Notes under the pieces: model-generated | The model's input: the letters and a program-made list of their open reading frames with translations, nothing else | Database searches by the model: none | Told to the model about the DNA's origin: nothing | Shown here: in pieces, positions 1 through 61,966 of the stretch | How the letters are laid out: the number at the start of each line of letters is the position of its first letter | Numbering within the stretch: the first letter of the stretch is position 1 | Origin: Pyrinomonadales bacterium | GTDB lineage: Bacteria > Acidobacteriota > Blastocatellia > Pyrinomonadales > Pyrinomonadaceae | Direction of reading: 5' to 3' | Assembly (NCBI GenBank): GCA_038212235.1 | Contig: JBBQUS010000032.1 | Coordinates: 1 to 61,966 of the forward strand | DNA: 61,966 bases | Position numbers and translations under genes: made by a program

Positions 1-45
1 CCACCGCCGCCGCCGCCGCCGCCGCCCGATCCTGACTTATTATGA
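1..45 (+). CDS. 3' end of an upstream CDS (partial), ending in a poly-Pro tail (PPPPPPPPDPDLL*)
   Basis: In-frame (CCG)n run followed by TGA at 43-45 and a strong hairpin immediately downstream. Alternatively the GCC run is Gly-coding on the minus strand. Confidence 0.25.
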   Translation, partial: PPPPPPPPPDPDLL

Positions 46-57
46 TGGGGCGTTGAA

Positions 58-106
58 TGAAGAAGAGGAGCGAGAGATTTAATCTCTCGCTCCTCTTCTT
101 TTTAAT
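58..106 (+). terminator. Rho-independent terminator-like hairpin (about 20-bp perfect stem, then a T run)
   Basis: aagaagaggagcgagagatt / aatctctcgctcctcttctt inverted repeat followed by ttttt. Confidence 0.6.
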
Positions 107-147
107 CAGTTTGCAGCGACTGCAAATTTGTCTGACTCGTCGGCAGC

Positions 148-190
148 AAAAATCCAGCGGCAAGACTTGCCGCTGGATTTTTTTGCTTTT
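148..190. terminator. Bidirectional rho-independent terminator downstream of the minus-strand 2OG oxygenase gene
   Basis: aaaatccagcggcaag-ac-cttgccgctggatttt, a GC-rich 16-bp stem flanked by A/T runs on both sides. Confidence 0.65.
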
Positions 191-270
191 ATTCGGAATT
201 CTTTAAATGAGCGGAATTTGTCAAGATTCGCTATTAACACTTTTATAGAAAACAGCTTTTCAGAATCTAC

Positions 271-873
271 TTACACCGATACTTTTATCTGATTTCCAAA
301 GCGCTGATCTAAATTATCCTGGTATCTTTCATTGAAGCTAAAAAAAACGGCAATCGTGTAGCGTATTCCTTCCGTAACTTCTTTGACCCCGTGTAAGTAT
401 TCTAAAGTTCCGGGAAAAGTAATCAACGTTCCGGCATCGGCCTTCAACTCAAACTGCTGTTTGGGAAAGTGAATGCTTCCGCCTTGATAATCGTTATTTA
501 GGTAGACAACCGCCGCAAAATCTCGCCACGGATAAGGATGCGGCACATCATCCGGATTTTCCTGGTCGGCATGCGGTTCCAATTGATATGTTTGGAGCCA
601 ACGAACCATTTGAAGGTTTTCAGAATAGATAGGTTTCTCGGTTTGCAGGCTTGCCGCCAGAAGGCTTTTCATTCTTTGGCGGGTGTCGAGTAATATTTGC
701 TCGATCTCCGGATTATGAATGCGTTCGAGATTTATGACGCGTCCTGCCCAGAAATCATCGCTTAACGCGCCAAATGTTTCTTCTGCGTTTTCGCAAAAGT
801 CAGTTAATTGACGGCAATAATCAGAGCTTAAAAAATTGGGTTGAATCAATGGAAAAGCAGAAGTGTTATTCAT
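271..873 (-). CDS. 2-oxoglutarate/Fe(II)-dependent dioxygenase, prolyl 4-hydroxylase-like (P4Hc superfamily)
   Basis: H-A-D facial triad (EPHADQ), distal His (LHGV) and 2OG-binding Arg (GIRYTI) in DSBH spacing. 200 aa. Confidence 0.7.
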   Translation of the reverse strand: MNNTSAFPLIQPNFLSSDYCRQLTDFCENAEETFGALSDDFWAGRVINLERIHNPEIEQILLDTRQRMKSLLAASLQTEKPIYSENLQMVRWLQTYQLEPHADQENPDDVPHPYPWRDFAAVVYLNNDYQGGSIHFPKQQFELKADAGTLITFPGTLEYLHGVKEVTEGIRYTIAVFFSFNERYQDNLDQRFGNQIKVSV

Positions 874-1223
874 GAATCTTTTGGCTCACCTTTCAAAACA
901 GATTTGACGATATTTTAGTCAATTTACTGGCGGATAGTTTTTCGAGCAGTTAAGGTGCTGAAAGAATCTTTAACCGGCAATTCCAAAATCTTATCATAGC
1001 GACAAAAACTTAGAAAGCATCTTATTTGTGAGACAGGGCTGATTACTAAATTATTTCGTTTCAGGACTTGGCATTATAAAATGCCCAAGCTTCACGTTAG
1101 ATTAATTCTGTCTTCTTGCTTTATAATTAACGCGGCGTGTTAATATAACCGGCACTTAACGGCGAATCTTTTCTTTAAAATTTCCGCAAGATAAAAATTC
1201 CACTTCTGCTTTTTCAGGCTGTT

Positions 1224-2078
1224 ATGACTGTTGATAATGATTTTGAATATCCCAACTGCCCTTTATGCCAAAGTGAACAAAGAGAAGATAAATATGTAAA
1301 ATTTGGATTACACAAAATAGTGCGTTGTTGTTTATGCCAGGCGTATTATCTGTATCCGCGCTTGACAGAAGATGCGATGCGCCGCGTTTACCTTCAGGAT
1401 GATTATTTTGAAGGAGGTCAGACCGGTTATTCGGACATCAGTTACGCCTTTCAGGAAAAAGCGCTAAGAGCCACTTTCAGACGTTTGATGCGTAGCTTAG
1501 AGAAACGCGGTCTAACCGGAGGATCTTTATTGGAAATCGGATGTGGTTACGGTTTTCTTCTGGAAGAAGCCAAAGAGTTTTATTCCTTGCGCGTCGGTAC
1601 TGAATTTTCATCAAGGGGAGCGCAAATTGCCTCTACGAAGGCCGATAAAATTTTTGAGGGAGGATTGGAAATGCTTCCTCTCGATTTAAAGTTTGACTGC
1701 GTGATTGCGACGCACGTCATTGAACATGTTTATGACCCGCTGGAATTTATCAAAAGCTTGATCAATCACACTAATCGGCACGGCAAGATAGTCCTGGCGG
1801 CTCCTGACATGAACGGACTGCTCAGAAAGTTTTTGGGACATCGTTGGCCATCTTTTAAAATTCCCGAACACGTCACTTATTTCGATTCAACGACGCTTTC
1901 AGCAGTGATGCGGCAAGCAGGATTAAAAAATTTAAACTTGTTGCCTTATCCTCACGCCTTTCCGCTGGCTTTGATAGCTTCAAAATTACATCTCGCACTG
2001 CCCGCGCTCCTGGGCAATATCAAGGTTTGGGTGCCGGCAACGACGGTTGCAATATCGGGGACGGTTTCTCATGACTGA
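1224..2078 (+). CDS. Class I SAM-dependent methyltransferase with an N-terminal Cys4 zinc ribbon
   Basis: Motif I LLEIGCGYGFLLE. N-terminal CPLCQ...CCLCQ. Translationally coupled to the downstream GT2. Confidence 0.75.
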   Translation: MTVDNDFEYPNCPLCQSEQREDKYVKFGLHKIVRCCLCQAYYLYPRLTEDAMRRVYLQDDYFEGGQTGYSDISYAFQEKALRATFRRLMRSLEKRGLTGGSLLEIGCGYGFLLEEAKEFYSLRVGTEFSSRGAQIASTKADKIFEGGLEMLPLDLKFDCVIATHVIEHVYDPLEFIKSLINHTNRHGKIVLAAPDMNGLLRKFLGHRWPSFKIPEHVTYFDSTTLSAVMRQAGLKNLNLLPYPHAFPLALIASKLHLALPALLGNIKVWVPATTVAISGTVSHD

Positions 2079-3051
2079 TATTGATTGCCATAGAAAACCA
2101 ATGATTTCTGTCGTCATGCCGCTTTACTGCGAAGGCAGTCATCTCCGCGCGGTTCTTGCCGATGTCTGCAGCCAGCTTGCCGCAGCAAACGTATCTTACG
2201 AAATAATTTTAGTGGATGACGGTTCGCCCGATAATACATGGGCGATCCTCGATGAAGAAGCAAAAAAGTCAACTGCGATACGCGCAATCCAGTTGAGCAG
2301 AAATTTCGGAAAAGAATTAGCTCTGTGTGCCGGAATAGAGCTGGCGTGTGGGGACGCAATAATAGTGATGGACGGCGATGGACAGCACCCGCCGTCTTTG
2401 TTGCCAAAGATGATTCAGCTGTGGCAGGAAACCGGCGTTGACATCGTCGAAGCAACAAAAACCACGCGCGGCAAGGAATCGTTTTTGAACAAATTGACTG
2501 CCGGATTGTTTTATATTATCTGGAACAAGCTTTCAGGATTTAAATTAAAGGGTGCTTCTGATTTTAAGTTGTTGAACCGAAGAGCTGTTAACGCGTTGCT
2601 CCAGATGGAAGAGCGGAACGTTTTCTTTCGTGGTATGACCGCTTGGCTGGGTTTTAGACGCATTCAAATTTCATTCACCGTCGCCGGACGTCTCAGCGGA
2701 CGCACGGCTTGGTCTCAAATACGACTGATTAACTTGGCTCTAACCGGAATCACTTCATTCTCAACCCTTCCTCTGCATCTTGTCACATTGATGGGCGTGC
2801 TCTTTCTGCTTTTTTCCGTTGTGCTGGGCTTGCAGACACTTTATATAAAATTTTACGGGAAAGGCGTTAGCGGCTTTACAACCGTGATTTTACTTTTGCT
2901 GATTATTGGGAGTTTATTGATGATCAGTCTCGGCATCATCGGCGAGTATTTATCTCGAATTTATGACGAAGTTAAACGCAGACCACGCTATATCATTTCC
3001 CAAACGATTAGAATAAATGGTGAGAATGAAAACCAGAGCTCACGCAGTTGA
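2071..3051 (+). CDS. GT2 polyprenyl-phosphate sugar transferase (ArnC/GtrB/DPM1-like) with C-terminal TM helices
   Basis: VVMPLYCE...ILVDDGSPD...MDGDGQHPP (DXD region) followed by 2-3 TM helices. ATG at 2071 overlaps the MTase stop; an alternative ATG lies at 2101. Confidence 0.8.
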   Translation: MTDIDCHRKPMISVVMPLYCEGSHLRAVLADVCSQLAAANVSYEIILVDDGSPDNTWAILDEEAKKSTAIRAIQLSRNFGKELALCAGIELACGDAIIVMDGDGQHPPSLLPKMIQLWQETGVDIVEATKTTRGKESFLNKLTAGLFYIIWNKLSGFKLKGASDFKLLNRRAVNALLQMEERNVFFRGMTAWLGFRRIQISFTVAGRLSGRTAWSQIRLINLALTGITSFSTLPLHLVTLMGVLFLLFSVVLGLQTLYIKFYGKGVSGFTTVILLLLIIGSLLMISLGIIGEYLSRIYDEVKRRPRYIISQTIRINGENENQSSRS

Positions 3052-3072
3052 CAAAAAATTATTAGATTCAAC

Positions 3073-4896
3073 TCAGTTAGGAATTTCAATCGCAATTTGT
3101 TTTCTGTCGCCGCTGGTAAAGTATATTGTCGCGTTGGGGTGTTGCCGCAGCACCTTTTCTCTGGAAAGCTCCCATAAATCGCTGGAAAGCAGGAGCACGG
3201 CCGGGGCTCGCAGCAGAATCGGCTCGTTGTCATTAAGCAAATGCTCCGGCAGCAATAATTCTACTGTTTGATCAGGATTGGTAAACATTTTAAGCCAATA
3301 CAACCAAGCATTTTCACCGAACCAGAAGTATGGATGCTGTTTGTCCGAGACATAGTAATAATGAGTGTTTGCGACAAATCTTCGGGAATAGACATACCGC
3401 ATGGTCGCACCGGGGGCATATCTCTCCCTCAATCCTCCGCTAATGAAATTGCCGTAATTACTAATGTTTAATGCGACGATGAGGATGGTCACGGCAGTGA
3501 TTATCCGATATTTATAAGTGAGAACCTGTCTTTGACGAGCGACAAACACGGCTATAAATTTGGCAAACTCTTCTACTCCCTTGTACGCGAAGATGATTGC
3601 GTAAGGAAGTAATATGAGCAAACGAGTATAATTAGGATTTTTTGTTGTCAAAAAACTAATAAACAGCCAGACAACAGCGAATTGAGTAATCACGGGAAGA
3701 TACAAATCACGGTTCTTTTTCCGTCTAATTACGGCAAAAACCCCAACCCACAAAAATATACCCGTCAGGAAATCAACAAATCCATATCCGGGATTCCAAT
3801 ACATTGATCCTTCATCGGGTAAATTATTGTTAAAAATAGTTAAGCCTTTGACTGTGTTGCGCAAGACGGCTGTCGGTAGATCATTAACCTTCTCCCATTC
3901 CTGAACAAATTCCCGTCCTTGAGGATAAATAAGCAATTGCTGTTTCGGATAATTTAGAGAATTGCTCGGAGAGTTGTACGACGCAATTAGGATCGGCGCC
4001 GCCGCCAGGAAAAATCCAATTAACGTTGGCAAACCCAGCCTAAAACATTGCTGCAAGAAAAGTTTGCCAACGCCGAATTTGCTAAAACAGTAAATTGCCA
4101 AAAACACAAACCATGCCAGCGGGAGAATCCGAGCCGGATAATACGTGTATAAACTAAATGCTAAGATAGCGCCTCCCGCAAAAAGTTTTCTTGAATTGAT
4201 TTGTCTTAGGCCAGGTATCAAAATGATTAACGATACTAATTGAATTAAAAGGCAATGATTTTCGCGGGTGCTGAGCCGGCTTAGAGCAATTAATGAATGG
4301 CAGCAGCCGAACATAATGGTGGCAAACATCGCAGGCTTCCGCGGAAGAAAAAGACGAAAGAAAAAATAACTGAAAAAGATTGTGCAGATTCCAAAAAAAC
4401 CGTTTACGCGGCGCAAATTTTCGAAATCAACCGCACCTAAAAGGCTGGCGAGGTAGCCGTTAACAACAAAACTCCCTGACGGCAGGTGATAGTAAGTGTC
4501 AGCCAACCCGAACAAATCCGGAGAGGGGCGACTAAGAAGAATTTTACAGACATTGACAACTTCAAGTTCATCACTGCCAATTTGATAGGGCAGATCAAAC
4601 GACAAATATAAATAGAGGGGGGCGCAGGCAAGCGCTATAACCAAAACGAGCGGTGTTTCATTCCAAACATTTAATGATGAAAAATAGGCTTTCTCTGATT
4701 TCGCGAAAACAAAACTGACGACAATTATTGAAAAGCAGAATGAAATGAACAGAGGTGTTGAAAAACCTATCCTGTAATACAAAACACAAAGCAGAGGGTA
4801 GAGAAGAACAAGAGTTATAATACTCATTGCTCGGATGCGTTTTGCTGAACCAGCTGAGTCTGTCAGCCAGCTCTTAACTTTGTCATATGTCATCAT
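3073..4896 (-). CDS. GT-C fold glycosyltransferase (ArnT/PMT, GT39/GT83-like) polytopic membrane protein
   Basis: More than 10 TM helices. Acidic DE motif (GSDELEVV) in the first extracytoplasmic loop. C-terminal soluble domain of about 170 aa. 607 aa. AT-rich. Confidence 0.65.
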   Translation of the reverse strand: MMTYDKVKSWLTDSAGSAKRIRAMSIITLVLLYPLLCVLYYRIGFSTPLFISFCFSIIVVSFVFAKSEKAYFSSLNVWNETPLVLVIALACAPLYLYLSFDLPYQIGSDELEVVNVCKILLSRPSPDLFGLADTYYHLPSGSFVVNGYLASLLGAVDFENLRRVNGFFGICTIFFSYFFFRLFLPRKPAMFATIMFGCCHSLIALSRLSTRENHCLLIQLVSLIILIPGLRQINSRKLFAGGAILAFSLYTYYPARILPLAWFVFLAIYCFSKFGVGKLFLQQCFRLGLPTLIGFFLAAAPILIASYNSPSNSLNYPKQQLLIYPQGREFVQEWEKVNDLPTAVLRNTVKGLTIFNNNLPDEGSMYWNPGYGFVDFLTGIFLWVGVFAVIRRKKNRDLYLPVITQFAVVWLFISFLTTKNPNYTRLLILLPYAIIFAYKGVEEFAKFIAVFVARQRQVLTYKYRIITAVTILIVALNISNYGNFISGGLRERYAPGATMRYVYSRRFVANTHYYYVSDKQHPYFWFGENAWLYWLKMFTNPDQTVELLLPEHLLNDNEPILLRAPAVLLLSSDLWELSREKVLRQHPNATIYFTSGDRKQIAIEIPN

Positions 4897-5005
4897 TTAT
4901 TTTTTGAAGCGTTGCAGTAAAATTTTGCGGAGGAACAAAATGGAAACACTGATGTGGCGTTAAAATCTAGAATTAAAAAATGAGTTTAACAATGGCTGTT
5001 AAAAT

Positions 5006-6091
5006 TTAATCGGCGTTTACTATTTCCACTACCTCGAGAACCAGTTCTCTGTTCCAGCCCCCTGCGACAAATAAGTCAACAATTGCTTCGCCGCTGTAAC
5101 CCTCTCGCATCCTTTCAAGGATATAAAAGAGCATCGCTTTAAAGCTCTCCGAATCCATAAAAGGAAAGTTTGACTGTCTGAGGGCTTCGACATCCAGCGC
5201 TTTTTCAAGTTTACCTTCGTAGCGTAATTTTAATTTTTTTGAAGGGGTTTTGCTGGGGATGCTTGGCTCATTTTGCGGCTGAGGTGAAGCCGTCACAGGG
5301 AGCGACTTCTGATGCTCCGCAAATTTGTTGCCGTAGATATCAACGCCTTTCATATAAAGCAACCCAGGAGCATCTTGATCGTAGTTTGATCGCGCAGTGG
5401 CAAAATCCTGCGTTGCTTTGCGCTCATTTGCGAAGGCTTCGCCGGGCGGATGAAGAGCGATTTGGTAATTATCAATAAAGTGTCGCGGATATGGTAAGAC
5501 GCAGCCGATTGGCGTTCCTTTGGGGAGATAAAAATCTCGATTTGGTGTTGTTACCTTTAGGTTAAAGGTAAAATCCCGCCGTAGTTGATCAGTTTCGACA
5601 ACCGCTGACATATGCATAATTCCTTCAATCGGAAAGTTCGGCGGCTGCGTTACCATCAGGTTGACACCTTTTGGAGTTCGATAAGTCCAGCGATTTTGTA
5701 TTGTCAAAATTCCTGAACCGAAATGGGAACTAATTATTTGATCCTGATTCTCTGGCATCGCGCCCAGTAAATGTACTTTTAAACTTCCGAGATCCAGTTT
5801 ACCGCTCCACCGAACGACAACATCGTGAAGCAGTCGAACTATAAAACCATGCTGGTTCCCGAATGTAATCGGCAGGCAAAAGTAGAAATGATCAACAAAC
5901 CAATCTCGTCCCTTTTGTCCGGCAAGCGGTTCAATCAGTTCAGACGGCAAATGATTAAATCGGTGGTCTTCGGTTAAAACATAAATGGTCTTGTCAGGAA
6001 CATCAACCAGATCGGGAATATTTTCGGAAGGAATGAACGGTTCGGCTGGGCGCTGACCGTAGATGGGTTTTTTCGTCGGCTCTTTACTCAT
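5006..6091 (-). CDS. Hypothetical protein, 361 aa, no recognisable family. Soluble, with an internal low-complexity linker and a small C-terminal domain.
   Basis: Long ORF. ATGA start/stop overlap with the upstream 145-aa ORF. No TM segments. Confidence 0.55.
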   Translation of the reverse strand: MSKEPTKKPIYGQRPAEPFIPSENIPDLVDVPDKTIYVLTEDHRFNHLPSELIEPLAGQKGRDWFVDHFYFCLPITFGNQHGFIVRLLHDVVVRWSGKLDLGSLKVHLLGAMPENQDQIISSHFGSGILTIQNRWTYRTPKGVNLMVTQPPNFPIEGIMHMSAVVETDQLRRDFTFNLKVTTPNRDFYLPKGTPIGCVLPYPRHFIDNYQIALHPPGEAFANERKATQDFATARSNYDQDAPGLLYMKGVDIYGNKFAEHQKSLPVTASPQPQNEPSIPSKTPSKKLKLRYEGKLEKALDVEALRQSNFPFMDSESFKAMLFYILERMREGYSGEAIVDLFVAGGWNRELVLEVVEIVNAD

Positions 6092-6525
6092 TTCAGCTCG
6101 TTATGTCTGGCGAAAAACTTTGGATAAACTCTTCTTTCAAGTGAACTATCGGCGAAGAAAAAAATGTTTTTGTCGCTATTGTCTTCAGTTGCCTCAAAAT
6201 ACATGTAATTAGATTTTTCTTTTTGGCTGGACTCTTTTTCCGCATTCCAAATACTGAGTTTTAAATAGCACTGTTTGGTCAGAATAAAGTCACGCAGCCA
6301 AAGACTGTTATTTTCGCCGAAAAAGTCCGGAAGGATATTTGATTGTTCTTCTCTCCTTTCGTCAGCCGGACCGATAATAGTTCTGGCGCAAACAAACAGA
6401 GGTTCTTTCGGAGGTTTGTTTTCTACAACGTAGCTGCTCAAAAAGAGGTCGTGAACAAAACGTGGATTCGAGGAAACAATAAAACAATTTTCAGCTTTTA
6501 TGACATCGGGAACATCTTTGCTCAT
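6088..6525 (-). CDS. Hypothetical protein, 145 aa, AT-rich. Translationally coupled to the 361-aa ORF.
   Basis: ORF with 4-nt overlap to the downstream gene. GC is clearly lower than the window average. No known motif. Confidence 0.5.
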   Translation of the reverse strand: MSKDVPDVIKAENCFIVSSNPRFVHDLFLSSYVVENKPPKEPLFVCARTIIGPADERREEQSNILPDFFGENNSLWLRDFILTKQCYLKLSIWNAEKESSQKEKSNYMYFEATEDNSDKNIFFFADSSLERRVYPKFFARHNELK

Positions 6526-6610
6526 TTTGTTTGTTTATTCTTCAAACTAAAATAGTATAAAACACAACAACCCGATAAGGGAACAAGATTATTTCTCCCG
6601 CTTCGGATTT

Positions 6611-7441
6611 TTAGGCAGTCGGGATTTTTACAAATGGCATTCCGCGCAAAATGACTTTTTGGCGACGGGTCACGCGTTTCGGGTTTTTCTGCGGGTTAAA
6701 GATGTTAAGCGGGCTCGGAATCATCGCCGATAGATAGGCGGCTTCCTGCGGAGATAAATCAGCGGCGCTCTTTTTAAAGTAAAAGCGCGACGCTGCTTCC
6801 GCGCCGTACAGCCCATCGCCCCATTCGATGACGTTGAGATAAATCTCCAAAATTCGGCGTTTCGAGAGATTGCTTTCAAGCGAGCGAGTGACAAAATATT
6901 CGCGAATTTTGCGGGTGAACGAGCGTTCTTCGCTCAAGTAAAGATTTTTCGCCAGCTGCTGCGTGATGGTTGACGCACCGCGTTTGAAATTAGAGGTTTT
7001 CGGGTATCCGAGCGAAGTTAAGATAGTGTCAATAATACTGTCTTTATCAAGATTCGGGAGCTGCCAATCGTTCGGGTCATTGTCGCCTTCTTCTTTGGCT
7101 TCTTTTTCGGCCTCTTTCTGCGCATCTTCCCATGATTTTTGGATGGCGTCCCAGTCAAAACCGTGATGTGTCAAAAAGTTAGTGTCTTCTCCGGCCAGCA
7201 CGGCGCGTTGCAAATTAGTGGAGATTTTATCAATCGGAACCCAAATTTGCTGACGTTTGGGTTCTTTGCCGTCTTTTTTAGCTTCTGACGCGCGATATTC
7301 AATCATCGAAGTCGTCGCGGGATTTTCGGTCCTAAGCTTGGCAATATTCGGAAAGGTGAGAAATTCATAGCCCAGCCAGAAGACAAACGCGCCGATAACA
7401 ATCAGAAAAATTACTTTGAACCAGTACCAAATAAATCTCAT
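6611..7441 (-). CDS. mtgA: Monofunctional biosynthetic peptidoglycan transglycosylase (GT51)
   Basis: N-terminal TM anchor. EDTNFLTHHGFDW and ITQQLAKNLYLS transglycosylase motifs. Carries an acidic insert. Confidence 0.8.
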   Translation of the reverse strand: MRFIWYWFKVIFLIVIGAFVFWLGYEFLTFPNIAKLRTENPATTSMIEYRASEAKKDGKEPKRQQIWVPIDKISTNLQRAVLAGEDTNFLTHHGFDWDAIQKSWEDAQKEAEKEAKEEGDNDPNDWQLPNLDKDSIIDTILTSLGYPKTSNFKRGASTITQQLAKNLYLSEERSFTRKIREYFVTRSLESNLSKRRILEIYLNVIEWGDGLYGAEAASRFYFKKSAADLSPQEAAYLSAMIPSPLNIFNPQKNPKRVTRRQKVILRGMPFVKIPTA

Positions 7442-7530
7442 AACAGTTATCAGTTATCAGTTATCAGTTATCAGTTGCCAGGATTGTTCCTCAGACAATT
7501 GATAACTGTTGACTGTTTACTGTTGAGTGA
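7442..7530. repeat. Heptanucleotide tandem array (CAGTTAT)x4-5 followed by inverted copies (ATAACTG, TGACTGT) between the mtgA start codon and the upstream gene stop
   Basis: ataacagttatcagttatcagttatcagttatcagttgcc ... caattgataactgttgactgtttactgttgag. Confidence 0.9.
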
Positions 7531-9016
7531 GCATTTTCGCGACAATTTTGCCTGAACTCATGACGCCCGGAAGTCCTGCGCCCGGATGCGTTCCCGCCCC
7601 GACAAAATAAAGATTCGAAATGTCTTCGGAGACATTATGCGGGCGAAAATAAGCCGATTGCATCAAGGTCGGTTCGACTCCGAAAGCGTTGCCCGCGTAG
7701 CTGTTAAGAGTATCGCGAAAATGGAGCGGATCAATATAAGTTTCCGTGACGATATGTTGTTCCAAATCAGGCATATAGTTGTCTGAGAGGAATTTGATGA
7801 TCGAGTCGCGATACGGTTTTGCCGCTGTCGTCCAGTCAACGTTGCCGCCAAGATTCGGAACGGGCGAGAGGACGTACCAGCTATCACAACCCAGCGGAGC
7901 CAAACTTTCGTCGGTCGCAGTCGGGCGATGCAGATAGAGCGAAAAATCTTCCGCCAGAATTTTCCTGTTAAAAATGTCGTCAAGCAAGCCTTTGTAGCGC
8001 TTCCCCATAATTATTTCGTGATGCGCCATGTTTTCGTAACGGCGATTAGTACCAAAATAAATGACGAACAGCGACATCGAAAAGCGCAGCTTTTTAATCC
8101 GCGCGTCGGTGTTTTTGCGACGATATTTGTGGTCAATCAGGTTTAAATAAGTAAAACCGACATCAGCATTTGAAACGACGGCATCGGCGGGCAAAAAATC
8201 GCCGTTCTTTAGGTAAACGCCGGTTGCTTTTCTGGTTTTATCATCAATGAAAATCCGGTCAACTTCGGCTTCGAGAAAAATTTCGCCGCCGATGTCCAGA
8301 AACAGTTCAGATAAACCTCTGACCAAGGCTCCGGTTCCGCCCATCGCAAACCAGACGCCGAATTCCTGTTCCAGCCGATGAATCATCGAGTAAATCGAGG
8401 TCGCTTCAAAAGGATTGCCGCCGATCAGCAGCGGATGAAAACTAAAAGCCTGCTGCAGACGCTCGTCTTTAAAATATTTGGCGGCAAATTGAACGACCGA
8501 ACGATCCGAGCGCAGTTTAATCATCTGCGGCACAACGCGGAGCATATCGGTCATTTTGGTAAACGGCTGATCAATCAATTCAAATCCGACACGGTAAATC
8601 TCGCCCAAATCGCGGGCAAATTTTTTGTAGCCGGCGACGTCGTCCGGGTTAAATTTCCGAATTTGCGCGAGCAGATTTTCCTTGTCGTCGTTGTAATTAA
8701 AGACAGCGCCATCGGGAAAACGAATGTTATAAAACGGATCAATTTTAACCAGCCGAACGTAATCCGCTGTTTTCCTGCCGGCAACCTCAAACATTTCGTC
8801 AATCAGCCACGGCGCGGTAATAATGGTCGGACCGCCGTCAAAAACAAAACCGTCCTGCTCATAAACGTACGCCCGCCCGCCTGGTTTATCGCGTTTTTCG
8901 ATGATCGTGACTTGATGTCCCTGGGCTTGCAGACGAATCGCCGCTGAAAGCCCGCCAAAACCGCTCCCGATAACAATAATTTTCACTAATTCTCCCCTGC
9001 TTGTTCGATTGTCCAA
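7517..9016 (-). CDS. Phytoene desaturase family FAD-dependent oxidoreductase (CrtI/CrtD-like)
   Basis: KIIVIGSGFGGLSAAIRL dinucleotide-binding motif. About 500 aa. CrtI-family conserved blocks. The annotated start is TTG; an in-frame GTG (V of VKIIVIGSG, about 8985) gives the canonical N-terminus. Confidence 0.8.
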   Translation of the reverse strand: MDNRTSRGELVKIIVIGSGFGGLSAAIRLQAQGHQVTIIEKRDKPGGRAYVYEQDGFVFDGGPTIITAPWLIDEMFEVAGRKTADYVRLVKIDPFYNIRFPDGAVFNYNDDKENLLAQIRKFNPDDVAGYKKFARDLGEIYRVGFELIDQPFTKMTDMLRVVPQMIKLRSDRSVVQFAAKYFKDERLQQAFSFHPLLIGGNPFEATSIYSMIHRLEQEFGVWFAMGGTGALVRGLSELFLDIGGEIFLEAEVDRIFIDDKTRKATGVYLKNGDFLPADAVVSNADVGFTYLNLIDHKYRRKNTDARIKKLRFSMSLFVIYFGTNRRYENMAHHEIIMGKRYKGLLDDIFNRKILAEDFSLYLHRPTATDESLAPLGCDSWYVLSPVPNLGGNVDWTTAAKPYRDSIIKFLSDNYMPDLEQHIVTETYIDPLHFRDTLNSYAGNAFGVEPTLMQSAYFRPHNVSEDISNLYFVGAGTHPGAGLPGVMSSGKIVAKMLTQQ

Positions 9017-9136
9017 TCCTCGACTTTTAGGTTTGGAATGTTTTCAAAATTTCGCAAATTGCGCGACAATAACAGCATATCGTTCGCCAAAACGATAGAA
9101 GCTATTTTTAAGTCCATTGAAGCCACACCGAGGCAT

Positions 9137-9352
9137 CTATTCCTCGTCAAATTCATCTTCAACTTTTGTATTAATTCGGTATTCCCGCCCCAGACGCATC
9201 GCTTTCTCATACACTTCGTCATCGGCAAACGTCCCTTGAATTTGCTTCCACCAAGGTTCTTCGGCTTTCGTGTTTTTCTTGATCTCCGTTTGTAAGTCGG
9301 CGACTATTGCTTCCAAATTTGCAACTCGCGTTTCCAGTTCTTGCGTATTCAT
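9137..9352 (-). CDS. Small acidic coiled-coil protein, 71 aa, hypothetical
   Basis: ORF in the same orientation, sitting between the ACAD and crtI-like genes. Charged, helical composition. Confidence 0.4.
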   Translation of the reverse strand: MNTQELETRVANLEAIVADLQTEIKKNTKAEEPWWKQIQGTFADDEVYEKAMRLGREYRINTKVEDEFDEE

Positions 9353-9427
9353 GAAATTACCTCACAATTATTTTCAGCGACGCAAAGGTTAAAATGCAAA
9401 TTCGCGTGTTGAGAGAAATTATTTGTT

Positions 9428-10639
<1,212 letters not shown>

Positions 10640-10671
10640 TTGGCTTTTTTCCTGAAATCAGTCTGAAATTT

Positions 10672-11742
10672 ATGTCAAATTTTGAAGATACTAGGCCTAT
10701 CAGAGCAGGCGAAGAACTCGATGAGCAAAATTTAGCCGAATTTTTGCGGGCGAATTTGCAGATCGGCAACGACCGGATTGAGATCAAACAATTTCCCGCC
10801 GGAAGCTCGAATTTAACTTATTCGGTCAGATTTGGCGAACAGGAATTTGTTTTGCGCCGCCCGCCGTTTGGCAACACGGTCAAAACCGCGCACGATATGC
10901 GGAGAGAGTTTCGCGTCCTCTCCGCGCTTTCCAAAGTGTACTCGCCAGCTCCGCGCCCCGTCTTGTTTTGCGATGATGAAAAGGTGACGGGCACGGATTT
11001 TTATCTGATGGAGCGAAAGCGCGGAATTATCCTGCGAGGATTGCAAGTGCCGGAGGAACTGGCAAATTCTGCTGAACTCCAGCGCCGCGTTGGCGAAAGT
11101 TTTGTTGATAATTTAGCCGCGCTTCATAATCTCGACTATGAAAAAGCGGGACTTGGCGATTTGGGCAAACCGGAAGGTTATGTGAGACGCCAAACTTTAG
11201 GCTGGACGGAGAGATATTTTAAGGCTAAAACCGACGAACATGCCGAACTGGAAGCGGCAATCGCGTGGCTCAACGCCAACATTCCAGAAGATTTGCAAAA
11301 GCCCGCGCTCGTTCACAACGATTATAAATTCGACAACGTGATGCTTGACGAAAGCGATTTGACTCGCGTTGTCGCGGTGCTCGACTGGGAAATGGCGACA
11401 ATCGGCCAGCCGCTGATGGATTTGGGAACGACGCTCGGTTATTGGATGGATAAAAACTCACCGGAATTTCTCCGAACCATGCCGTTTAATCCGCGCGTCC
11501 TGATGGAAAACTTAACGCGGCTCGAACTGGCGGAACGTTACGCCGAAAAAACCGGCAGCAATCTCGATAATCTGCTTTTCTACTATGTTTTCGGCACTTT
11601 CAAAATCGCCGTCATCGCGCAGCAAATTTACTTTCGCTTTGTTAAAAAATTGACGCAGGACAAACGCTTTGCCAACTTCAACCAATTTGTCGCGGCGCTC
11701 GGGCGCATTGCCGCAAACGCAATCGAAAAAGAGATGGTTTAA
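10672..11742 (+). CDS. Phosphotransferase enzyme family (APH/choline kinase-like) kinase
   Basis: Brenner/APH motifs: LVHNDYKFDNVML (catalytic HxDxxxxN) and VLDWEMAT (DxE). Divergent from the ACAD with only about 30 bp between start codons. Confidence 0.75.
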   Translation: MSNFEDTRPIRAGEELDEQNLAEFLRANLQIGNDRIEIKQFPAGSSNLTYSVRFGEQEFVLRRPPFGNTVKTAHDMRREFRVLSALSKVYSPAPRPVLFCDDEKVTGTDFYLMERKRGIILRGLQVPEELANSAELQRRVGESFVDNLAALHNLDYEKAGLGDLGKPEGYVRRQTLGWTERYFKAKTDEHAELEAAIAWLNANIPEDLQKPALVHNDYKFDNVMLDESDLTRVVAVLDWEMATIGQPLMDLGTTLGYWMDKNSPEFLRTMPFNPRVLMENLTRLELAERYAEKTGSNLDNLLFYYVFGTFKIAVIAQQIYFRFVKKLTQDKRFANFNQFVAALGRIAANAIEKEMV

Positions 11743-11767
11743 AGTAAATCTCGGGTAATTCAAAGGC

Positions 11768-11928
11768 AAATGTAGGGGCGAGCGGCTTGTCCCCACCCAA
11801 TGAGCCGAAGGCGAACAACGCATTATTATCCGCGATGTTTTATAATCGAACATATTAGTCAATCGAAGACAATTATCGCGTTGCCAAAGCTCAACGCTCA
11901 TTGGGTGGGGACAAGCCCACAACCCCTA
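11768..11928. repeat. MITE-like element: about 35-bp imperfect terminal inverted repeats (TGTAGGGG...CTTGTCCCCACCCAATGAGC) flanking an AT-rich core of about 90 bp
   Basis: The left arm at about 11769-11803 is the reverse complement of the right arm at about 11893-11927 with about 5 mismatches. Lies between convergent genes. Confidence 0.7.
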
Positions 11929-11969
11929 CAACTAAAAACATTTATCAGCGTCAATCAGCCTAATCCGCG

Positions 11970-13055
11970 TCATCTGCGGTCTATTTTCTGCAACATTTCC
12001 CGAAGCGGCCAGTCGTCGTCAAAAATTATCTCTATTTCAACCACAAAACACGGCAAACTGAATTTTAAATTCTTTAATTTTACCGCGTCTTTGGCCGTTG
12101 TCAGCAATATTTCCGCGCCGTTTAAGCGCGCTTGATTCTCAATAAAATCAAGGTCAATTTGTTGGTAAACGTGATGATCCGGAAACGCTTTGACGGATGC
12201 GAGGAGAAAATCCGATTGCCGCAGGCTCTCGAAAAATCCGTGCGGATTGCCGAGCGCGCAAAACGCCAGCCCGATTTTGGATTTCGTATTTCGTATTTCG
12301 TATTCCGCGCTCGATAAATCCGGTGATTTGGCGGGAAACCCTCTGATATTTGTCAGCCCGACGATTCGAGTTTTTGACAGCAAAATCTGACAAGTTGCAT
12401 TGAGACTTTGGACTTTGAGCTTTAAACTTTGAACTTTGTCGCTCAAATCGGCGCGGGTTAAAACTACGCAATCGGCGCGGCGCAGACTTGTTAAAGACTC
12501 GCGAAGGATTCCAGCGGGTAATAATTTTTCATTGCCAAAAGGGTTGGTTGAGTCTATGCAGACAATGTCCAAATCGCGTTTAAGCCTCAGATGCTGAAAG
12601 CCATCGTCCAGAACAAAAGCCGTAATTCCCCAAGTCCTGAACGCCCAGATTCCGGCTGCCGCGCGATTTTTGTCCGCAATGACGGCTGCCATCCCGAGTA
12701 ATTTGTTTGAGAGCTCAAACGGTTCGTCACCTGCGCTCTCGGCATCGGCTAAAATTTGCTGTCCATCGGAAACTAAAACTCTTTTTGTCGGGCTAGCGCG
12801 TTTGTAGCCGCGTGTCAGAATACAGACTTTGTGTCCGCGTTCGGCTAAAACTTCAGCCACAAATCGGACGAGCGGCGTTTTGCCCGTCCCGCCAACCGTT
12901 AAATTTCCGACGCTGATAACCAGAGCGCCCAAATCAACCGATTTGAAAAAACCGTGACGGTAGAGTCTGCGTCGCCCTCCGGCGATTCCGCCAAACAGCC
13001 AGCCAAACGGCGCCAGCAATTTTTCAGCTTGTTTGTTCAAATTATTTTTCCGCAA
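11970..13055 (-). CDS. lpxK: Tetraacyldisaccharide 4'-kinase
   Basis: VGNLTVGGTGKTP P-loop, DDGFQH, TAKDAVK motifs. Contains two in-frame heptamer repeat blocks. Confidence 0.85.
   Translation of the reverse strand: MRKNNLNKQAEKLLAPFGWLFGGIAGGRRRLYRHGFFKSVDLGALVISVGNLTVGGTGKTPLVRFVAEVLAERGHKVCILTRGYKRASPTKRVLVSDGQQILADAESAGDEPFELSNKLLGMAAVIADKNRAAAGIWAFRTWGITAFVLDDGFQHLRLKRDLDIVCIDSTNPFGNEKLLPAGILRESLTSLRRADCVVLTRADLSDKVQSLKLKVQSLNATCQILLSKTRIVGLTNIRGFPAKSPDLSSAEYEIRNTKSKIGLAFCALGNPHGFFESLRQSDFLLASVKAFPDHHVYQQIDLDFIENQARLNGAEILLTTAKDAVKLKNLKFSLPCFVVEIEIIFDDDWPLREMLQKIDRR
12278..12308. repeat. (ATTTCGT)x3-4 heptamer tandem repeat inside the lpxK CDS
   Basis: gatttcgtatttcgtatttcgtattccgc. 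On the coding strand it encodes AEYEIRNTKSK. Confidence 0.85.
12404..12437. repeat. (GACTTTG/AACTTTG) heptamer-derived repeat inside the lpxK CDS
   Basis: gactttggactttgagctttaaactttgaactttg. Encodes QSLKLKVQSL on the coding strand. Confidence 0.8.
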
Positions 13056-14688
13056 AACTCGTGGCCAGCGTTCCGATCAATCCGAACGGCGAAAGCGTCC
13101 GTCTTTCCGCCCCGTCGCGAACCAGACCGGTTTCGCTGATTGTCCAGAACCAGTCCGGCGCGGGTTCGCTCGGTTGAACGGCCGTTTCCGCCGCGTTTTT
13201 GTTTTTAGCGAAAAGCCTGACAAATCGAACCGGCGTTTCTTCGTCGCGAGTCAAGGTTCGCACAAAAGTTCCGCTCTGAGTCGGTTTGGTATCGTTAAAT
13301 CTAGTCCAAATCGGTTGAGTCTGAAATGTTTGATTTTGCTCGCGCGCGGCGCGGCAAATTTGCAAACTTTCCTCACTGCCAATCAGCAAAAAGTTATTAA
13401 CCAGGTCGCTTTTCTTGTCACTCTCGGCCCGCAGACTTTTATTGAGCGCGGCGGCATCTTTGACACCCGCAACCGCGATTGTCGCATCTTCGTCGGTTGA
13501 AAGCTGAACCGTCGCCAATGCGCCGCCGGTCTGGCTCAAAAAATCATCGGCGTGTTCAATTCCGTAAGGAGCCAGCAATCCGCCCGCGGCTTGCGAAAAA
13601 GCCGCCGCGCTAAAAGCGTCGAGTTTGGTCGTCATCGCAAAAATAACTCCGCGCCAGGCGAACTGCGGATTTTTTAGATTGTAAATCGTTAAAGAATGTA
13701 GATTTGCCGGAAGTAATTGGGCAATCGTCGAATTATCTCTTTCCTGCTCCGCCAATGGTTCGCGCAGACGGGCGACCAAATCCGGCGGCATTTGGACGAA
13801 ATAACGATCTTCGATGTTGCTGTCCAAACCTCTGCGCGCCGTCCAGCCGATTGCCGTCACTGACTTTTGCACAAACGGCGGCAAAGACTGCGCCAGCAGG
13901 CTCATCGCGCGCGGGTCTTCGGATATTTGGCCGGCTGCCATCACCGCGCCGACATTTGAAAGCTGTTTGATGCCTTCGGGCGTCACAAATCCAAACGCAA
14001 AAGCTGTTTCTCGGTCGGTGTTGACACTCATCCGCGCCAGATTCTGGTCGTCGGCGAGCGATTTACGCTGGCCGTTTTTCACATCGAGACAGGCTTGAAC
14101 CGCCGTTTCATCATTGCCGAGAATCACCGTTGTTCCGATAACAGCAGCAAACAGATTGCGTTCGTCCGCGACGGAGCGGAAAATCGTCCAGGCGGCGTTA
14201 CCTGTTTCTTTCTTCTCAACCCGAACCGCGCCGAATTGACGACGCGCGAAAGCGCCGATTTCATTTTCGACAAAACCACCGGCGCGGCTCGATTTGGTTT
14301 CAATCACGACGGCGAATTGCGGTCGGATTTTTAAACTCTCGCCTGCGTCAGCCGTCCCGATGCCCATCAACGCCACCGCAATTTGCGCTCTGCCAACGAC
14401 GATTGATGCGGTCGAACCCAGATTGGCACTGGCCATCGCTTGACTAAACCAGCTAAATTTCCCGTAATCTTTGTCCAAACCGTACCGCGGGGCAATGTCG
14501 CGCCACGCGCCTGTTTCGGTCAAGGCGGTTAAAATTTGCGGCAAATCGTCGGCTTCCAGATAGAGCAGAGTTTCCGCCGGAACGTCGGCCGCCATATTAA
14601 CCGGCTGCGGGCGCTGCCAGATAATCCACGCTGCCGCCAGCAGCACTGCGAATGCCGCCGCGAAAATTAACCATTTCCAAGATTTCAT
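13042..14688 (-). CDS. Hypothetical signal-anchored/secreted protein, about 548 aa, possibly DUF3352-like
   Basis: N-terminal hydrophobic anchor MKSWKWLIFAAAFAVLLAAAW. 14-nt overlap with the lpxK start suggests an operon. Confidence 0.5.
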   Translation of the reverse strand: MKSWKWLIFAAAFAVLLAAAWIIWQRPQPVNMAADVPAETLLYLEADDLPQILTALTETGAWRDIAPRYGLDKDYGKFSWFSQAMASANLGSTASIVVGRAQIAVALMGIGTADAGESLKIRPQFAVVIETKSSRAGGFVENEIGAFARRQFGAVRVEKKETGNAAWTIFRSVADERNLFAAVIGTTVILGNDETAVQACLDVKNGQRKSLADDQNLARMSVNTDRETAFAFGFVTPEGIKQLSNVGAVMAAGQISEDPRAMSLLAQSLPPFVQKSVTAIGWTARRGLDSNIEDRYFVQMPPDLVARLREPLAEQERDNSTIAQLLPANLHSLTIYNLKNPQFAWRGVIFAMTTKLDAFSAAAFSQAAGGLLAPYGIEHADDFLSQTGGALATVQLSTDEDATIAVAGVKDAAALNKSLRAESDKKSDLVNNFLLIGSEESLQICRAAREQNQTFQTQPIWTRFNDTKPTQSGTFVRTLTRDEETPVRFVRLFAKNKNAAETAVQPSEPAPDWFWTISETGLVRDGAERRTLSPFGLIGTLATSFAEK

Positions 14689-14806
14689 CTTTACTGCCTT
14701 GATTTTAACTCGTGCAATTTTGAACCGAATTTGCGAAACGGGCAACCCGCGCTCGCGGCAGCAAAAGTATTTTTAACTTTGATACTCGCTGCCCTTTGGG
14801 TTTAAG

Positions 14807-16855
14807 ATGATGCAAGTGATCAAATTTCCCCTGAAAAATATTTTTTGGCGTTATTTTGTAATTGTCGCTTTCATCGTTTTATTTACGGTGATCCGTTGGC
14901 TGATGCACCCGCTTTTGGCCGACGACGGACCGTTTTTCCTGTTTATTCTGCCCGTCATTTTAGGAGCGCTGGTCGGTAATTTCTTTACCGGCGTTTTTGC
15001 GACCTTGCTCTGTACTTTGAGCGGCATCGTCTTTTTTATTCAGCCTTATTATTCGCTGAAGATGGAAAAGCAGCGAGACTTTTTCAATGTGACGACCTTT
15101 ATCGTCGTCGGAGTCGTCGTCTCGTGGCTCGTTGAGCAATTACATTACGCTCGCTCTCTGGCTGAGGCTAAAGCTGCCGAAGCGCTCAAAGAAGCCGAAG
15201 AATCACGCGTTGCCGAAGAGTATTACCGGGAGTCGGAAGCGCGTTTTCGCAACGTCGCCGATGCCGCGCCTGTCATGATCTGGGTTGCCGACACAACCAA
15301 AAAATGCGTCTGGTTTAACAGCGCCTGGCTCGAGTTTACCGGGCGAACGATGGAGGAGGAAATTGCCAATACCAGAGAAAACGCCATTCACCCGGATGAT
15401 TTCGAGCATTGTACCAAAGTCTATTTCTCGGCTTTCGATGAGCGAAAACCTTACAACATGGAGTATCGTTTGCAGCACAGCGGAGAATACCGCTGGATTT
15501 TAGATCACGGCGTGCCGCGCTTTGCTCCAAACGGCGAGTTTTTAGGGTTTATCGGCTCCTGTCTCGATATTGATGATCGCCGACAGGTCGAAACGGAAAG
15601 GGAAAAACTGCTCGAACAGGCTCGTCAGGCGCACGCTCAAGCTGAAATTGCCAATCGGCTGAAAGACGAATTTATCGGAACGGTGTCGCATGAACTGCGA
15701 ACGCCTCTCAATGCGATTTTGGGCTGGACGCAAATGCTGCACGGCGGATTGGTAAGCTTTGAACAAACCGGGAAAGCCATCGAAGTGATTGAGCGCAACG
15801 CCCAGTCACAAGCCCAGTTGATCGAGGATTTGCTCGATATTACGCGGATTACCAGCGGTAAATTTCGGCTCAATGTTTTTCCAGTTAACCTGGCAGAAGT
15901 GGTCGAAGCCGCCGTTGATACGATTCGCCCCGCCGCAGAAGCCAAAGACATCGCCATTAATAAAATCCTTGATTCAAAAGCCGGATTGGTTTCGGGAGAT
16001 GTAGATCGTTTGCAGCAAGTAGTCTGGAATCTGCTTTCCAACGCGGTTAAGTTTTCGTCCAAAGGCGGACGCGTTGAAGTGCGTCTGGAAAAAATCGGCT
16101 CTTACATTGAAATTGCCGTGCAGGATTCGGGCAAAGGCATCGAACAGGAATTTCTTCCGTATGTTTTTGACCGGTTTCGGCAGCAGGACGGTGCGACAAC
16201 TCGCAAATACGGCGGACTGGGACTTGGTTTGGCAATCGTTCGCAACATTGTCGAACTGCACGGAGGCACTGTCAGAGCCGATTCCGAAGGCGAAAATAAG
16301 GGAGCCGTTTTTACCGTCCGAATGCCTTTGCGCGCCCTCACTGAAATTAAAAAATCGCCGTCGGGCGACGTTGACGAAAAAATAATTCCGGCGGTTGGTT
16401 TTAACACCGTGCCGGATATGTCAATTGATTTGCACGGCTTGAAAATCGTTGTGGTTGATGACGAACCGGACGCGCGCGAATTGCTCTGTTCGCTCCTCAC
16501 GGTTTACGGCGCAGAAGTTACACCATGCGGTTCGGCCACAGAGGCTTTAGAGGTGATTCCCACTGTGCGGCCGCAAATTTTGGTTTCCGATATTGGAATG
16601 CCGCAAATGGATGGCTACGCTCTGATTAAAAAGCTGCGCGAATTTGACGCGGACGCGGGCGGTCAAGTGCCCGCGATTGCTCTGACCGCCTACACCCGCG
16701 TCGAAGATCGGATTCGCGCTCTTTCACAGGGCTTTCAAATGTTTGTCCCAAAACCGGTTGAACCGAGTGAACTGGTGGCGGCGATAAAAAGTTTGTCCGG
16801 CTTAAACGAAAACATCATCCAGACAAACGGCGACGGTGAAAAGAGCAATGAGTGA
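14807..16855 (+). CDS. Hybrid sensor histidine kinase/response regulator (DUF4118-type TM sensor, PAS, HisKA, HATPase_c, C-terminal REC)
   Basis: Four N-terminal TM helices. H-box SHELRTPLNAILGW. G-boxes. Receiver with DD...D...K signature (VVDDEPD, SDIGMPQMDG). Confidence 0.85.
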   Translation: MMQVIKFPLKNIFWRYFVIVAFIVLFTVIRWLMHPLLADDGPFFLFILPVILGALVGNFFTGVFATLLCTLSGIVFFIQPYYSLKMEKQRDFFNVTTFIVVGVVVSWLVEQLHYARSLAEAKAAEALKEAEESRVAEEYYRESEARFRNVADAAPVMIWVADTTKKCVWFNSAWLEFTGRTMEEEIANTRENAIHPDDFEHCTKVYFSAFDERKPYNMEYRLQHSGEYRWILDHGVPRFAPNGEFLGFIGSCLDIDDRRQVETEREKLLEQARQAHAQAEIANRLKDEFIGTVSHELRTPLNAILGWTQMLHGGLVSFEQTGKAIEVIERNAQSQAQLIEDLLDITRITSGKFRLNVFPVNLAEVVEAAVDTIRPAAEAKDIAINKILDSKAGLVSGDVDRLQQVVWNLLSNAVKFSSKGGRVEVRLEKIGSYIEIAVQDSGKGIEQEFLPYVFDRFRQQDGATTRKYGGLGLGLAIVRNIVELHGGTVRADSEGENKGAVFTVRMPLRALTEIKKSPSGDVDEKIIPAVGFNTVPDMSIDLHGLKIVVVDDEPDARELLCSLLTVYGAEVTPCGSATEALEVIPTVRPQILVSDIGMPQMDGYALIKKLREFDADAGGQVPAIALTAYTRVEDRIRALSQGFQMFVPKPVEPSELVAAIKSLSGLNENIIQTNGDGEKSNE

Positions 16856-17429
16856 AATGGCGGCGCTTGAAATTGCTGAAAATGGAACATTAACCAGAAG
16901 CTTAACGGAACTCGGCGCGCTCATCGAAGCCCTGATTTTTGTTGCCGACGAGCCGCTTTCGACTAAGACGATTGCGGAATTAACGGATGAAGATCGGAAT
17001 TTAATTCAGTCGGTAATTGAAAATTTATCCGCCGAAATCAACGAGCGAAACAGTGGTTTACAACTCAGGGAAGTTGCGGGCGGATGGCAAATTTCGACCC
17101 GTCCGGAATTTCATGAAGAAATTCGCAAGTTTCTAAAAACGCGACCGAACGCGAAACTATCGCTCGCCGCGCTCGAAACGCTAGCCGTGATCGCCTACAA
17201 GCAACCCGTCACCGTCCCGGAAATCATGGAAATTCGCGGTGTGCAATCCGGTTCGGCCATCAAAACTCTGCTTGATAAACGCCTGATTGCCGCCAAAGGG
17301 CGCAAGGAAACGGTGGGCCGCCCGATACTCTATGGCACTTCAAGGGAATTTCTGCTGCAATTCGGTTTAAAAGATTTAGCCGAACTGCCGAGCGTCGAGG
17401 ATTTTGAGGATTTGACGAGCAGCAGTTAA
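16848..17429 (+). CDS. scpB: SMC-Scp complex subunit ScpB
   Basis: ScpB winged-helix pattern (LIEALIFVADEPLS...GLQLREVAGGWQ...). Overlaps the kinase stop by 8 nt. Confidence 0.7.
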   Translation: MSEMAALEIAENGTLTRSLTELGALIEALIFVADEPLSTKTIAELTDEDRNLIQSVIENLSAEINERNSGLQLREVAGGWQISTRPEFHEEIRKFLKTRPNAKLSLAALETLAVIAYKQPVTVPEIMEIRGVQSGSAIKTLLDKRLIAAKGRKETVGRPILYGTSREFLLQFGLKDLAELPSVEDFEDLTSSS

Positions 17430-17596
17430 ATCAAAACGCTTTAAACTTTTGCTGTTCCAAGGACATCTTAAGAAAATACCTCCGGCTGCTAAAAGAGTAA
17501 AATTTTTCAGCAATTTTGTCTGAAAGAGAAAAAGCAATCGGCGAAATTACTTTGCTCTTTAAATTGCAGGTTGTATTTGATGGCGAGGTTAAAAAT

Positions 17597-19510
17597 ATGA
17601 AAAACGGCATTTCTTCGGTTTTTTCGGACGGTAAACTAAATCGGGCTTTCCTAGCTCTCTTTTTAGTTGGATTATTGTTTCTTGAACCGCTCGCGGCGAA
17701 GGCCGACTTTCCGACGAATGTTGACAAAAAAACTGTCAAAATTGCCAGAATGAAACCCGACCAGCGCGTCGAACATGTTCTCTCCAGATTGAGTTTTGGA
17801 GCGCGTCCGGAGGATTTTGAGAAAGTCAAAGAAATCGGCGTTGAGGCTTATATCGAACAGCAGCTTAATCCCGAAAATATTGATGACCGGGCGCTCGACG
17901 CGCGACTCGCAAAACTTTCCACGCTCTCGCTGGCAACTCCGGCTTTGATCAGCAAATACAATCCGCCGAAACCGGCGCCGTCACCGTCTCCTGCCCCATT
18001 ACCGAGTCCGGACGCGGCTAAGCCGACGACGATGCCGAAGCAGAGCGAAATGCCGTCAAACACTATCTCAGCCAAGCCGACGGAAATGAAACCTGATGCC
18101 GCGCCAAAAATTTCAGCGCTCGACGTTCCGCAAAATCCGGTTCAGCCGGTAAAATCTGCGGCAAACACTCAACCGACACCGACGCCCAAACCGACGCCCG
18201 CACCGCCCAATCCGCAGCAAGTCGTGACGGAATTGCAGCGCGCCAAACTTCTCCGCGCGACTTATAGCGAACGGCAGTTAAACGAAGTAATTATTGATTT
18301 TTGGGAAAATCATTTTAGCATCTACGCGCAAAAAGATGCCGACCGCTGGCTGTTGACCGGATTTGACCGCGAAGCGATTCGCCCGTTTGCTCTCGGGCGT
18401 TTTCGCGATTTGCTCGGAGCGACGGCAAAAAGCCCGGCGATGCTGTTTTATTTAGACAACTGGCAGTCAAGCGTGCTCCATAAATATCCGGCGGCGAACG
18501 GCAAACCCGCCCGAGAAACCGGCGGCATCAACGAAAATTACGCCCGCGAGTTGATGGAACTGCACACTTTGGGAGTTGACGGCGGCTACACGCAAAAGGA
18601 CGTTCAGGAAATCGCCCGCTGTTTTACCGGCTGGACAATCTATCGGCCAAACGAAAGCGGGCTTTTTATGTTTAATCCGGGAATGCATGACGGGGGCGAA
18701 AAAGTCGTTTTGGGACAGAAAATTCCGGCTGGCGGCGGCATTTCGGACGGCGAACGAGTGCTCGATATTTTATCCAAGCAACCGGCGACCGCGCGTTTTA
18801 TCGCGACCAAACTGGCGCGGCGCTTTGTCGGTGACAATCCGCCGCTCGCGCTCATCAATCAGGCGGCAAAAGTCTTTCTGCAAACCGACGGCTCGATTCG
18901 TGAAACTCTGCGCTCGATTTTAACCTCACCCGAATTTTTTGCCCCCACTGCATACCGCGCCAAAGTCAGATCGCCTTTTGAATATGCGGCTGCCGCGCTG
19001 CGGCTGCTCCAGGCGGAAACAGACGCCGACCGCCCCGTGCTCGATTGGATTGGCCGGATGGGAGAACCGACGTTTGGCAAAATTACGCCGGACGGCTTTC
19101 CCGAAGTCAGCACCGAATGGCTCTCGACCAATGATTTGCTGGCGCGATTTAATTTCGCCAACGCTCTCGTCACCAACAAAATCAAAGGCACCCGGGTTGA
19201 TATCAACAAAGTTTTAGCCAAAGCTGATTTAAACGATGCGCAGGCGGTAACCAGAGAATTGATTCAACTGGCATTTGTCAACAATATTACTCCGCAAACA
19301 CAGGCGGTGCTTGATAAATCAGTGCAGGCCGCCGCCGGAAAAGCAACGGAAAATAAACAGCCCGTGCCGCCAAAAGACGCAGCAGCCGCGGCCGATTCTT
19401 CCGTCAAACCGAAACCCGAAAATTTGGCGGCAAATATTCAAAAATTTCCCGATTACGTCGGCGAAATAATGACTCTGGTGATTGGTTCGAGAGAATTTCA
19501 AACAAGATAA
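17597..19510 (+). CDS. DUF1800 family secreted protein with a Pro/Ala-rich linker
   Basis: Signal peptide. Conserved DUF1800 blocks (MLFYLDNWQS, ENYARELMELHTLGVDGGYTQKDV). No adjacent DUF1501 partner. Confidence 0.6.
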   Translation: MKNGISSVFSDGKLNRAFLALFLVGLLFLEPLAAKADFPTNVDKKTVKIARMKPDQRVEHVLSRLSFGARPEDFEKVKEIGVEAYIEQQLNPENIDDRALDARLAKLSTLSLATPALISKYNPPKPAPSPSPAPLPSPDAAKPTTMPKQSEMPSNTISAKPTEMKPDAAPKISALDVPQNPVQPVKSAANTQPTPTPKPTPAPPNPQQVVTELQRAKLLRATYSERQLNEVIIDFWENHFSIYAQKDADRWLLTGFDREAIRPFALGRFRDLLGATAKSPAMLFYLDNWQSSVLHKYPAANGKPARETGGINENYARELMELHTLGVDGGYTQKDVQEIARCFTGWTIYRPNESGLFMFNPGMHDGGEKVVLGQKIPAGGGISDGERVLDILSKQPATARFIATKLARRFVGDNPPLALINQAAKVFLQTDGSIRETLRSILTSPEFFAPTAYRAKVRSPFEYAAAALRLLQAETDADRPVLDWIGRMGEPTFGKITPDGFPEVSTEWLSTNDLLARFNFANALVTNKIKGTRVDINKVLAKADLNDAQAVTRELIQLAFVNNITPQTQAVLDKSVQAAAGKATENKQPVPPKDAAAAADSSVKPKPENLAANIQKFPDYVGEIMTLVIGSREFQTR

Positions 19511-19646
19511 ATTGGACAGCTTAGTCAAAAACGACCGATTCGTTTTATCATAGAAATTTAGGACAGAAATTAAAAAGCGCGCTTTGTCATGCGTCCGAAG
19601 AGACGAATGATAAATCCGGGCTTTTAACATCAACTCGAATTTTTTT

Positions 19647-20579
19647 ATGCAGGAACGTTTACAAAAACTTATTTCACAAGCCGGAATCGCTTCGCGGCGG
19701 CACGCCGAGGAAATGATTGCCGCCGGAGAGGTCACGGTTAACGGCGAAGTTGTCGCGCTCGGCGCGAAAGCCGATCCCGCCAAAGATCACATCAAAGTGC
19801 GCGGCAAGCTGATTAATACAAAACTCGAAAATCGCGAAAATGTTTACGTTTTGCTCAACAAACCGAAAGGTTTTTTGTCGAGCGTCTCCGATCCGGAAAA
19901 TCGGCGGCTCGTCACGGATTTAGTGCCGGAATCGCTCGGCAAACTGTATCCGGTCGGGCGGCTCGATTATTCGACCGAAGGCTTGATTATTCTGACCAAC
20001 GACGGCGAGTTTACAAATTTTGTGACTTCCGCCAAAAACAAAATTCCAAAAACCTACGAAGTCCGCGTCAAGGGTTTGCCAAACGATAAACAAATCGAAA
20101 CTCTAAAACGCGGCATCACGCTCGAAGACGGCTTTCGCACCGCGCCGTGCGAAATTCGCTTGATTGATCGAACCGAAAACAATGCCTGGTACGAAGTCAC
20201 TTTGATTCAAGGACACAATCAGCAAATCCGTAAAATGTTCGACGCGATTCATCATTCGGTTTCACGTCTGCGCCGAATCGCCATCGCTCATATCAAAATC
20301 GAGAAAATGCCGCTCGGCGCGTATCGTCTGCTCGCGCCGCACGAAATCAGACAGTTTAAACGTCCCATCCTCAAACCCGCCGTCAAACCGAGGGCCGTTT
20401 TAAAACCGCGCGAAAGAGTCGAACGCGCGCCGGCCAAACCGCCGGAAAGAGCTCAATCAAGAGAGCGAACTCCTTTCAGAGCAAAAGCGCCGCTTGGTGA
20501 AGGGACTCAATCAAGAGTGCGGCCCACAGCTCAAATCAGGCGGCCGCAGCAGCCTGGCGTAAAAAAAACAACTCGCTAA
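19647..20579 (+). CDS. rluB: 23S rRNA pseudouridine synthase (RluB/RsuA family; S4 domain + PseudoU_synth_2) with an Arg/Pro-rich C-terminal tail
   Basis: S4 domain at the N-terminus. Catalytic GRLDYSTEGL motif. Confidence 0.8.
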   Translation: MQERLQKLISQAGIASRRHAEEMIAAGEVTVNGEVVALGAKADPAKDHIKVRGKLINTKLENRENVYVLLNKPKGFLSSVSDPENRRLVTDLVPESLGKLYPVGRLDYSTEGLIILTNDGEFTNFVTSAKNKIPKTYEVRVKGLPNDKQIETLKRGITLEDGFRTAPCEIRLIDRTENNAWYEVTLIQGHNQQIRKMFDAIHHSVSRLRRIAIAHIKIEKMPLGAYRLLAPHEIRQFKRPILKPAVKPRAVLKPRERVERAPAKPPERAQSRERTPFRAKAPLGEGTQSRVRPTAQIRRPQQPGVKKTTR

Positions 20580-20583
20580 ATAA

Positions 20584-20961
20584 TCATCGTTTTAATTGCG
20601 GACGCGTGTACCAGAAAGCCCACGCAATCAGGACAAACTGCACAGGCAGGCGGAGCCAGATGGCCGCCGGGCTAAACTGCGGAAATAATTCTGTGTTCAT
20701 CGCCATATAAATATTGGCGGGAAAAACCGCAACTAAAAGAGCAATCAAACCCCACGCCGCCAGCCGCGAATATTGCGGAATCAAGATCGTTGCGCCCAAC
20801 GCAATCTCGCAAATTCCGCTCAAACAAACCAAAAACAAATGCGCCGGAAGAAGCGGCGGCATGATTGAAAGATAAAACGCCGTGTTGACGAAATGATTTG
20901 CGCCCGCCAAGACGAAGGCCAAAGCCAGCAAATATTTGAGTAATAATTTAACAATTCGCAT
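20584..20961 (-). CDS. DoxX-family small integral membrane protein
   Basis: 125 aa with 4 predicted TM helices and a DoxX-like pattern. Confidence 0.5.
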   Translation of the reverse strand: MRIVKLLLKYLLALAFVLAGANHFVNTAFYLSIMPPLLPAHLFLVCLSGICEIALGATILIPQYSRLAAWGLIALLVAVFPANIYMAMNTELFPQFSPAAIWLRLPVQFVLIAWAFWYTRPQLKR

Positions 20962-21110
20962 TTGCCTTTGATAAAAGCATTTTAATAATGCTCATGTCTA
21001 ACTTGTCATGATTCTCTTAAAACAATTCTAGTCAATCTTGATTCGCGCTTTCGGTTATGACAAACTAAGTTTTAGTTATAAGTCTGAATTTTAAACTCGT
21101 AAAAAACCCA

Positions 21111-22253
21111 ATGAATTTTGAATTATCCGAAGATCAGAATCAAATAAAATACAGCGTTCGTGAATTTGCCGAAAGCGAGATTCGTTCCCATGTGATGGAG
21201 TGGGACGAGGCGCAGCATTTGCCGCTCGAACTATTTCCGAAAATGGCGGAACTCGGATTGCTTGGAATTATTTTCCCCGAGAATTATGGCGGCGCGGGGC
21301 TCGGCTACATTGAATACGCGACGATTATTGAAGAAATCGGACGCATTGACGGCTCGATTGCTTTGAGCGTGGCGGCGCACAATTCGCTTTGCAGCAATCA
21401 TATCTATCAATTTGGCAGCGAAGAGCAAAAGCAAAAGTATCTCGTGCCGCTCGCGACCGGCAAACACTTGGGCGCGTGGGGCTTAACCGAAGCTAATGCC
21501 GGCTCCGACGCTTCCGGAACGCGCACCACGGCGGTTCGCAATAACGGCGGCTGGATTGTCAACGGTTCCAAGAATTTTATTACTCATGCGATTTCCGGCG
21601 ACACCTGCGTGGCCGTTGCTGCAACCGACAAATCAAAGGGAAATAAGGGGATTACCGCATTCGTTTTTGAAAAGGGAATGAAAGGATTTTCCCCGGCTAA
21701 AAAAGAAAACAAACTCGGAATGCGCGCGTCGGAAACCGCTTCGGTCGTTTTCGAAGATTGCTACGTTGCGGATGAACAGCGGCTTGGCAACGAAGGCGAA
21801 GGTTTTTTGCAGGCGATGCAGATTCTGGACGGCGGGCGAATTTCGATTGCCTCAGTCGCGCTCGGCATCGCGCAGGGCGCTTACGAAGCCGCCGTGCGCT
21901 ATGCCAAAGAGCGGCATCAGTTCGGCCAGCCGATTGCCGAATTTCAAGCGATTCAATTCAAGTTGGCAGACATGGCAACGCAAATCGAAGCCGCGCGATT
22001 GTTAACAATGCGTGCCGCCGCGCTCAAAGACGCGGGCAAAAAAGTTACCAAAGAATCCGCGATGGCGAAACTTTACGCTTCGGAAGTTGCGGTTCGGGTT
22101 TCAGAAGAATCAATCCAGATTCACGGCGGTTACGGCTACACCAAAGATTACCCGGCTGAAAAATACTGGCGCGATTCCAAGCTGTGCACTATCGGCGAAG
22201 GTACATCCGAAATTCAACGCATCGTAATCGCTAAACAGCTGCTCAAATCATAG
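21111..22253 (+). CDS. Acyl-CoA dehydrogenase (short/branched-chain type)
   Basis: 380 aa with canonical ACAD blocks ([16 protein letters not shown]; C-terminal catalytic-Glu region [10 protein letters not shown]). Confidence 0.85.
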
Positions 22254-22392
22254 AAAATAAAGAGTGTAGATTAAAACCTGCGTCTTTTTTTAAAATTTTA
22301 TATTGCATCTGTGTTGCGCGGTTGCATCTATGAAACAACTCTGGTAGATTGGTTGCGCCCCAAAAAATCACATCTACAAAGGAGCAAATTTT

Positions 22393-22893
22393 ATGAGTTT
22401 TAGCGCACCCTTTATCGCCGAATTGCAGCAGGAAGCAAAAACCACCAGAAAAGTTTTAGAGCGGATTCCAGAATCAGCTTTCAGTTGGAAACCGCACGAA
22501 AAATCAATGACTATGCTGCGACTGGCCACGCACGTCGCAGAAATGACGGGCTGGATTAAAGACACAGTTGAAAAGCCGGGCATTGATTTTGCCGCAATGG
22601 ATTACAAGCCGTTTGAACCAAAAACTACCGCCGAGCTGGTCGAATTCTTTGATCAAAAAGTTGCCGAATCAACCGAATCGCTCAAAAACACTTCGGATGA
22701 AGCGATGATGCAAAATTGGGTTATGCGAAACGGCGAGACTGTTTACATGGATTTGCCGCGAATCCAGGTGCTGCGCGGAGCGGTTTTCAATCATATCGTT
22801 CATCATCGCGGGCAGCTTGCGGTTTACCTGCGGTTAAATGAAATTCCTGTTCCCGAGCTTTACGGACCTTCGGCGGATGAAGGCCAAATGTAG
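22393..22893 (+). CDS. DinB/YfiT-like four-helix-bundle metal-dependent hydrolase superfamily protein
   Basis: HHRGQLAVYLR motif typical of DinB_2 / DUF664. Confidence 0.6.
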   Translation: MSFSAPFIAELQQEAKTTRKVLERIPESAFSWKPHEKSMTMLRLATHVAEMTGWIKDTVEKPGIDFAAMDYKPFEPKTTAELVEFFDQKVAESTESLKNTSDEAMMQNWVMRNGETVYMDLPRIQVLRGAVFNHIVHHRGQLAVYLRLNEIPVPELYGPSADEGQM

Positions 22894-22917
22894 CATTTTA
22901 AAATTAAATACAGATCA

Positions 22918-22962
22918 AACGAGTGACGCGCCGACAAAAAAACGCGTCACTCGTTGCGTTTA
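22918..22962 (+). terminator. Hairpin terminator after the DinB-like gene
   Basis: acgagtgacgcg-ccgacaaaaaaa-cgcgtcactcgt, a perfect 12-bp stem. Confidence 0.5.
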
Positions 22963-23020
22963 TGGCAAAAAATGAGAAAATCTAGTTTTGCACTTCTGTG
23001 ACGAAAACAAACAAAAGTAA

Positions 23021-23962
23021 ATGATAGATACGAATTTGCTGGAGAAGATTTGGAATGGCGATTTGCGCGCCGTGGCGCGGGCTATTTCAAAGGTCGAAGA
23101 CGGCGCTGCCGATGCCGCCACTTTGATGAAAGAAGTGTTTCCGCGCTCCGGTAATGCTGCGGTTATCGGCATCACCGGCTCGCCCGGAGCCGGCAAATCT
23201 TCGCTCGTTGATAAACTGGCGCTGCTTTATCGCAGCCAAAATCTAAAGGTTGGAATCATTTGCATTGATCCGTCGAGCCCATTTTCCGGCGGCGCGATTT
23301 TGGGCGACCGGATTAGGATGCAGACTTTGGGCTTGGATAAAAACGTTTTTATTCGTTCGATGGCGACGCGCGGCAACCTCGGCGGTCTGGCGCGCGCGAC
23401 GGTTGACGCGGTGGCAATTTTGGATGCGGCCGGATATGACAAAATTATTGTCGAAACGGTCGGCGTCGGACAGGACGAAGTGGAAATCGTTAAAACGGCT
23501 GATGTTTCAGTCGTAGTTTTAGTGCCGGGAATGGGCGACGACATTCAGGCGATCAAAGCGGGAATCATGGAAATCGGCGATGTGTTCGTGATCAACAAAG
23601 CTGACCGCGAAGGCGTCCTGCGCACCGTCAAAGAGCTTGAATCTCTGCTCTCGCTTGCACACCGGCAGGATTTCTGGAATCCCCCGATTGTCAAAACCGT
23701 TGCGACTGAAAACAAAGGTTTAGAGGATTTAGCGACGGCAATCGCATCTTACACCGATTTTCAAAAACAGAGTGAATCCAGTTTGACTCGAAAACGAGAA
23801 ATCGCTCGGTGGCGGCTGCTTGAACTGCTGCGCGAAACTTTACTGGCTCGCGCCCTAAATACGAATGGGACAAGCGAGAAACTGGAAAATTTAGCATTGG
23901 AAATTGCGGAAAAGCGGCGCGATCCTTATTCGGCAGTTGAGGAAATCTTGGGTGCAGGCTAA
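23021..23962 (+). CDS. meaB: Methylmalonyl-CoA mutase-associated GTPase MeaB (ArgK)
   Basis: P-loop GITGSPGAGKSSL, IVETVGVGQ and NKAD motifs. Confidence 0.85.
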   Translation: MIDTNLLEKIWNGDLRAVARAISKVEDGAADAATLMKEVFPRSGNAAVIGITGSPGAGKSSLVDKLALLYRSQNLKVGIICIDPSSPFSGGAILGDRIRMQTLGLDKNVFIRSMATRGNLGGLARATVDAVAILDAAGYDKIIVETVGVGQDEVEIVKTADVSVVVLVPGMGDDIQAIKAGIMEIGDVFVINKADREGVLRTVKELESLLSLAHRQDFWNPPIVKTVATENKGLEDLATAIASYTDFQKQSESSLTRKREIARWRLLELLRETLLARALNTNGTSEKLENLALEIAEKRRDPYSAVEEILGAG

Positions 23963-23978
23963 TTTCGGGAAAAATCCA

Positions 23979-24593
23979 ATGAAACGAAAAATTATTGATG
24001 CGAATCTTTCATATACATTTTCCGATTACTTCAAGCTGAACGCCGATGCGGAAGAAGTTCTGGCGTACTTTGATTTTTTGTTTGAAGTTGAAAAGCTCGA
24101 ACTGCCGCAAACTACAAAAGAAATCGAAAGATTGGGTGATTTAAACTTGCGATTGCAGGAAAATTTGGCGATGGTCAATCTGACCAACGAAATTGCCCGT
24201 CGTGAGTTTTTGATTGCTCCGGTGCTCTCTGAAGTCGCGCATTTTACTAATGGTAAAATCAAAGTTGAATATCCGATTGAAGTCAGCCAGCAGCTGAGAG
24301 GGACGCTCGACTATTTGCTGCGGGCTAACAATAATTTTCTCGTTGTCGAAGCCAAACAAGCTGATTTAACCAGAGGTTTTACGCAACTGGCGGTTGAATT
24401 GATTGCCTTCTCTGAGTGGGAAGAGAAAGATATTCTGTTTGGAGCGGTTTCGATTGGCGAAAGCTGGCGGTTCGGAAGGTTTGAACGGCAGAAAAAAATG
24501 ATCACGCAGGATCTGAATATCTATAACGTCCCTGCCGATTTAGAGACGCTAATGAGAATTTTAATTGGTATTCTTGAGGAAACTCGACTTTAG
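23979..24593 (+). CDS. Hypothetical protein with a PD-(D/E)xK nuclease-fold motif
   Basis: E...TLDYLL...NFLVVEAKQ arrangement (D-x(n)-E-x-K after a hydrophobic strand). Confidence 0.45.
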   Translation: MKRKIIDANLSYTFSDYFKLNADAEEVLAYFDFLFEVEKLELPQTTKEIERLGDLNLRLQENLAMVNLTNEIARREFLIAPVLSEVAHFTNGKIKVEYPIEVSQQLRGTLDYLLRANNNFLVVEAKQADLTRGFTQLAVELIAFSEWEEKDILFGAVSIGESWRFGRFERQKKMITQDLNIYNVPADLETLMRILIGILEETRL

Positions 24594-24596
24594 ATT

Positions 24597-25001
24597 ATGA
24601 AAATCAGTCATCTCGGAATCGCGACAAAGGACATTGATGAAGCGTTAAAATTTTGGCAAAACGCGCTCGGGCTCGAACAAACGCACACCGAGACGGTCGA
24701 AGATCAAAAAGTGCGCGTCGCAATGCTTCCAATCGGCGAAACGCGGATTGAACTGCTTGAGCCGACATCGCCTGATTCGCCGATTTCCAAATTTCTTGAG
24801 AAACGCGGCGGCGGCATTCATCACATCGCCGTCGAAGTCGAAAACATTGAAGAATCTCTCCGGCAATTAAAACTATCGGGAGCCAGATTGATTGATGAAA
24901 CGCCGCGCACGGGAGCAGAAAATTGTCTCGTCGCTTTTGTGCATCCGCAATCTGCGGGCGGCGTTTTGCTCGAATTGATACAGCAAACTGAAAAACACTA
25001 G
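24597..25001 (+). CDS. Methylmalonyl-CoA epimerase (VOC/glyoxalase fold)
   Basis: 134 aa. HLGIATKDIDEA...IHHIAVEV pattern characteristic of MCE. Confidence 0.8.
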   Translation: MKISHLGIATKDIDEALKFWQNALGLEQTHTETVEDQKVRVAMLPIGETRIELLEPTSPDSPISKFLEKRGGGIHHIAVEVENIEESLRQLKLSGARLIDETPRTGAENCLVAFVHPQSAGGVLLELIQQTEKH

Positions 25002-25012
25002 AATTTAACTTA

Positions 25013-26356
25013 ATGAAAAAACACACGATTTTCGCTCTTTTGGCTCTTGTAACATGCGGATGTTTCGCCGCTTCAAGCTGCACTTCGATTCCAAACACGG
25101 TCACATCGCAACAGCCCGCCGCGATTACACAACTTACCGGCGAGCAACTTTCGCTTATTTTACCCAAACTTGCGCCGCCGCAAGCGTTGGCGCAATTGGC
25201 TGGAAATAAAGAGCAAGTCGAAGTTCTGCTAAAACAGGTTAAGCAAGTTTTGGCGCTGGCGGCGGATGCCAGAAAAAGCGGGATCGCGGATGAACCCGGC
25301 GTCAAACAGCAGCTTGATTTTACGGCTGCATCGGTTCTGGCGATTGAGTTTGAGAGAGATCAAAATAAAACCGCTCCTGATTCGCCGGCCGCGCCTTTTG
25401 CCAGCATCAAGCCGGAGGACGTTTCGGTTTTTATGGCCGAAGCGGGGAATGAGGCAAAGTTTAACTCGTTTGTCGAAGTTATCAAAAAGCAAATCGCAGA
25501 CGCGGCTCCGGCCGGCGCGCCGCCGAGAGATATCACCGATGACCAGCTCAAACAGTTTCGCGAACAGTGGGCAAAAACTTTGATTACCGAACGCAAAGCC
25601 AGAGCCGCCGGGTTCGACAAAAAGCCGGAGATCGCTTTGCAAATCGGTTTGCAGCAGGCAAGTTTGCTGGCTCAGGAATACGGCAAACGCAAAGATAAAG
25701 AGTTTGACGTGGAAGATGCGACACTTAACGATTACATCGCGCAGCATCCGGAATTTGACACGAGCAAACAGCGCGAAAAGGCCGAAGGCGTTTTGAAACG
25801 CGCCCAAGCGGGCGAAGATTTTGCCAAACTTGCCAATGAATTTACCGAAGACCCCGGCAATAAAGATCCGAAAACCGGCAAACCAAACGGCGGACTTTAC
25901 ACTGACATCAAAAAAGGACAGTTTACGCCTGACTTTGAAAACGCCGCTCTTGCGCTTGAAAAAGGAAAAATCACTGCGAACTTGGTTGAAACCCCTTTCG
26001 GTTATCACATCATCAAATTAGAAGATAAAAAAACGACCAAGGATAAAGACGGCAAGGACGAAGAAACTTTTTCGGTACGGCATATTTTGATCTCGACCGC
26101 TGGCCCGCCCGATCCGAGCAATCCTTTTAGTCAGCCGAAAAACATGCGGGAAAGCGCCCGGGACAAAATCAAAAAAGAGAAAAGCGACAAATGGATTGAA
26201 GAAGTCGAAGCGCGCAATCCAATCACATTGCCAAAACCCGAAGAAGTTAAAATCGAAGCTCCGACGCTGCCCGTTCCGCCGTCAGGATTGGGAGGCGGGC
26301 AGCCGCAGCCCGGTCCTCCGCCAGCAGCCGCTCCGCCGTCAAACGAGAAAAAATAA
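25013..26356 (+). CDS. Parvulin-type peptidyl-prolyl isomerase lipoprotein (SurA/PrsA-like) with a Pro/Gly-rich tail
   Basis: Lipoprotein signal (LVTCGC). PpiC motifs VRHILIS, FGYHIIKLEDK. Confidence 0.75.
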   Translation: MKKHTIFALLALVTCGCFAASSCTSIPNTVTSQQPAAITQLTGEQLSLILPKLAPPQALAQLAGNKEQVEVLLKQVKQVLALAADARKSGIADEPGVKQQLDFTAASVLAIEFERDQNKTAPDSPAAPFASIKPEDVSVFMAEAGNEAKFNSFVEVIKKQIADAAPAGAPPRDITDDQLKQFREQWAKTLITERKARAAGFDKKPEIALQIGLQQASLLAQEYGKRKDKEFDVEDATLNDYIAQHPEFDTSKQREKAEGVLKRAQAGEDFAKLANEFTEDPGNKDPKTGKPNGGLYTDIKKGQFTPDFENAALALEKGKITANLVETPFGYHIIKLEDKKTTKDKDGKDEETFSVRHILISTAGPPDPSNPFSQPKNMRESARDKIKKEKSDKWIEEVEARNPITLPKPEEVKIEAPTLPVPPSGLGGGQPQPGPPPAAAPPSNEKK

Positions 26357-26401
26357 CGGTATTTAACTTAAAAACAGATTTATTGAGGAGAAATAAAAGT
26401 C

Positions 26402-27820
26402 TTGAAATCATCTACCAGAGCGTTGCTCGCAATCGGCGTTTTCGCCGTTTTAATGATCGGCTTGCTCGTCTGGAGCGTTCAGTATAACCGCGCCAAAGCC
26501 GAAGAGCTGGAAAAACAGATTTTAACGAAATTGGATGGAAAGGACATTAACCTTTTAATCCAAAGTCAGGCCAAAGGCAGCCCGCAGCAACTGGCCGCGC
26601 TCAACGATAATCCAGCCGCGCGCAAAGAGATTTTGGAGCAGCTGCGCGGTTTGCTGGCGGAAGGCGCGGCCGCCCGCCGCGCCGGATTTGCGGATGATCC
26701 GGCGACCAAAGCGCAAATGGATTTGCAGGAAAAAATCCTGGTTGCCAACCTTTACGACACCGAACAAAATCAGGGTAAACCCGCCCCGCCATTCGGCAAC
26801 GTGACGCCTGAGGAAATTGATGCCTTCTGGAAAAATCCGGCGCATGAGGCCGAATTTAACAAAGCGCTTGACGTTCAAACCAACGCCGTCAAAGCTGCCG
26901 GTCAAACCGCGCCGAAACTTGAAGGAAAAAGACTTGATGACACCCGAAAAGCGTTTGCCGGTTTGATGGTCACTTACGAAAAAGCCAAAGATAACGGGAA
27001 GTTTATGAGCGAGCGCGAGTTGCAGCTGCAAATAGCTTTGCAGCAAACGATTTCGCTGGCGCGCGAATACTCAGCCAAAAAACTTGCCAAAGAAGTCGAG
27101 CCGACTAAAGAAGAAATCGCCGCCTATCTTGTTCAGCATCCGGAATACGACGCCAAAAAACAGCGCGAGAAGGCCGAAAGCATTTTGCTTCGAGCCAAGG
27201 CGGGCGAAGATTTTGCCGCGCTGGCCAATGAATTTACCGAAGACCCGGGCAATAAAGACCCGCAAACCGGACAGCTCAAAGGTGGTTTATACGAAGACAT
27301 TCCGCAGGGCTCGTTTGTCCCGGAATTCGAAGCTGCGGCGCTCGCAGTCGAAAAAGGACAGGTCGTGCCGAATATTGTCGAGTCACAATTCGGTTATCAC
27401 ATTATCAAGCTCGAAGACAAAAAAGTCGGCAAAAGCCCTGACGGCAAAGACGGAGTGATTTTCTCGGCGCGTCATATTTTGCTGCAAAGCAAATTTCCCG
27501 CTCCGAACAGCAGTCCGATGGGACGACCGCAAATGTTGAGCGGCGATGAAATTGCCCGCGCCGCCGTGGGTGAAGAAAAACAAAAGAAAGTGATTGAAGA
27601 ACTGGTCGCCCGCAACAAAATCGAATTGCCCGAAGATTTCACGGTTGACGTTCCGGAAGGGGCGGACGGCAGCGCGCCGCTGCCGCCGCAAAATATGCCG
27701 CCCGGAATGATCGCGCCTACCGCGCCAAAAGGCGGCAAGCCGATTGCGGCAGCGCCAAACGGCAAACCCGTAATAGCGGCGCCGACCGTCGCGCCAAAAG
27801 CAACAAGTAAAAAACCGTAG
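26402..27820 (+). CDS. Parvulin-type peptidyl-prolyl isomerase, membrane-anchored, tandem paralog of the upstream gene
   Basis: TTG start with an upstream GGAG. TM anchor. EFTEDPGNKDP...GGLY...FGYHIIKLEDKK block shared with the upstream gene. Confidence 0.75.
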   Translation: MKSSTRALLAIGVFAVLMIGLLVWSVQYNRAKAEELEKQILTKLDGKDINLLIQSQAKGSPQQLAALNDNPAARKEILEQLRGLLAEGAAARRAGFADDPATKAQMDLQEKILVANLYDTEQNQGKPAPPFGNVTPEEIDAFWKNPAHEAEFNKALDVQTNAVKAAGQTAPKLEGKRLDDTRKAFAGLMVTYEKAKDNGKFMSERELQLQIALQQTISLAREYSAKKLAKEVEPTKEEIAAYLVQHPEYDAKKQREKAESILLRAKAGEDFAALANEFTEDPGNKDPQTGQLKGGLYEDIPQGSFVPEFEAAALAVEKGQVVPNIVESQFGYHIIKLEDKKVGKSPDGKDGVIFSARHILLQSKFPAPNSSPMGRPQMLSGDEIARAAVGEEKQKKVIEELVARNKIELPEDFTVDVPEGADGSAPLPPQNMPPGMIAPTAPKGGKPIAAAPNGKPVIAAPTVAPKATSKKP

Positions 27821-27828
27821 AGAAGCCA

Positions 27829-28671
27829 ATGCAGTTAGGCGATTTTAGAATTGAAATTGTGCCGGATACTGAATTTCGGCTGGACGGCGGGGCGATGTTC
27901 GGCATCGTCCCGCGCGTTCTGTGGGAAAGAGTCGCGCCGCCCGACGAACTAAACCGCGTCCGGTTTGGCACTAACTGTTTGTTTGTCGAAACCGCCGGCG
28001 AACGGATTTTGATTGAAACCGGAATGGGCGAGAAATGGACTGAAAAGCAAGCAAAAATATACGCGGTCAATCGCCGGAAACCGTTTGCTGAAACCTTGTT
28101 TGAGCGCACAGGCTGCCAACCCGAAGATATTTCAATCGTCGTCAATACGCATCTGCATTTTGATCATTGCGGCGGCAACACCAAATTGGATCAAGCGGGC
28201 AATCTCATTCCGGCGTTCCCGAACGCCCGCTATTTTGTTTCTCAGTTCGAGTTTATTCACGCCGAAAATCCGACGGAGCGCGACCGCGCCAGCTATTTCC
28301 CCGAAAACTGGCAGCCGTTGATGGAAACGGGTCAGCTTGAATTAAAAGGCGATCTTTATGAGGTTGTGCCGAATTTTCGGATGGAAACGATGCGCGGACA
28401 CAATGAATTTATGCAGTGCGTGCGGATTACGAGCGGCGCAGAGACATTTTACAATTTCGCCGATTTGATTCCGACGCGGGCACATCTTCCACCCGCCTGG
28501 ATTATGGGCTACGATCTTTTTCCGCTCGACACCTTGGCAAACAAAAAATTTCTTTTGCCGCAGGCAGTTAAAGAAAACTGGCTCTGCTATTTTTATCACG
28601 ATCTTGATCATCCGCTTTGCCGTTTGATCGAAGAAAAAGGCAAGATAAAGGCAATAATTTATGAAGGCTAG
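27829..28671 (+). CDS. MBL-fold metallo-hydrolase
   Basis: VVNTHLHFDHCGGN (HxHxDH) motif. Confidence 0.8.
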   Translation: MQLGDFRIEIVPDTEFRLDGGAMFGIVPRVLWERVAPPDELNRVRFGTNCLFVETAGERILIETGMGEKWTEKQAKIYAVNRRKPFAETLFERTGCQPEDISIVVNTHLHFDHCGGNTKLDQAGNLIPAFPNARYFVSQFEFIHAENPTERDRASYFPENWQPLMETGQLELKGDLYEVVPNFRMETMRGHNEFMQCVRITSGAETFYNFADLIPTRAHLPPAWIMGYDLFPLDTLANKKFLLPQAVKENWLCYFYHDLDHPLCRLIEEKGKIKAIIYEG

Positions 28672-28861
28672 AACCATCGAAAAAGTAGTTTCCAAGGTGA
28701 ATTTAAAGGAACAGAACTCTGATTTTTCCTACTGGCAGTCAAAAAGTTACACGGAGAGACTCGCCGCTTTAGAAGAAATTCGTCGGGAATACAACGCTTG
28801 GAAATATGGCGATACTGAACAAAGATTTCAGAGAGTTTATCGAATCGCTCAACTTAAATAA
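28661..28861 (+). CDS. Small hypothetical protein (66 aa) upstream of hicA
   Basis: ORF only. AT-rich. Confidence 0.25.
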   Translation: MKARTIEKVVSKVNLKEQNSDFSYWQSKSYTERLAALEEIRREYNAWKYGDTEQRFQRVYRIAQLK

Positions 28862-28911
28862 AGTTAGCTGTTTGGTAAAAAGTCGGAAGTTGTGCATAAC
28901 TCGACTTAGAA

Positions 28912-29169
28912 ATGTCTAAAATTAGAAAAATTAGAGATAAACTTTTGGCTGGAAATGCTGATGCGAATATTGATTTCGTTGATTTATGCGGACTTTTGCA
29001 GAGTTATGGTTTTGACGAGCGTATCAAGGGCAGCCACCATATTTTTACGAAAAACGGTGTTGACGAAATTCTGAATTTGCAGTCAAAGGGATCGAAAGCA
29101 AAATCGTATCAAGTAAAACAAGCGCGCGAAATGATTTTGAAATACAAATTGGGAGACGATGATGAATAA
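28912..29169 (+). CDS. hicA: Type II toxin-antitoxin system HicA-family mRNA interferase toxin
   Basis: 85 aa with the YcfA/HicA GSHHIF motif. Overlaps hicB by 11 nt. Confidence 0.7.
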   Translation: MSKIRKIRDKLLAGNADANIDFVDLCGLLQSYGFDERIKGSHHIFTKNGVDEILNLQSKGSKAKSYQVKQAREMILKYKLGDDDE

Positions 29170-29371
29170 ATACGAGATTGTTATTTATTGGAGTGAAGGA
29201 GATAAAGCATTTATTGCTGAAGTTCCCGAACTTGCCGGTTGTGCGGCTGACGGCGAAACTTATCAGGAAGCATTAGCAAATGCTGAAATTGTTATCCAAG
29301 AATGGATTGAAACTGCCAGAGACGTTGGCAGAACGATTCCCGAACCAAAAGGCAGATTGGTTTTTGCTTGA
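29159..29371 (+). CDS. hicB: Type II toxin-antitoxin system HicB-family antitoxin (UPF0150)
   Basis: 70 aa. YEIVIYWSEGDKAFIAEVPELAGCAADGETYQEALANAEIVIQEWIE matches the HicB N-terminal domain. Confidence 0.7.
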   Translation: MMNKYEIVIYWSEGDKAFIAEVPELAGCAADGETYQEALANAEIVIQEWIETARDVGRTIPEPKGRLVFA

Positions 29372-29375
29372 TTTT

Positions 29376-29687
29376 ATGGACAGCGAGGGATTTCCAAAGC
29401 TTATATTACTCGATTGGCAAGAAGATGATGAGTGGTTAATCAGGAGCAAGGGCTGGTTTTGTCATAATCAAGTTGAGCTTTCTAACGGCAACCGCTATCA
29501 AATTTGTTTTTACGATAAGGCAAGATTGGGTCAAGAATTGGACGATAATGTAAAAAATGGGAAGCCGTTTTTTATCGAAGATGCGTTAATTATTTTATCT
29601 GAAATAACAGTTGAAAATATGAAGGCAGCAATTACAGAAGCTGAAAAGCAAGGATTTTTTGAAAACATAAAGTCTGTTCAGTTATAA
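29376..29687 (+). CDS. Hypothetical protein (104 aa) immediately downstream of hicB
   Basis: ORF with ATG 5 nt after the hicB stop. AT-rich. No motif recognised. Confidence 0.35.
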   Translation: MDSEGFPKLILLDWQEDDEWLIRSKGWFCHNQVELSNGNRYQICFYDKARLGQELDDNVKNGKPFFIEDALIILSEITVENMKAAITEAEKQGFFENIKSVQL

Positions 29688-29690
29688 ATC

Positions 29691-30578
29691 ATGGAACAAG
29701 TAAAAATCGGAATTATCGGCGGCAGCGGTTTGTACCAGATGCCGGAACTTAGGAATGTCAGAGAACTTGAAGTCGAGACGCCGTTTGGCGCGCCGTCCGA
29801 TGCCTTTATTATTGGCGAACTCGAAAATGTGACGGTCGCTTTTTTGCCGCGCCACGCTCGCGGACATAAACTTCTGCCAACCGAACTGCCGTTTAGAGCC
29901 AACATTTATGCGATGAAGCTGCTCGGAATCGAATATATCCTATCGGTTTCCGCCGTCGGATCGTTGCAGGAGAAATACGCGCCGACCGATATGGTAATTC
30001 CCGACCAGTTTTTTGACCGGACGCGCGCCCGCGCCGCAGAATCAACGTTTTTCGGGCAGGGAATTGTCGCTCACATTACGTTTTCGCATCCGGTTTGCAA
30101 CGAGCTTGGCGATATTTTAGAAGAGGCGTGCAAAACGGTTGATGTCAATGTTCATCGAGGCGGAACTTATCTCTGCATGGAAGGCCCGGCATTTTCGACC
30201 AAGGCGGAATCAAACGTTTACCGGCAGTGGGGCATGGACATTATCGGAATGACCAATTTGCAGGAAGCAAAACTCGCTCGCGAAGCCGAGATTGCTTATG
30301 CGACGCTCGCGCTCGTCACCGATTACGATTGCTGGCACGAAGGACATGATTCGGTTTCGGTTGAAATGGTCGTCGAATATCTGCACAAAAACGTCCGCAA
30401 CGCGCAGCTTATCCTAAAAGATGCGGTAAAACGTGTTGCCGCCAAAGAAACTCCGAACCAATACGCAGGCACAACCAAAAACGCGATCTTCACGCAGCCC
30501 GAATTTTGGAACCAGGCGACGGCGAAAAAACTCGAAGCAATTATTGGTAAATACTCGCCCGGACAGTCAACAGATTAG
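29691..30578 (+). CDS. mtnP: S-methyl-5'-thioadenosine phosphorylase (PNP family II)
   Basis: [11 protein letters not shown]-terminus and MTAP-type conserved blocks throughout. 295 aa. Confidence 0.8.
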
Positions 30579-30628
30579 CAGTCCACAGTCAGCAAAACTA
30601 TCCACAGATTAGCGGCATCATATGGGCT

Positions 30629-31108
30629 ATGAAGAAAACATTTTTAATTTTTACCTTCGCAGTTTTGAGCATTTTGGCTTTTAATTTTTCTGTTTCTGCC
30701 CAAGGGCGAACAGTCGAGCCGAAAATCCAGCGCGATCCGGTTTTAGAACAGGACGCGATGAAGAATCTGGAAGTCGCACGACAGTATTATACGACCAAGA
30801 AAGCGTACAAAGCCGTTGTTTTGCGGCTTGATGAAGTGATTGCCGCGTATCCGGAATTTTCCCGGATGGACGAGGTTTTATATTTATTCGGAACCAGTAA
30901 TCTGTATTTGTCTCAAGGCAAAGGCAAGCAGAAAATTGATTTGACAAAACTTTCTCCCGCCGACAAAGAAAGATTCGCGCCCGAAAGACTTAAAGAAGAT
31001 GCCGTCGCTAACTTGAATTTGCTCGTCGAAAAATTTCCCGACAGCGAATATGCCAAAAGAGCGAAAGAGACATTGAAGGAAATTGATCCTCAGCCGGCTT
31101 CGAAGTAA
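30629..31108 (+). CDS. Secreted TPR-like protein (BamD/YfiO-like fold?), hypothetical
   Basis: Signal peptide followed by a helical repeat composition. Confidence 0.4.
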   Translation: MKKTFLIFTFAVLSILAFNFSVSAQGRTVEPKIQRDPVLEQDAMKNLEVARQYYTTKKAYKAVVLRLDEVIAAYPEFSRMDEVLYLFGTSNLYLSQGKGKQKIDLTKLSPADKERFAPERLKEDAVANLNLLVEKFPDSEYAKRAKETLKEIDPQPASK

Positions 31109-31181
31109 ATCTGATTCAGATTGACGAGAAAAAAACCTTAAAATTATAAAATTTTATTAGAGCAGGAGTTTATTAAAGAAA

Positions 31182-32126
31182 ATGTCTTTAACAGTTGTTG
31201 GTTCAATGGCGTTTGACGCGGTGGAGACGCCGTTTGGAAAACGCGAACGGATGCTCGGCGGAGCCGCCACGCATTTTTCTTTGTCGGCGAGTAATTTCGC
31301 GGACGTGCGAATGGTCGGAGTCGTCGGAGACGATTTCGGCGCGGCAGAATTTGATTTGCTGCATTCAAAAAACATTAACACAGACGATGTTGAGCGAGTG
31401 GCGGGCGGCAAAACGTTTTTTTGGAGCGGGCGTTACGATTTTGATTTAAACACGGCGCACACGCTTGTAACCGAACTCAATGTTTTTGAGACTTTTGAGC
31501 CGAAACTTTCGGCGGAATCGAGAGGGTCAGAATTTGTCTTTTTGGCAAACATCTTTCCGACCACGCAGAAACAAGTCCGTGAACAATGCGAAAACGCCCA
31601 ATTTGTCGCAATGGACACGATGAATTATTGGATTTCTTCGATGAAAGACGCCGTTATTGAAACCGTCAAAGTCGTTGATTGCGTGATTATCAACGATGCC
31701 GAAGCGCGCCAGTTGGCAGACGAGTCAAACATTCACAAAGCGGCGAAAAAGATTATTGAAATCGGCGATCTCAAAGCCTTGGTGATCAAACGCGGCGAAT
31801 ATGGTGCAGCACTTTTCACTAAAGACAGCTATTTTGCGATTCCGGCCTTTCCGCTCGAATCGGTTTTTGATCCGACCGGCGCGGGCGACACTTTCGCCGG
31901 TGGTTTTATGGGTTATCTCGCCAGCCAGAAAACGATTGACGAAGCGACGATGCGCCGCGCGATGATTTTCGGCTCGGTGATGGCTTCATTTAACGTCGAA
32001 GAGTTTGGAACCGAACGCGTCTCGCGATTAACGCACGGCGAAATCAACGAGCGATTCCGCAAATTCAAACAAATTACGCATTTCGAAGAAGTTCTCTTTG
32101 AACGCGCGACGCAAACGGCCGTTTAG
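31182..32126 (+). CDS. PfkB-family carbohydrate/nucleoside kinase
   Basis: DPTGAGDTFAGGFMGYL PfkB signature 2. N-terminal GG (LGGAATHFS). Confidence 0.75.
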   Translation: MSLTVVGSMAFDAVETPFGKRERMLGGAATHFSLSASNFADVRMVGVVGDDFGAAEFDLLHSKNINTDDVERVAGGKTFFWSGRYDFDLNTAHTLVTELNVFETFEPKLSAESRGSEFVFLANIFPTTQKQVREQCENAQFVAMDTMNYWISSMKDAVIETVKVVDCVIINDAEARQLADESNIHKAAKKIIEIGDLKALVIKRGEYGAALFTKDSYFAIPAFPLESVFDPTGAGDTFAGGFMGYLASQKTIDEATMRRAMIFGSVMASFNVEEFGTERVSRLTHGEINERFRKFKQITHFEEVLFERATQTAV

Positions 32127-32168
32127 AAATATGCTTTGAACCGCCCGCTGCCGCAGGCGGTTCAAACT

Positions 32169-33353
32169 TTATTGTAGTTTGATAATTGTTTCCGCAGGTG
32201 ATTTTAGTTGGTACAAAATTCCGCGCCAGAGAATTTGACGGGAAAAAGCAGCGCACAGAGAATTGTAAAAATAAAGCGCGGGCGTAATCGTCCAAAGAGT
32301 TAACTGCCAGAACGCGGAGTGGTTCAATTGGTGACGGTAATTTGGTAGAACCAGTTTGACGGCTTTCAGACGAAGCCAGGCTTTGAGAGCGCCGAGCGCG
32401 AAAATAATCGTTAAAAAGGCGAGCGGCAGCCAAAATGACAAACCCGAAAACGCCCGAAAAATTGTCAGAAAAACGCCCGTCCAGAAAATTGCGGTGAATA
32501 AAAAGCTGCCAATCAGCGAAGCTTTCCATAAACGCCGAGCGTAAACGCGGGTGATTTTCATCTGTCTGGTTGAAAATTCGAGCAATTCTCGCAAGGTGCA
32601 GTCTTCGACCGAAGCGGTCAAGCAGTTCGGGACAAAATAGATTGGAAGTTTGGCGTTTTGCAGAACGTTTGTCAGAGCAAAATCGTCGGAGGCCGTCCCG
32701 TTCCATTTTTCCCTCATGTCGAACTGCTCAAAAGTCTCCCGGCGAATCGCGGTCGCGCCGCCCCAGCAAAAGTTTTTTTCAGTTTTTGCGCCCAGTGCCG
32801 ACGCAATCGAAGCGTTCCAGACGGCACGCAATTCCGAGGCAAAACTGCCGCGCGTGGAAATAAACCAGCGATAACCCGTCGCCGCACCGATTTTTTCATC
32901 CTCGAGCGGCGCGACGAGGAAACGCAGCCAGTTTTCATCTGGTCTGGCGTCAGAATCAACAAACACCAAAACCTCGCTCTGCCGGTCAATTTCCAAAACT
33001 CCTTGCCGCAGGTTGTGAACTTTTTGCCCGCAATTCGCCGCTTTTCCGGCAACGACGAGTTTTGAGTTTGACTGCGCAACCGCTTGAATTACCGAAACCG
33101 CCGCGTCATGTTCGTCGTCAACCACGAAAATAATTTCGTAAGCCGGATAAACCTGCTGAAAGAGCGCGGCGAGATTTTCGCGCAAACCTTCGTCCAATCC
33201 GCGACACGGGGCGATAATCGAAACATAAGGAGCAAAGTTGGACAGAGGTTTGGCAATCTCTTGTTTGAAGTAGGCGAGAAATCGAAAACCACCGCGCAGA
33301 GACAGCGCGCCGAGCCAAACCATCAGCGCGGCACTTAAATAAAAAACGAGCAT
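32169..33353 (-). CDS. GT2-family membrane glycosyltransferase (ceramide glucosyltransferase/HpnI-like)
   Basis: N-terminal TM. IIAPCRG...VVDDEHD...VDSDARP (DxD)...CWGGATAIRRETF. C-terminal TM helices. Confidence 0.7.
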   Translation of the reverse strand: MLVFYLSAALMVWLGALSLRGGFRFLAYFKQEIAKPLSNFAPYVSIIAPCRGLDEGLRENLAALFQQVYPAYEIIFVVDDEHDAAVSVIQAVAQSNSKLVVAGKAANCGQKVHNLRQGVLEIDRQSEVLVFVDSDARPDENWLRFLVAPLEDEKIGAATGYRWFISTRGSFASELRAVWNASIASALGAKTEKNFCWGGATAIRRETFEQFDMREKWNGTASDDFALTNVLQNAKLPIYFVPNCLTASVEDCTLRELLEFSTRQMKITRVYARRLWKASLIGSFLFTAIFWTGVFLTIFRAFSGLSFWLPLAFLTIIFALGALKAWLRLKAVKLVLPNYRHQLNHSAFWQLTLWTITPALYFYNSLCAAFSRQILWRGILYQLKSPAETIIKLQ

Positions 33354-33356
33354 TTT

Positions 33357-34919
33357 TTAGTTCCAGAATTTGAGACTTGGCCAAATCTCGGGCAGAGGCT
33401 TTTTAGCTCCGCGACAAACGAGGATTTTGTATTTCTCATAACTCATCGAATACGGAGAGTTGACTTCGGTTTTTTCTTCAACGCTCTCAAATTGTTTTTC
33501 GGCTTCAGCGCGGTTTGCGCCAAGAATTATCATTGTTTCGCCATTATAATCACGCGGCCCCCAGAGAAAATAACTCTGATGCGGGCTGATTGATTTGGGC
33601 AAACCGTATTTTCCGCCAAAAAAATCTATTGCTCCGGCTTCCCCATAATTACCGGCGAAAATAGCGGTTCGCGCTCGTTCTTCCGGCGGCAGCGTGTTAT
33701 AAACTTCGGCTACTTTCTCGACCATCTCCGGCCATCCGAGCTGGTCGGCGAAAATCTGCGGCAGGATGCTGTCAAACGACACTTCTGATTTAGGCGGTTT
33801 GATTCCGAGCGTTTCCTGGTATTTGATAAATGTTTCAATCGGCAAAATCGGCAGCACGAGCGGCATGGCAATGATGCCCATCGCAATTATTGGAACTGGC
33901 AAAACAAACTTTAAAAATCGCGCAATCCGAATCTTTGCCATCAGATTTTCCCACCAGACGCCGCCGGCAGCAAAAAGCATCGGATAAATCGGCACCAGAT
34001 AATAATCTTTGGCTTTTAAGAAAATCATCAGCGCGAGCGTCACAAGATATGCAATGCCAAGAAAACGGAACTTCCTGCCTGCTTTGTCAGCCAGTAAATA
34101 CCAGAGACCGGCAATCCAGACGTAGGCGGTAAAGGGAAGCAAAGTAAAGATTTGCTGCCAGATGAAAGCGGGCGGCGACATGACCACGTTTTTGCCTGAC
34201 TTCTGCACGTTTTGCAGCAGTTCTAAGGTCGCCCAGTTATTTTGTTGTTCCCAGATAATATTCGGAAGAAAAATCAAAAACGCGATTGCGCCGCCAATCC
34301 AGAGCCATTTATCAAGAAAAACTCGTCGCGCCGAAGTAAGAAGTAAACCCGTGACGAGAGCAAAACCGAAAAAGAGCATGGTGTGTTTGTTCATCAGGCC
34401 CAGACCGGCAAACAACCCGAACCAAAGCCAGTAGCGTGAATCTTCACGTTTAATCGCCAGGATTGCAAAGTACGCGCAGGCCATCCAGAAAACCGGCTCA
34501 AAAGTATTCATGGCGAGTAAATCGTCAATTGCCAGATAAACCGGCGCGAAGATTACGCACAAACATGACAAGACGACCGCGAATCGCCCGCCGCCGAATT
34601 CTTTAACCAGCAGCGTGGTCAGGAAAACCTTAACCGCGCCGGAGAGCGCCGGAAAAAACCTGATTGCGAAAAGTGAATCGCCGAGCAACGCGCGGCTAAA
34701 TTTGGCAACGAACGCAATCAGCGGCGCGTGATCCGGATAGCCCCACGCCAGATGTTCGCCGCACGCGATAAAATATAATTCGTCGCGAAAATAGCCGTAA
34801 TTGCTGTTAAAAGCAAAATGAAGAAATAATTTGAAAAGTGCGAAATACACGCCCAAGGCAATCGGGCTGAGCCAACGATTTTCAAACGGTGCTGGATGGA
34901 AGCCGGAAGTTTCTTTCAT
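33357..34919 (-). CDS. GT-C fold glycosyltransferase (ArnT/PMT_2 family)
   Basis: Polytopic. RDELYF acidic motif in the first loop. 520 aa. 3-nt gap to the downstream GT2. Confidence 0.65.
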   Translation of the reverse strand: MKETSGFHPAPFENRWLSPIALGVYFALFKLFLHFAFNSNYGYFRDELYFIACGEHLAWGYPDHAPLIAFVAKFSRALLGDSLFAIRFFPALSGAVKVFLTTLLVKEFGGGRFAVVLSCLCVIFAPVYLAIDDLLAMNTFEPVFWMACAYFAILAIKREDSRYWLWFGLFAGLGLMNKHTMLFFGFALVTGLLLTSARRVFLDKWLWIGGAIAFLIFLPNIIWEQQNNWATLELLQNVQKSGKNVVMSPPAFIWQQIFTLLPFTAYVWIAGLWYLLADKAGRKFRFLGIAYLVTLALMIFLKAKDYYLVPIYPMLFAAGGVWWENLMAKIRIARFLKFVLPVPIIAMGIIAMPLVLPILPIETFIKYQETLGIKPPKSEVSFDSILPQIFADQLGWPEMVEKVAEVYNTLPPEERARTAIFAGNYGEAGAIDFFGGKYGLPKSISPHQSYFLWGPRDYNGETMIILGANRAEAEKQFESVEEKTEVNSPYSMSYEKYKILVCRGAKKPLPEIWPSLKFWN

Positions 34920-34962
34920 GCTCGGATTGACGTCGCTGGAAAAGCAAAAGTCTGCTTCTTAA

Positions 34963-35763
34963 CTATTTAAGAATATTAACTAACTCGGTCTTTTTATTTT
35001 TCTTTGCCCAGTCGAGCGCTGTGTTGCCTTTAGAATCTTTTAAATCTTTTTTGGCTCCGGCTTTTAAAAGCGCGGCGGCAATCTCCGGATATCCTTCGGA
35101 AGCCGCATAAAGCAGGGCCGTTCCGCCTGTCTTTGATTGCTGGTTGACGTTTGCCCCGCGCTTGATGAGTTCCTGGAGAGTGTTCAAATCGCCATTGACG
35201 GCAGCGGCTATGAGAGGTGATTCGCCGCCTTTCTCAATTTTGTTAACGTCGGCTCCGCGCTCCAGAAATTTTGCCGCGATGTCCGCCCGATTGGCATTAA
35301 CCGCAATGTAGAGCGGCGTTTGATCGTCTTTTCCGGAAATATTGATATCAGCTTTGGCATTGAGCAGCAAATCTACCAGATCTTCTTTAGTGGCGACAGT
35401 CGCCAGTGTGAGAGGCGTGTCACCAATCTTATTTTTGAGATTTGGATCAGCTTTGCCATTCAGCAGCGCTTTTACTATTTTCGCATCGCCCTGTTCAACT
35501 GCGGCAGTGAGAACGCTTTCACCGCCGCCGCTCTTTGTGTCGGGACTCATTCCGGCGGCCACAAAACCGTTGACTGCTCGCAGATCGCTTTGTCTGATGG
35601 CTTCGAAAAACGAGCTTTCATCAAATTTATAACCGCGCAAAGTCAAATCGTTGCGCGCGGCTTCTGGCGTCGGACGGTCGTCCGACGCGCTCTGCTGGCA
35701 GGCGGGGAATAAAATTGCGGTCAAAACAACGAGCAAAAAAAACAGCCTGAATTTGTTGTTCAT
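34963..35763 (-). CDS. Ankyrin-repeat lipoprotein
   Basis: Lipobox LFPAC. At least 5 ANK repeats (TPLxxAxxxxxxxxVxxLLxxGAD). Confidence 0.75.
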   Translation of the reverse strand: MNNKFRLFFLLVVLTAILFPACQQSASDDRPTPEAARNDLTLRGYKFDESSFFEAIRQSDLRAVNGFVAAGMSPDTKSGGGESVLTAAVEQGDAKIVKALLNGKADPNLKNKIGDTPLTLATVATKEDLVDLLLNAKADINISGKDDQTPLYIAVNANRADIAAKFLERGADVNKIEKGGESPLIAAAVNGDLNTLQELIKRGANVNQQSKTGGTALLYAASEGYPEIAAALLKAGAKKDLKDSKGNTALDWAKKNKKTELVNILK

Positions 35764-36008
35764 TCATTTTTTGAAAGACGAAATTTAAATTTATTTGTCT
35801 CCAGCAACGTTAACATAAATCAATGCTTCAAACAGGTCTGGCGGAGAATCAAAATTCTAGCTTAAAAACCGAAATTCGGCTACAATGCGGGCGCGGATTA
35901 CAGACCTCTCAACCTAAGCTTAAAAGTTTGCTGTCAAAGCCCTCATAAAACTGGAAAGACCGGGTTTTATTACAGTTAGAAACAGAATCACAAAGGAGTT
36001 TCCGAGAG

Positions 36009-37952
36009 ATGTTCGCAAAAAAGAAGTTCGTCCTTTTACTTGCCGCCGCAATATTCTGCGGAGTTTGGGAAGCTGCGCCTGATCTGCTTGAGATGAAAAC
36101 GGTCAGCGCCCAAAACGCGAGCGGCGAGTCTGCAAACATCGCCTCAAAAAGCACGACGGAAAAACCGGCAGACGCGAAAAAGGATGATGTTTCGCCCGAG
36201 GTTAAAGAAAAGGCGATTAAATTATTAGTCGCCGTCTCACAGGAAACGCAGCAATTTGCCGCGCCGCGCAACCGCATCAGGGGTCAGATATTCGCCGCCA
36301 ATTTGCTTTGGGAGCACGATGAACCGGCGGCCAGAGTGTTGTTTCAAAACGCTTTGGGCGAGTTGGGAGAACTTTTTAACAATTTAGCTCTCATTAACGA
36401 GGGCGAAAATGAAACCGAAGGCCAGGATTACTCAAAGCGTTATGCGATAGGAGAATTACGCCGCGAATTTTTGCTAACGCTGGCGGCGCACGATCCGAAA
36501 GCCTCGCTCGCCGCCCTGCAAGCTTTGCGGTCGCAAACAATTGCTTCCAAAGAAGAATACGATCCGCTCAAAGACGACGAACTGGAACTGCAAATCGCTT
36601 CGACGGTTTCCAAAAAAGATCCGCAGCAGGCTTATGAACTGGCCGCAAAAAATTTGAAGGAGGGAATAACCTATAATACGACGACAACTCTTTCGGATTT
36701 GTACAAAAACAACCCGGAACTTGGAGCCAAACTCGCCCGCGACATTCTCACCAAAATCAAAGCCAGCCGAATTCGTCCGTCCGCCGTCAACGTCAACAGC
36801 AACACGAGCTTGACCTCTAATATTAACAGCGGATCAGCCGCTGCCGGTGCTTCAACTTTTATTGATTTGAGTCAGGTCGTCCAGTTTATGACAACGGCTG
36901 AACAGCTTAACCGCCGGACGGCGCAGGGAAAAGATAAGAAAATTCCGGCCTTGACGGACGGCGAAATGCGCGAACTCGCCGATTTTATCGGACAAAGTTT
37001 TAACCGCCAGCAAGCGCCCGAACCGTGGGCGATTGCTTCGACCATGCCGCTCATCACCAAATATTCGCCGACCGCTGCACAGCTGATTCGTCGCAAGCTC
37101 AATCCGCAACAGCTTCAAACGCTCGACACCTATAGCGAGGCAGGAGGTTATGACGAAGATCACGACACCAAAACTCCTGACGAAATGGTTGCCGACGCCG
37201 AAAAAATAACGGTTCCGACCGTTCGCGATGCGCGCTTTGCCGAAGCCGCTCATAAAGCTCTCGAGCAGGACGATCTTGAAAAAGCCACCGAAATCTCAGG
37301 CAAAATTAAGGACAAAACTTCTTACGCGTACATTTTCGACGAGCTTAAAACGACCGCGCCGCTGATCAAAGCCCGGCACGGCGATGTTGCCGAGGTGCGC
37401 AAAATGCTGGCAACCATCAAAAGCGACGACGAAAGAGTCGCGACGCTCACTGAATTAGTCGTTGCTTTAGCAAAAAAAGGCGATAAAGAGGTGGCTGAGA
37501 AATTGATGGACGAAGCCAACCAATTTTTGCCTGCGCGTCTAAAGCGCAAACCTAATCTTGAAACGACACTGAAAATCGGCGCCGCTTATGCCCAGGTTCA
37601 ACCGGCCAGAGGATTTAATTTGATTGAAAACAGTATTTTGCAGATGAACGATTTGATTGCGGCAGGTTTGATGATTGATGAGTTTTACGATTACGGAACG
37701 ATGGATTCGGACGAAGTTCTCTTTGACACGATGGAAAGGCAAGGCGTGTTGCACGCGACCAACGCCGTGGCGACTATCAAAACGCTGGCAGCAGTAGATT
37801 TTGATCGCACAGTAGGTCTGGCGGATAAATTTGCGCGTCCGGAAATTCGGACATTTGTGCGTTTAAAAATCGCTGAAGCGCTGCTTGACCCCGAGGCCGT
37901 CGAACATGAAAAAACTTTGCGTGAACAACAAAGCGAACGCGATGTTGATTAA
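36009..37952 (+). CDS. Large secreted hypothetical protein (647 aa), alpha-helical
   Basis: Signal peptide. No recognisable motif. Gln/Ala/Glu-rich helical composition. Confidence 0.5.
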   Translation: MFAKKKFVLLLAAAIFCGVWEAAPDLLEMKTVSAQNASGESANIASKSTTEKPADAKKDDVSPEVKEKAIKLLVAVSQETQQFAAPRNRIRGQIFAANLLWEHDEPAARVLFQNALGELGELFNNLALINEGENETEGQDYSKRYAIGELRREFLLTLAAHDPKASLAALQALRSQTIASKEEYDPLKDDELELQIASTVSKKDPQQAYELAAKNLKEGITYNTTTTLSDLYKNNPELGAKLARDILTKIKASRIRPSAVNVNSNTSLTSNINSGSAAAGASTFIDLSQVVQFMTTAEQLNRRTAQGKDKKIPALTDGEMRELADFIGQSFNRQQAPEPWAIASTMPLITKYSPTAAQLIRRKLNPQQLQTLDTYSEAGGYDEDHDTKTPDEMVADAEKITVPTVRDARFAEAAHKALEQDDLEKATEISGKIKDKTSYAYIFDELKTTAPLIKARHGDVAEVRKMLATIKSDDERVATLTELVVALAKKGDKEVAEKLMDEANQFLPARLKRKPNLETTLKIGAAYAQVQPARGFNLIENSILQMNDLIAAGLMIDEFYDYGTMDSDEVLFDTMERQGVLHATNAVATIKTLAAVDFDRTVGLADKFARPEIRTFVRLKIAEALLDPEAVEHEKTLREQQSERDVD

Positions 37953-38023
37953 CCGACGATAGGATTTATTAAATCGAGGAAAACCTGCTAATCAGCGGAG
38001 GCACAGTGATTTCGGCAGTCAAT

Positions 38024-38557
38024 TTAAAAAATTGAAAAGTGTTTGAGCAGAGAACGCTTTTCAGTGTGCGGAGCAATTTCAAGAAGAGAGGTTTTGTTTC
38101 TCGAAGCAACTTTATCGCCATGCTGTAAAAAGCCGGTATAGCGTTCGACATCGCCTTGATAAATGCTGACGATTTCAGTTTCGATAAGGTAATTTTGCAC
38201 CGAGCTGTGCATTTCAATCATTTGAAATTGTTTGGCCAGCACCGTCATTCGAACTCTGCCGTTTGGCATCTCCAGCACGAGTTTGAGGGTTTTCTGTTCG
38301 CCGCCATGTCCGACCAGATGATAATCGCCAAGCCGAATAAAAGGAACAATAAACGCAACCGCGTTTTTGCTGATGTCCTGCGTTTGGCCTGTTACGGTCA
38401 GAGGTTTGGATGAAGCTTGATGCACATTCTGAGTTTTGTCGCCTGCAAAATCGAGAGAAATATTCACAGGCACATTGATTTGCCGGTGCGGGTCGCTCGA
38501 AAATCTGCCGACGAGTTTTTTTAGAAGCGCCGCTATAGAACGGAATTTCTTGAACAT
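38024..38557 (-). CDS. Hypothetical protein, possibly PilZ-like
   Basis: The N-terminal HRQINVPVNISLDFAGD loosely resembles the RxxxR...(D/N)xSxxG PilZ signature. Weak. Confidence 0.3.
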   Translation of the reverse strand: MFKKFRSIAALLKKLVGRFSSDPHRQINVPVNISLDFAGDKTQNVHQASSKPLTVTGQTQDISKNAVAFIVPFIRLGDYHLVGHGGEQKTLKLVLEMPNGRVRMTVLAKQFQMIEMHSSVQNYLIETEIVSIYQGDVERYTGFLQHGDKVASRNKTSLLEIAPHTEKRSLLKHFSIF

Positions 38558-38699
38558 TTGTTTTGCCTTTTTGCTAAAGAGAATAAAAGGAAACTTCAGG
38601 GGCAAATAAAATCTTACTAAAAAAATCACTAGGAATGCAAGTTAAATATAATCAGCCAAAGGGGTTTGCCTAACAATCGTCTAAAACACTGAATTAATC

Positions 38700-39572
38700 C
38701 TAGTTTTTGGAACCAAGCGGCTGGCCGTTTTTATCGTCTTTTTGAACGCGCGGTCCGGTTTTCACGTCACCGCTTGTCAATAAAAATGAGAGTTTGCCGG
38801 TTTTTCCGTATTGCACCGGTTCCGCATTAACCGTGTATTTTTTCTTGTCCCCGGATATTTGCGAGGTAAACCGATAGCCCATCAAATTAGCATCCAAAAT
38901 TTCAGAGGAAAGTAGCTTTTCTTTAGTTAGAGCTTGCAGATCGGCATACTCGCCTTTGTGCTGAAGATTGTAAACAAGCTCGGCTTTGATGATTTCCCTC
39001 ATCGTATCCTCGATGTCGGCGTGTCGTGTTTCGATTCGAAGTTTAAAAAAATAATTGGCTCCTTCGCATTTGGCCATCTCTTCGGTTTCCTGATCGCCGG
39101 TCAAAATTATCCAGGCGTTGTTTTCGCGGCGCATTTTTACTTCATCAATTTTTAGCTCGCCGGTTAAAGGATCGTTGGCTTTGACAAAAACGCTGGCCAG
39201 ATTGCTGCTGATTTGCTCGCCGTTGATCTCAATTTTCTCGGGTACTCGCGATGCCATCGGCTCGAAATCAGGAGTTAAATCCGCCATCTCCGCCGCCGAG
39301 AGTTTCTCGACCGCCGAACTTAAATTAGTCATCATCAGAGCATCGCGGAACCGACGCTCGCGCATCGCTTTATAAAATTCCTGGACGGTACTCGTCGGCG
39401 AATCACTCTTCGTCGTTGTTGGAGTTACTGCCGGCAATTGAGCGGCCCCGGTGTTGGGCTGAGTTTGCGCAATGGCGGGGGCTGCCGAACAAAAGAGAAA
39501 TATAGTTAGAATCGAGGCTGCAAGCGCACTCCGATACGGAAAAGTGAAACGCAGTAAAAAATTAAACATCAA
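38700..39572 (-). CDS. Secreted hypothetical protein (290 aa)
   Basis: Signal peptide ...AAPAIAQ. No motif recognised. Confidence 0.5.
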   Translation of the reverse strand: MMFNFLLRFTFPYRSALAASILTIFLFCSAAPAIAQTQPNTGAAQLPAVTPTTTKSDSPTSTVQEFYKAMRERRFRDALMMTNLSSAVEKLSAAEMADLTPDFEPMASRVPEKIEINGEQISSNLASVFVKANDPLTGELKIDEVKMRRENNAWIILTGDQETEEMAKCEGANYFFKLRIETRHADIEDTMREIIKAELVYNLQHKGEYADLQALTKEKLLSSEILDANLMGYRFTSQISGDKKKYTVNAEPVQYGKTGKLSFLLTSGDVKTGPRVQKDDKNGQPLGSKN

Positions 39573-39789
39573 TCATTACTCCAAACTTTAAACGGAATTT
39601 TAAAGACGTGTGTGAGCGCAAATTAAAAGCGCGGCGTGCTTCGTCTGAGTATAACGCACCGCGCTCTTTGATGTACAACAAAAAATTTCAAGTTGCTTTA
39701 GTTTGATAACGTTGCGGCGCAGTTAAATCCGCCTGGATCTTTTCGTTCAGCTTTAATCCAATGTTTTCAGGCGTTTTTCTGTTTTATGA

Positions 39790-39835
39790 AAAAATTAAAG
39801 CCGTTTGCGAGCCGCAGCCCAAAACGGCTTTTAAA
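39790..39835 (-). terminator. Rho-independent terminator downstream of the OPT transporter gene
   Basis: aaagccgttt-gcgagccgcagccc-aaacggcttt followed by a T run on the minus strand. Confidence 0.6.
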
Positions 39836-39860
39836 TTCATCGTTTTTTTAACGAATTTAG

Positions 39861-42248
39861 TTAGCTTGCCTTCTTGCCAGTCAGCAGCAACTCGCGTCCG
39901 ACGTAGTATAAAATCAGCGCCAGCACCCAGAAGGGAATCATCCCGAGCCAATCTGCGTTGGGGCCGTCAAAAAACGGGTTGCCGGTTTCCGCCCATTTTT
40001 TAAAACTCTCTTGAACGGCTGCCAAAGCGGGAATGACTGCAAAAAATGCCACTAAGATTCCGGCGATAGCACCGCCCGCGATGTAACCCGAAGCGAGCAA
40101 TACGCCGTTGGATTTGTCGGTTTCGGCGACAATTTGTTCTTCGGTTAGACTTTGCCCCGCCAGTTTACGTTTGAGATAAAGATCAACCGCCCAGCGCACC
40201 ACGCCGCCGACAAAAATCGGCGCGCTGGTTGAAATCGGCAGATAAAGCCCAACCGCAAAAGCCAACGCCGGAACGCTCGCCAGTTCAAGCGCGACGGCAA
40301 TCAACGCACCGATCAACACTAAACCCCAAGGCAATTGCTGGCTCAAAATTCCTTTGATGATGTATGACATCAAAGTCGCTTTCGGCGCGTCGTAGCGTTC
40401 GAGAGCATTGCCTTCTTCGTCTTTTTTGAGCGCTCCGTTGATGGTCGGATCAACCAGATAAACAGGTTTGCCCTGATTATTAATGAGATATTTGCCGACT
40501 GCGCCAATGTTTGGATCGGTGTTGTGCCAAACCCGGTAAGCGCTGGTATCGGTGGCAGCGTATTTACCGACTTTGACGTGTTCCGAACGCAGTTCGCCGC
40601 CGTCTCTGGCCAGTTGGTCTTCGCGAACGGTAAAATCCGCCGATTTAAACGACGCCACCGGATCAACTTTTTGATAATAAGTTTTGGCGTCGTTCAAAAA
40701 TAACAGCAAGGGGCCGAGCACCAGTGCCGACGCCAGCGCGCCGACGAGAATGGCGATTTGCTGCTTGCTCGGAGTCGAACCGACTAGGAAACCGGTTTTT
40801 AAATCCTGTGAAGTTGTCCCGCCGTTTGAAGCAGCGATGCAAACGATGCCGCCGACCGACAGAGCCGTGACAAAATACGGATCGGGAGCCGTCCAGCCGA
40901 TTAACAGAAAAATCAAACAGGTAAAGAGCAAGGTCGCGACCGTCATGCCCGAAATCGGGTTGGAGGACGAGCCGACTTCGCCGGTCAGCCGCGAAGAAAC
41001 CGTGACGAATAAAAATCCGAAGACGACAATAAAAAGCGCTCCGATAAAACCGACTTTGAGCGTCGGGATAAATGAAATCACCGCCACCAGAGCCAAAATC
41101 CCGATGATGACATATTTCATCGAAATGTCCCGGTCGGTGCGGGGAAGCGCCGCGCCTGTCTCGGTTGTCCCGCCGCCGCGCAAATCCGCTAAACCGGATT
41201 GCAAACCGTGCCAGATGGTCGGCATTGAACGCGCCAGACTGATGATTCCGCCCGCCGCCACCGCGCCCGCGCCGATGTATAAAATATATGCGCTGCGGAT
41301 TTGTCCGGGACTCATCGAAGCGATGGTGTTGGTCAGTTCCGGCGCAAGCGGCGTGGTCAATCCGGCTCCGAAATATTTGATCATCGGAATTAAAACCATA
41401 TACGACAAAACGCCGCCCGCCATCATGATTCCGGCGATGTAAGGCCCGATGATATAGCCGACGCCGAGCAGTGCCGGGTTGTTTTCAAGCGAAATCGAAC
41501 CGCCCTTGAGCGTCGTGTCGCTAAACTGTTTTTCAGGCGTATCTTTCCAAAAGCTAAAAACCTGCATCAGGGCGTTGTAAGCAAAACCCACTGCGAAACC
41601 GATGGAGATGATCTTGCCACCCTGCAATGCCGAATCGTCGGTGGCAATCGCGACTTCCGAATATTGGCGAGCGACGGCGCGCGATTCGGCGGATGCTCCG
41701 GCTTTTAAGACTTCGGCGCAGGCCGTTCCCTCCGGATATTTTAAAAATCCGTGCTGGTCTTTGATAAGCGCGCGGCGCAGCGGAATCATCATAAAAATCC
41801 CCAAAAGTCCGCCCAAAACCGCGACCATCATGACCCGCCAAAAATCGAGATCAAAACCTAAAATCAAAATCGCGGGCATCGTCACGCCAACCCCGAACGC
41901 AATTGATTCGCCCGCGCTCCCCGCCGTTTGCACGACGTTATTTTCGAGAATCGTCGCGTCTCGCATCCCGAATTTTGAAAGCAGACGAAAGAGCGTGATC
42001 GAAATTACGGCGACGGGAATTGAGGCGCTGACCGTCAGTCCGGTTTTGAGCACGAGATAGAGCGACGACGCGCCGAAAACAATGCCGAGCAAAGTGCCGA
42101 CGAGTAGGGGAATCGGCGTCAGTTCACGCATCGCGACACCCGCCGGAATGTATGGGCGAAACACGGAAAGATATGGATTTGCGGATTTTTCGGCTTCTAC
42201 GCGTTCGCCCGCCGCAAACGGCGTGTCAACCTCGATTTGGCTTGCCAT
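39861..42248 (-). CDS. OPT-family oligopeptide transporter with a soluble insert of about 100 aa
   Basis: About 16 TM helices. FLKYPEGTACAEVLKAG OPT signature. 795 aa. Confidence 0.75.
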   Translation of the reverse strand: MASQIEVDTPFAAGERVEAEKSANPYLSVFRPYIPAGVAMRELTPIPLLVGTLLGIVFGASSLYLVLKTGLTVSASIPVAVISITLFRLLSKFGMRDATILENNVVQTAGSAGESIAFGVGVTMPAILILGFDLDFWRVMMVAVLGGLLGIFMMIPLRRALIKDQHGFLKYPEGTACAEVLKAGASAESRAVARQYSEVAIATDDSALQGGKIISIGFAVGFAYNALMQVFSFWKDTPEKQFSDTTLKGGSISLENNPALLGVGYIIGPYIAGIMMAGGVLSYMVLIPMIKYFGAGLTTPLAPELTNTIASMSPGQIRSAYILYIGAGAVAAGGIISLARSMPTIWHGLQSGLADLRGGGTTETGAALPRTDRDISMKYVIIGILALVAVISFIPTLKVGFIGALFIVVFGFLFVTVSSRLTGEVGSSSNPISGMTVATLLFTCLIFLLIGWTAPDPYFVTALSVGGIVCIAASNGGTTSQDLKTGFLVGSTPSKQQIAILVGALASALVLGPLLLFLNDAKTYYQKVDPVASFKSADFTVREDQLARDGGELRSEHVKVGKYAATDTSAYRVWHNTDPNIGAVGKYLINNQGKPVYLVDPTINGALKKDEEGNALERYDAPKATLMSYIIKGILSQQLPWGLVLIGALIAVALELASVPALAFAVGLYLPISTSAPIFVGGVVRWAVDLYLKRKLAGQSLTEEQIVAETDKSNGVLLASGYIAGGAIAGILVAFFAVIPALAAVQESFKKWAETGNPFFDGPNADWLGMIPFWVLALILYYVGRELLLTGKKAS

Positions 42249-42444
42249 TGGCTTTTAAACCCTCCAAAGTTCTTTGAATTAAAAGGGAGAATGACGGTTT
42301 GTGACACTCGCGTTAATTTAACTTTTCAAGTGGAAAATAAGCAAGTTGAACCCGTTATTCGCCGGGAAAAGTCATCGTTAAGGATTATTCTCGCAAAACT
42401 TAAACTTTCGTCCGGATTCAGCACCTAACAATTAAAATTAATAA

Positions 42445-44274
42445 TTATGGAATATCTTCCGAAGCCAGCAAACCCGCCGGAACCAGCAGCTCGCCGCTCG
42501 CCGGGTCAATAATTCCGTTGGTTTCCTCTTCGATGCTGGTCGCCTGCGTGTAAACATCGCCGGCAATCGGACGACGCCGTAATTCGCGTTTAAAGGCTCT
42601 GATTCGGACAGCCTTTTCGCTTTCCTCACCGGGGCCGCCGTAATTTGAAAACCCGAAGCCGCCCCATTCGCTAATCACAAGCGGATTTTGTCCGCTGTAA
42701 AAATACGGATCGCCGACAATCAGCGGCTGCGCCGTCACGCCTTCGGTTTCTCCGGCGACCAAACGGTCGAGCGACGATTCCCACGTTTCCAAATCAGGCG
42801 TGTAAACGTGCGCGGTCAAGAGATTTGATTTCAGGCGTCCGCCCTGCGAAACGTGATTCCAGCCGTCGTTATCAACAATCAAGCACTGCGGCATATTGAG
42901 CCGCATATAATCGTACGTCGCAGCGATGTAGCGGCGCGTTTCGGCATTGGTGCGAATGTCTTCCGCGCCCCAATCTTCGTTATACAAACTCCAAATGACG
43001 ATTGACGGGTGCGAGGCGATAAAGACCAGCATTCGCTGCAGCTCAGCCCAGTGATTATCGCGGCTGACCGGCGTCGAACTGTGCGGCGAAGGAATCTCCA
43101 CCCACAACAGCATTCCCATTTGGTCGGCCAAATCATAGAGTCGCGGATCAATTCCGGCAATATGGACGCGGACGAGATTGCACCCCAATCGTTTCATCGC
43201 AAAGAAATGCCGTTTAATTTCCTCAAAAGTTGAAACGCCCGGTTGATATAAAATTCCGTCCAGATAAATTGGCTCGTGATTAAGATAGATGCGACGCCCG
43301 CGAGCCGAAATTTTACGCATCCCAAACTGCGTCTCAATTCCGGTGACGTTGCCGTTTGGGGCAATTAACTCGGCATGAAGATGATAAAGATTGGGTGATT
43401 CGGGCGACCACAGTTTGGCATCAGGAATTTGCAGCGGAACGCGCTGAACCTGTTCACCCGCTGTCAGTTTTAAATCAAACTCGGCGTGGACAGGCGGCGC
43501 GTTATGATCAGGGTTGTTTTCATGCGGGGTGACGGCCAAACTCAATTTGTACAAGCCCGGTTCGTGGATGCGCGGCGTCAAGTCAAATTCGACCAGCCGG
43601 TCACGAATGCTCGACAAAACCGCGACTCGTGACCGCAGACGATTGCGCCCCACCGGTTCAATCCACAGACTGCGAACCGCGCCGGAAATTGTTTGATACC
43701 AGATTCCGCCTTGTTTATAAACGCGCGAAGCCTGTTTGCCGCGTGGAATCTGCTCATCGAGTGGGTCTGCGACGCGGATCGTCAAACGGTTAACGGGCTG
43801 CAAATATTCGGGCGGCAGTTCGTAGGAAAACGAATTGTATTCGCCCAAATGAACTTCTTCGCCTTCGATTGTTTTGAGCAGAAATCCGTTGAGCCAAACA
43901 CGCGTTTCATAACCGCACGCGCCAAAAGTGAGCTGCGTCAGACAATCGGGCAAAGAACACCAGGCGTCGGAAACGCTAAATTCGCGTTCGTACCACGCGA
44001 CCGCATCGCTGAGAGATAAATTCGCAGCTTCTTTTTTGGCGGCAATCAAATAAGATTCGATTGAGCCGGGAAAACGCGCCATCTCTTTGTAATCATGGTG
44101 AACATTCCAGTGTTCTGCCAGCCCGCGATTTTCCGTGTCAAGCTCAAAATGCCACTCGCCGTCAAGCAATTGAAACGGCGTCCGGCGCAAAACAGAACGC
44201 GGCAGCGGATTGAATTCATCAAAAACAACATTCGAATCGGGGCGGTCAACTGGTAAATCTGAATTGTTTGTCAT
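42445..44274 (-). CDS. Glycoside hydrolase family 2 (beta-galactosidase/beta-mannosidase-like)
   Basis: GH2 TIM-barrel blocks NLVRVHIAG...WSLYNEDWG. Immunoglobulin-like/sugar-binding N-terminal domains. Confidence 0.7.
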   Translation of the reverse strand: MTNNSDLPVDRPDSNVVFDEFNPLPRSVLRRTPFQLLDGEWHFELDTENRGLAEHWNVHHDYKEMARFPGSIESYLIAAKKEAANLSLSDAVAWYEREFSVSDAWCSLPDCLTQLTFGACGYETRVWLNGFLLKTIEGEEVHLGEYNSFSYELPPEYLQPVNRLTIRVADPLDEQIPRGKQASRVYKQGGIWYQTISGAVRSLWIEPVGRNRLRSRVAVLSSIRDRLVEFDLTPRIHEPGLYKLSLAVTPHENNPDHNAPPVHAEFDLKLTAGEQVQRVPLQIPDAKLWSPESPNLYHLHAELIAPNGNVTGIETQFGMRKISARGRRIYLNHEPIYLDGILYQPGVSTFEEIKRHFFAMKRLGCNLVRVHIAGIDPRLYDLADQMGMLLWVEIPSPHSSTPVSRDNHWAELQRMLVFIASHPSIVIWSLYNEDWGAEDIRTNAETRRYIAATYDYMRLNMPQCLIVDNDGWNHVSQGGRLKSNLLTAHVYTPDLETWESSLDRLVAGETEGVTAQPLIVGDPYFYSGQNPLVISEWGGFGFSNYGGPGEESEKAVRIRAFKRELRRRPIAGDVYTQATSIEEETNGIIDPASGELLVPAGLLASEDIP

Positions 44275-44518
44275 ATTTCTGAATTTTCGTAACCTTACTT
44301 GATTTAATAAAAAAAACGCAATCTCAAAAATCAATTTTCTCGGTTAAAAATAGGATGAATGGAATCGTCATTTTCTCGGCAAACAAAATATTTTGAAAAA
44401 CGCTGCGAAATGTTTGCGATTGGTTGAAAATAATTTGCCTCCCGCCAGCTTATTTGGATGGAGCATTTTCCTCGGTTCTAAGTTAAAATCAGCAGCAATT
44501 TCGAGGAGCTTAAATTAA

Positions 44519-46795
44519 ATGCCAATTTCGTCGCGGTTGTTATCTGTAATCTGGCTTTTGGCTCTGACTTTTTCCGTTGCCGCTCAAAATAAGATTCCCG
44601 CGCCCGCCGATGTTTTGGGTTTTGCGCCCGGTGACGACCGAAAATTGGCGAGCTGGAATCAGGTCGTGAGCTATTTTCAAAAACTCGATGCAGCGAGCAA
44701 TCGGGTAAAATTTGAGGAAATCGGCAAATCAACGGGCGGCAACCCGTTTGTCGTCGCTTACATTTCCGCCACGGAAAATTTGGCGCAGCTGGAAAAGTAC
44801 CGGCAAATCAACGCCAAACTCGCCGATCCGCGCACTTTTAAGAGCAGCGACGCGGCTGCCAAACAATTAATCCAAACGGGCAAAACCATTGTTTTGATAA
44901 CCTGCGGAATTCATTCGGACGAAGTCGGCTCGTATCTCTCGTCAATGCTGATCGCTCACAAATTGGCGTCGTCAAACGAGGCGGAAATTCAAAAAATCCT
45001 GCGCGAAACGATTGTGATTCTGGTTCCGTCGCTTAATCCGGACGGCGTGGACATCATCAAAAACTGGTACGACAAAACACTCGGGACGCCGTTTGAAGGC
45101 ACAGACCCGCCAGAGCTTTACAACAAATATACCGGGCACGACGACAACCGGGATTGGTACGCTTTTACGCAAACGGAAACGCAGCTCACGGTTGATAAAA
45201 TTCACAACGTCTGGCATCCGCAAATTGTCAACGACATCCACCAGCGCGGCCCGTTCGGTTCGCGCCTGTTTCTGCCGCCGTACATGCAGCCCGTCGAGCC
45301 GAATGTGCCGAAAGAAATTATCGAAGGCTACACCGAGCTTGGCAGTTACATCGCGACGGAAATGCGCGGGCGCGGGTTTCAGGGAATCACGACCGATTCG
45401 ACTTACGACGCCTGGACGCCCGCCAGAGCGTATTCGCATTATCACGGCGGCGTCCGAATTTTGTCTGAGACTGCTTCGTGCAGACTGGCGACTCCGATCA
45501 ACGTTAATTTTAATCAGCTAAGCGGGAATGACAACGGCATCGGTTACGACGCCAAAGTCGAATCAAAAAACTTTTCACCCGTTTGGAAAGGCGGCGAATG
45601 GCATCTGCGCGACATTACCAATTACATGACAACCGCCGCGTTTCTGCTGATGAAACACGCCGCCGACAACCGCGAAAAATGGCTGACCAGATTTTATGCG
45701 ATTGGCAAAGAAGCAATTAGACCGAGAAGAAACGGAGAACTATCTGGATTTTTATTACCACCTTTTGAAGGTAATTTAGAAGAAATTTTAGAGCGCGGCG
45801 GTTTGAAATTAATTGATACCGATAGCGGTATTTTGGTTAAAATGCAACAGCCTTACGGTGGGTTTGCCAAAGCTTTGCTTGAAAAACAAATTTATCCAAA
45901 TTTAAAAGATCAAAAGGGAAATCCAACTCCGCCTTACGATACCACGGCACATACATTACCACTTCTTCTTGGCGTTGAAGTAGAAAAGGTTTTTGTACCT
46001 TACAGATATGGAGGAAACAGTGGTGGTCGTAGTAATGATAATCTGCCTTGCAAAAAACATAATGAGGGAAATGCAATTTACAAATCACATATTCCTTCGA
46101 TAGATGAGGGTTGGACTCGTTGGGCTTTAGAAGACAAAGAACTGCCGCCCCATTGTTTCAGTATTGCTTCCACCAATAATTCAGAAATTTTCAAAGGAAA
46201 CCTCTTTCTCAAACTTAAAACAATCATCTTTCCCGATCAATCACCGAACCAAATCCTAAATGGTTTTCCAAAAGGCTCAATGCCCGACGAATACACGGGC
46301 GGTGTTGGCAGAGACGGCGTGGAAAATTTACGGAAATTTGTCGAAGCGGGCGGCACGCTTGTTTTCCTCAATCGCGCTTCGGATTTCGCCATCGAACAAT
46401 TCAATCTGCCCGTTCGCGATGTGACAAAAGGCTTGGCGCGCAAAGATTTTTATATTCCCGGCTCGATTTTGCGCACCCGACTCGACACAAATAATCCGCT
46501 TGCAAAAGGAATGGCGAAAGAATCAATCGCGTGGTTTGAAAACTCGCCCGCGTTTGAGATTTCAATGAGCCGCGACACAAACGTCGAAATTATTGCTTCG
46601 TACCCGACCAATCCGAAAGACATTCTGCTGTCGGGCTGGGCTTTAGGCGCTGAGAAAATTGCGGGCAAAGCGGCGCTGATCTCAATCAGCATCGGCCAAG
46701 GTAAAATAGTTTTGTTCGGGTTTAGACCGCAGTATCGGGGTCAATCTCTGGCAACATTCCCGCTTTTGTTTAATGCGATTACGGATAATAAATAA
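44519..46795 (+). CDS. Secreted M14-family zinc carboxypeptidase with a large C-terminal extension
   Basis: Signal peptide. HSDE zinc motif (GIHSDEVGS). 758 aa. Contains an AT-rich in-frame patch at about 45.72-46.26 kb. Confidence 0.65.
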   Translation: MPISSRLLSVIWLLALTFSVAAQNKIPAPADVLGFAPGDDRKLASWNQVVSYFQKLDAASNRVKFEEIGKSTGGNPFVVAYISATENLAQLEKYRQINAKLADPRTFKSSDAAAKQLIQTGKTIVLITCGIHSDEVGSYLSSMLIAHKLASSNEAEIQKILRETIVILVPSLNPDGVDIIKNWYDKTLGTPFEGTDPPELYNKYTGHDDNRDWYAFTQTETQLTVDKIHNVWHPQIVNDIHQRGPFGSRLFLPPYMQPVEPNVPKEIIEGYTELGSYIATEMRGRGFQGITTDSTYDAWTPARAYSHYHGGVRILSETASCRLATPINVNFNQLSGNDNGIGYDAKVESKNFSPVWKGGEWHLRDITNYMTTAAFLLMKHAADNREKWLTRFYAIGKEAIRPRRNGELSGFLLPPFEGNLEEILERGGLKLIDTDSGILVKMQQPYGGFAKALLEKQIYPNLKDQKGNPTPPYDTTAHTLPLLLGVEVEKVFVPYRYGGNSGGRSNDNLPCKKHNEGNAIYKSHIPSIDEGWTRWALEDKELPPHCFSIASTNNSEIFKGNLFLKLKTIIFPDQSPNQILNGFPKGSMPDEYTGGVGRDGVENLRKFVEAGGTLVFLNRASDFAIEQFNLPVRDVTKGLARKDFYIPGSILRTRLDTNNPLAKGMAKESIAWFENSPAFEISMSRDTNVEIIASYPTNPKDILLSGWALGAEKIAGKAALISISIGQGKIVLFGFRPQYRGQSLATFPLLFNAITDNK

Positions 46796-46890
46796 ATGTA
46801 GAACTTTCCGTTTTGTTTTTCGTAATTTAATTTAACGAGGCTTGAAAATTTAATTTTGAGAAATTCTTTTTTCAAGCCGCTGGTGCCAAA

Positions 46891-47547
46891 ATGGTTGCCG
46901 TCCTTTCGATTTCCTTCATTGCAATCGCCGTCCTGATCGTTTACACGATTGGGCGGCGACTTTTCTATGACGAGCCGGAAAGCCAAACTCGCTTGCAGCC
47001 GCTTAAACCCGTCACACTCTTTGCCCCCGACGCAAAATTGCTGGCGGAAATCGAACAAGCGGAGCATTACCGGAAAGCTGCGGAAGAAAGCGAAAGAGTA
47101 ATGGCTTGGGCAAGTCTGGTCAAGTTTTCGGAATTGAAGGAAATACCTCTTACTGAAAATAAAGAAATAGCAAATGATTCGCTCGAAATCTTGACCGACC
47201 GCGCCGAATTGAGCGAAGATGTGCTCGCGCTCAGTTCGTTTGTCGTCAACCATAAAACGTTAAATGTAAACCAAAAACTCATCAACAAGTTTCAAATCTG
47301 TTGGGAAAACGCGCCCGATCTGCAAAAGACAACCGAATTTTTCGAACTGGCTCTGCGCGCCGACGACGCCGATTTATTTCAAAGCGTTTTTAACGAATCC
47401 GAGCGATTGATCACAAACGGTAAATTGTCTGATTTGGATTTGAACGAACTTCGCGAATTGGCAGCCAGTCATTTTTGGCTGCTTTCATCAAGCGCCAGAA
47501 TGTCCGGCGCTGGCTTTTGGCTCAAACAAAAGCTTAATTACAGTTAA
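46891..47547 (+). CDS. Hypothetical membrane-anchored protein (218 aa)
   Basis: N-terminal TM helix. No motif recognised. Confidence 0.45.
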   Translation: MVAVLSISFIAIAVLIVYTIGRRLFYDEPESQTRLQPLKPVTLFAPDAKLLAEIEQAEHYRKAAEESERVMAWASLVKFSELKEIPLTENKEIANDSLEILTDRAELSEDVLALSSFVVNHKTLNVNQKLINKFQICWENAPDLQKTTEFFELALRADDADLFQSVFNESERLITNGKLSDLDLNELRELAASHFWLLSSSARMSGAGFWLKQKLNYS

Positions 47548-47575
47548 CAGTCAGCAGTTAGCAGTCAACAGATTT
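47538..47575. repeat. CAGTTAACAG-family heptamer repeats abutting a stop codon
   Basis: ttacagttaacagtcagcagttagcagtcaacag. The TAA stop of the upstream gene lies within the first unit. Confidence 0.85.
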
Positions 47576-47624
47576 AAGTGAAACTTTTGGCTGAAAATGT
47601 TGGCGAAATCAAAGGAAATCATCA

Positions 47625-49835
47625 ATGCAACCTGTCCCGCTTATAATTTTGGGCGTCGTCGCGCTCATCGTTCTGGCAGTCGTCTGGTATATTATCACGC
47701 GCTTTCTCGTTAATGTCGGAGCGCAGGAAGTAGCCATCAAGGAGCGCCGTTACTTTGGTAAAAGAATGCCGCAGGGCCGCGTCGTCGCCACCGAAGGCGA
47801 AGTCGGAATTCAGGCTGATGTGCTCAAACCGGGACTGCATTTTGTCTGGTATCCGGTCGAACAGGTCGTCCGGAAAGTGCCGCTTGTCGAAATCGGCGCG
47901 GACGAGCTCGGCATCATCGAAGCGATTGACGGTGAACCGATGCAGACCGGTTCAATCTTTGCGCCGGACAGAGCGCAAAACGCGCACAATAATTTCCAAG
48001 ACCCGATTGCGTTTATCAAGCAGGGCGGCGTCAAAGGCATTCAACTGCGCACCCTGCCGCCCGGAAAATGGGCGATTCACCCGTATTTGTTTAATGTTTC
48101 GATTGCCAAAGCCACCGTTATTCCGCCCGGAAAAATCGGCGTGGTAACGAGCGCGGACGGCGCGCAGCTCGAACCCGGACGGCTGCACGCGAGCGCCATC
48201 AAAGGTCACAAAAATTTTCAGGACGCCGAAAGTTTTGTTTACAACGGCGGACAGAAAGGGCCGCAGGTCGAAACTCTGACGCCCGGAACATACCGCATTC
48301 ACACGCAGTCAGTCGCGCTTAACGGCGGACAGGAAGCAAAACCCGGTCTTTTTTATGTTCGTCTCTATGACGCCACCGTGATTTCGGAAAATCAAATCGG
48401 GCTGGTCGAAGCTCTCGACGGAGCGCAGCTTGACCCGCGCGATTACGTCGCGCAAGCCGCCACCGGGCACGATAATTTTCAGGACAGCAATACCTTTATC
48501 ACCGGCGGCGGACAGCGCGGCCCGCAAAAAGACATTTTGCTGCCCGGAACTTATTACATCAATCCGCTGATGTTCAAAGTCATTCTCGAGCAGGCAAAAG
48601 AGATCAAACCCGGCGAAGTCGCGGTCATCGTTTCAAACGTCGGTAAAGATCCTTCGGAAGAAATTCGGCGAGAAATGGCCCGAAAAATCCGCGAACGTCT
48701 GGAGCGCGAAGAAGCCGAACAAATGCAAATCGCGGCGGAAAAACTCGACAAGATCGAAGGGGAAAATAATTCGCTCGATGAAATCAAAGCCGAACTGGCG
48801 AGCGGTGATCCGGCTGATAAACGGCTTGACAGCGGGGCACACGAAGCCTACGTCGTACCGGAAGGTTTTCGCGGAATTCAGGAAATGGTGGTCGGGCCCG
48901 GACGCTATTACGTCAACACTTTAGCGGTTTCGCCGATTATTATTCCGACAACCAATCAGACGGTAGAATGGACGGCGGGCGAAGTCGCCAACACCTTTGA
49001 TCCTTTTGAAGTCATTTCAAAAGACGGTTTTACGATGCAATTGGAAGTGCGCGTTGTCTTTCGCGTCAAACCCGAAGACGCGCCGTTTATGGTCGCAAAA
49101 ATCGGCGATGTTTCGCGCCTCATTCAAAACGTCATGCACCCGCTGATTGATTCGATTTTCCGCAACCAGGCGTCTGAATCTTCGGCGATGGCTTACCTGC
49201 AAAACCGTCATGAAGAACAGGAGCGCGCCGAAGCCCGCGTCCGAATGCACCTGTTGAAATATCATGTTGATGTGGTCAACGTTTTGATTTGTCACATTCA
49301 TCTGCCGGAAGAGTTGATGAAAACGCAAACCGAGAAGATTCTCGCTGAACAGCGGCAGGGAATGTACGACGCGCAGCGCGAAGCCGAAATCAAGCGCATC
49401 GAATTAGCCAAGACCAGTTCGCAGGCTGACAATCAGCGCAGTTTAATGGAAGCGACAGTTGGCGTGGAAATCTCCGCTAAACGTTCGGAACAGCGCAAGC
49501 GCGAAGCCGAAGGCGAAGCTTACTACATCAGCGAAACCGGCAAAGCCGAAGCCCAAAAAATGCAGCTCATCGGCGAAGCGCAGGGCGTCGCGTATCGCGA
49601 ACAAGTTAACGCCCTGGGCGCAAACGGTGTTGCCCTCGTTGAAACGCTCAAAGTAATCGGCGAAAAAGGCGTTCGCATCACGCCCGACATTATGGCTTCG
49701 GGCGGCAACGGAGATGGTGGCGGCGGAATCGGAAGTTTGCTGCTTCTCAATTTATTTCGTGACCAAATGAACAAAAACGGCAATGGCAACGGCAACGCCC
49801 AGCCAAACACTGCACCCGTTAACGGCAAAAGCTAG
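47625..49835 (+). CDS. SPFH/band-7 (flotillin-like) membrane protein whose SPFH domain is interrupted by 3-4 tandem repeats of about 90 aa, with a C-terminal Gly/Asn-rich tail
   Basis: N-terminal TM plus SPFH start (EVAIKERRYFGK...PGLHF). Repeats each carry H-x-N-F-Q-D...GG-x-x-G-x-Q...L-x-P-G-x-Y. Coiled coil. SPFH C-terminal half (VVFRVKPEDAPFMVAKIGD...VDVVNVLICHIHLPEEL). Confidence 0.6.
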   Translation: MQPVPLIILGVVALIVLAVVWYIITRFLVNVGAQEVAIKERRYFGKRMPQGRVVATEGEVGIQADVLKPGLHFVWYPVEQVVRKVPLVEIGADELGIIEAIDGEPMQTGSIFAPDRAQNAHNNFQDPIAFIKQGGVKGIQLRTLPPGKWAIHPYLFNVSIAKATVIPPGKIGVVTSADGAQLEPGRLHASAIKGHKNFQDAESFVYNGGQKGPQVETLTPGTYRIHTQSVALNGGQEAKPGLFYVRLYDATVISENQIGLVEALDGAQLDPRDYVAQAATGHDNFQDSNTFITGGGQRGPQKDILLPGTYYINPLMFKVILEQAKEIKPGEVAVIVSNVGKDPSEEIRREMARKIRERLEREEAEQMQIAAEKLDKIEGENNSLDEIKAELASGDPADKRLDSGAHEAYVVPEGFRGIQEMVVGPGRYYVNTLAVSPIIIPTTNQTVEWTAGEVANTFDPFEVISKDGFTMQLEVRVVFRVKPEDAPFMVAKIGDVSRLIQNVMHPLIDSIFRNQASESSAMAYLQNRHEEQERAEARVRMHLLKYHVDVVNVLICHIHLPEELMKTQTEKILAEQRQGMYDAQREAEIKRIELAKTSSQADNQRSLMEATVGVEISAKRSEQRKREAEGEAYYISETGKAEAQKMQLIGEAQGVAYREQVNALGANGVALVETLKVIGEKGVRITPDIMASGGNGDGGGGIGSLLLLNLFRDQMNKNGNGNGNAQPNTAPVNGKS

Positions 49836-49962
49836 GTTTAACTGATAACAGAAAACGGAAAACGGATAATTTTAGGTTCCTGCGCCTTTCATTATTCGTT
49901 TTCCGTTTTTCATTTTTAGTTTGGTTTTTGAGCATGTTACGATTAGATTTTCAGCATTATTA

Positions 49963-51240
49963 ATGAACGAAAATATTCAAGTCACGCGCCTCGCCAACGG
50001 GCTCACAATTCTAACCGAAAAAATGCCTGATTTGCGTTCGGCGACAATCGGCATCTGGCTTAAAAAAGGTTCTCGACACGAACCGGCAGAACTAAACGGA
50101 ATTTATCATTTTATCGAACATGCGGTTTTTAAAGGCACACAAAGGCGTTCTGCGTTTGACATCGCGACGGAATCAGACCGCCTCGGCGGCAACCTCGACG
50201 CCTTCACTTCGCATGAATCAACCGGATTTGTCATGAAGGTCGTGGACAAAAGTGTTCCGCAAGCCTTTGATTTACTGGCGGATATGGTAATCAATCCGCT
50301 CTTTGACAAAACCGAATTGCGGCGCGAGCAAAAAGTTATTATCGAAGAAATGAAAATGGTTGAAGATTCGCCCGAAGAATTTTTGGGGGAACTTTTTAAC
50401 CACGCTTTTTTTCCCGATCATCCTTTAGGTTTGCCGATTGAAGGCACGCGCCAAACTGTCAAAACTTTTGATCAGGAAACGACCGCCGCCTTTCACCGCG
50501 AAACATTCACGCCCGGTAATTTAATCGTCGCCGCCGCCGGAAATGTTGAACACGCTCAAATTGTCGAACTGGCAAGTAATTTTTTCGTCGCTCAAGAAAC
50601 GGAAATCCAAAATCCAAAATCCAAAATCCAAAATCCAAAGATGGCTGCTCCGATTTTGCTTAAGAAAAAGCCCGATCTGGAGCAGGCGCATCTGGTCATC
50701 GCCACGCCGTTTGTGACGGCAAAAAGCGAACAACGTTACGCCGCGCATCTTTTGACCAATATTATCGGCGGCGGAACTTCGTCGCGGTTGTGGCAATCGG
50801 TGCGGGAAAAACGCGGGCTGGCGTATTCGGTCGGGGCAAGCGCGATTTCATTTCAGGATTGCGGAGTGTTCTCGATTTATGCCGGAACTTCGCCCGTGCA
50901 GCTTGAAAAAGTCGTAGCTTTGTCAATTAGCGCAATGCGAAAAATGGTCAGGCGAGGTGTTTCGGCGGCGGAACTTGAACTGGTTAAAGAACAGGCCGCT
51001 GCTTCGATTTTGTTTGGTCTCGAAGATTCGAGCGTCCGCGCCGCGTCACTGGCCGAAAACGAGATGATTCACGGGCGGCAAATCTCGCCCGACGAAACCT
51101 TAGCCAACTTTCAAAAAGTTTCGACCGCCGACGTCCAAAATGTGGCGGCGGAGTTTTTTCAAACTGATAAAATCGCGCTCGCCGCGCTTGGCAATCTCAA
51201 CGGTTTCAAAGTCAAACGCTCGCGTTTTGAAACGGCGTAA
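49963..51240 (+). CDS. M16-family (pitrilysin/insulinase-like) zinc peptidase
   Basis: Inverted zinc motif HFIEHAVFKGT (HxxEH). Contains an in-frame (AAATCCA)x5 repeat encoding EIQNPKSKIQNPK. Confidence 0.75.
   Translation: MNENIQVTRLANGLTILTEKMPDLRSATIGIWLKKGSRHEPAELNGIYHFIEHAVFKGTQRRSAFDIATESDRLGGNLDAFTSHESTGFVMKVVDKSVPQAFDLLADMVINPLFDKTELRREQKVIIEEMKMVEDSPEEFLGELFNHAFFPDHPLGLPIEGTRQTVKTFDQETTAAFHRETFTPGNLIVAAAGNVEHAQIVELASNFFVAQETEIQNPKSKIQNPKMAAPILLKKKPDLEQAHLVIATPFVTAKSEQRYAAHLLTNIIGGGTSSRLWQSVREKRGLAYSVGASAISFQDCGVFSIYAGTSPVQLEKVVALSISAMRKMVRRGVSAAELELVKEQAAASILFGLEDSSVRAASLAENEMIHGRQISPDETLANFQKVSTADVQNVAAEFFQTDKIALAALGNLNGFKVKRSRFETA
50603..50639. repeat. (AAATCCA)x5 heptamer tandem repeat inside the M16 peptidase CDS
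   Basis: aaatccaaaatccaaaatccaaaatccaaaatccaaag. Confidence 0.9.
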
Positions 51241-51250
51241 AATCATTTTT

Positions 51251-51493
51251 ATGAAAGCGAAAATTTGCGTAATAATTGGACTGCTAACAGTCATCGCCGG
51301 TTTCATCACCGCCGTTTATTATGCCGACCAAATTATGACTGAAGTCTTGAGAGCGCAGGCGGCGGGAGTTGCCGAACCGAATCTGGACGTCAATGCCGCC
51401 GTTGCGGGCGGTTTGTTTGTCAGCATCGGTTTTGTTTTGGTCATCATCGGGTTAATCAAACTTAAAAGCGAAAAGAAAACGATTCAGCAATGA
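51251..51493 (+). CDS. Small two-TM membrane protein (80 aa)
   Basis: Two hydrophobic helices. 4-nt overlap with the downstream MBL gene. Confidence 0.45.
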   Translation: MKAKICVIIGLLTVIAGFITAVYYADQIMTEVLRAQAAGVAEPNLDVNAAVAGGLFVSIGFVLVIIGLIKLKSEKKTIQQ

Positions 51494-52314
51494 AATTTAC
51501 GGTTTTGGGCAGCGGTTCAACCGGAAACGCCGTTTTGATAACTGCGGGAAAAACAAAGGTGTTAGTTGATGCCGGTTTGAGCGCCAAGGAAATTGTGCGC
51601 CGCATTGCCGAAGTCGGCGAAGACATCGCGGCGCTGGACGCAATTCTGATTACCCATGAACACTCCGATCACGTCGGCGGTTTGCGGGTTCTCTTAAAAA
51701 GCGTCGGCTGTCCGATTTTTCTTTCGGGAGCGACGCTCGAAGCCTATCTTTTTGAAAAACGCCAGGTTAAGCCCGACGAAGGCGTCAAGCGCACCGATGC
51801 CATCAAAGGCCGTGTGGTTGAAATCGAATCGAGCAAAGATTTTTGTATCGGCGAAATTGATTTTGAACCGTTTTCAATTCCGCACGACGCAGCGGATAAT
51901 TTTGGTTTTGTCGCAAAACAAGCGGGCGTCAGAATTGCCGCGCTCACCGATTTCGGCCACATTACGACGCTCATTTCGCAAAAAATGCGCGGCTGCGAAG
52001 CAATTATTGTCGAATCAAATCACAATCTGGCAATGCTCAAAACCTGTCCGGTTTATTCGTGGGATTTGAAACAGCGGATTTCCTCGCGCACCGGACATCT
52101 CTCAAATGAAGATTTGGCGGTTTGGCTGACTAACGAGTTTGACGGCGCGGCGCGGCGAATTGTTTTAACGCATCTCTCGCAGCGCGCCAACGAACCGCAT
52201 TTAGCTAAATTAACCGCCGAAGCCGCTTTGCGCGAGCGCTCGCCGCTTTTCAAAACGGAAACCAAGGTAACTATTTCGCATCACAAAAATCCGACCGAGT
52301 GGATAGAATTTTAA
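51490..52314 (+). CDS. MBL-fold metallo-hydrolase (YycJ-like)
   Basis: LITHEHSDHVGG motif. 274 aa. Confidence 0.75.
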   Translation: MKFTVLGSGSTGNAVLITAGKTKVLVDAGLSAKEIVRRIAEVGEDIAALDAILITHEHSDHVGGLRVLLKSVGCPIFLSGATLEAYLFEKRQVKPDEGVKRTDAIKGRVVEIESSKDFCIGEIDFEPFSIPHDAADNFGFVAKQAGVRIAALTDFGHITTLISQKMRGCEAIIVESNHNLAMLKTCPVYSWDLKQRISSRTGHLSNEDLAVWLTNEFDGAARRIVLTHLSQRANEPHLAKLTAEAALRERSPLFKTETKVTISHHKNPTEWIEF

Positions 52315-52334
52315 TTCTTAGGCGCTCATCACTG

Positions 52335-53075
52335 CTACCGCCGCGTCATTATATTTCCAGCCTGCGGGGAAGTTCCGATGGCAAAAACTTTAACCAGCGC
52401 GAGACCGGCGACAAATCCTCCGATGTGCGCCATGTAAGCGACGCCGCCCGTGCCGGTTGGCGTCATGTAACCTTGGATGGCTTGATAGACAATCCACAGC
52501 CCAAGCGCGACAAACGCCGGAACCTGCACAATGCTGTAAAAAATAATCGCGTGGACGCTGCGGCGCGGGAAAAGCAGCAAATAACCACCGAGAACTCCGG
52601 AAATCGCGCCCGATGCTCCCAGCGTCGGAATTACCGAATTGTGGTCAGAGAGGATTTGCGCTAACGCCGCAATCACACCGCATAAAAGATAAAAAACCAG
52701 ATAACGAAAATGCCCGAGCCGATCTTCGAGATTGTCCCCGAAAATCCAGAGATACAACATGTTGCCGGCAATGTGCGAAAAACCGGCGTGCATAAACATT
52801 GCAGTCAAAATCGTGCTGTAAACCGGAATCGGCGTTGGTTGGAGCGGAATTCTGGCGATGACATGTCCGGCCAAATCTGTCACCGGAACCATTCCCTGTA
52901 AATCCAAACCTGTCCAAATTTCTTTGGGCACGGCGGCAAACGCGTAAGTAAAAGCGTCGTTTGCGCCGAATCCCTGAAACAAAACGAAAACAATTATGTT
53001 GAGCGCGATAATCGCGTAATTAACATAGGGAAAATTGATGCGATCCGTATTATCGTCGCCAATCGGAAAAAGCAT
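52335..53075 (-). CDS. Rhomboid-family intramembrane serine protease
   Basis: GASGAISGVLG (GxSG) and catalytic His in AGFSHIAGNM. Six TM helices. Confidence 0.8.
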   Translation of the reverse strand: MLFPIGDDNTDRINFPYVNYAIIALNIIVFVLFQGFGANDAFTYAFAAVPKEIWTGLDLQGMVPVTDLAGHVIARIPLQPTPIPVYSTILTAMFMHAGFSHIAGNMLYLWIFGDNLEDRLGHFRYLVFYLLCGVIAALAQILSDHNSVIPTLGASGAISGVLGGYLLLFPRRSVHAIIFYSIVQVPAFVALGLWIVYQAIQGYMTPTGTGGVAYMAHIGGFVAGLALVKVFAIGTSPQAGNIMTRR

Positions 53076-53449
53076 TTTCTTTGAGCCTCGCTTTTATTTC
53101 AGATATTTCCTGCCGATAATGTTACTATGTTCTTATATTCGGTACTGAGTGTTTTTGCACCAAAAATCCCTGAAATATTCGGGGACAACCGAAAATGGTG
53201 ATAAAGGCATCTTATCGTTGATATTAGTCCTTCTCTCTTTTATTTAACAACGGGCGCGTCTCCATTTGATTTGTTTCTCCGGTGGCGTTTGGGATAGTTC
53301 GAGAGTTAGGTTGGCTTTTCACCCTGGAAGTAGCTCTCTAAGCTGAGCTTTCAAACTCAAAGTCTTCTCGCTGCAACCGTTTTGCCGAAGCACACTTTCC
53401 GTTTGCGAACTTCTTTTGACGCTCCTGAAATACGGAGAGGAGAATTTTT
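53076..53449 (+). promoter_or_regulatory. Long (about 350 nt) 5' leader/promoter region of the RRM RNA-binding protein gene
   Basis: Non-coding stretch upstream of rbp. GGAGAG RBS 8 nt before the ATG. Confidence 0.35.
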
Positions 53450-53785
53450 ATGTCCACAAAACTTTACGTCGGTAATCTTTCATTTAAAACAACCGACCAA
53501 GATCTACAAGACCTTTTCGCACAAGCCGGAACGGTTCAATCAATTAACATTATCACTGACCGCGACACCGGTTTTTCGCGCGGCTTCGGCTTTGTCGAAA
53601 TGTCCTCGCCTGAAGAAGGTGCAGCTGCTATTCAGCAATTAAACGGCAAGGAAATTGACGGTCGTGGTTTGACCGTTAACGAAGCTAAACCCCGCGAAGA
53701 ACGCAGCGGCGGTGGTGGCGGCGGCAGAAACGGCGGCGGCGGTGGCCGCGGCGGTTTTGGCGGCGGCAATCGCGGCGGCTACTAG
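53450..53785 (+). CDS. RRM-domain RNA-binding protein with a glycine-rich C-terminus
   Basis: RNP1 (RGFGFVEM) and RNP2 (LYVGNL) motifs. [23 protein letters not shown] tail. Confidence 0.85.
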
Positions 53786-53846
53786 AAAAAAAGCAGACGC
53801 GGCGATTCCTGGCTATAAACGGTCGAGAAATGCCGGTCACTTTCAA

Positions 53847-53890
53847 GAAATGTCCCAAGCTGAGTATTCAGCTTGGGACATTTTTACGTC
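53847..53890 (+). terminator. Rho-independent terminator after rbp
   Basis: aaatgtcccaagctga-gtat-tcagcttgggacattt + ttt, a perfect 16-bp stem. Confidence 0.7.
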
Positions 53891-53941
53891 TTTGGCGCAG
53901 CTGCCGATTTGCCTTTATAACCAAAAGATTGAGGAAAATTA

Positions 53942-54160
53942 ATGAAAGAAGATTTAATTGAAGCGGAGGGTTTAATTGTTGACAAACAGCCGAACGCCTT
54001 TTTCAAAGTTCAGGTTAACGGTACAGAGCATTTAGTTCTTGCTCAAATTTCAGGGAAAATGCGTAAATTTCGAATTCGGATTCTGGTCGGTGATCGGGTT
54101 AATATCGAAATGTCCCCGTATGATTTATCACGAGGGCGAATAACTTATCGCCACAAATAA
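53942..54160 (+). CDS. infA: Translation initiation factor IF-1
   Basis: 72 aa with S1-like IF-1 consensus ([18 protein letters not shown]...[13 protein letters not shown]). Confidence 0.9.
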
Positions 54161-54223
54161 CGAGCACGGAGAAGGTTTTTTAGTGTTAATTATCAGAAAA
54201 TAAATTTTAAAGGAGATTATCCA

Positions 54224-54574
54224 ATGGAAAAACAATTAGCTACAGTTGGGGAACGCGTCGAAAAATTTTGTGTGACCTGCGATGAGGAACTTGGACACGT
54301 CGTCGAATCAATTACCAAGGCCGGTAAAATCTCGCGCGTCAGCTGTTCGCAATGCGGCATTCGCGGAACTTTCAAAGCCGGCACTCGAACAAACGGCCAA
54401 CCGGAATCGCTCGGCACGGATGATGCCTATGATCGCTTTAGAACGTATCGAACCGGACAAAAAATGATGCACCCAACGTTTGGAGCCGGCAAAGTCACAA
54501 AATTAATTGACTCACAAATGATAGATGTGTTGTTTGCCGACCGGTTGCGCCGCCTGATTCACTCGCGTGTCTAA
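54224..54574 (+). CDS. Hypothetical zinc-ribbon protein (CxxC...CxxC)
   Basis: CVTCDE...CSQCG cysteine pairs. 116 aa. Confidence 0.45.
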   Translation: MEKQLATVGERVEKFCVTCDEELGHVVESITKAGKISRVSCSQCGIRGTFKAGTRTNGQPESLGTDDAYDRFRTYRTGQKMMHPTFGAGKVTKLIDSQMIDVLFADRLRRLIHSRV

Positions 54575-54608
54575 CCGCCTTTAAAAAGTGCCCTAGAATC
54601 CTCAGACG

Positions 54609-54666
54609 TTTTGACTCAAACATTATTAAGAGACCTCTCAAGCCAGTAATGTTTGAGTCAAATTTG
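54609..54666. terminator. Bidirectional hairpin between convergent genes
   Basis: tttgactcaaacatta...taatgtttgagtcaaa, a 16-bp perfect stem with a loop of about 22 nt. Confidence 0.5.
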
Positions 54667-54690
54667 TCCTGCCATAACTCAAACTCAGAT

Positions 54691-56196
54691 TTAGATTGCG
54701 GCAATCGGCGGTTGTCCGGTAACTTGTTCGAGTTCGGCTTCTTCGCGTTCCCATTCCTCGTTGCGAAACGCACCTTCCCATTTGGCGATAACCACAGTCG
54801 CGAGGCAGTTGCCAATTACATTAACGGCGGTGCGCGCCATATCCATTAATTCATCAACTCCCAAAATCAAAATCACGCCTTCGACCGGCAGATTAAACGA
54901 AGCCAGTGTGCCAAGCAAAATCACGAGCGAAGCGCGCGGTACGCCCGCCACGCCTTTTGACGTTAGCATCAATGTCAGCAGCATCACAATTTGCTGCGTC
55001 CATGTCAGCGAAACGCCGGCCGCCTGCGCCACGAAAATTGAGGCGAGAGCGAGATAAAGTGTCGTTCCGTCAAGATTAAAACTATAACCGGTTGGCAAAA
55101 CAAACCCGACGATGCGCTGCGGAACGCCCAGTCGCACCATATTTTCCATCGCTCTGGGCAAAGCGGATTCGCTCGATGTAGTCGCAAATGCGATTGTCGC
55201 CGGAGTTTTGACCGCGTTGATAAAATCTCGCAGCGGAACTTTGAAAATGAGCGCAATCGGCAGCAGGACGAGCAAGAGAAAGGCGACGAGGGCGCCGTAA
55301 AGCGTTCCGACGAGCATTCCAAGATTTAATAAAACCTTGAGGCCGCTATGACCGATTGTATAAGCCATTGCCGCGCCGACTCCGACGGGCGCAAATTTCA
55401 TAATAAATTCGGTAAAGCGAAACATGATATCAGCGAGCGATTCGCACCAACTAATCATTGCGCCCGCCTTTTCGCCGCCGATACTGGTCACGGCGAGAGC
55501 GAAAATCACCGAAAAAACAACAATCTGCAAAACGTCGCCTTCGGCCATCGCCTGAATAATCGAAGTCGGCGAAAGATGCGCGATAATTTCGCCAAATGTT
55601 TTTGGTTTCGCGGGTGGCTCCGGCGCGGTTAAACCGCGCGCTGCGGCGTCAGCGGCTGCGGCGGCTTTTTGAGACGCTATTGCCGATTGCTGTTCGGCTT
55701 CGACGCCAGCATTTGGATTCGTTGCCGTTTGCGCTCTTAATTCGTCTGCGCGTTTTGAGGCATCGGTAGCTTCAGCAGCCAGTGATTTGGCGCGCTCTGC
55801 CAGAAGCGCTTTGTCCTCGGTCTTGGCAATACCCGATAATGAGACCCCCTTCCCGGGTTGGACGATATTAACCGCCGCTAAACCGATAAAGAGCGCGAGC
55901 GTCGTGACGATTTCAAAATAAATCAATGATTTTGCGCCGATTCGACCAACTTGTTTGATGTCTCCCGTTCCGGCGATTCCGATGACCAGAGTGGCAAAAA
56001 TCAACGGCGCGATGATTGATTTGATTAAATTTAGAAAAAGCGTCGAAAGAGACCTGATCATCGTCAGATAAGCGTCGGCATCAAACTGCTCTTTCGGAAC
56101 ATTAGCTTTAACCTCCTGAATCAGCGCGCCGAGCAAAATGCCCAGCACCAGCCCAATCATGATTTTCCAAGTCAGAGAAATTTTCGGCAGTTTCAT
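54691..56196 (-). CDS. Dicarboxylate/amino acid:cation symporter (GltP/GltT family) with an Ala-rich insert of about 75 aa
   Basis: DAACS conserved blocks (…GVPQRIVGFVLPTGYSFNLDGT…; …VDELMDMARTAVNVIGNCLAT…). Confidence 0.8.
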   Translation of the reverse strand: MKLPKISLTWKIMIGLVLGILLGALIQEVKANVPKEQFDADAYLTMIRSLSTLFLNLIKSIIAPLIFATLVIGIAGTGDIKQVGRIGAKSLIYFEIVTTLALFIGLAAVNIVQPGKGVSLSGIAKTEDKALLAERAKSLAAEATDASKRADELRAQTATNPNAGVEAEQQSAIASQKAAAAADAAARGLTAPEPPAKPKTFGEIIAHLSPTSIIQAMAEGDVLQIVVFSVIFALAVTSIGGEKAGAMISWCESLADIMFRFTEFIMKFAPVGVGAAMAYTIGHSGLKVLLNLGMLVGTLYGALVAFLLLVLLPIALIFKVPLRDFINAVKTPATIAFATTSSESALPRAMENMVRLGVPQRIVGFVLPTGYSFNLDGTTLYLALASIFVAQAAGVSLTWTQQIVMLLTLMLTSKGVAGVPRASLVILLGTLASFNLPVEGVILILGVDELMDMARTAVNVIGNCLATVVIAKWEGAFRNEEWEREEAELEQVTGQPPIAAI

Positions 56197-56204
56197 TTTT
56201 TATT

Positions 56205-56248
56205 GGTGAATAGTAAATAGTGAATAGTAAATAGTGAATAGTGAATAT
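56205..56248. repeat. (GTGAATA/GTAAATA)x6 heptamer tandem array immediately upstream of the gltP-like start
   Basis: ggtgaatagtaaatagtgaatagtaaatagtgaatagtgaatat. Confidence 0.9.
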
Positions 56249-56311
56249 AAAAGTAATTGTGAAGTTTACTCGTCCGCATATTCTTATATTTTCCTTTATT
56301 TTCCTTGAATG

Positions 56312-56339
56312 CACCATTTACCATTCATCATTCACCATT
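56312..56339. repeat. Inverted copy of the GTGAAT-family heptamer array
   Basis: caccatttaccattcatcattcaccatt is the reverse complement of aatggtgaatgatgaatggtaaatggtg. Confidence 0.8.
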
Positions 56340-56346
56340 AAATTTC

Positions 56347-57255
56347 CTATCTTCCCCAACGCAGTTTGTCGCGCAAAACATCGAAATAATTGCGGTTGTG
56401 CGGTTGAACGAGGTTAAAAGTAGTTTTGCTTTTGCGAATTCGTACAATATCGTTTGTTTGCAGTTCGTATCCGACCTGTCCGTCCAGAGTTAGTATTACT
56501 TCTTCGCCCATCGTATTTAATTGCAATTCGATAATGGCATCGTCCGGCATGACAATTGGGCGATTTGAGAGCGTAAAAGGACAAATCGGAGTGATCACCA
56601 GCGCATTCATTGTCGGAAATACGATTGGCCCGCCAGCCGATAAATTGTAAGCGGTCGAACCGGTCGGAGTCGAGACAATCAAACCATCGGCGCGGAAGGC
56701 ATTGACAAACATTTGATTAAATCTTGTCTCGATTTCAATAATTCGGGCGAGAGCGGCTTTGTTGATGACGACATCGTTCAGGACGCGATTGCTCGACAAA
56801 ACTCCGTCGCCGCGCAAATGCTCGACGCGGAGAGTGACGCGGCGGTCGAGCTCATAATTTCCCGCTAAAATTTCCTCAAGCGCGGCAAACATCTCCTCAA
56901 TTCGGAATTCGGTCAGATATCCGAGACTGCCGTAATTAATTCCCAAAACCGGAATCTCGCGGTCGCCGACGATTCGCACCGTCGCAATCATTGTCCCGTC
57001 GCCGCCGAGCACAACGAGTAAATCAACGTCTTCGCCGATTCTTCCGTTCTCAACTGCCGAAATATCGCAAAAATTGATGTCTCCCGCAAATTTTTCCGAC
57101 TGCGAAAGCGGTTCACCGAAGGTTTTAATGCCGCGTTCAGCAAACCACCCGGCCAGCTCGCAAGCCGTCCGCCATGCTTCCGCATGGCGGGGTTTAACTA
57201 CTACTCGGACAGATTTTACGACCGGTTTGGGGGCCGGTTCAAGTTGCGAATTCAA
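56347..57255 (-). CDS. nadK: NAD(+) kinase
   Basis: GGDGTMI motif (VLGGDGTMIATVR) and NAD kinase blocks. Confidence 0.8.
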   Translation of the reverse strand: MNSQLEPAPKPVVKSVRVVVKPRHAEAWRTACELAGWFAERGIKTFGEPLSQSEKFAGDINFCDISAVENGRIGEDVDLLVVLGGDGTMIATVRIVGDREIPVLGINYGSLGYLTEFRIEEMFAALEEILAGNYELDRRVTLRVEHLRGDGVLSSNRVLNDVVINKAALARIIEIETRFNQMFVNAFRADGLIVSTPTGSTAYNLSAGGPIVFPTMNALVITPICPFTLSNRPIVMPDDAIIELQLNTMGEEVILTLDGQVGYELQTNDIVRIRKSKTTFNLVQPHNRNYFDVLRDKLRWGR

Positions 57256-57407
57256 TTAATAAAGCCTCGAGAATGCAGATTTAATAAAACGCTTCGTAGT
57301 TTAGTCAAAGCGGCGGCAAAAAGAAAATGCAAATCGGAAATCCTTGTAAAAGATAAACGAAAGTTTGACAAATTCACACTAAATAAGTTAAAACATAAGT
57401 AAGTACT

Positions 57408-57421
57408 TACTAACTTAGCTA
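57408..57421. promoter_or_regulatory. Perfect 14-bp palindrome AGTAAGTACTTACT about 15 bp upstream of the emrA-like start. Candidate operator.
   Basis: Self-complementary sequence read directly. Confidence 0.3.
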
Positions 57422-57434
57422 GGGTTAAACTCAA

Positions 57435-58961
57435 ATGAGCGAGAGAGTCGAAGAGAAGAGTCCCGTTGCTGCTCCGAGCACCAACGGCAAACCGCAAACA
57501 ATTCATCAGACTAACGGAACCAACGGAAATAATGGAGCCAACGGAGGAGCGCCGAAAAATCAGGATGGCGCATCTGCCCCGGAAGAAACCCAATCAAAGG
57601 AAAATCAGGAAACCGCTCCGAATCAGACAGACGCAAACGAAACCGAAATCAAAAGCGAGGAAACAAAACCGTCGCGGCGTCGTTTGCCGATTTTTATTGT
57701 CGCCGGAGTGCTGCTGATAGGCGTAATAGCCGGAACAATTTACTGGCTGTATGCGAGACAGTATGAGACTACCGATGATGCTTTTATTGACGGCGATATC
57801 GTGCAGGTCAGTCCAAAATTATCAGCTTACGTTTCAAAAGTTTATGTTCATGATAATCAGCAAGTCAAAAAAGGCGATTTGCTGGTTGAGCTTGACCCGA
57901 GAGATTATCAGGCTCGTCTGGAAGCCGCGAACGCTCAATTGACAGCAGCCAAAGCGCAGCGCGGGCAGGCCCAAGCCGGGGTCGAATTAACGCGCAAAAC
58001 AACAACCGCCGGACGTTCTGAGGCTTCGTCAAACGTCGAAACCGCTCGCAGCAATGTTGAACAGACGCGCCTCGCCGCCGAGTCAAAACAGAGCGTGATC
58101 AGACAAGCCCAGAGCGCTGTTAAAACCGCGCAGGCCAATCTAGCGCAAACGCGAGCGCAGGTTCCGCAAGCGCAGGCAAATCTGCGTTTGGCACAGCTCG
58201 AATTTAATCGCCAGCAAAATCTTTATAATCGCGGCGATGTTTCCAAACAATCACTTGACCAAGCCACGACAGCTTTACAAACCACTCAGGCGCAGCTTGA
58301 GGCCGCTAACAAACTGGTTGACGCCGCCGCCGCGCGGGTTTCCGAAGCCAACGCCAACGTTGCCGTCGCGCAAGACAATTATCGCCAATCTCTGGCTCAG
58401 GTTAATCTGACGCAGTCGCAAGTTAATGAATCGCAAGGACGGCTCGAAGACGCTGCTGCCGCGCCTGAACGGATTGCGGTTAATCAATCGCAGGTGGGAA
58501 CGGCCGAAGCGCAAATGGCGCAGGCCGAAACCGCCGTGCGTCAAGCCGAACTTGAACTTTCATACACCAAAATCTACGCTCCAGAGGATGGATTTGTCAC
58601 TCGTAAGTCGGTTCAGGAAGGTCAGTTAGTCCAACCCGGTACGGCTCTAATGGCGCTCTCGCAGTCGGATGTCTGGGTAGTCGCGAACTTCAAAGAAACT
58701 CAGCTCGGATTGATGCGTCCCGGTCAGGCGGTTGACGTTTATGTTGATGCGTATCCGAATAAAACTTTTCGCGGCAAAATTGATAGTTTTCAGCTCGGAA
58801 CAGGGTCACGCTTTTCGGTTTTGCCGGCCGAAAATGCGACGGGTAACTATGTCAAAGTCGTTCAGCGCGTTCCGGTCAAAATAATTTTTGACGAAACTCC
58901 TGATGATGTCCGTTTGCTCGCGCCCGGCATGAGCGTTCAACCGAAAGTAAAGGTTAGATAA
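57435..58961 (+). CDS. HlyD/EmrA-family membrane fusion protein with an N-terminal Asn/Gly/Thr-rich low-complexity extension
   Basis: TM anchor. HlyD N-terminal block DGDIVQVSPKLSAYVSKVYV. Long Q/A-rich coiled coil. C-terminal beta-barrel motif. Confidence 0.8.
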   Translation: MSERVEEKSPVAAPSTNGKPQTIHQTNGTNGNNGANGGAPKNQDGASAPEETQSKENQETAPNQTDANETEIKSEETKPSRRRLPIFIVAGVLLIGVIAGTIYWLYARQYETTDDAFIDGDIVQVSPKLSAYVSKVYVHDNQQVKKGDLLVELDPRDYQARLEAANAQLTAAKAQRGQAQAGVELTRKTTTAGRSEASSNVETARSNVEQTRLAAESKQSVIRQAQSAVKTAQANLAQTRAQVPQAQANLRLAQLEFNRQQNLYNRGDVSKQSLDQATTALQTTQAQLEAANKLVDAAAARVSEANANVAVAQDNYRQSLAQVNLTQSQVNESQGRLEDAAAAPERIAVNQSQVGTAEAQMAQAETAVRQAELELSYTKIYAPEDGFVTRKSVQEGQLVQPGTALMALSQSDVWVVANFKETQLGLMRPGQAVDVYVDAYPNKTFRGKIDSFQLGTGSRFSVLPAENATGNYVKVVQRVPVKIIFDETPDDVRLLAPGMSVQPKVKVR

Positions 58962-59048
58962 GGGATGAAGGATGAGGGCGGAGAGATGAAAGCCAATGAA
59001 TCTAATCAAATTAGATTATCTATTTAATTTCATCCCTCATCCTTCATC
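58962..59048. repeat. Compound hairpin between emrA-like and emrB-like genes: 15-bp outer stem built from GATGAAG/GATGAGG heptamers, with a nested AATCTAAT-CAA-ATTAGATT palindrome
   Basis: gggatgaaggatgaggg...ccctcatccttcatc. Inner aatctaatcaaattagatt. Confidence 0.7.
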
Positions 59049-59065
59049 ACTCATCTTTCTTCTTT

Positions 59066-60679
59066 ATGGCTACCAGCACTGCCGCGCTTGACGCAAAATA
59101 TAGTTCTGCCGAAAAGTCGCGCCCCGATATCAATCCGATTCTGGTCGTGATGATTTTAACAATTGCGACGTTTATGGAAGTGCTTGACACTGCCATTGCA
59201 AATGTTTCTCTGCGGCAAATAGCGGGCAGTTTTTCCGCCGGTCAGGACGAATCAACTTGGGTTTTAACTTCGTATCTCGTTGCCAACGCGATTGTTTTGC
59301 CGATCAGCGGCTGGCTTGCCACATATTTTGGGCGCAAACGATTTTATATGTTTTGCGTCGGATTATTCGTCGTCAGCTCCTTTATGTGCGGAGCTTCGAC
59401 GAGTCTCGGAATGCTGATTTTCTTTCGCATTCTGCAAGGTTTGGGCGGCGGCGGTTTGGCTCCGTCCGAGCAATCTATTATTGCCGATACGGTTCCGCCG
59501 CAAAAACGCGGCATCGCCTTTGCAATTTACGGGATGGGCGTAGTTTTTGCCCCGGCCATCGGCCCGACCCTCGGCGGCTGGATTACTGATAATTACAGCT
59601 GGCACTGGATTTTCTTTATCAACGTCCCGGTCGGAGTTTTATCGCTTGCGCTCACCTGGTATTTTGTCAGAGAGCCAAAAGGAACAGCAATCGAGCGCGA
59701 AAGACTAAAAAAAGAGGGCTCCAAAATTGATTGGGTAGGTATTTTGCTGTTTGCAGTTGGCATCGGCGCGCTTGAGATTGTTTTGGATGAAGGTAATCGC
59801 GAGGATTGGTTTGAATCAAGTTTTATCATCGCTTTCGCGATTGTCGCAGTTATCTCTCTCGTTATTGGGATTACCTACGAGTTTTACCAAAAACACCCGG
59901 CAGTTGATGTGCGGCTCTTGTTAAATCGTAACTTCGCTAGTTCTTTTATACTGCTTTTTGTTCTAGGTTTCATTCTTTTCGGCTCGACTTTTTTATTGCC
60001 GTTAATGGCGCAATCTCTGCTCGGATACTCGGCGATTGACGCCGGAATGGTTATTTCGCCGGGCGGCCTGGTTGTGATGGCAATGATGCCCGCCGTCGGT
60101 TTTATGCTGCAGAAAGTTCAGGCGCGCTGGCTAATTCTGGCCGGATTAACCATTTCCGCTCTCTCTCTCTGGCATTTGACAACGCTTAGTTTGGACGCGG
60201 ATTATTATTCACTAATGTGGGCGCGAATATATCAGGCTTCCGGTCTGGCGCTGCTGTTCGTGCCGATTAACACGGCTTCCTACACGGGCGTTCCGGCCAA
60301 CAAAAGCAATAGTGTCTCGGCTCTGATGAATCTCTCACGAAATCTTGGCGGCAGTTTCGGCATTGCAATTTTGTCCACGCTTTTAGCCAGACAGACGCAG
60401 CATCACATTAACACCCTTGGCTATTACACAACCGATTACAGCCCAAACTTTGTCGCGGCTCTTAACAAACTCACGCAAATTTTGCAGGAGCAGGGTTTAA
60501 GCGCGATGGACGCCGCTACTCAGGCTCGCGGCAGAATCTGGTCTAATGTTATTAGACAAGCTACGATGCTCGCTTTTATTGATGATTTTTATATTTTAAT
60601 GCTTTTGATTGCCGGTGCGATTCCGCTCGTCTTTTTGCTCAAAGCAAACAAACCGGGAGCAGGCGGCGGGGGACATTAA
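59066..60679 (+). CDS. MFS transporter, DHA2/EmrB-QacA family (14 TM)
   Basis: 537 aa. MFS motif A region. EmrB-like conserved N-terminus (MEVLDTAIANVSL). Confidence 0.85.
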   Translation: MATSTAALDAKYSSAEKSRPDINPILVVMILTIATFMEVLDTAIANVSLRQIAGSFSAGQDESTWVLTSYLVANAIVLPISGWLATYFGRKRFYMFCVGLFVVSSFMCGASTSLGMLIFFRILQGLGGGGLAPSEQSIIADTVPPQKRGIAFAIYGMGVVFAPAIGPTLGGWITDNYSWHWIFFINVPVGVLSLALTWYFVREPKGTAIERERLKKEGSKIDWVGILLFAVGIGALEIVLDEGNREDWFESSFIIAFAIVAVISLVIGITYEFYQKHPAVDVRLLLNRNFASSFILLFVLGFILFGSTFLLPLMAQSLLGYSAIDAGMVISPGGLVVMAMMPAVGFMLQKVQARWLILAGLTISALSLWHLTTLSLDADYYSLMWARIYQASGLALLFVPINTASYTGVPANKSNSVSALMNLSRNLGGSFGIAILSTLLARQTQHHINTLGYYTTDYSPNFVAALNKLTQILQEQGLSAMDAATQARGRIWSNVIRQATMLAFIDDFYILMLLIAGAIPLVFLLKANKPGAGGGGH

Positions 60680-60797
60680 TCAGTTAACAATTAATCAGTC
60701 AACAGTTAACAGTCAACAATACAAAAGCTTTACACAAAGTCAGCGTCTGTTGATCTATGATAACTGTTGACTGTTAACTGTTAACTGTTAACTGATT
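60679..60797. repeat. Inverted pair of CAGTTAACAG / CAGTCAACAG heptamer arrays (arms of about 40 bp) spanning the space between convergent gene ends
   Basis: taatcagttaacaattaatcagtcaacagttaacagtcaacaat ... atgataactgttgactgttaactgttaactgttaactgatta. Confidence 0.9.
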
Positions 60798-61301
60798 AGG
60801 TATTGGCAGCCAACGCCAATCTTCACCGTACAATTCTTGATTTAACCGCTCAATCTTTCTCTCGGCGTTATCTTGCAGGCATTGCGGCGGCAAATCCTCC
60901 TGCCGTTCGTAACAAGCGTGTTGAATGCACGGAGCGGGTTTGGCTTCGTCGTGAACCAGGCAACCGATTTTCGGCTCAAAAAGAGGGCACGCGTAAGTTT
61001 GCTTAAAAGTGTCTCCAGTTTTATCTAACGCATATTTTTTAATTGTCTCTGCAAGACGCTCGTCAATTTTTTTCAGTTCTTCGGCGTTTAATTTACGCTG
61101 CAAAGTTTCGCGGATTGCGACGGCTTCGAGCGGCGTGATGTGAACGTTAACAAAATGAGCGTCGGTGCAGCACGCACCAAAAGTCGGACAGGCGGCGCAA
61201 TCTTGGGCTGCGGTTTCAAAATTCTCACTGATAAATTTACGGTAAGAATCTTTGACGCGGCGTAATTCCGTCAAAGATTCTTGTTCAAGAATGGTCGGCA
61301 T
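60774..61301 (-). CDS. YkgJ-family (UPF0153) zinc/iron-chelating Cys-cluster protein
   Basis: CAACPTFGACC (CxxCxxxGxCC) motif and further conserved Cys. The C-terminal codons run into the heptamer repeats. Confidence 0.6.
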   Translation of the reverse strand: MPTILEQESLTELRRVKDSYRKFISENFETAAQDCAACPTFGACCTDAHFVNVHITPLEAVAIRETLQRKLNAEELKKIDERLAETIKKYALDKTGDTFKQTYACPLFEPKIGCLVHDEAKPAPCIQHACYERQEDLPPQCLQDNAERKIERLNQELYGEDWRWLPIPNQLTVNS

Positions 61302-61312
61302 TTTTATAATTT

Positions 61313-61774
61313 TTATCTTCCTAAAAACGATAATCGTTCCAAAATTTCGTTTAACTCCTGCCGGCTTTTGCTTCCAGTTTCCGGGTTATATTCATCAAGC
61401 GCTGAATTTTCCAAAAAGTTAGATAATCTTTTGAGATGATTTATTAAAGCCGGTTTTACGTTTTCAGGCGCGGTTTGCAGAAGCAATTGCAACAGTTGCA
61501 ATTGCTTCTGCTTGGTTTCTTGGTCATGAATGCCTGTCTCGGCTTTTGACAAAAAACTTCCAACTGAAAATAACCACGATTCTTTGGGATTGCCACTTAA
61601 TTTGCCATCAATAGAGGCATGAACAGAAGCAAAAATTGAGCTTTTGTTTTCCCAATTTTCAACTGTCATTTGCAGCATTTGTTCTTCGAAATCAAAACCG
61701 GATGGCAACAGCGTAATTAAATTTTTCAAACTATATTTGTCGCGATCTATTGAAATGCTACCTTCACTTTGCAA
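61313..61774 (-). CDS. Hypothetical protein (153 aa)
   Basis: ORF only. Confidence 0.35.
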   Translation of the reverse strand: MQSEGSISIDRDKYSLKNLITLLPSGFDFEEQMLQMTVENWENKSSIFASVHASIDGKLSGNPKESWLFSVGSFLSKAETGIHDQETKQKQLQLLQLLLQTAPENVKPALINHLKRLSNFLENSALDEYNPETGSKSRQELNEILERLSFLGR

Positions 61775-61966
61775 TGCGTAACCTATTTCCAGCCAGCTAA
61801 ATGAAGATGGAACAAAGTTATAGATAATAAGTAGTCGTTCACAATTAAACTGAACTATGTTTGAAGCCTGAAAATCTTATTCTCAGACTTTTTCCAAACG
61901 CCGCGAGTGCTTGCCTAACCGCATATTGTAAGTGCCCTCTCGACTCGTAATCCTCTGCAGACAGCC

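Follow-up and report, generated by a model that had tools for sequence, protein, structure and literature searches.

A membrane-anchored SPFH protein with a predicted vault-like repeat array in a Pyrinomonadales bacterium

Gene and domain organization

In our study, a window of 61,966 nucleotides (the whole stretch of DNA analysed, from contig JBBQUS010000032.1 of a Pyrinomonadales bacterium) was found to contain a gene for an SPFH protein of 736 aa, preceded by a gene for a 218-aa protein. The carrier of the SPFH gene is a soil bacterium. The gene starts with ATG and has an AGGAAA-type ribosome-binding site close upstream. Its product is 100% identical to the database protein P0001, and a protein database search with it returned more than 3500 homologues. 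The features were as follows, with the basis of each call in brackets.

46891..47547, + strand: conserved upstream partner gene, 218-aa orphan protein (synteny, alignment)
47625..49835, + strand: whole gene, 736-aa membrane-anchored SPFH protein with a predicted vault-like repeat array (ORF list)
47634..47705, + strand: N-terminal transmembrane helix, aa 4–27, predicted N-out/C-in (hydropathy, AF2, positive-inside statistics)
47706..47873, + strand: unit U0, aa 28–83, membrane-proximal beta module without the HxNFQD insert (alignment with the repeats, hhalign)
47874..48113, + strand: repeat R1, aa 84–163 (z against R2 and R3, repeat HMM)
48114..48371, + strand: repeat R2, aa 164–249, with an extra loop of about 12 aa (z against R3, repeat HMM)
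48372..48599, + strand: repeat R3, aa 250–325 (repeat HMM, identity to a distant repeat 5)
48600..48653, + strand: opening strand shared by unit U4 and the SPFH domain, aa 326–343 (hhalign, AF2 strand 331–337)
48654..48833, + strand: charged helical insert inside U4, aa 344–403, unusually long in this lineage (composition, AF2)
48834..49307, + strand: remainder of U4 and the SPFH alpha/beta core, aa 404–561
49308..49664, + strand: pair of long helices following the SPFH core, aa 562–626 and 632–680, in a CC1/CC2-like position
49665..49832, + strand: C-terminal tail, aa 681–736, with a Gly-rich linker, a short hydrophobic helix (702–717) and the NGNGNGN end (sequence, pLDDT)

The original prediction, made from the letters of the DNA, had named an N-terminal transmembrane segment, a charged helical stretch and a low-complexity tail, and all three were present. 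Residues 4–27 contained the peak Kyte-Doolittle 19-mer of the whole protein (3.1) and were also helical in the AF2 model. The charged stretch contained 12 K+R and 18 D+E per 60 aa, with helices at 345–402 (AF2, pLDDT 50–77). The insert spacing in U4 was 77 residues here and in P0121, the closest cluster representative, and about 30–40 in most relatives. The NGNGNGN stretch occupied aa 718–724, and pLDDT was below 50 at aa 682–706 and 711–736 of the AF2 model.

The SPFH domain

Membership of the SPFH/band-7 proteins, as predicted originally, was borne out by Pfam, in which Band_7 (PF01145, clan CL0433) was matched with an E-value of 1.1e-23 and 84.7 bits against a cut-off of 23.6. The match was one contiguous block (aa 409–589, profile positions 9–169 of 176), and the alpha/beta SPFH fold was found. 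In a phmmer search of PDB sequences, prohibitin and erlin were matched and major vault protein (MVP) was absent; prohibitin-1 aligned from its own residue 31 onto aa 402–636. In the predicted models the SPFH part bore a closer structural likeness to prohibitin, HflC and erlin, with MVP more distant, and the core together with the helices at 562–626 and 632–680 (AF2) aligned over 214–237 residues with cage subunits.

Pfam at E ≤ 1 gave Band_7 only, with no Flot domain, and NCBIfam and PADLOC gave no family for the whole protein. From its sequence, the protein is assigned to the SPFH/Band-7 superfamily. Many relatives carry the JGI name Flotillin/YqiK family (COG2268), but membership there seems not to hold by similarity, and a two-sequence BLASTP comparison with E. 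coli K-12 YqiK found no significant similarity (best E 0.2). The protein likewise does not appear to be HflK or HflC, with no NCBIfam model at E ≤ 1 and a predicted cytoplasmic orientation.

The repeats and their paralogy

The three repeats R1–R3 contained the motifs described in the original prediction, HxNFQD (aa 121–126, 195–200, and 282–287), GGxxGxQ (aa 134–140, 208–214, and 295–301) and LxPGxY/W (aa 144–149, 218–223, and 305–310). Their pairwise Smith-Waterman local alignment scores were 125–183 against a shuffle mean of about 25, and none of 300 shuffles reached them; z was 22.6 for R1 vs R2, 22.7 for R1 vs R3, and 31.3 for R2 vs R3. Self-BLASTP of the protein gave the identity match alone. 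The repeat HMM scored R1 at 85.8 bits (at 88–163), R2 at 89.3 bits, and R3 at 90.5 bits. The repeat length, given earlier as 90 aa, had to be corrected, as the period was 76–86 aa in this protein and 74 aa in the family consensus.

The earlier count of three repeats, perhaps four, was right as to the three clear copies and a degenerate further copy at aa ~404–446 (EGFRGIQEMVVGPGRYYVN), but there are five units, not three or four, because aa 28–83 is also a copy. U0, R1, R2, R3, and U4 aligned in register. Across the 75-aa repeat units G16, F41, G46, G49, and Q51 were invariant. In hhalign the repeat profile matched U0 with a probability of 96.3% (E 1.5e-9) and aa 326–343 joined to 404 onward with 97–98% (98.1% over 74 columns). 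In many relatives the repeat HMM also gave partial matches to U0 and to the start of SPFH. These alignments make U0, R1–R3 and the real N-terminus of the SPFH domain paralogues of a single beta module, and the SPFH domain truly begins (aa 326–343 and 404–446) with a module copy broken by the 60-aa charged helix.

The repeat profile had no significant match to the single sequences of E. coli YqiK, QmcA, HflK, and HflC, so the paralogy with SPFH1 rests on the family's own SPFH N-terminus. The best local alignments to QmcA and HflC, which were not significant, fell at their SPFH N-termini. The repeats had been thought unlike any characterised domain of flotillin, HflK/C or YqiK, and a domain search of the repeat region had been proposed; in addition to the YqiK result, Pfam and NCBIfam gave no match within aa 84–330, and among PDB chains the repeat profile had no match at E ≤ 10. 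Searched one by one in Pfam (E ≤ 10), 54 repeats gave scattered single chance matches only. CshA_repeat and ATP-synt_ab_Xtn were rejected as identities, being summed sub-threshold Pfam matches in many-repeat relatives with no individually significant stretch.

Membrane anchor and topology

A hydrophobic segment was present ahead of the first repeat in 189 of 206 family members. Among 172 members the N-tails before the transmembrane segment had a median of 3 residues and almost no K/R, and in 169 of these K+R were more numerous after the segment than before it (mean 3.2 vs 0.3). The bulk of the protein is predicted to be cytoplasmic, by the positive-inside rule.

Distribution of the family

A survey of phyletic distribution, also proposed originally, gave at least 2249 protein clusters with the module at E ≤ 1e-3 and 344 at ≤ 1e-30. 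The carriers were found in many bacterial phyla, plasmids, and phages, including cultured Geomonas, Paludibacterium, Chitinilyticum, Ralstonia, Rhizobium, and Clostridium perfringens, and Vibrio phages. These proteins are annotated as SPFH, YqiK or hypothetical only. The repeat HMM found 1–13 full units per protein in 205 of 206 complete-looking members, or about 14 modules at most when the flanking units were counted. The first and last repeats were positionally orthologous across phyla; R3 is orthologous by position to the final full repeat of distant relatives and shared 53–54% identity with repeat 5 of P0122 and P0277, which are Geomonas-type proteins. The repeat family is thus real and under selection. 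Some relatives end in VWA or CHAT domains, and a literature search for SPFH with CHAT and vWA found nothing.

The upstream gene

The 218-aa protein had one transmembrane helix at its N-terminus, a cytoplasmic domain made of helices and, at the C-terminus, an SGAGFxLK motif. No match to Pfam or PDB was found, profile searches included, and there was no similarity to YqiJ. Full-length alignment listed 80 loci, all from close Blastocatellia relatives, and these are therefore evidence of synteny, not of phyletic breadth. The gene lay directly upstream in 62 of the 74 Pyrinomonadaceae/Blastocatellia loci with enough upstream sequence, at about 30–64% identity. It is the obvious candidate for a partner or client of the SPFH protein in this lineage. 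A partner of the NfeD/YqiJ type was absent beside the SPFH gene, and the neighbours differ in other lineages. No conserved operon partner was found beyond Pyrinomonadaceae, so the neighbourhood gives no functional handle. An anti-phage defence role was dropped, with no PADLOC match and no defence-island context within the window.

Predicted structural likeness to MVP

Structure prediction, the remaining check suggested at the outset, gave beta modules which in AlphaFold models, the basis of our fold assignment, matched the repeat domains of MVP, a likeness missed in the original prediction. MVP was the top structural match for the modelled array, with low Foldseek TM-scores (0.26–0.38) and about 10% identity in the structural alignment. 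In the prediction, five-stranded beta modules are stacked into a rigid rod, and both their fold and their stacking are those of MVP repeats. Tandem five-stranded repeats of the MVP fold ahead of an SPFH-type shoulder, a trait of the MVP family, were thus seen in the models.

Pfam Vault and MVP_shoulder were not matched by the query (E ≤ 1), by a 13-repeat relative (E ≤ 0.1) or by the 54 repeats (E ≤ 10). The repeat profile aligned to a profile of human MVP R1–R9 with an hhalign probability of 0.2%; the human sequence used was identical to the PDB chains, and the repeat boundaries were those of the rat vault structure.

Independent support for a common fold group of the MVP repeat and the N-terminal subdomain of SPFH comes from an ECOD-based classification of archaeal SPFH proteins (PMC13607799). 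The bacterial family is not mentioned there or in PMC12962969, and in the literature searched we found no description of vault-like repeats combined with a membrane-anchored SPFH domain. Recent papers call the MVP domains unique to the vault, and a bacterial array of predicted vault-like modules is therefore of real interest.

Proposed assembly and its alternatives

The vault consists of 39 MVP chains packed side by side. Our analogy draws on it and on the solved SPFH assemblies of HflK/C, flotillin, prohibitin, erlin, stomatin, and QmcA. Every structurally solved SPFH protein forms domes, and the vault wall is made of MVP domains (PMC12624060, PMC13100048). On this analogy we consider it somewhat probable that the protein is the subunit of an SPFH cage facing the cytoplasm, with vault-like tiers adding to the height of the wall, so that the cage amounts to a half-vault bound to the membrane. 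It would be a single-pass inner-membrane SPFH protein with its large C-terminal part in the cytoplasm. The SPFH1 module, as the small N-terminal beta part of SPFH is called in cage structures, would have been tandemly multiplied between the anchor and the alpha/beta core, giving the five copies U0, R1, R2, R3, and U4 here. Lateral assembly would build a ring-shaped dome on the membrane's cytoplasmic side, and added tiers would make its wall taller, so that a membrane-closed half-vault may enclose a patch of membrane and a large lumen, with its height following the tier count (1–13 in relatives). The analysis itself shows the order of the domains, that the modules are paralogous, the predicted match in fold, how the family is distributed and the predicted topology; cage formation, the tuning of height by tiers and any cargo we infer from the analogy.

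The original prediction had instead described one canonical SPFH domain, its halves separated by an unrelated triplicated domain. The N-terminal segment (EVAIKERRYFGK...PGLHF) does resemble an SPFH start, and the repeats lack a Pfam or NCBIfam match, but the resemblance arises because that segment, R1–R3 and the SPFH N-terminus are all paralogous, and so nothing foreign was inserted. The SPFH domain is not split by the repeats: Band_7 is contiguous from profile position 9, prohibitin aligns from aa 402 onward, and the relatives carry 1–13 units ahead of an intact SPFH domain. The sole real interruption is the charged helix (aa 344–403) between the first strand and the remainder, and a split by an unrelated domain is extremely unlikely. 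It is also quite improbable, if less so, that the protein is signal-anchored like HflK/C and carries the array outside the cytoplasm, as an adhesin-like or periplasm-spanning stalk. Periplasmic SPFH domains exist, as shown by HflK/C (PMC2636767), and the surface adhesin repeat CshA_repeat was among the summed matches in many-repeat relatives, but none of those stretches was individually significant and single repeats matched nothing. The positive-inside rule points the opposite way in the 169 of 172 members, the structural matches are to cytosolic MVP and not to adhesin folds, and 13 tiers would be very long for a periplasm, judging from vault dimensions. Because VWA and CHAT domains occur on both sides of the membrane, they give no verdict on a stalk.

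A more serious alternative, which we nevertheless judge unlikely, keeps the MVP-like modules without a closed cage. The protein would then be a membrane-tethered rod or an open ring, its tiers acting as spacers or binding ligands; a binding site, not lateral contacts, would lie at the invariant G, F, GxxGxQ and PGxY positions, and SPFH1 would have multiplied independently here and in MVP, which would account for their likeness. The strong conservation of the motif positions in every unit is consistent with this, as are the lack of a sequence link to MVP repeats, the poor prediction of the C-terminal cap region (pLDDT < 50 for aa 682–736) and the open forms known for HflK/C and prohibitin (PMC12624060, PMC13220708). 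Against it, all solved SPFH proteins oligomerise laterally through SPFH and CC1 (PMC12624060, PMC13100048), the CC1/CC2-like helices are present in the AF2 model, and the tier positions conserved across phyla fit a fixed place in a larger assembly. There is hardly any likelihood that the protein is a true bacterial MVP orthologue forming free, closed vault particles. The domain order of MVP (repeats, SPFH-type shoulder, long helix) and the top structural match of the array would agree with one, and a few bacteria have true MVPs (PMC3762200; bioRxiv 10.1101/872010). The family, however, has a conserved N-terminal transmembrane helix that MVP lacks, and it is by free N-termini that the two halves of a vault are joined (PMC13100048). 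Pfam Vault and MVP_shoulder were not matched, and the PDB sequence search gave prohibitin and erlin instead; the SPFH part is structurally nearer to prohibitin, HflC and erlin in the models, with two helices after the core as in membrane SPFH proteins. The bacterial MVPs described are more than 50% identical to eukaryotic MVP (bioRxiv 10.1101/872010), against the roughly 10% structural-alignment identity here.

Significance

Few eukaryotic particles are as large or as puzzling as the vault, whose origin and function are both unsettled. The membrane-bound half-vault proposed here leads to a wider idea, which we put forward tentatively and with more doubt than confidence. The family may be a membrane-bound counterpart of the vault, possibly resembling its ancestor; MVP repeats would have come from duplication of SPFH1 in an anchored prokaryotic SPFH cage protein, and the vault would have lost the anchor. 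The bacterial proteins would form tall half-vault compartments at the inner membrane, with a height set by the tiers and, in some lineages, VWA or CHAT effectors at the cap. If this is true, the two half-cages of a vault close on each other rather than on a membrane. A large bacterial family with this kind of array between a membrane anchor and an SPFH domain would link ordinary membrane SPFH cages to the vault, and one protein would show how such repeats arise from the SPFH N-terminal module. The question of vault origin would become experimentally tractable, with homologues in cultured bacteria, plasmids, and Vibrio phages. For bacterial cell biology, the prediction would be of membrane-attached compartments far taller than the domes of HflK/C or flotillin, with natural variants of 1–13 tiers.

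Comparison with known systems

The membrane SPFH cage proteins (prohibitin, HflK/C, erlin, stomatin/QmcA, flotillin) likewise have an N-terminal anchor, with an SPFH1-type module directly after it, an alpha/beta core and two long helices, as found here. They contain a single SPFH1 module, whereas the bacterial protein contains five in tandem and differs further in the 60-aa charged helix within the last one. QmcA/YbbK is cytoplasmic (PMC2636767), like the orientation predicted here. The "giant" prokaryotic flotillins (SPFH2b; Hinderhofer et al., 2009, PMC2636767) are also oversized (700–1000 aa or more) and have an N-terminal anchor, but they are enlarged by a coiled coil C-terminal to SPFH, whereas the bacterial protein is enlarged by N-terminal beta-repeats.

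MVP (PDB 3GF5, 4V60, 6BP7) shares the order of small beta-repeats, an SPFH-type alpha/beta domain and a long helix, and its units are five-stranded, as predicted for the bacterial array. The repeat number of MVP varies among prokaryotic relatives and is five in Asgard MVP-like proteins (PMC12962969). The MVP repeat is about 53 aa long, whereas the bacterial unit, at about 74 aa, is about 20 longer and has the HxNFQD/GGxxGxQ insert; MVP has one cap helix and the bacterial protein two CC1/CC2-like helices. MVP is soluble and its N-termini dimerise, whereas the bacterial protein has a conserved N-terminal transmembrane anchor. The free N-terminus of the MVP family is thus absent here, the transmembrane helix preceding the first module without a linker.

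Archaeal "MVP repeat + SPFH" proteins and Asgard MVP-like proteins likewise place an MVP-type module ahead of SPFH, which supports equating the MVP repeat with the N-terminal subdomain of SPFH (PMC13607799, PMC12962969). The archaeal proteins contain one repeat (320–400 aa), or five in ten Asgard proteins (PMC13607799, PMC12962969). By comparison with their published descriptions, the bacterial family is set apart by its transmembrane anchor, its very wide distribution and its range of 1–13 units.

Sequence features of the protein

The open reading frame was found at 47625-49835 on the forward strand, exactly as originally predicted, and its product contained 736 amino acids (ORF listing). A purine-rich ribosome-binding site was present just 5' of the ATG. 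The database protein P0001 was identical to the product, and the nearest named relatives belonged to the Pyrinomonadaceae (Acidobacteriota). All of the predicted sequence features were present in the protein sequence, which contained five copies of one beta module (U0, R1, R2, R3, and U4), as follows:

N-terminus, hydrophobic helix
aa 28-83, U0, without the HxNFQD insert of about 25 residues
aa 84-163, R1
aa 164-249, R2
aa 250-325, R3 (the three repeats R1-R3 contain HxNFQD, GGxxGxQ, and LxPGxY/W motifs)
aa 344-403, charged helical stretch
near aa 404-446, degenerate additional copy
aa 326-343 and 404-446, U4, which includes this degenerate copy and is where the SPFH domain actually starts
tail, NGNGNGN

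The similarity among the repeats far exceeded chance: local alignment of repeat pairs scored 125-183, whereas shuffled sequences averaged about 25 (z = 22.6-31.3). The period was not the 90 amino acids first suggested; it was found to be 76-86 in this protein and 74 in the family consensus.

[quoted passage not shown] In our study, the Pfam Band_7 match was unbroken: it ran over aa 409-589 and took in profile positions 9-169 of 176 (E 1.1e-23). Prohibitin-1 from the PDB, starting at its own residue 31 directly after the membrane anchor, aligned with aa 402-636. These two alignments show that the distal region has its own N-terminal beta part, and aa 28-83 are instead another copy of the repeat module. 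Three repeats and a degenerate copy were indeed present, but five units were found to align in register. A repeat profile built from 140 diverse repeats of the relatives matched U0 (probability 96.3%, E 1.5e-9), the start of the Band_7 region (97.0%), and, over all 74 columns, the segment formed by aa 326-343 and 404 onward (98.1%, E 8e-14). The sole real break in the SPFH domain is the 60-residue charged helix at aa 344-403, after the first strand. The spacer at this helix measured 77 residues in the query and in P0121, its closest cluster representative, against about 30-40 in most relatives.

Predicted structure of the module

The repeats found no match in Pfam and NCBIfam, and the repeat profile matched no PDB chain at E ≤ 10; as anticipated, the module is not a domain known by sequence. 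AlphaFold2 gave a mean pLDDT of 74 for the whole protein (108-sequence alignment) and a pLDDT of 85.5 with pTM 0.77 for aa 28-345 alone. Every unit in these models contained five strands and a short helix at the FQD motif.

In Foldseek, the repeat array gave 15 matches at E ≤ 1e-3, all of them to the major vault protein (MVP) of mouse, rat, rabbit or human (probability 0.95-1.0); the TM-scores were low (0.26-0.38), which is not surprising in a long rod whose units each carry about 20 extra residues. The module very probably has the MVP-repeat fold, and by these matches the protein has the domain order of MVP, i.e., a repeat array, an SPFH-type domain, and long helices. A fragment of the array also gave weak matches to SPFH proteins, which are informative because the fragment was devoid of the alpha/beta core. 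Taken with the paralogy of the units at the sequence level, these matches indicate that the module is a multiplied SPFH1, the small N-terminal beta module of the SPFH domain. Independently, a 2026 domain classification of ordinary archaeal SPFH proteins places their N-terminal subdomain in the ECOD MVP-repeat group (PMC13607799).

The link to MVP, as drawn from the models, is structural only. The Pfam Vault and MVP_shoulder models did not match the query, its 13-repeat relative or single repeats; phmmer against the PDB picked up prohibitin and erlin, and no MVP chain. When human MVP R1-R9, taken from a sequence checked to be identical to the PDB chains, were aligned as a profile to the bacterial repeat profile, the probability was 0.2%. 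The repeats may share descent with those of MVP or may come from independent multiplication of SPFH1. The repeat profile had no significant match to single E. coli SPFH sequences either.

Distribution and copy number

Scanned exhaustively with HMMER, a set of 1.84 billion cluster representatives yielded 2249 matching clusters at E ≤ 1e-3, of which 344 reached E ≤ 1e-30. The proteins ranged from about 550 to 1800 amino acids, and in many of them the repeat region was matched several times. By the repeat HMM, 205 of 206 complete-looking proteins contained 1 to 13 full units and the remaining one partial matches only; a hydrophobic segment preceded the first unit in 189. The named relatives included Geomonas/Geobacter, Syntrophus, Paludibacterium, Chitinilyticum, and Gammaproteobacteria, as well as Chitinophagales/Bacteroidota, Bacillota, and Ignavibacteria. 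Their source annotations were all generic (SPFH domain-containing, YqiK, HflC, hypothetical). Species-representative genomes contained at least 508 confirmed stretches; the best 80 of these were all labelled Pyrinomonadaceae, Blastocatellia or other Acidobacteriota, save one labelled Clostridia and one unclassified.

In Geomonas-type proteins, the repeat closest to the first one of the query was likewise the first (49-50% identity), and the repeat closest to the last one of the query was the last full repeat (53-54%). The repeats within the query were less similar to one another (33-47% identity). The duplications are therefore old and the tiers (single beta modules of the array) not interchangeable. 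Judged from these sequences, the differences in copy number seem to be located in the middle of the array.

Relatives were also found on replicons of a plasmid collection (Ralstonia, Rhizobium, Streptomyces, Clostridium perfringens, and Novosphingobium). The conjugative Ralstonia insidiosa plasmid pB1901 encodes a 691-aa relative with three strong units and one weak unit (5716-7791 of locus L086), and a PRTRC system gene cluster lies immediately upstream of it. Vibrio phages and an uncultured phage of 642 kb (LR756502.1 344114-344710) also carried relatives. Kuja_1010 of Vibrio phage vB_VchM_Kuja (Ackermannviridae; 2677-4320 of L087) is a 547-aa "putative membrane protein" with two full units, and five other Vibrio phages contained similar genes.

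In relatives with 6-13 units, a VWA domain was often present at the C-terminus, after the coiled coil. The VWA-bearing relatives were P0124, P0127, P0128, P0142, P0144, and P0166, of which P0166 had four repeat units only and a sub-threshold VWA match. The named many-repeat relatives both belonged to filamentous cyanobacteria: Symploca P0124 (13 units, VWA) and Okeania P0143 (8 units), in which no VWA domain was found. The metagenomic relative P0250 contained a C-terminal CHAT protease domain instead of VWA. Such ends suggest that the assembly bears effector or adaptor modules at its distal end.

Orientation and gene neighborhood

Among 172 single-TM relatives, the N-terminal tail had a median of 3 residues and a mean of 0.28 K+R, against a mean of 3.2 K+R in the 15 residues past the hydrophobic core; the pattern held in 169. 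From this pattern, the positive-inside rule predicts a cytoplasmic location for the entire repeat-SPFH-helix part, like that of QmcA-type stomatins and unlike that of HflK/C (PMC2636767).

The upstream partner gene was as follows:

46891-47547, forward strand, 218 aa, a single TM helix at the N-terminus and a helical domain with a conserved SGAGFxLK motif at its end

It was directly upstream in 62 of the 74 Blastocatellia loci with enough sequence, at only about 30-64% identity, and evolves much faster than the SPFH gene. No relatives of the partner were found in Pfam or the PDB; it was neither YqiJ, to which it had no similarity, nor NfeD. No terminator-like site was found on the forward strand between the two genes, which is consistent with co-transcription. 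The 77-bp spacer (47548-47624) contained a short reiterated CAGT(C/T)AGCAG-like motif (CAGTCAGCAGTTAGCAGTCAACAG).

Outside the Pyrinomonadaceae/Blastocatellia lineage the gene neighbors differed. The other neighbors in the window, M14 and M16 peptidases, the metallo-beta-lactamase-fold protein, and rhomboid, were not syntenic with the SPFH gene. SPFH-rhomboid-protease hubs exist in mitochondria. A rhomboid protease gene was present at 52335-53075 (reverse strand), about 2.5 kb downstream, and Geomonas sp. Red32 (2829-4361 of L003) had a rhomboid+TPR gene two genes upstream of its homologue, near an M48 peptidase; rhomboid occurred in 3 of 84 loci only and the linkage was not syntenic. The query matched no PADLOC defence model. 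The metallo-beta-lactamase-fold protein at 51490-52314 (forward strand) had a sub-threshold match to anti-Pycsar Apyc1 (27.6 bits against a cut-off of 50), and the same gene type was found near the SPFH gene of a close relative (L001). Positions 1-8000 of the window, with a GC content of 0.42-0.45 against about 0.48-0.53 across most of it, may be a compositionally distinct segment.

Proposed assembly model and comparison with known systems

Every SPFH protein whose structure has been solved packs laterally into a dome that closes on a membrane, and each half of the vault contains 39 MVP chains standing side by side, with a barrel wall made of their repeat domains (PMC12624060, PMC13100048). 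The observed architecture, paralogy, and distribution, with the predicted fold and orientation, are set here beside these systems. By this analogy, the protein is probably a subunit of a cytoplasm-facing SPFH cage whose wall is raised by MVP-like tiers, a half-vault closed by the inner membrane in place of a second half; for cage formation itself the balance tips slightly in favor. U0, right after the TM helix without a linker, would rest on the membrane like SPFH1 of prohibitin and erlin, with R1-R3 and U4 as one ring after another and the SPFH core with CC1/CC2 (the helices after it) as the shoulder and roof. We infer oligomerisation, closure, and cargo, as well as height tuning, by which the height would depend on the number of tiers (1-13). 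In the Blastocatellia lineage, the candidate client or partner is the conserved membrane protein encoded upstream.

The protein is a member of the SPFH superfamily. Membership of flotillin/YqiK was not demonstrable (E. coli YqiK, BLASTP E 0.2; no Flot domain and no YqiJ/NfeD partner), and HflK/C was ruled out by the predicted cytoplasmic orientation and the lack of an NCBIfam family match. A true MVP was ruled out by the TM anchor and the lack of any sequence match. Unlike MVP, the protein has this anchor at its front, and the arrangement of its two helices (562-626 and 632-680) resembles that of CC1/CC2 in membrane SPFH proteins. In the "giant" bacterial flotillins of Hinderhofer et al., it is the coiled coil that is enlarged, whereas here the N-terminal beta repeats are multiplied (PMC2636767). 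In the literature searched, which was not exhaustive, no published description of this family was found. The prokaryotic MVP homologues reported so far are those of a few bacteria, more than 50% identical to eukaryotic MVP (bioRxiv 10.1101/872010), and ten Asgard proteins (PMC12962969). It is rather unlikely that the family is the vault's membrane-bound counterpart or a form of ancestral type. The family is of much interest for SPFH and vault biology.

Follow-up and report, generated by a model that had tools for sequence, protein, structure and literature searches.

The junction between two convergent genes near the right end of the window (the whole stretch of Pyrinomonadales DNA that we analysed, 61,966 nt) carries a hairpin whose two arms are inverted arrays of the heptamer CAGT(T/C)AA. 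This focal element belongs to a class of heptamer repeats that extends across the genome and the family and is known elsewhere as STRR. We consider that it is most likely, with a probability of about one half, a slippage-built stem-loop at a gene 3' end, belonging to a heptamer class of STRR architecture that is typical of the Pyrinomonadaceae.

The two arrays, of 42 and 38 nt, lie 40 nt apart within positions 60677-60798. The left arm (60677-60720) begins with two 15-nt units, ATTAATCAGT(T/C)AACA, and continues with the heptamers GTTAACA and GTCAACA; Tandem Repeats Finder reads it as 3.1 copies of period 15 and, at 60696-60718, as 3.3 copies of period 7. The right arm (60761-60798) is the reverse complement of the left one and contains 4.9 copies of TAACTGT (period 7 in Tandem Repeats Finder, at 60761-60794), ending in TAACTGA TTA. 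The units of the focal arms are TAACTGT or TGACTGT, and TAACTGA appears once, at the outermost position. An independent period scan also recovered the period-7 arrays of both arms. A preliminary description of this DNA had given the repeat unit as a 10-mer, which we correct to the heptamer. Its arms of about 40 bp separated by about 38 bp were correct, according to an inverted-repeat search that returned arms of 34 nt at 82% complementarity and of 27 nt at 93%, with a gap of 40 to 53 nt depending on the register. With at most one mismatch, the window contains AACAGTYAACAGT 12 times, where 0.05 occurrences would be expected, and the CAGTYAA unit is found at three loci within it. Regarding the spacer that forms the loop (60721-60760), its 40 nt are non-repetitive and not conserved among orthologues, and a BLAST search found no similarity to it in the rest of the window or in 87 related loci.

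The calculation of folding energies, proposed earlier as a check, gave a very stable RNA hairpin on both strands, with −45.9 kcal/mol on the + strand and −53.2 kcal/mol on the − strand (z of −6.4 and −8.8, respectively; none of 200 shuffles was equally good). The predicted stem has around 45 bp, is A+U-rich on either strand and spans 60677-60798. The − strand, which is the sense strand of the gene on the right, is the more stable one because the two C/T differences between the arms pair there as G-U. Folded as DNA, the element reached −28.5 kcal/mol (z −6.9).

To the left of the hairpin lies a DHA2/EmrB-family MFS efflux permease gene (59066-60679, + strand; Pfam MFS_1, 7.7e-61). Its earlier label, EmrB-like, is well founded, with 445.7 bits for TIGR00711 of NCBIfam against a cut-off of 230.2. 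The protein ends in ...GGGGH, and the gene does end, as had been described, in a TAA within the first repeat unit (60677-60679), at the left edge of the hairpin. In the EmrB frame the left arm offers three TAA codons, at 60677, 60692 and 60707, 15 nt apart. Five EmrB orthologues share the ...GGGH-stop end, whether the adjoining array is long, short or decayed, and judging from this comparison the EmrB stop codon is therefore native and not supplied by the repeat.

The convergent gene on the right (60774-61301, − strand) encodes a conserved Cys-rich hypothetical protein of 175 aa. It had been called YkgJ-like, a label that we drop, as no match to PF03692 or to any other Pfam or NCBIfam model was found, even when E values up to 10 were admitted. 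The last six codons of the gene (QLTVNS) and the stop codon occupy 60774-60794, inside the right arm, which agrees with the earlier statement that the final codons (...PNQLTVNS-stop) are read from the opposite arm of the repeat. Given that the unit has TAA on both strands, any frame that runs into the array meets a stop within 21 nt, and for this reason the QLTVNS-stop tail is array-encoded. The Cys-rich orthologues agree through W-LP-P-x-(Q/W)-L and then split into tails of translated heptamers (QLTVNS, QLTIIS, QLRISNYE, QLKIKN and others), and longer homologues present a conserved extension of about 50 aa in place of the heptamer tail. The comparison of C-termini that had been suggested was thus carried out for both proteins: the EmrB end is common to five orthologues and the Cys-rich tails diverge as translated heptamers. 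Hence, the proposal that the arrays supply stop codons holds for the Cys-rich gene, whose tail and stop are array-encoded, but not for EmrB. Selection for stop-bearing units was rejected, as 24 of 40 units contain a stop triplet where 21.8 would be expected, which is no enrichment (p = 0.53), and the supply of stops is therefore incidental.

The hairpin had also been put forward as a candidate bidirectional terminator. What stands of this is the stable hairpin on both strands; the canonical features, a G+C-rich stem and a T-run, are absent. The focal stem is followed by GGTATTGG on the + strand and by ATGTCCCC on the − strand, with no T-run on either side, and a scan for intrinsic terminators called no site at 60677-60798. 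A canonical Rho-independent terminator was rejected on these grounds. Terminator-like sites were not enriched in the 56-62 kb region either (7, against 9.0 expected). Family-wide, we found no T-tract on the sense strand after the stems (on average 2.7 T in 9 nt, compared with 3.0; p = 0.43), although this comparison loses strength because the predicted stems absorb A- and T-tracts, as happens at loci L011 and L037. Among 30 hairpins between genes in the same direction, the more favourable fold was that of the sense strand in 15 and that of the antisense strand in 14 (p = 0.6), so that G-U asymmetry gave no signal of selection at the RNA level. A known Rfam family was discarded too: the only matches were sub-threshold look-alikes of miRNA precursors (36.7 bits against a gathering score of 90), which mirror the long hairpin and nothing more.

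The window holds further elements of this kind. A hairpin formed by (TAACTGA)x4 and its inverted partner (7443-7526, − strand) is flanked by the stop codon of an amine-oxidase-like gene (7517-9016) and by the ATG of an mtgA homologue (6611-7441, − strand; Pfam Transgly). It includes exact TAACTGA direct repeats at 7450-7470 on the − strand. The (TAACTGA)x4 array, in forward orientation, ends 1-2 nt before the mtgA ATG, with no Shine-Dalgarno sequence, and the repeat thus flanks the mtgA start as had been reported. The same description placed the unit at the end of the gene at 46891-47547, and indeed its protein ends in ...KLNYS, with the TAA inside the first CAGTTAA unit. There, an unpaired array of the same unit family as the focal arms (ACAGTTA, ACAGTCA, GCAGTTA and GCAGTCA; 47540-47571, + strand) was found. 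Three more hairpins have units of their own: AACGGAA/TTCCGTT between an SPFH-domain gene and an M16 peptidase gene (49839-49917, + strand); an imperfect AATAGTG/CACCATT between the stop of a NAD kinase gene and the start of an SDF symporter gene (56204-56339, − strand); and GGATGA(A/G)/TCATCC(C/T), which takes up the whole intercistronic gap between emrA and emrB (58965-59060, + strand) and is conserved in loci L081 and L086.

Period 7 stands out at both scales. In the window there are five period-7 tandem arrays and at most one for any other period between 4 and 15, and in 586 kb from 80 related genomes we counted 70 period-7 arrays, with at most nine for any other period. We then surveyed 103 arrays from the window and the 87 related loci, with gene positions assigned by a longest-ORF heuristic and not by a gene finder. 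An inverted partner, defined as at least 12 of 14 bases matched within 200 nt, was present for 81 of the 103 arrays (79%); direct partners were found for four, and shuffled units gave no match. The 53 hairpins fall into 41 distinct unit classes. According to BLAST, the loops show no similarity across the window and the 87 loci, the matches between elements being limited to the heptamer unit. In the window genome the units are mostly A+T-rich, and they have no G-tracts. Variant units were mirrored between arms above unit-permuted controls in 18 of 27 cases (Wilcoxon p = 0.008), and copy numbers in the two arms gave a Spearman coefficient of 0.23 (p = 0.25), which is uninformative given their narrow range.

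With respect to genes, 93 arrays could be placed, and 78 of them fall outside long ORFs. The distance from the stop codon to the hairpin has a median of 6 nt and stays within 15 nt in 36 of 49 cases. Between genes in the same direction, the hairpin is nearer to the stop in 24 pairs and to the start in 6 (p = 0.0014), and the stop side is also the nearer one in 11 of the 12 spacers with at least 40 nt of slack. These data support a family-wide association of heptamer hairpins with gene 3' ends. Several arrays are located 19-30 nt upstream of start codons. Around 11% of the hairpins lie between divergent genes and some arrays within coding sequences, so not every array is a 3'-end element.

We then looked at the orthologous loci of the Cys-rich gene. 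A hairpin is present at its 3' end in six of eight of them, window included, with fold z of −8.8 in the window, −2.5 in L081, −4.0 in L086, −3.1 in L003, −3.3 in L084 and −8.8 in L087. Loop, copy number and even unit sequence vary among these hairpins: in L084 and L087 both arms of the orthologous site are made of AATTACG/CGTAATT, a different unit whose change has affected the two arms jointly. The other two loci, L082 and L085, have lost the hairpin, and it is therefore dispensable. The window, L081, L085, L086 and L003 carry the emrAB pair, which is missing in L082 and L087. In L087 the hairpin is followed by a NAD kinase gene in the same direction, which indicates that it accompanies the Cys-rich gene and not emrB. 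One end of the emrAB insertion or deletion adjoins the hairpin, outside the arrays.

In our preferred reading, that of a slippage-built stem-loop at a gene 3' end, the arrays would lengthen and shorten in 7-nt steps through replication slippage, while the arms would stay complementary through template switching inside the quasi-palindrome or, alternatively, because pairing is selected for. The element would serve as a 3'-end RNA stem-loop of the Cys-rich gene and, at this junction, of emrB too. Its role would be other than that of a classical U-tract terminator: as a non-canonical barrier, the stem-loop would keep transcription from running on into the convergent gene, or else it would stop 3'-to-5' exonucleases.

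A possible but less probable account is that the hairpins are a neutral by-product of slippage and template switching, with no function as RNA or DNA, that persists where it is harmless, in intergenic DNA beside stop codons. The losses in L082 and L085, the fast evolution of unit, copy number and loop, the symmetric folding energies of the sense and antisense strands, the stems without a T-tract after them and the arrays found in coding sequences and divergent spacers are all in line with it, as is the excess of bacterial heptamers, ascribed to polymerase slippage in the work of Mrazek as it is summarised in PMC4679880. However, it does not predict the stop-side bias (24 against 6, and 11 of 12 in long spacers), which counts against neutrality because placement on the start and stop sides should be equally harmless, nor the retention of a hairpin at one gene end despite the replacement of the unit on both arms. 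We find it unlikely that the heptamers are protein- or ribosome-binding sites for a regulator, single- or double-stranded, as has been proposed for the TAACTGA repeats that precede start codons in Beggiatoaceae. The forward (TAACTGA)x4 array just before the mtgA ATG, lacking a Shine-Dalgarno sequence, matches the placement reported in PMC4679880, and the arrays 19-30 nt upstream of start codons would suit such a role; the focal element, though, has a stop codon on either side and no start codon close by, 41 units in 53 hairpins are incompatible with a single sequence-specific binder, and the pairing of 79% of the arrays would hide single-stranded sites.

We consider it about as unlikely that the element acts at the DNA level, where a cruciform or recombination hotspot would favour rearrangements of the junction. 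The DNA fold, the emrAB insertion or deletion with one end next to the hairpin and the absence of strand asymmetry, which fits an entity of DNA, speak in its favour. Yet L087 keeps a complete hairpin on the Cys-rich side of the junction, which places the breakpoint outside the arrays; any intergenic spacer may be a breakpoint, so the coincidence carries little weight; and a loop of 40 nt disfavours cruciform extrusion. For the recombination hotspot suggested in the preliminary description there is thus nothing specific, the end of the emrAB insertion or deletion being outside the hairpin. Most improbable of all is a small mobile element, such as a MITE or a REP/REPIN-like palindrome spread by a transposase. 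In favour of it, the element is intergenic and has inverted arms, there are many copies per genome, and the CAGTYAA unit does recur at three loci of the window. Nevertheless, the loops are unrelated within the window and across the 87 loci, with likeness limited to the heptamer unit; the units are locus-specific, in 41 classes; orthologous sites retain the element while its sequence changes in place; and no target-site duplications were seen at the focal locus. BLAST searches with loops and whole elements gave similarity at the level of the unit only, which largely refutes a MITE or REPIN.

A broader proposal, which we hold to be doubtful, is that the Pyrinomonadaceae, and perhaps the wider Blastocatellia, build and maintain gene-end stem-loops by a sequence-independent process, in which any local 7-mer would be amplified by slippage and copied in inverted orientation, and the resulting fast-evolving, locus-specific hairpins would replace canonical terminators and, secondarily, truncate or rewrite C-termini. 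If this were true, the Pyrinomonadaceae would offer a tractable non-cyanobacterial system to study why long simple repeats prefer period 7. Seen through this proposal, the extension of about 50 aa that is missing from the Cys-rich protein would be an example of truncation of a C-terminus.

In many bacteria no long simple repeat is as over-represented as the heptamer, according to the work of Mrazek as summarised in PMC4679880. In the full-text literature on Acidobacteria, Blastocatellia, Pyrinomonadaceae and Chloracidobacterium, we found no report of heptamer or heptanucleotide repeats. The survey provides quantitative rules for the family (79% pairing, locus-specific units, co-variation of the arms and hairpins about 6 nt after stops) and a second, phylogenetically distant system in which to ask whether heptamer hairpins end or stabilise transcripts. 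In practical terms, the arrays explain variable, repeat-encoded protein C-termini in the Pyrinomonadaceae, as well as contig breaks in metagenome assemblies, and annotators and gene callers should not take heptamer-encoded tails as conserved protein sequence.

Several known systems share part of this design. An intrinsic terminator has a G+C-rich stem, usually of 5-15 bp, with a short loop and then a U-tract. Like a bidirectional one, the focal element is a single symmetric hairpin between convergent stops, stable on both strands, but its stem of around 45 bp with a 40-nt loop is not G+C-rich and is not flanked by A- or T-tracts. REPs are families of conserved sequence spread by RAYT transposases. 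The REP, BIME and REPIN elements of Enterobacteria and Pseudomonas are likewise intergenic and placed after stops, with inverted pairs and long hairpins, and the roles proposed for REPs include, in PMC3733652, protection of mRNA 3' ends and termination. Unlike REPs, the Pyrinomonadaceae elements consist of tandem units, with nothing conserved beyond the locus-specific heptamer. The GGGAATC heptamers of Xanthomonas, with 70-75 convergent (inverted) pairs per genome (Rehm et al. 2015, PMC4692102, where Calothrix heptamers are also cited), are intergenic as well, often in closely spaced inverted pairs that could fold into stem-loops or cruciforms, and related genomes differ in repeat length but keep the repeat type. 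They form, however, one G-rich unit family with G-quadruplex potential, whereas the units of the Pyrinomonadaceae are diverse and free of G-tracts.

TAACTGA direct repeats are reported from marine Beggiatoaceae, some Cyanobacteria and Bacteroidetes, hosts that do not include Acidobacteria (MacGregor 2015, PMC4679880). The unit is identical at 7450-7470, and the focal right arm has it as TAACTGA and, one base away, as TAACTGT. The mtgA array also resembles these repeats in ending 1-2 nt before a start codon without a Shine-Dalgarno sequence and in its translation, LITDN-stop. Forward copies of TAACTGA give stops in all frames, so only a brief overlap with ORF ends is possible. Nearly all the Beggiatoaceae repeats are direct, with one of 170 sets inverted, whereas the Pyrinomonadaceae arrays are mostly inverted pairs and use many other units; and the focal element lies between two stops, start-codon placement being seen only at the mtgA array.

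The closest counterpart is the STRR of filamentous cyanobacteria, described in 1990, which likewise consists of tandem 7-nt units in intergenic positions at many loci per genome. The heptamer CAACAGT, reported as the STRR3 unit by Mazel et al. in 1990, is present verbatim in the focal arms. In cyanobacteria, inverted sets of 7-bp STRRs form hairpins between co-transcribed genes such as hupS and hupL, with a proposed role in transcript stabilisation or translational coupling (PMC2670836), and the hairpin between emrA and emrB (58965-59060) is their direct analogue. A cyanobacterial origin of the DNA was discarded, with no occurrence of HIP1 in the window and close homologues that all belong to Pyrinomonadaceae, Blastocatellia or other Acidobacteriota. 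As the host is a soil acidobacterium and not a cyanobacterium, we file the element as STRR-like. STRRs comprise a few genome-wide families, while the units of the Pyrinomonadaceae are locus-specific (41 classes in 53 hairpins), and we also list as a difference the pairing of 79% of the Pyrinomonadaceae arrays into hairpins. The repeat type has long been known in cyanobacteria, and what appears to be new, judging from the full-text searches, is the STRR architecture in Acidobacteriota.

The inverted pair of heptamer arrays between the convergent emrB and Cys-rich genes (60677-60798) is real and well above chance, and the sequence matches the paired arms announced in the preliminary description. 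The left arm (60677-60720) comprises two 15-nt units, ATTAATCAGT(T/C)AACA, followed by GTTAACA and GTCAACA, and the right arm (60761-60798) contains 4.9 copies of TAACTGT; between them lies a non-repetitive loop of 40 nt. The arms are mutually reverse-complementary over 34 nt at 82%, or over 27 nt at 93% in a second register, and chance alone would give 0.05 occurrences of the core pattern in the window, where 12 were counted. Fold energy, which had been proposed as a check, was -45.9 kcal/mol on the + strand (z -6.4) and -53.2 kcal/mol on the - strand (z -8.8), with 0/200 shuffles equally stable on both strands, and folding the region as DNA gave a z of -6.9. On the strand that is sense for the Cys-rich gene, the two positions at which the arms differ pair as G-U.

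Strict tandem arrays of period 7 numbered five in the window, whereas no other period between 4 and 15 had more than one. Across 586 kb from 80 related genomes there were 70 such arrays, versus at most nine for other periods. Sister hairpins in the window are built from TAACTGA (7443-7526), AACGGAA (49839-49917), AATAGTG (56204-56339) and GGATGAA (58965-59060), the last one occupying the emrA-emrB gap. Taking the window and all fetched loci together, 81 of 103 arrays had an inverted partner (at least 12 of 14 bases matching, within 200 nt), while four had a direct partner and shuffled units gave none. The 53 hairpins fall into 41 distinct unit classes, and many of their stems are near-perfect over 30-45 bp. 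Since the loops share no similarity with anything, we excluded a MITE or REPIN family; a search of Rfam gave no match above threshold. Of the 27 hairpins that were informative, 18 had variant units mirrored between the arms (Wilcoxon p = 0.008), so the arms are true palindromic copies rather than two separately grown arrays. At one related locus (L024, 1000-1138; -96 kcal/mol in total), five copies of AGTAGAC and their inverse enclose a G+C-rich stem-loop with TTT after it that resembles a canonical terminator, which suggests that a terminator already in place can acquire arrays on either side.

We then located the arrays relative to genes called by a longest-ORF heuristic: 56 were in same-direction spacers, 13 in convergent and nine in divergent ones, 15 lay inside long ORFs, and 10 of the 103 were at locus or contig ends. 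Among spacers of 40 nt or more, those between divergent genes averaged 0.095 arrays each, about half the values for same-direction (0.23) and convergent (0.20) pairs. The hairpins are stop-proximal, with a median gap of 6 nt between the preceding stop codon and the hairpin start (15 nt or less in 36/49). Between same-direction genes they were nearer the stop side in 24 cases and the start side in six (p = 0.0014), and where 40 nt or more of slack was available in the spacer, the stop side was nearer in 11/12. This bias is conservative, because the longest-ORF rule shifts predicted starts upstream. Two metagenome contigs, L083 (end 2752) and L084 (end 2013), stop within heptamer arrays directly after the Cys-rich gene; such arrays probably break short-read assemblies.

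Regarding arrays within genes, the LpxK gene (11970-13055, -; Pfam LpxK, 2.2e-85) contains two unpaired arrays, of TATTTCG (12273-12304) and AACTTTG (12404-12438), translated as ...EYEIRNTKSKIG... and ...DKVQSLKLKVQSLN..., suggestive of repeat-derived insertions into an essential enzyme. An unpaired array of 5.3 AAATCCA units (50603-50639; translated EIQNPKSKIQNPK) lies between the two domains of an M16 peptidase gene (49921-51240). A perfect 16-bp palindrome, GCAGAAGCAATTGCAA-CAG-TTGCAATTGCTTCTGC (61477-61511), falls within a 153-aa ORF without a Pfam family (61313-61774, -). Two further repeats are unrelated to the heptamer class: a run of 7.7 CCG copies at the window's first bases (4-26) and a GCG-rich array of period 3/15 (53702-53754) within ORF 53450-53785.

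The orthologous site was compared in eight loci. Four loci have CAGTTAA-type hairpins at the end of the Cys-rich gene, with differing copy numbers and unrelated loops: the window (z -8.8), L081 (-2.5), L086 (-4.0) and L003 (-3.1). L084 (z -3.3) and L087 (z -8.8) carry AATTACG / CGTAATT hairpins, the unit being changed on both arms, and L085 and L082 showed no significant hairpin at this site. Gene order in the window (54691-61301) is SDF(-), NAD kinase(-), emrA(+), emrB(+), Cys-rich gene(-), so that NAD kinase and the SDF symporter lie just past emrAB. Because the gene directly downstream of the Cys-rich gene in L082 and L087 is a co-directional NAD kinase (with the SDF symporter next in L082), emrAB is an insertion or deletion adjoining the hairpin, and the hairpin belongs to the end of the Cys-rich gene. 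The recombination hotspot suggested for this site found no specific support.

The idea that the repeats supply stop codons held for one of the two convergent genes. EmrB, identified by its TIGR00711 match, ends in ...GGGGH with its stop at 60677-60679, followed by two further in-frame TAA codons 15 nt apart. As the five orthologues all end in ...GGGH, regardless of the condition of the neighbouring array, this stop is native and merely abutted by the array. The Cys-rich protein (175 aa) has its stop and C-terminal ...PNQLTVNS encoded in the right arm; its 'YkgJ-like' label had no support in Pfam or NCBIfam. Conservation among its orthologues extends to W-LP-P-x-(Q/W)-L, after which they diverge into tails of translated heptamers, in place of which more distant homologues have about 50 further conserved residues, WLTLVDPESDGAEL...RASLPVI. 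In alignment A2, a long form of about 205-240 aa with this extension (P0049-P0119) is distinguished from a short form of about 170-190 aa ending in heptamer-derived codons (P0001-P0048), which is the form in the window, and in the window's clade the array lies at the point of shortening. In L087 (2470-2600; protein P0010), a -50 kcal/mol hairpin has turned into coding sequence with the tail QLRINNYELRMPESNLSSIRNS, as the ORF runs through most of it, from the first arm across the loop and into the second. The gene at 46891-47547 does stop inside the first CAGTTAA unit of another array, as had been described. CAGTTAA has TAA on both strands; stop-triplet units were not enriched (24/40 versus 21.8 expected), and A+T-rich units like this one thus provide stops as a by-product, not in a selected role.

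The arrays may change by 7-nt slippage, since copy-number differences between orthologues fit it, and slippage is the explanation in the literature as summarised by PMC4679880. Either template switching within the quasi-palindrome would homogenise the arms or selection would maintain them. As for function, we favour, with a probability of about 0.5, a non-canonical 3'-end RNA stem-loop limiting read-through between the convergent genes or protecting 3' ends, and the G-U pairs of the focal stem on the Cys-rich sense strand fit it. Sense and antisense folding showed no asymmetry across 30 same-direction hairpins, the stems are followed by no sense-strand T-tract, and a canonical terminator was rejected at the focal site, so a functionless mutational by-product, although rather unlikely, remains a serious rival to the stem-loop. 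The bidirectional terminator first proposed would be plausible only if the term is taken loosely, to include non-canonical structures.

Despite their resemblance to cyanobacterial STRRs, the repeats sit in an acidobacterium, because every close homologue of the Cys-rich protein belongs to a Pyrinomonadaceae, Blastocatellia or Acidobacteriota MAG and the HIP1 octamer of cyanobacteria does not occur. STRRs, with a repeat of 7 bp, form hairpins of the same architecture between co-transcribed genes such as hupS-hupL, with proposed roles in transcript stability or translational coupling (PMC2670836); PMC4692102 cites the first report of three heptamers, in Calothrix, and describes 70-75 inverted pairs of GGGAATC per Xanthomonas genome. 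The focal unit is one base apart from the TAACTGA direct repeats of Beggiatoaceae, 15 Cyanobacteria and 5 Bacteroidetes, which lie mostly immediately upstream of start codons and whose stops in all frames were already remarked (PMC4679880). That exact motif, (TAACTGA)x4 in forward orientation (7443-7477, -), ends 1-2 nt ahead of the ATG of the mtgA homologue (6611-7441, -; Pfam Transgly), confirming the flanking array noted earlier. No Shine-Dalgarno precedes this start codon, and the translation, LITDN and two stops, is that of MacGregor 2015 (PMC4679880), where the motif is not listed for Acidobacteria. Within the library searched, we found no paper linking Acidobacteria, Blastocatellia or Pyrinomonadaceae to heptamer repeats. 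The family-wide rules are a more useful product than the single focal hairpin, which represents a repeat type already known, here in a new lineage, and is set apart from known heptamer repeats by its host phylum, by locus-specific units and by how strongly paired arrays predominate.
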